In this document: positions 1-12,928 of the stretch, piece after piece
How positions within the stretch are numbered: position 1 is the first letter of the stretch
Layout of the letters: each line of letters opens with the position of its first letter
Source: Thainema sp.
GTDB lineage: Bacteria > Cyanobacteriota > Cyanobacteriia > Phormidesmidales > Phormidesmidaceae
Direction of reading: 5' to 3'
Length of the DNA stretch: 12,928 nt
Assembly (NCBI GenBank): GCA_052168235.1
Contig: JBQLZK010000115.1
Span: 1-12,928, forward strand
Notes under the pieces: generated by a model
Seen by the model: only the letters and a program-made list of their open reading frames with translations
The model's database searches: none
Told to the model about the DNA's origin: nothing
Program-made: the position numbers and the translations under genes

Positions 1-262
1 CGGAGATTCGTAAAGCCATCTATACGACCAATGCGATTGAATCGATGAATATGACTCTTAGAAAGGTGATTAAAAACCACCGAGCTTTTCCAACCGATGA
101 ATCTGCCCTAAAAGTTATCTACTTGGCAATTCAAAATATTGCCAAAAAGTGGACAATGCCCATTCGCGACTGGAAACCCGCTCTCAACCGCTTCGCGATT
201 GAATTCAGCGATCGCTTTCCAACTTGAGTTTTTACCTTTGACACAATCTATTTGACATACCC
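1..262 (+). mobile_element. IS256-family insertion sequence, right end (partial)
   Basis: Transposase C-terminus ends at 227, followed by TTGACACAATCTATTTGACATACCC ending at 262. Its reverse complement GGGTATGTCAAATAGATTGTGTCAA resembles IS256-family terminal IRs. TPR-like coding sequence begins immediately at 263. Confidence 0.88.
3..227 (+). CDS. IS256 (Mutator-type) transposase, C-terminal fragment; 5' end outside the window
   Basis: Frame open from position 3: EIRKAIYTTNAIESMNMTLRKVIKNHRAFPTDESALKVIYLAIQNIAKKWTMPIRDWKPALNRFAIEF. The IYTTNxIESxN and FPxDESALK motifs are characteristic of IS256 transposases. Confidence 0.93.
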   Translation, partial: EIRKAIYTTNAIESMNMTLRKVIKNHRAFPTDESALKVIYLAIQNIAKKWTMPIRDWKPALNRFAIEFSDRFPT

Positions 263-3139
263 GTTAAGGGCGCGATCTCGATCATCTAGTCCTGCTGTTG
301 CTAGGGCTAATCCATTAATCGTTAAGCCTTTATGGCCTAGCGCACCAATCCGCTGCTGAATGTCGAGTGCTTGCTGAAATGCCTGCTCAGCAGCAGCATA
401 CTCACCCAGTTGTGCTTTGAGAAAACCGGCATTGCGTAGGCTATTCGATTCACCGACCGGATCACCAATGTCTTGCCAAATTGTTAACGCTTGAGCATAC
501 GAATCTAGCGCCTGCTGAGATTGATCTTGTTGACTGTAGATGTTGCCAATGGCATCTAAAGTGGATGCTTCTCGGCGCACGTTACCGATGCGCTGGGTGA
601 TTTCCAGAGCTTGCTGATTTAAGGCCAGAGCTCGCTCATACTGGCCCATCTGGCTGTAGGTCAAAGCTAACTGCTGCGAGGCATATGCTTGATCATCCAG
701 ATCTTCAATATCGATGGTGATGTCAAGTGCTTGCTGCTGTGCCTCAATCGCGGCTGCATAATGTCCTTGAGTCGATTGAATCCGACCGATTGAAACCAAT
801 ACAGTTGCCATTGCGGGTCGAGCACCAGTACTTTTATAGATATTCAGAGACTGTTGGGCATACTCCAGCGCTTGAGTATAATGGCCTTGATCTGCGTAAA
901 TCAAACTCAAATCAAATAGGATCTTAGCCTGATCTGGCTTATGCCCTAGCTGAGTACTAAGGTCGAGCGCCTGCTGGAAAACCTTCCTAGCTTCGTCATA
1001 TTCACCTTGAATGTAATAAGTCCGTCCAATATTGCCGAGCGAAGTAATTTCGTTTGGCCGCAATCCAGTGTCTTGATTGAACTTTAGAGCTGCATATTGG
1101 CTGTCTAATGCGCTTGAATAGTCACCTTGGGCAGATAAAATATTACCAATATTAGCCGTAAATGAAACGACATCGCTCCGATAATTATTAGCAATTGCAA
1201 TATCTAGCGCCTGATCGTAGTATTCGAGCGCCTTTGAATATTGACCTTGTTCATAGTAAATATGGCCGATTGAATTCAAAATTCCAGCTTCTCTAGAAGC
1301 ATCTTCAAGATTTGTACCATCAAGATAAGTTTTATCAATATGCAGAGATTCTTCGAACGACTTTACAGCTTCAGAATATCGACCTTGCTCTCTATAGCCT
1401 GTTGCAACACTACTCAAAACTAATGCCTCAACAGCCCACGTTGACTCCATGCATAGCTGCCTGTAAAACTCTAGCCTTTTAATATTTCTTCTGTTGTCTA
1501 ATCCTGACAGCCTTGATGTTGAATCTTCATCCTCATCTATGTATGTCAAATCATCCAAGCCACATATCTTTAGCAAAGTTTCAATATTATCTAGCGATTG
1601 TAACTGCATCCGCACACTGCTATTTATTTCCAACACCCTATCAAAAGCATCCGCAGAGCTGTCGATTTCTCCTTGAAATCCATATAAAGTACCTAAATTA
1701 TTCAATATAGTGATTTGCATCAGAATATTTTCTTGGTCTTCAGCTAGAGATAAAGCCTCCTCATATGTCGTAGTTGCTTCTAAATAGTCGCCGATATCTT
1801 GCTGGACAGAAGCAACAGCAGTTATAAATACAATTTCTGCTGCAGGATTATTTGTTTGACGAGCTAATTCAATTCCCTGTTGTGCAGTAGTAGTTGCTTC
1901 TTGATAATGATATAAATGATTGTATGCAACCCATAGGTTAGAAAGAACTGCAAACTCGGAAATTGGGTTGTCCATTTTTTGAGCAATTTCAAGATTTTTT
2001 TTGCTAATTTCAATCGCTAAATCATATTTATTTTGAGTAGTATATACGTTGGCAAGACCTGAATAAAGATTATAAAATGTTTGAATTGCTCTTTGTCTTA
2101 GTTCAGGATCATTAGACTCAAATTCTGCTAATTCAGGCGACTCGATAAATGACTGAACAACGTTGAGCTGCTCTTGAGCATACATAAGTCCCTGCTCATA
2201 TGACTCAATCGCCTGGTCATAACTTCCTTCCTCAAGATATTGCTTGCCAAGATCATCCAGTGAGTAAGCAAGATCTCCTAAGGCATTAAATTCTGAATTA
2301 CGGCTTGGGGCGAGCCGAGCATATTGTAATGATCTTTCCGCTGCAGCAATTGCATTAGCATATTGCCCGAGTTCTGTATAAGCATCATTAATCCAGCTAT
2401 AGGCAGTACTGATTCCTACTGGCGCATTTGCTCTTGCAGTCTCATTTGCAAATGAACCGCCAGCGTTGGTAAAGGGTATGGATGCCTCAAATGCATCTAT
2501 CGCTTGCTCTCTGGCCTCGATCTCTTGTTGAAACAAGCCTTCATTAGCTAATCTCAGGCCGCGATTTTGGTAGGCATTTCCTAAAATTCGATAACTTAGG
2601 CCAAGACTATTGTTTGCTCGGGCAATGTCTTCAGCAAAATCATCGCTGTTGCTATCTCTGCTATTTGCTGCAGATAATTCTTCTTCACCTAACTCAATAG
2701 CCAACTGCGCAGTTTCAATACTTCTTTGTTCCGGCAGTCTGGCTTCGTCATAGCGTTGTTCCGTAATCAAAGTTTTAGTCTGATCTTGGTAGATATTAGC
2801 CATTGCCCTGTAGCTAGTTAGTTCATAGTTAGTATTGCCTAACTCTTGGGCAAGAGATATGACACGCTGAAAATATTCGATCGCCTCAGTGTTTTGCTCG
2901 TTATCTCGATAAAATCTGGCAATATCAAACAGGGCTCCTAGCTCTGCATCGCGATCGCCGCTTTCTCGTGCTGCTGCCAGAGCTTGCTCAAGGTTTTCTA
3001 GCTCCGATGAATCCGTTTGTTGTGCGACCAGATGAGAATGAGCAACAGTTCCTTGAGCCAAAGTTGTTGCCGCTGATTCACAAACAATCAGAGAGCATAA
3101 GAGAGAAGACGCAACAAGAGACCAACGCATAATCATCAC
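248..3139 (-). pseudogene. Exported TPR-repeat protein (probable TPR-CHAT), 3'-truncated by IS256 insertion at 262/263
   Basis: N-terminal hydrophobic signal ending in ...LVAQ and a long run of TPR units (e.g. EAGILNSIGHIYYEQGQYSKALEYYDQALDI). The ORF ends mid-repeat: the last codons GYVK-stop (GGG TAT GTC AAA TAG) are read from the IS256 terminal IR. A missing CHAT domain is inferred from the usual architecture of these proteins. Confidence 0.82.
263..1290 (-). repeat. Intragenic array of 120-nt (40-aa) TPR units
   Basis: Equivalent motifs recur at 361, 481, 601, 721, 841, 961, 1081 and 1201, e.g. TGTCGAGTGCTTGCTG at 361 and TGTCAAGTGCTTGCTG at 721. Exact 120-nt register with diverged DNA. 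Confidence 0.8.
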
Positions 3140-3231
3140 TTCAGGGCTAATTTTGCTGTATATATGTCTGTGCTATCGAACTTATTCAGGCTTTAACGGC
3201 GAAAAACTATTTTGATCCGTCCAGGAAGAAA

Positions 3232-3412
3232 GGCAGGCAGGATGCTCACCCTACGACGGAATCCTCCGTAGGATAGCCGTCTCGGCTGTCCCAACCCATA
3301 CCAAACTACGGGCAGGCAAGATGCCTACCCTACGAATTTTCTCCCGTCGGATGACGAAGATGGTTGTCCCTTTACATCACTACAGAATTGACAGGCGAGA
3401 CGCCTATCCTAC
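3232..3412. repeat. Cluster of five GTAG-type REP-like palindromes in alternating orientation (REPIN/BIME-like)
   Basis: Read 5'->3' on their own strand: 3232-3254(-) GTAGGGTGAGCATCCTGCCTGCC; 3268-3291(+) GTAGGATAGCCGTCTCGGCTGTCC; 3310-3333(-) GTAGGGTAGGCATCTTGCCTGCCC; 3346-3369(+, degenerate) GTCGGATGACGAAGATGGTTGTCC; 3390-3412(-) GTAGGATAGGCGTCTCGCCTGTC. Each is a GTAG tetranucleotide followed by a short GC-rich stem. Confidence 0.85.
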
Positions 3413-4104
3413 GAGGACTCATCATCACCCATCTGTTTCGCACAAATCTCGGTAATCCACTCTTCCCGCAGCGTCATCAACTCCTCCGATGGTTCCTCCA
3501 CCGAAAACATCACCTGCACCGCATCTGTCCGCAAATCTTGCTCCAGAAAATAATCCACCTTGGCCAATGCCAATTGATCAACCGTAGCCCCCGTAGCCTC
3601 TAAGTCAGCCTCCAACGCTTCTAGTTCTGTTGCAATAACGTGCCGCTGCTCTTCATTCATCAGCGTAAACGGTAACGGTCGATCAAACGGATTAGGTGAC
3701 TGTTCTCGATAGAGCATGTACCAGGCATAGGATTCTCCCGGCTCCAGCGGTTGTGTCATCTGGATACCTCGAAATCCCAGTGCCTGATACTCTCCAGTTG
3801 CTCGCCACACTTCAGTTTCATCTGTTAAAGTCCGTATCCCAACCGCATGGGCTGTACTGCGCCAGAGCAACAGCGGCTGGTCGTGCCAAACCACTTCGTT
3901 CTTTCCCGGATTGAGAATGCACATCTCACCCGGTTTACCCGTTCCGGGATAGCCCCGCCGCCGATCTTCTGAACTCCACCAGTTCAGAACCTGCTGCCAT
4001 GCCTCAAACTGCGTAGACTGAGCCAGCGTTTGCGTCGGCACTCCAGGCCAACCCAGCACCGCTACCAGACTAACAGCACTCCATTGCCAAACCTTACTTT
4101 GCAT
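3409..4104 (-). CDS. Exported DUF928-like protein
   Basis: 231-aa ORF with signal peptide (WSAVSLVAVLGWPG...TLAQ) and motifs CILNP...VWHDQPLLLW, LEPGESYAW and YFLEQDLRTDA, resembling DUF928 proteins that accompany CHAT/CHASE2 genes in cyanobacteria. Start overlaps the upstream gene end by 11 nt. Confidence 0.7.
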   Translation of the reverse strand: MQSKVWQWSAVSLVAVLGWPGVPTQTLAQSTQFEAWQQVLNWWSSEDRRRGYPGTGKPGEMCILNPGKNEVVWHDQPLLLWRSTAHAVGIRTLTDETEVWRATGEYQALGFRGIQMTQPLEPGESYAWYMLYREQSPNPFDRPLPFTLMNEEQRHVIATELEALEADLEATGATVDQLALAKVDYFLEQDLRTDAVQVMFSVEEPSEELMTLREEWITEICAKQMGDDESS

Positions 4105-6523
4105 ATCGCTGCTCCGATACTGCTAACAACATGTATGACCAAACCATTACCGACGGCAACAGCCACGGCACTAACATAGCCGCCGCCCGATAAATCCACA
4201 GACTCAACAGTCCATAACCAGCTGTAGCTCCCACCAGCACTAACCAAAACCGCCCCGACTGCGATCGCAGATCCAGTACTGGCATCACCGTCACCACCAG
4301 CACCTTGCCCACCACTGCCGCCACTAGAACCATCCACAAATCGGGAATCGGCACCACAAAATGCTGCCTCAAAAAATGATGCGTCATATAGGCATGAGCC
4401 TCTCCCCCCGTTAAGCCACGATTGGGGTTCTCCGTTTGACTGCGCCAAAATGCGATCACAGGTGGCGTAGGAAAGTTATCCTCTGCCTTATCTGTTAATC
4501 CCGCATCGAAGTGACCCCCTGGAGCCACAATCACAATCATGTCCTGCAAATCGGTCAGATCGTATGCTTGCAACACCAACTGTGGGTCGTCGAGCAACTG
4601 CCATGCCGGAACAGATGCATAAACCTGATCGGGCGGCACCGAGAAATCCAGGAGCGGCTGCAACCAACGCTGCCAGAGACCATAGGAAAACTCAGTGATC
4701 GGGTGTAGCCAAGCCCGCTGACCAACCATCTGCTGGTAGGTTCCCGGCTTTAGCTGGTTCAACTGAGATCGCATCTGTGTCGATAAACGTTCTGTACTGC
4801 TCAACTCCGGATGTATCGATAATTCTGCCTGTTGCTGAACCTGCTGCGCCATCGCCAGGGAATAACTAAAGGGGCGCGGTCGATCAGTATCCTTTTGCAG
4901 CGGCAAGATATGCCACGCTGGCACCCAAATATCGCCGCTAATAACCCAATTTGAATCTGCGATCGCAGGATTGACCGTTACCCATTCCCCGCCGTGATTG
5001 CGAAAGCTGGAAAACACAAACCAGGTATTCTGTTTCTCAATTGCAGAGGTTACAGCCGCTCGCAGTTCTGGATCATAGGACTGTTGCAGCGGTAGCAGAT
5101 AGTCAATCCCGACCACCTGAGCATTCAAGTCTGTCAGTTGATTAACGATATCGGCCAGATAATCCCGTCGAATATAGTCGGCATCCTCCGTTGCAAAGCC
5201 TGCTCGCTGCCGAGACTCGTCATCAATCTGCACCAGCAGCGTCGGTGGAGGATCTACGGCTTCCGACGCTCCGGTTGCTTGCCGAAAAACAGCTTGCGCC
5301 CAAACCCGCTGTTCCATCAGCCGATCTTGAACAACCGGTAACAAACTCAAAATGGCTAGAGCGGAAAGTGCGATCGCTTCTCGTTTCGTCGGTCGCAACT
5401 GCTTCAGCCATGTCTTCCAGCCCGTTGGCTGTAATTGAAACAACTCTGCATCGGGATGCCGAAAAAACGACGGTACCAAATGGGCAGATGGATAGGTCAA
5501 ATGCGTCTCCAGCTTGAGATGCTGGCACGCCTTCAGCAGCGCATCATGTACGTCTAGATAGTTGGCCAAACCGTCCAGAAACTGCACCAAAAATGTCTGC
5601 GCCACCTGGTTATGAATCTTCTCCCGCATAATTGCGACCTGACTCAGTCCCGATTCCACCAGCGTCTCAGCAATATCGAGTCCAGCACAGGAGTTGAATA
5701 GCGCAAACTGCAAGCCATTACGCTTGGCTATGTCTAAGTCCCGGACAATCTCGCTGATTGAAATCGATACGCGCGGTGCAACTAGCACTTCACCACCCAC
5801 GACTTTAGCCTCATCACTATGGCCTGAGAAGAACAGGATGTCCCAGCCTCGTGAGTCAACTAATGCATCACGGATCTGATCTCGTACCTGCAGCGGATCT
5901 TGCCCCTGCCGCCAGCCTTCAACCTGAACGTAGCCTAAGCCCTTAAATGCCTGCTGAATTGCCTCTACGTCTGACTTGATCTCGATACCGCTATCGTCTC
6001 CCATAATCACCAAAATCCGCAGATGTCCCGAACGCGGTGCTTGCCGATGCGTTATTTCTGCTCGGATATTGGCGGGTGAACGAGCAATTCGTAGCGGCTG
6101 CACCTTGCCAATTTCCCAGGTCTCCCAGGGTAAGCGGGCGATGTCAATCGGTTCGCAGGTGAGGAAAAGTTCTGTGGTGTCCGTCTCTGACTGTGTAGAT
6201 TTGGGATGCGCGATCGCATCTCGGATTTCATGTAAATCACCACTGCGTAACCAGCGATGAAATTCCGATAGAAGCTTAGCTTCCGTTTGAGCGAGTTCGC
6301 TGTGCCAGTTGATTGGCAATGAAGCGACTGTGCCCGTTGCGCCCGGTCGTCCCCGCAGAGCATGTTTGTAAAAACTTAGATAAGCACGCTGCCAATCTGT
6401 GTAGGCACGAGCCAAAGATTCAGGATAGGGAACTTGAGCTGACAGTCGCTGTCGCTGTCCCCAGTTCAGCTCAAAGAGACAGGTTTGCTCAATTCTGCGT
6501 ACCGCAAGATGATAAGTCGGCAT
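4094..6523 (-). CDS. CHAT (caspase-like peptidase)-CHASE2 transmembrane protein
   Basis: N-half is CHAT-like: RLPWETW, LRILVIMGD, DILFFSGHS (His, ~5819-5821), FALFNSCAGL (Cys, ~5687-5689). Then a hydrophobic segment (AIALSALAILSLLPVV), CHASE2 motifs (LLVQIDDES, RDYLADIVNQL...AQVVGIDYLL, IVIV, GGEAHAY) and three C-terminal hydrophobic helices with no cytoplasmic output domain after them. Confidence 0.88.
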   Translation of the reverse strand: MPTYHLAVRRIEQTCLFELNWGQRQRLSAQVPYPESLARAYTDWQRAYLSFYKHALRGRPGATGTVASLPINWHSELAQTEAKLLSEFHRWLRSGDLHEIRDAIAHPKSTQSETDTTELFLTCEPIDIARLPWETWEIGKVQPLRIARSPANIRAEITHRQAPRSGHLRILVIMGDDSGIEIKSDVEAIQQAFKGLGYVQVEGWRQGQDPLQVRDQIRDALVDSRGWDILFFSGHSDEAKVVGGEVLVAPRVSISISEIVRDLDIAKRNGLQFALFNSCAGLDIAETLVESGLSQVAIMREKIHNQVAQTFLVQFLDGLANYLDVHDALLKACQHLKLETHLTYPSAHLVPSFFRHPDAELFQLQPTGWKTWLKQLRPTKREAIALSALAILSLLPVVQDRLMEQRVWAQAVFRQATGASEAVDPPPTLLVQIDDESRQRAGFATEDADYIRRDYLADIVNQLTDLNAQVVGIDYLLPLQQSYDPELRAAVTSAIEKQNTWFVFSSFRNHGGEWVTVNPAIADSNWVISGDIWVPAWHILPLQKDTDRPRPFSYSLAMAQQVQQQAELSIHPELSSTERLSTQMRSQLNQLKPGTYQQMVGQRAWLHPITEFSYGLWQRWLQPLLDFSVPPDQVYASVPAWQLLDDPQLVLQAYDLTDLQDMIVIVAPGGHFDAGLTDKAEDNFPTPPVIAFWRSQTENPNRGLTGGEAHAYMTHHFLRQHFVVPIPDLWMVLVAAVVGKVLVVTVMPVLDLRSQSGRFWLVLVGATAGYGLLSLWIYRAAAMLVPWLLPSVMVWSYMLLAVSEQRYAK

Positions 6524-6561
6524 GATCAGGAGGCTCTAAACATTGAACGATAATCAACTCT

Positions 6562-6623
6562 GTAGGATAGGCGTCTCGCCTGCCCGTTGAAGAATGAGAG
6601 ACAGCCAAGATGGCTTATTCTAC
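6562..6623. repeat. Inverted REP doublet (GTAG-type)
   Basis: 6562-6585(+) GTAGGATAGGCGTCTCGCCTGCCC, whose first 21 nt are identical to the 3390-3412 copy, and 6600-6623(-) GTAGAATAAGCCATCTTGGCTGTC, separated by 14 nt. Confidence 0.85.
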
Positions 6624-7777
6624 AAGTTATTCTCTGGCTGATACACAAACGCAGGCAGCGTCAGCTCTGGCCCATTGGGCAGCGAAATCGTAACTGCAAA
6701 GGCTTCATCCCACGTGCCAAATACCTGAGCATAGAGGTGCATGGAATCCGTGTGATGGTGCAAGACCGACTCACTCAGAACCGATGACGGATCGGCAACT
6801 TGCAGCCGCGTTCCAGGCGGTAAGGAATCACCCGGACGGGGGCCAAGCACCAGAAATAGCGACCACTCTGGCGGTTGATTCTCTTCGAAAATCGTCCAGG
6901 TCAAGGCATAGAGCTGTAGCGTCAAGCCGCCGAGCTGAATTTCAGTACTGGCTCCTCGGGCTCGGGGCGGCACACTAATGCCGACAGGGCTTAGCTCCTT
7001 AAGCACGGACTCGATAATCTCCGTCGGGCTCAGCAGCGCTGCATCCGAAGCCAGCGGCGGCAAGAGCGACCACTGCAGTGCGCTAGCCACCTCATCCAGT
7101 TCATTCTTGAACCAGTGGCTAACGTTCAACAATGAGCGAGAGACGGAGCGAACAAAATCCGCCGTTGCAATTGGCGCAACCTGAGGAGCTGACGCGCTAG
7201 CTAACGCATTCGGATCCAAGCAGCGTAAGTAAAGCAGCAACTGCTCAGGCGACTCCTGAAATGCCGATAACGGTAGCCATGAATCGTTAGTTTTGTCAGA
7301 TTGATGAGCGACGAGCTGGGCCAGTTTATCAGCTCTCAGCCCCGCTAAAATATTGACCTGAGCGACTTCTTCCTGCACTTCAGCTAGCACGTAGAGATGA
7401 GCTATATCAGCGGTCTCTAAGTCAGGCAGCTGCACTCGTTCTTCCGTTAAGCTTGTCATCGGCAGCACACAGAGACGGTAGTCGCTGATATTGCACTGAA
7501 CTCCATACTTTTCACTTAAGTGGCAGACAGTTTGCGAGAATTCAGCTTGCTGTAACCACTGCTGCACACCATATAGCACCAGCATATTGAGATACGTTGA
7601 CCACTGCTGCGCATCGGGACGATTGGCCGCCATCCGAGTAGCTTGAGTAATGTGGTCATCCGTCAGTGAAATGATGGTATCAGCCATCGGTTCAAAATTA
7701 GATGAATTCGTAATTGGACGTGTAGACATCATCGGTAACAACCTTCCTGGAGGTGAGTTAGAACGGTGGTGAGTCAA
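6620..7777 (-). CDS. DUF1822-family protein
   Basis: Motifs QQWSTYLNMLVLYGVQQWL, AHLYVLAEVQEE, LLNVSHWF and a C-terminal beta-rich part (LPPGTRLQVAD...LYAQVFGTWDEAFAVTISL) typical of cyanobacterial DUF1822 proteins. The start is uncertain: TTG at 7777 overlapping the upstream stop (TTGA), or ATG at 7732 preceded by AGGAAGG. Confidence 0.78.
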   Translation of the reverse strand: MTHHRSNSPPGRLLPMMSTRPITNSSNFEPMADTIISLTDDHITQATRMAANRPDAQQWSTYLNMLVLYGVQQWLQQAEFSQTVCHLSEKYGVQCNISDYRLCVLPMTSLTEERVQLPDLETADIAHLYVLAEVQEEVAQVNILAGLRADKLAQLVAHQSDKTNDSWLPLSAFQESPEQLLLYLRCLDPNALASASAPQVAPIATADFVRSVSRSLLNVSHWFKNELDEVASALQWSLLPPLASDAALLSPTEIIESVLKELSPVGISVPPRARGASTEIQLGGLTLQLYALTWTIFEENQPPEWSLFLVLGPRPGDSLPPGTRLQVADPSSVLSESVLHHHTDSMHLYAQVFGTWDEAFAVTISLPNGPELTLPAFVYQPENNL

Positions 7778-9093
7778 GAGTTAAGGGAATGAAGATAGTG
7801 ACAAATGCGACGCGCAAACAAACTGTTGGCGCTACGGTTTCGAGCGCTGCGAGTTTCTCGATCTGCTTCATCCATGACGGCATCAATTTGGTCACTCAGC
7901 AGTTGCTCTAGCTGCTGATCGAGAGAACGAAGCTTATCGGCGGTCGCGTACTCTTCCGCTAGTTTGCGTATCTGGGCGAAGAGCGTTTGAATCCAGGTGT
8001 GGCGGATATCGGCGCGCAACTGCTTCATATTCATCGTCCGCGTCGCCTGCACCTGCGTTTCCCGATCTAGCATCGGTGCAATCGCACTCATCGAACACCC
8101 ATCACACTGAAATGCTTGCAAAGCTTTCAAGTAATTGGGATGTTTCGTTTGTCGCTGAGTTAAGACATGTGCGATCGCATTATCTAAACAGGCTAAAAAC
8201 TGATCTTGATAAAGCTCCAGAAACTTTTCTTGGGCAATTTCATCATCTGAGGGGACGGCAACAATGGGTTCAGGTAACTCTGGATCATCAAATGATTGAG
8301 TATTTCTTAGACCAGAGCGAGCGTAGATTCGGTATGACCGAAGTAAATTGGCTAGCTGCCGGAGCTGAGCGAGAACTAATCGAGGCGACCGATTGGGATT
8401 GATCTGCTTCAGTTGCGCCTCAGTTGGGGCTGAACACCGACTGCGATCGCCTGCCAGTCTCTGTTGAAAGCGAGCCTGACGATAAACCTGATGATAATGC
8501 TCTAGTAGCTGTTGAGCCTGCTCAATTTCATACTTAGATTGCTGATGAAAATCGCGCAGAATGCGCTCCACTTGCTCAACGGTCGTATCATTCAAGATCG
8601 CCCAATCACTGACTTGGTAAAGGCCATAATCCTTCAGCAACACTTGATTGAGTTCAGCATGATGTTGGGTCAGCCGACTGGCCCACGTCGATAAATTCGC
8701 TTGAGTTGGATCAAAGCTCTGTAAAATCTCAATCGCCACGGGCTGATATTGCCCTAGCGGTTGACCATCATCCGTCAGCACCAGCGGTAACAGATCTTCA
8801 ACGGTAAAACCATGCTTTTCACCAAAGCGACTGGCAATTTTCTGACAGGTCGTCTGAATCTGATGCGAAACGAAACAGCGTAAACACAGTAATGCTATAT
8901 CAGCCTGTTCGCCGTTTTCCCGCCAATATTCCACCAGTTGAGTTTGAATGATTCGGTCTGAAAGTTCTGTTGTTGATTCGGGGGATTGAATGTGTGATTG
9001 AAACCAGGCTTGAGCGGCTGGCTGTTCATCAAAGCGGCAGCGACCCTGATTATCGAGTCGTACCAGATACCAGTAGCGAGACGTTGCATTCAT
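7774..9093 (-). CDS. Divergent sigma70-like (HetZ-related type) HTH regulatory protein
   Basis: 439 aa. ILQSFDPTQANLSTWASR resembles sigma region 2 (FDP...FSTW/YA). YLKALQAFQCDGCSMSAIAPMLDRETQVQATR resembles a region-4 HTH. Lies directly upstream of DUF1822, a common pairing in cyanobacteria. The CDS is solid; the sigma call is inference. Confidence 0.6.
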   Translation of the reverse strand: MNATSRYWYLVRLDNQGRCRFDEQPAAQAWFQSHIQSPESTTELSDRIIQTQLVEYWRENGEQADIALLCLRCFVSHQIQTTCQKIASRFGEKHGFTVEDLLPLVLTDDGQPLGQYQPVAIEILQSFDPTQANLSTWASRLTQHHAELNQVLLKDYGLYQVSDWAILNDTTVEQVERILRDFHQQSKYEIEQAQQLLEHYHQVYRQARFQQRLAGDRSRCSAPTEAQLKQINPNRSPRLVLAQLRQLANLLRSYRIYARSGLRNTQSFDDPELPEPIVAVPSDDEIAQEKFLELYQDQFLACLDNAIAHVLTQRQTKHPNYLKALQAFQCDGCSMSAIAPMLDRETQVQATRTMNMKQLRADIRHTWIQTLFAQIRKLAEEYATADKLRSLDQQLEQLLSDQIDAVMDEADRETRSARNRSANSLFARRICHYLHSLNS

Positions 9094-9223
9094 TCTGCTC
9101 CAGACAATAACACTTGAAGTTGGGCTGCAACTGTTTATATCTAAGATGCAGGAACTTATTCACGCAGTCGAACGTCCTGCTGATTTTTTCATGCAAGATC
9201 GCACCACAGCAAATCCGATTTTA

Positions 9224-9325
9224 CTCACATCTTGCACCTTGCACTTTGAGAACCCGAAGAGGTTGTTTTGCCGCCGCATCGTGGCGGCAAAACAACCTCT
9301 TCGGGTTTTGATGCCACGATGTGAG
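9224..9325. repeat. Long inverted repeat / MITE-like hairpin element
   Basis: Perfect 25-bp arms 9251-9275 (AACCCGAAGAGGTTGTTTTGCCGCC) and 9283-9307 around a 7-nt centre. Outer 8-bp inverted pair CTCACATC (9224-9231) / GATGTGAG (9318-9325). Confidence 0.85.
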
Positions 9326-9330
9326 CTTTA

Positions 9331-12300
9331 CTAGAAGGGACGCCAGTCCCCAGCTAGAATAAACGCGGCCCAATAATACGGGTGGCTGTATTCTTCACCC
9401 GATTCGATCATATGAAGCTGCACCGCGCGGAGGGCTTCACTACGCCCCATTCCAGTAGTGAGATTTTCGTAGTACTGCGCCATCAAACTTTGAGTACCAG
9501 AGTCGCTAACCTGCCATAGGCTCATCAGTTGCGATTCGGCTCCAGCGAGGGCAAACGCCCGCCGTAATCCATACACTCCTTCACCATTGGCGATATCACC
9601 TAGCCCGGTTTCACAAGCTGATAAAACTACCAGTTGTGTTCCAAACAAGTTCAAGTTTGCAGCTTCTAGCGCAGTTAACACTCCATCTTCACTACCGCTT
9701 TGACGAGAATTGAATCCAGCTAGCGCTAATCCTGATCGCAGCAGCGGATTTTCAATTAATCCTCTATCCGTCGAAGTTGCTCTAGGAGTAATACTGGCTG
9801 GATCAATGGGAAAGACGCTAGTGCTACGTATGTCGGAATCAGGCGCGGCTAAATCAGGCAAAAAGAAGCCGTGAGTAGCAATATGCAAGATTTGGGGAGA
9901 TTGAACTTGCTTCAGTGCGTTTTCGGTCGCTTCGGTCTCAGTAAGGATATCAGCATTAGGTAGTAGAGTTTGAATCGCTTCAGCTTCAGCAGCTGTACCG
10001 TGAAGCCTACCAAACTGGAGTTGTCCCAGATCCGCTGATCGGAGGTCACCTTCCACACTACGGCTCGGGGAAACCTGAGCAGTCTCATAATCAGGATCTG
10101 CTAAAATGACTGCCGGATTTTGGCTGGGTTCAACGACATCTAACTTCAACAGATCACGACCGGAGTTGAGATAGCTGAGCTGATATTGCTGCACCAGATA
10201 TTCCTCACCTGCTTCTGGCTGTAGAGCTTCAAAGGGTACTTGGTTAAGCTGGCTATCGGGGGAGATGAGTAAGTGATCAACGCCCTGAAGATATGGAGCT
10301 AAAGGCTCAAATATCAAGCTATAGAGAGTATCAGTGGTATTAGCAACTACATCTGGACGTACGACAGACATGACTGTGCCGGAGTTGCGTCGGAAAATAG
10401 CGCTTTGATCTTGTAGGAGGGAGATAAAGGTCTGCACCGCCGCATCGATTTCAGTTGCATTACCTAGATCGACGACTTCAATTTGCCCATTGGGAAAAAG
10501 AAGGTAGGCGGCATAGCGAGGCTCATCGAAGCGATTTGATCCTGCCGCTGTAACATCCTCCTGATTAATTTGCTCGTCCACTGGATTCTTAGGATCAAAA
10601 GACTGATAAAGCGCATACTCAATTAGTACGCCATCTTTTGGAATCTGGGCCTGAACCGCATTTATATTGACTGACTGGGAGTCAAGCGCTAGATCTGCGC
10701 TAAGCCGAGCCAAAACAGTCTCTAACTCGTTAACTTCACTCCTAAGTTGCGCTAATCGAGCTTGATATTCAGTAGCCGACAACCCAACTGTTTGTTGCGA
10801 GGTCAGACTGGCAATCTCACGCCTTGCTTGACTTAGTTGGTTGAGCAAATCAATGTCGTCAGGGGTAGCACGCTGCTGCAAAATTTCTTGTGCTCTAGTG
10901 CCAGCCTCTAGTACTCGCCCCTTCCGGCGCAATACAGTTGTTAAAGCTAACTGTTTGGCATCAGATAAGTTTGGGGCAGCATCTAAGTTGAAGGAGATGA
11001 CATAGTTTATTGTATCGGCAAGCTGGGCAACGTACGCAATTCGATCGCTCTCCCCTAAGTTTGCCAGACTAATATCTAAGTTTTTTTCTTCAATATCTAT
11101 GCCAGCGCGAAGAGCATCAAGTGCTTGAGTAAAATCATCCGTAATCCGGTACAACCCTGCTAGATTGTAATAAGTTGATACCCGACGAGAGTCTAGAGCG
11201 GGTTCATTATACACCTCGTAGATTGCTAGAGCCTCCCCATAAAAATCTTCGGCCTCTTTATAACGACCTTGAGCCTGATACAGGAGAGCTAGATTGTTCA
11301 GGCTAGTGGCAGTGCTGGGATTTTCAACTCCGTCAAACGCAAGGCTCCGACGAATTCCAAGTGCTTCCCTATATAGTTCTTCAGCTTCCTCATATTGGCC
11401 TTGACGATGATAAAAATTTGCTAAAACGTCTATATCAATGGCCAATTCGAATGGTTCATTATCTAGACGGGCAGTTTCAACTGCCTGAACTAATAAAGCC
11501 TCGGCATCAGCTTGACGACTAGAATCTGTTAAAGAGTTTCCAGCACTCGTATTTGATCCCTGCGCTTCGTATACATGCGCTAATTGTGTTTGTATCACTG
11601 GAATCATGTCTTCACGTCCGCCCGCGTCTTCTAACAGAATATCCAGAGCTTGTTGATAAAAAAACTCAGATCGCTCAAATTGTTCACGAGCAGTCGTATT
11701 AAGTCCTAACTGATAAAAAATTATGGCTCGTTCCGCAGAATATGATCCAGGCAAAGCATTATAAATATCTAATGCTTCAAGATAGAGGCGCTCTGCATCG
11801 TCATAGCGTCCTTGCCCCCCGTACGATACCGCTAGGGTAGTTATGTACTCTGCTATATCAGGATGGTTATTTCCCAACCGCTGTCTAGCCGCAGTGATTT
11901 CATCCTCTAATACAGAAATTACTGCTATTCGAGTCTCTTGCAAACTCGTTTGATCAGTATTAGGTTGAAAGTTGAGATCGTAATATTTATTTTCTTCGAG
12001 CTGTATGTCCAAATCTTGAGTGGATTCCCAGGAAATAGTATAGCTTCCAGTCGTATTTTCACCGTAGGAAGTGACTAAAATCTGGTATGAGCCACTGCCA
12101 GGTAGAGCCAGCGAGACCTGGGAAGAGAATGGGTCATCGCCAGTTTCTCCTGTTGACCAAATGCTTTCCTCCGACCCTAGTGGCCCTATTAGAGCTAAGA
12201 AGGGCCAAAAATCTTCACTGGTTAAACTAATTTGAATTGATTCTCCAGCAGTTCCTTCAAAAGTATGGATATTTTGATATCGCTCACCAAAGGTTTCGCT

Positions 12301-12453
12301 GTTCTCATCAAGCTGACCCATGACTGAACCAGTCACACTTTGAGCAACCAGGATAGGCGACGCAGCAACAGTTTGGGTGATTGAAAAACCTAGACTACTT
12401 GCCAGAAATACTGTAGCAATGAAATTGCTGGTGAAACTAAACTTCGATGCCAT
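9331..12453 (-). CDS. Exported PPC-TPR-CHAT domain caspase-like protease
   Basis: Signal peptide ending ...ILVAQ; PPC-like beta domain (HTFEGTAGESIQISLTS...LPGSGSYQILVTSY); kinesin-light-chain-type TPRs (ATSLNNLALLYQAQGRYKEAE); coiled linker after LRRKGRVLE; CHAT motifs LLISPDSQLNQVPFEAL, ILHIATHGFF (His), ENPLLRSGLALAG, LVVLSACETGLG (Cys), MSLWQVSD and HPYYWAAF. Confidence 0.93.
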   Translation of the reverse strand: MASKFSFTSNFIATVFLASSLGFSITQTVAASPILVAQSVTGSVMGQLDENSETFGERYQNIHTFEGTAGESIQISLTSEDFWPFLALIGPLGSEESIWSTGETGDDPFSSQVSLALPGSGSYQILVTSYGENTTGSYTISWESTQDLDIQLEENKYYDLNFQPNTDQTSLQETRIAVISVLEDEITAARQRLGNNHPDIAEYITTLAVSYGGQGRYDDAERLYLEALDIYNALPGSYSAERAIIFYQLGLNTTAREQFERSEFFYQQALDILLEDAGGREDMIPVIQTQLAHVYEAQGSNTSAGNSLTDSSRQADAEALLVQAVETARLDNEPFELAIDIDVLANFYHRQGQYEEAEELYREALGIRRSLAFDGVENPSTATSLNNLALLYQAQGRYKEAEDFYGEALAIYEVYNEPALDSRRVSTYYNLAGLYRITDDFTQALDALRAGIDIEEKNLDISLANLGESDRIAYVAQLADTINYVISFNLDAAPNLSDAKQLALTTVLRRKGRVLEAGTRAQEILQQRATPDDIDLLNQLSQARREIASLTSQQTVGLSATEYQARLAQLRSEVNELETVLARLSADLALDSQSVNINAVQAQIPKDGVLIEYALYQSFDPKNPVDEQINQEDVTAAGSNRFDEPRYAAYLLFPNGQIEVVDLGNATEIDAAVQTFISLLQDQSAIFRRNSGTVMSVVRPDVVANTTDTLYSLIFEPLAPYLQGVDHLLISPDSQLNQVPFEALQPEAGEEYLVQQYQLSYLNSGRDLLKLDVVEPSQNPAVILADPDYETAQVSPSRSVEGDLRSADLGQLQFGRLHGTAAEAEAIQTLLPNADILTETEATENALKQVQSPQILHIATHGFFLPDLAAPDSDIRSTSVFPIDPASITPRATSTDRGLIENPLLRSGLALAGFNSRQSGSEDGVLTALEAANLNLFGTQLVVLSACETGLGDIANGEGVYGLRRAFALAGAESQLMSLWQVSDSGTQSLMAQYYENLTTGMGRSEALRAVQLHMIESGEEYSHPYYWAAFILAGDWRPF

Positions 12454-12619
12454 TATTCATGTCCTTTGATATACCTGTTGAAGTCTATCTCTAGCCGGCC
12501 TCAACTTATACAACCATTTATCTAGCTAGCACGGCATCAGGAATTAGCTACATTTTCTTAAGCTCGACTTTATCCATTTAGGTGGTATAGCACAGCAAGT
12601 TTGACCAGTAGTCGAAATA

Positions 12620-12869
12620 ACCTGAGTTCGGGATAAGAAAGGGAGGGCTCAGATAAGCTGAAATGAACCAACCCGTTCAGCGGAGCTCTCCTATGACTAG
12701 TCTAGAAGAGCTGTTTTGCCACCATATCGACGACTTTTGCCAACACTTTGAAGCGCAATGGCGCAGAACCCTAATTGAACAAGGAATCCGGCGACGCGAA
12801 CGCCAACGGAGCTTGAGTTTAAGTGAAATCATGACGCTGTTGCTAGCCTTTCATCAACAGCATTATCGG
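12620..12869 (+). mobile_element. IS982-family element, left end
   Basis: ACCTGAGTTCGGGATAAG at 12620 resembles IS982-type terminal IRs as I recall them from cyanobacteria. It is followed 73 nt later by an IS982-like transposase start. Confidence 0.78.
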
Positions 12870-12928
12870 CAACAGTCCGGACAGTTTTTGGGAGAGTGCG
12901 AAGAAAGCTATCCACCGTGTAGAGTGCG
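12693..12928 (+). pseudogene. IS982-family transposase N-terminal fragment, apparently interrupted at ~12870
   Basis: Hand translation from ATG 12693: MTSLEELFCHHIDDFCQHFEAQWRRTLIEQGIRRRERQRSLSLSEIMTLLLAFHQQHYR, matching IS982 N-termini (LFCxxDDF, LSLSEIMT, FH..YR). The expected xFK continuation is replaced by QQSGQFLGECEESYPPCRV. Not listed in the ORF track because it runs off the window. Confidence 0.8.

Follow-up and report, generated by a model that had tools for sequence, protein, structure and literature searches.

A recurrent four-gene cyanobacterial operon encoding a caspase-like CHASE2 membrane protein with sigma-like, DUF1822 and DUF928-like partners, and a promoter-like motif shared with neighbouring genes

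The question raised by this locus is which of its genes form a signalling unit and how a protease at the membrane might be connected to a sigma-like protein. The window (the whole stretch of 12,928 nucleotides that was analysed) holds six ORFs, all co-oriented on the minus strand as originally predicted: g1 (9331..12453, 1040 aa, an accessory, exported-looking protein with PPC-like, TPR and CHAT protease regions), the core genes g2 (7774..9093, 439 aa, sigma-like), g3 (6620..7777, 385 aa, DUF1822), g4 (4094..6523, 809 aa, a caspase-like CHASE2 membrane protein) and g5 (3409..4104, 231 aa, an exported DUF928-like protein), and g6 (248..3139, 963 aa, a TPR protein whose N-terminus is hydrophobic). 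For g1, g5 and g6 export is predicted from an N-terminal hydrophobic stretch followed by LAQ or VAQ. A family scan found no kinase, response regulator, cyclase or cas domain among the six ORFs, again as predicted. With the longest-ORF starts two pairs overlap, g4/g5 by 11 nt and g2/g3 by 4 nt; the latter overlap is uncertain because the g3 start codon is TTG, most orthologue starts line up with an in-frame Met16/17, and residues 1-30 are modelled with a pLDDT below 50.

Gene order was counted in the best 80 of 290 cyanobacterial loci, the denominators being the loci with room for the neighbour in question. Within these best 80, g3 lies directly 3' of g2 in 72/76 loci, g4 directly 3' of g3 in 42/63 (and further downstream in four more) and g5 directly 3' of g4 in 34/38, mostly overlapping the g4 stop. 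The linkage of DUF1822, CHAT-CHASE2 and DUF928 genes to homologues of the 439-aa protein, which the original prediction had anticipated, is therefore kept. The recurrence of the order g2-g3-g4-g5 across cyanobacterial genomes is beyond chance and the functional unit is probably this four-gene operon; a six-gene unit is not favoured. In 17 of the 63 loci with room among the best 80 the g2-g3 pair was present and g4 was not found in the locus DNA, so the pair can work without the g4 protease.

The g4 protein matches CHASE2 in Pfam (6.1e-17), whereas its CHAT match is sub-threshold (19.3 bits, cut-off 24 bits) and Peptidase_C14 gives an E value of 0.19. The motifs G234-H235-S236 and N277-S278-C279 are invariant in 33/33 orthologues and contain the putative catalytic dyad, H235 (nt 5819-5821) and C279 (nt 5687-5689). 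Hydropathy places hydrophobic segments at residues 384-402 (TM1), 732-750, 759-777 and 784-802, giving the order conserved N-terminal domain (1 to ~165), caspase-like region (~170-340), TM1, periplasmic CHASE2 and three C-terminal TM segments. The window copy of g5 had no Pfam match, and among its orthologues DUF928 was detected in 18/33 (best 1.6e-7) and Ig_Rha78A_N in 11/33. The orthologue alignment has a signal-peptide-like N-terminus, a G-x-S-R-G...C...P motif and a helical C-terminal part, with R57 present in at least 90% and C62 invariant. Comparison with the closest relative, locus L001, revealed a mosaic: identity is 0.94 for g2, 0.92 for g3 and 0.92 for the cytoplasmic part of g4, and falls to 0.52 for the periplasmic part of g4, 0.41 for its TM part and 0.37 for g5. 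The DNA breakpoint, at window position 5385, lies in TM1 of g4. This pattern belongs to one pair only, divergence being even in three other close pairs. In partial Mantel tests, a type of test that shared ancestry inflates, g5 correlated with the periplasmic part of g4 (r 0.56, reached by 0/2000 permutations) and g3 with the cytoplasmic part of g4 (r 0.49, 0/2000), whereas the cytoplasmic part of g4 and g5 gave r -0.12. The sensor half of g4 and g5 behave as one co-varying unit.

The cytoplasmic partners proved harder to classify. Homologues of g2 numbered 269, all of them cyanobacterial and all annotated as hypothetical, and the family extends to 695 cluster representatives at E<=1e-3. Neither a Pfam/NCBIfam scan nor a PDB sequence search with g2 gave a match, and sigma Pfam models matched 0/51 family members. 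The AF2 model (pLDDT 90.1) is helical throughout except for a beta-hairpin at the N-terminus, with a candidate sigma4-type HTH at residues ~318-360, a low-confidence linker at 269-279 and long extra helices C-terminal to the HTH. Among the Foldseek matches listed, 47 of the 49 in the PDB were RNA polymerase holoenzyme chains of 262-371 residues, at E values of 0.03-0.8 with none at E<=1e-3 and TM-scores of 0.15-0.19. Sigma70_r4 is present in 12-87% of the members of its ESM Atlas neighbours, and the single hhalign match to RpoE fell on the region 4.2 HTH (E 0.067, probability 0.8%). As Pfam and NCBIfam gave no match, the label sigma-like is a weak one, suggested by modelled fold and features. 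Natural fusions join g2 to DUF1822 (P0218, P0261), to CHAT plus TRADD-N, and to AAA_35 plus TRADD-N. The g3 protein matches DUF1822 (Pfam, 3.4e-21) and by hydropathy has no TM segment and is cytoplasmic. In its AF2 model (pLDDT 78.3) a disordered stretch, residues 196-214, links two domains, the C-domain resembling ApaG/PDIP38 (Foldseek, 6.2e-4) and the N-domain PvuII/Hjc (E ~0.02-0.03); Foldseek of the model found no known anti-sigma fold. A reading of DUF1822 as a TPR protein with helical repeats was rejected, the modelled fold being alpha+beta.

A bipartite promoter-like motif with the consensus TGMATAAG-N11-CAGAnnTA was found upstream of g2 in most loci. The copy in the window (9127..9166, minus strand, TGAATAAG-N11-TAGATATA) stops 34 nt short of the g2 ATG. 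The 8-mer TG[CA]ATAAG occurs in 43/81 g2-upstream regions, where about one was expected, and 52/81 contain a match to TGCATAAGTT with at most two mismatches. A PWM was trained on the g2-upstream sites and used to scan 1.2 Mb of loci around g2, so that matches before g2 are circular and the non-g2 matches alone are independent. The g2 copy, itself in the training set, scores 25.3; a second copy outside it (12477..12516, minus strand, TGTATAAG-N11-TAGAGATA), preceding the g1 ATG by 24 nt, scores 20.4, and 200 shuffles of the window yielded no match of 20 or more. Upstream of g6 there was no match scoring 8 or more. The scan returned 107 matches scoring at least 18, with about one expected (extrapolated from 0.01 per shuffled window), and the nearest downstream ORF was g2 for 47, a CHAT gene for 8, a TPR gene for 15, g3 for 1, another gene for 30 and none for 6. 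The 30 others precede 28 distinct ORFs, which in a Pfam scan comprised three Peptidase_C14+DUF4384, two subtilase+PPC, five RTX+TPR, four TPR, one pilin-like, one NHL+GH26, one HD and eleven without a family. Per 100 kb there were 17.2 matches less than 1 kb from the core, falling to 1.3 at a distance of 8-10 kb, and the A/C variant of the motif was concordant within a locus in 38/41 pairs, compared with 17.4 for random pairing. The shared motif suggests that the operon turns on adjacent genes for exported proteases. The link between g2 and the motif is one of location within the scanned loci; the reader could also be the housekeeping sigma factor with g2 as an activator, or another factor.

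The best explanation, to which a probability of roughly 0.55 is given, is that g4 is a membrane receptor whose periplasmic CHASE2 domain works together with exported g5 and whose cytoplasmic half combines the conserved N-terminal domain with a caspase-like protease in which the His/Cys dyad is intact. A periplasmic signal would cause the protease to cut itself or the cytoplasmic g2-g3 pair, the likeliest substrate being DUF1822 or the g2 linker, and sigma-like g2, thereby freed or activated, would direct transcription from the TGMATAAG-N11-CAGAnnTA promoter. As this promoter sits before its own operon the core would be autoregulated, and the same promoter would serve nearby exported-protease and TPR genes, in the window the TPR-CHAT gene g1. 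Gene order, catalytic residues, membrane segments, the motif with its locations and the co-variation of sensor and g5 are observed; the binding partners, the cleavage target, the reading of the motif by g2 and the nature of the signal are inferred.

It is over the flanking genes that the original prediction has to be revised. It had drawn all six genes into one system in which g1 and g5 make a signal for CHASE2 and the CHAT protease cleaves DUF1822 as an anti-sigma factor. Its core part is common with the best explanation and is consistent with gene order, the invariant g4 dyad, the g2+DUF1822 fusions and the co-variation of g3 with cytoplasmic g4; g1 as an input, and a role for g6, are not supported. 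Among the best 80 of 290 loci only 11/58 with room have a CHAT gene in the 1.5 kb preceding g2, L001 has none there, close relatives of g1 (CHAT part E<1e-50) occur in 5/80, three directly upstream of g2, and neither g1 (families CHAT, 3e-87, TPR and a weak PPC, 0.0095) nor g6 (TPR families in Pfam) is a fixed member of the recurring order. In the window a gap of 237 nt separates g1 from g2 and contains a hairpin with a perfect 20-bp stem (9256..9302), a possible terminator or insulator, and GC3 is 0.375 in g1 and 0.336 in g6 versus 0.54-0.55 in g3-g5. The motif precedes g1 and TPR-CHAT genes elsewhere, so g1 looks like an output and not an input. The six-gene wiring gains from the near-invariant Arg of the g5 G-x-S-R-G motif, just past the signal peptide, which would suit a caspase-like protease of the Arg/Lys specificity seen in orthocaspases and metacaspases, from locus L045, where a second DUF928-like gene adjoins a g1-type gene, and from a CHAT gene within 1.5 kb on either side of the core in 13/41 of the best 80 loci with room on both; a feedback loop could also exist in which the sigma factor induces g1 and g1 processes g5. 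On balance the six-gene wiring is improbable. Alternatively, g1 and g6 could be chance neighbours through IS-mediated rearrangement, TPR and CHAT genes being abundant in these genomes. Transposase fragments lie on both window flanks, homology to L001 stops at 9190, 97 nt upstream of g2 with the hairpin outside it, and the GC3 of the flanking genes and the motif-free g6 point the same way. This account is possible but doubtful, given the independent motif before g1 and the motif-preceded CHAT and TPR genes adjoining the core in other genomes too. It stands for g6, for which no specific link to the core was found: among the best 80 loci its N-terminal half recurs in one (L010, opposite strand), and 20/41 with room on both sides have a TPR gene no further than 1.5 kb from one core end or the other. 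The g1 gene, judged by its upstream motif, is probably an accessory regulon member.

Two further readings concern what the core does. The frame of Kaur et al. (PMC8195603), in its accessible text, is biological conflict or programmed cell death, in which invasion or damage would act through the caspase on a suicidal or defensive programme with the protease genes as effectors. Fusions of g2 to TRADD-N, AAA_35 and CHAT, the two loci per genome in at least eight genomes (best 80 of 290 loci), the swapped sensor half and the flanking IS fragments agree with it. However, PADLOC gave a generic TPR family only and otherwise no functional annotation, the products linked to the motif have the look of exported proteins (PPC, RTX, signal-peptide-like N-termini) and not of cytoplasmic killers, and the sensor faces the periplasm, whereas phage components appear in the cytoplasm. 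We consider this reading unlikely, although it overlaps with the best explanation and the two are not mutually exclusive. Little weight is likewise given to the view that g2, instead of being a sigma factor, serves as a scaffold or HTH activator, with the motif being a normal promoter of the sigma-70 type or another regulator's site that happens to be frequent in these gene clusters. The absent Pfam matches, the sub-significant Foldseek and hhalign results, the 439-aa length with long helices past the HTH and the resemblance of the window motif to TGAATA-N17/18-TATAAA favour it; against it are the sigma-length holoenzyme chains among the structural matches listed, Sigma70_r4 in Atlas neighbours, the sole hhalign match lying exactly on region 4.2, and conserved AAG and CAGA blocks and an A/C concordance that exceed a generic promoter.

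In classical ECF sigma/anti-sigma signalling across the envelope, such as the RpoE-RseA-RseB system with DegS and RseP (as in E. coli), an envelope signal leads through proteolysis to sigma release, and the operon is autoregulated from a bipartite promoter. The scheme proposed for g2-g5 is alike in all these respects, but in RpoE-RseA the anti-sigma factor spans the membrane and the proteases are separate, whereas here the membrane protein would itself be the protease and the sigma partner, DUF1822, has neither a TM segment nor a known anti-sigma fold. The CRISPR analogies drawn originally agree with the accessible parts of their sources. In the type III-E 'Craspase' (PMC10028731) Cas7-11/Csx29, a TPR-CHAT protein, cleaves Csx30, the inhibitor of CASP-sigma; the likeness lies in a CHAT-family protease controlling sigma through cleavage of a bound inhibitor, with all three co-encoded. 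The window differs in having no cas gene or CRISPR, an input through periplasmic CHASE2 and not target RNA, a protease fused to its sensor, and a TPR-CHAT protein (g1) that looks exported and like a target of the system. In CalpL-CalpT-CalpS and SAVED-CHAT/PCaspase/PCc-sigma (10.1101/2023.06.23.546230) a signal-activated protease acts on an adjoining anti-sigma or sigma factor, but the trigger is a cytoplasmic cyclic oligoadenylate, the systems are type III CRISPR-linked, and protease families or sensor domains differ from those here. The closest precedent is the caspase-CHASE2 gene with ECF sigma and DUF1822 of Kaur, Iyer, Burroughs and Aravind (eLife 2021, PMC8195603), an in silico prediction from comparative genomics in which stimulus-induced caspase (auto)proteolysis was proposed to feed a sigma factor; as this describes the core trio, the original statement that no functional description of the module existed does not hold. 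In the accessible text EACC2-caspase genes, like g4, combine an N-terminal domain that is constant with a caspase and with a C-terminal sensor that varies, for instance CHASE2 with TM segments, and have sigma and DUF1822 neighbours as in the window, and the g4 N-terminus may from its architecture be EACC2. That text calls DUF1822 a TPR protein, and a full-text literature search for DUF928 did not have the paper among its matches. New here are the membership of g5 in the caspase-CHASE2/sigma/DUF1822 unit, its co-variation with the sensor half of g4, the modelled alpha+beta fold of DUF1822, and the motif shared by g2 and nearby TPR-CHAT, caspase, subtilase and TPR genes.

Six open reading frames (ORFs), all on the minus strand, span 248-12453 of the window, in agreement with the six co-oriented genes of the original prediction; they are referred to here as g1 to g6 and are separated, in that order, by gaps of 237, -4, 96, -11 and 269 nt. 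The first, g1 (9331-12453), encodes a TPR-CHAT protein of 1040 aa with a CHAT domain (3e-87), TPR repeats and a weak PPC match (E 0.0095); it conforms to the CHAT family profile and its catalytic motifs, ATHG and SACET, can be read with the dyad complete, while a hydrophobic signal-peptide-like N-terminus suggests export. The sigma-like protein g2 (7774-9093, 439 aa) has neither a Pfam nor an NCBIfam match, g3 (6620-7777, 385 aa) is a Pfam DUF1822 protein (3.4e-21), g4 (4094-6523, 809 aa) is a membrane protein with a Pfam CHASE2 domain (6.1e-17) and a sub-threshold CHAT match, g5 (3409-4104, 231 aa) is without a Pfam match and g6 (248-3139, 963 aa) is a TPR protein; g5 and g6 are both predicted to be exported. 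The 4 nt overlap of g2 and g3 hinges on a TTG start of g3, an internal methionine of which (Met16/17) aligns with the start of most orthologues and residues 1-30 of which have a pLDDT below 50 in the model. The six-gene block is bracketed by IS elements, as transposase gene fragments lie at both window ends: the 3' end of an IS256/Mutator-family gene, encoding the C-terminal end, at 3-227 (plus strand, Pfam 1.1e-9) and the 5' part of an IS982-family gene, encoding the N-terminal part, at 12663-12926 (plus strand, 9e-9 by tblastn against annotated IS982 genes). An Rfam scan of the window gave no family, PADLOC gave none beyond generic TPR, and a generic promoter and terminator scan found sites no more numerous than in shuffles.

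Conservation of gene order was investigated with a profile search for g2 relatives in contigs from one genome per species, which gave 290 confirmed places, and ORFs called in the best 80 of these loci (L001-L080, L001 being the closest relative of the window) were searched with the window proteins cut into domains. All 80 are from Cyanobacteriota by record title, L048 being labelled Candidatus Sericytochromatia. The linkage that had been proposed for the 439-aa protein was borne out: g3 lay directly 3' of g2 on the same strand in 72 of the 76 loci that had room for it, set at 700 nt or more (exceptions L028, L031, L076 and L078), a g4-type gene (N-domain, caspase and CHASE2) directly followed g3 in 42/63 loci with room, and a g5-type gene directly followed g4 in 34/38 (exceptions L033, L034, L041 and L047), its start mostly overlapping the g4 stop by 4-14 nt. 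Two of the exceptions, L031 and L076, have the rotated order g3-g4-g5-g2 on one strand, and g4 was found further downstream in four more loci (L035, L064, L071 and L073). The remaining 17 of the 63 had no g4 within the locus DNA and usually had a TPR gene of about 330 aa instead. This g2-g3-TPR variant without a caspase-CHASE2 gene, with a TPR gene of about 310-440 aa and seen in L021, L027, L029, L032, L036, L042, L043, L048, L050, L056, L059, L070 and others, is common in Coleofasciculus-type genomes. At least eight genomes contributed two loci each to the best 80 of the 290, e.g. Nodosilinea sp. LEGE 07088 (L006, L009), Sphaerothrix gracilis (L005, L028) and Spirulina sp. Cam_3-MAG04 (L015, L017); within genomes the core system is paralogous.

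The flanks are variable. A CHAT gene (E<1e-10 to the CHAT part of g1) occurred anywhere in 25/80 loci. Within a distance of 1.5 kb there was one upstream of g2 in 11/58, one downstream of the core in 7/51 and one on either side in 13 of the 41 that had room on each; genes closely resembling g1 (E<1e-50) were found in 5/80, and the N-terminal half of g6 recurred once (L010). High linkage of g2-g3-g4-g5 together with variable flanks identifies these four genes as the conserved unit, within which g2-g3 is the tightest pair. Three further observations point in the same direction. L001, with a g2 94% identical to that of the window, has no CHAT gene upstream of g2, the DNA homology stopping 97 nt upstream of g2. 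GC3 is 0.375 in g1 and 0.336 in g6 as against 0.54-0.55 in g3-g5, with g2 intermediate at 0.457. Finally, the g1-g2 spacer contains a perfect palindrome (9256-9302, 20-bp stem, 7-nt loop), outside the region homologous to L001. A weak run of T follows it, on the plus strand alone, and the palindrome may act as a terminator or insulator or represent a repeat element. Membership of g6 in the system was considered and found no support.

The family of g2 comprises 695 representatives at E<=1e-3 in a profile search of 1.84 billion representatives; all are unnamed, and nothing other than the family itself was among the 150 matches listed. None of 51 members matched any Sigma70 Pfam model at E<=1, family profiles detecting neither region 2 nor region 4, and g2 had no PDB sequence match in phmmer or profile searches. 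Its AlphaFold model is confident (pLDDT 90.1, pTM 0.58), and 47 of the 49 PDB matches listed by Foldseek were chains of 262-371 residues in RNA polymerase holoenzyme or initiation complexes, which from their length and the kind of entry we take to be the sigma chains; E was 0.03-0.8 and TM 0.15-0.19, none of the 49 reaching 1e-3. Neighbours in the ESM Atlas were cyanobacterial clusters of about 340-550 aa, with Sigma70_r4 on 12-87% of members in 7 of the 10 listed rows. The sole hhalign match placed residues 318-353 on 139-174 of RpoE, the region 4.2 HTH (E 0.067, probability 0.8%), a weak comparison since the RpoE homologues retrieved were all at least 86% identical and the sigma profile accordingly shallow. 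On sequence and model, 'sigma-like' is a reasonable lead for g2, yet one that family profiles do not bear out. Fusions in other genomes join g2 to DUF1822 (proteins P0218 and P0261), to CHAT and TRADD-N (P0232), to AAA_35 and TRADD-N (P0263) and to AAA_35 (P0121); those with DUF1822 could be real or read-through artefacts of overlapping genes.

In the AlphaFold model of g3 (pLDDT 78.3), a disordered linker (196-214) connects an alpha/beta N-domain (35-190) to a C-domain folded as a beta-sandwich (274-373). By Foldseek the C-domain is related to adaptor domains of the ApaG/PDIP38 type (best 6.2e-4), while the N-domain, which may be a nuclease-like or DNA-binding fold, has weak matches to nucleases of the PD-(D/E)xK type, with a prob of 0.99 (E 0.019) for PvuII and 0.87 for Hjc and an E range for such folds of about 0.02-0.03. 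P118 and E137 are invariant in the family, E136 and Q140 near-invariant. Kaur et al. (2021; PMC8195603) call DUF1822 a TPR protein, against which the predicted alpha+beta model rules. No anti-sigma structure was among the 44 Foldseek matches listed for g3, to rank 50 of at least 500, and g3 has no hydrophobic segment and so lacks the TM helix usual in classical ECF anti-sigma factors. An Atlas search with DUF1822 clusters excluded gave no usable match.

Although the CHAT match of g4 scores 19.3 bits against a cut-off of 24, G234-H235-S236 and N277-S278-C279 are invariant in 33/33 orthologues and the His-Cys dyad of clan CD caspase-like proteases (H235, C279) is intact. Conservation across the 33 is strong over residues 1 to about 165, many of which are invariant, and from the architecture this N-domain is a putative EACC2 domain. 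Four hydrophobic segments (384-402, 732-750, 759-777 and 784-802) are accounted for most simply by a predicted topology in which the N-domain and caspase are cytoplasmic, TM1 leads to CHASE2 in the periplasm, and three TM helices follow at the C-terminus. The alignment of g5 shows a signal-peptide-like start, a G-x-S-R-G...C...P motif, with R57 in at least 90% and C62 invariant, and a helical C-terminal part. DUF928 (PF06051) was matched by 18/33 orthologues (best 1.6e-7) and an Ig-like domain by 11/33, whereas g5 of the window had no DUF928 match even at E<=10, so 'DUF928-like' is valid for the family and not for this copy alone. At L045:5128-5874 (minus strand) a second DUF928-like gene, besides the g5 that follows g4, adjoins a g1-type TPR-CHAT gene in divergent orientation, an arrangement which hints at a separate DUF928-CHAT link. 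Full-text searching of the literature for DUF928 brought up nothing but a WD40 survey.

Comparison of the window with L001 revealed 90% DNA identity over 5385-9190, covering g2, g3 and residues 1 to about 380 of g4, and similarity collapsed exactly at TM1 of g4. Protein identity was 0.94 for g2, 0.92 for g3 and 0.92 for the cytoplasmic part of g4, and fell to 0.52 for its periplasmic part, 0.41 for its TM segments and 0.37 for g5. This mosaic (window 4094-5384 and 3409-4104 against L001:13710-15670) points to a swapped sensor cassette, and the periplasmic g4 of L001 is nearer to that of L005 (0.62) than to that of the window. Divergence was even in three other close pairs (L026/L045, L039/L061 and L049/L080), so that the putative swap represents one exchange event and not a rule. 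In pairwise identities over 33 systems, periplasmic g4 tracked g5 most closely, with a Spearman correlation of 0.75, the two halves of g4 reaching 0.44 with each other. With the other parts controlled, partial Mantel tests gave r 0.56 for periplasmic g4 and g5 (reached in 0/2000 permutations), r -0.12 for cytoplasmic g4 and g5 (1899/2000) and r 0.49 for g3 and cytoplasmic g4 (0/2000); such tests are inflated by shared ancestry, and the co-variation is support rather than proof.

Upstream of g2 there is a conserved bipartite promoter-like motif, TGMATAAG-N11-CAGAnnTA. The 8-mer TG[CA]ATAAG was present in 43 of the 81 g2-upstream regions of 300 nt (80 loci and the window), where shuffles predict about one, and is followed after 11 nt by CAGAnnTA; TGCATAAGTT was matched with at most 2 mismatches in 52/81. 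From the 43 sites a weight matrix of 40 nt was derived, which had three matches of at least 8 in the window. The first, itself one of the training sites, precedes g2 (9127-9166 on the minus strand, score 25.3); the second, independent of training, lies 24 nt before the start of g1 (12477-12516 on the minus strand, score 20.4); the third is weaker (score 14.8) and falls inside g6, on the strand opposite to it. Among 200 shuffles of the window there were no matches of at least 20 and 0.01 per shuffle of at least 18. The motif is still detectable upstream of g2 in the rotated L031 (score 18.4), and the g2-g3-TPR variant has the strongest scores (about 40-44).

Scanning the 1.2 Mb of loci gave 107 matches of at least 18, about one being expected by extrapolation from the shuffles. 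The nearest downstream ORF was g2 for 47 of these, largely by construction, and for the others a CHAT gene (8), a TPR gene (15), g3 (1), none (6) or another ORF (30). These last 30 precede 28 distinct ORFs which, classified by Pfam, include 3 Peptidase_C14+DUF4384, 2 subtilase+PPC, 5 RTX-repeat+TPR, 4 TPR, 1 pilin-like, 1 NHL+GH26 and 1 HD domain, with 11 having no family. Outside the core, matches became sparser with distance from it: per 100 kb there were 17.2 in the first kb, 8.5 between 1 and 2 kb, about 4-6 between 2 and 8 kb and 1.3 between 8 and 10 kb. At position 3 the A/C variant of the g2 site agreed with that of other sites at the same locus in 38/41 pairs, an agreement to which shared ancestry can contribute; pairing at random, repeated 1000 times, gave 17.4 on average and 27 at most. 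At L026:15201-15300 and L045:16239-16338 the motif occurs twice in tandem, at a spacing of 60 nt, before a gene of about 185 aa without a Pfam family, and similar small genes of no known family follow the motif in L015 and L017.

The presence of the motif before its own operon and nearby genes is at most suggestive of g2-directed initiation. Since it also reads as TGAATA-N17/18-TATAAA, a primary-type sigma may recognise it instead. We infer that g2 may be a sigma factor that reads the motif. The findings fit a trans-envelope signalling operon in which CHASE2 of g4 together with g5 would form the periplasmic input, the caspase fused to CHASE2 the transducer, the g2/DUF1822 pair the cytoplasmic target of that caspase, and the operon itself, together with neighbouring genes that encode exported proteases and TPR proteins, the transcriptional output. 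The earlier idea of a CHASE2-caspase-sigma/DUF1822 core is thereby kept, while g1, originally proposed with DUF928 as input to CHASE2, would move to output or feedback, as the output gene in the window, and g6 is dropped. A more elaborate and rather unlikely extension, for which we would allow about one chance in eight, is that the operon is a self-reading extracellular-proteolysis circuit, a bacterial cascade of proteases that would run across the membrane both outwards and inwards. Here g2 would induce local exported proteases (TPR-CHAT, C14 caspases, subtilases) and TPR/RTX proteins, g5 with its near-invariant G-x-S-R-G site would be a periplasmic substrate or decoy of those proteases, and CHASE2 would read the state of g5, upon which the cytoplasmic caspase would process the DUF1822/g2 pair. 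Fast linked divergence and swapping of CHASE2 and g5 would, if this were true, give each paralogous system a private channel.

Filamentous cyanobacteria carry dozens of CHAT and caspase-like genes, for almost none of which is a role known. The widespread g2-type family links such a protease to a putative transcription factor and a membrane sensor, and the motif makes the prediction for the trans-envelope operon directly testable and names candidate outputs, the exported proteases and TPR proteins. Confirmation would also provide functions for DUF1822 and DUF928.

The core idea of the module is not new. A 2010 survey (PMC2853523) already lists a caspase-CHASE2 protein in Trichodesmium, and the statement that no functional description was known has to give way, as Kaur et al. 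(2021; PMC8195603) describe caspase-CHASE2 genes alongside an ECF sigma and DUF1822 and propose that stimulus-induced autoproteolysis feeds the sigma. Literature searches by domain name, the motif and regulon not being text-searchable, gave nothing relevant beyond that paper, and no experimental study of the module was found. The EACC2-caspase systems of Kaur et al. have a variable C-terminal sensor, e.g. CHASE2 plus TM, as does g4, and DUF1822 and sigma genes as neighbours, as here with g2 sigma-like. The analogies drawn originally with CRISPR-linked protease/sigma systems hold as published. Type III-E Craspase (Csx29/Csx30/CASP-sigma) has Cas7-11 and a CRISPR array, whereas the window is without an Rfam match and the six ORFs without a cas domain in Pfam or NCBIfam; lacking cas genes, the module does not belong among the CRISPR-linked systems. 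If confirmed, the module would form a counterpart to the Csx29/Csx30/CASP-sigma switch that is independent of CRISPR and faces the envelope.
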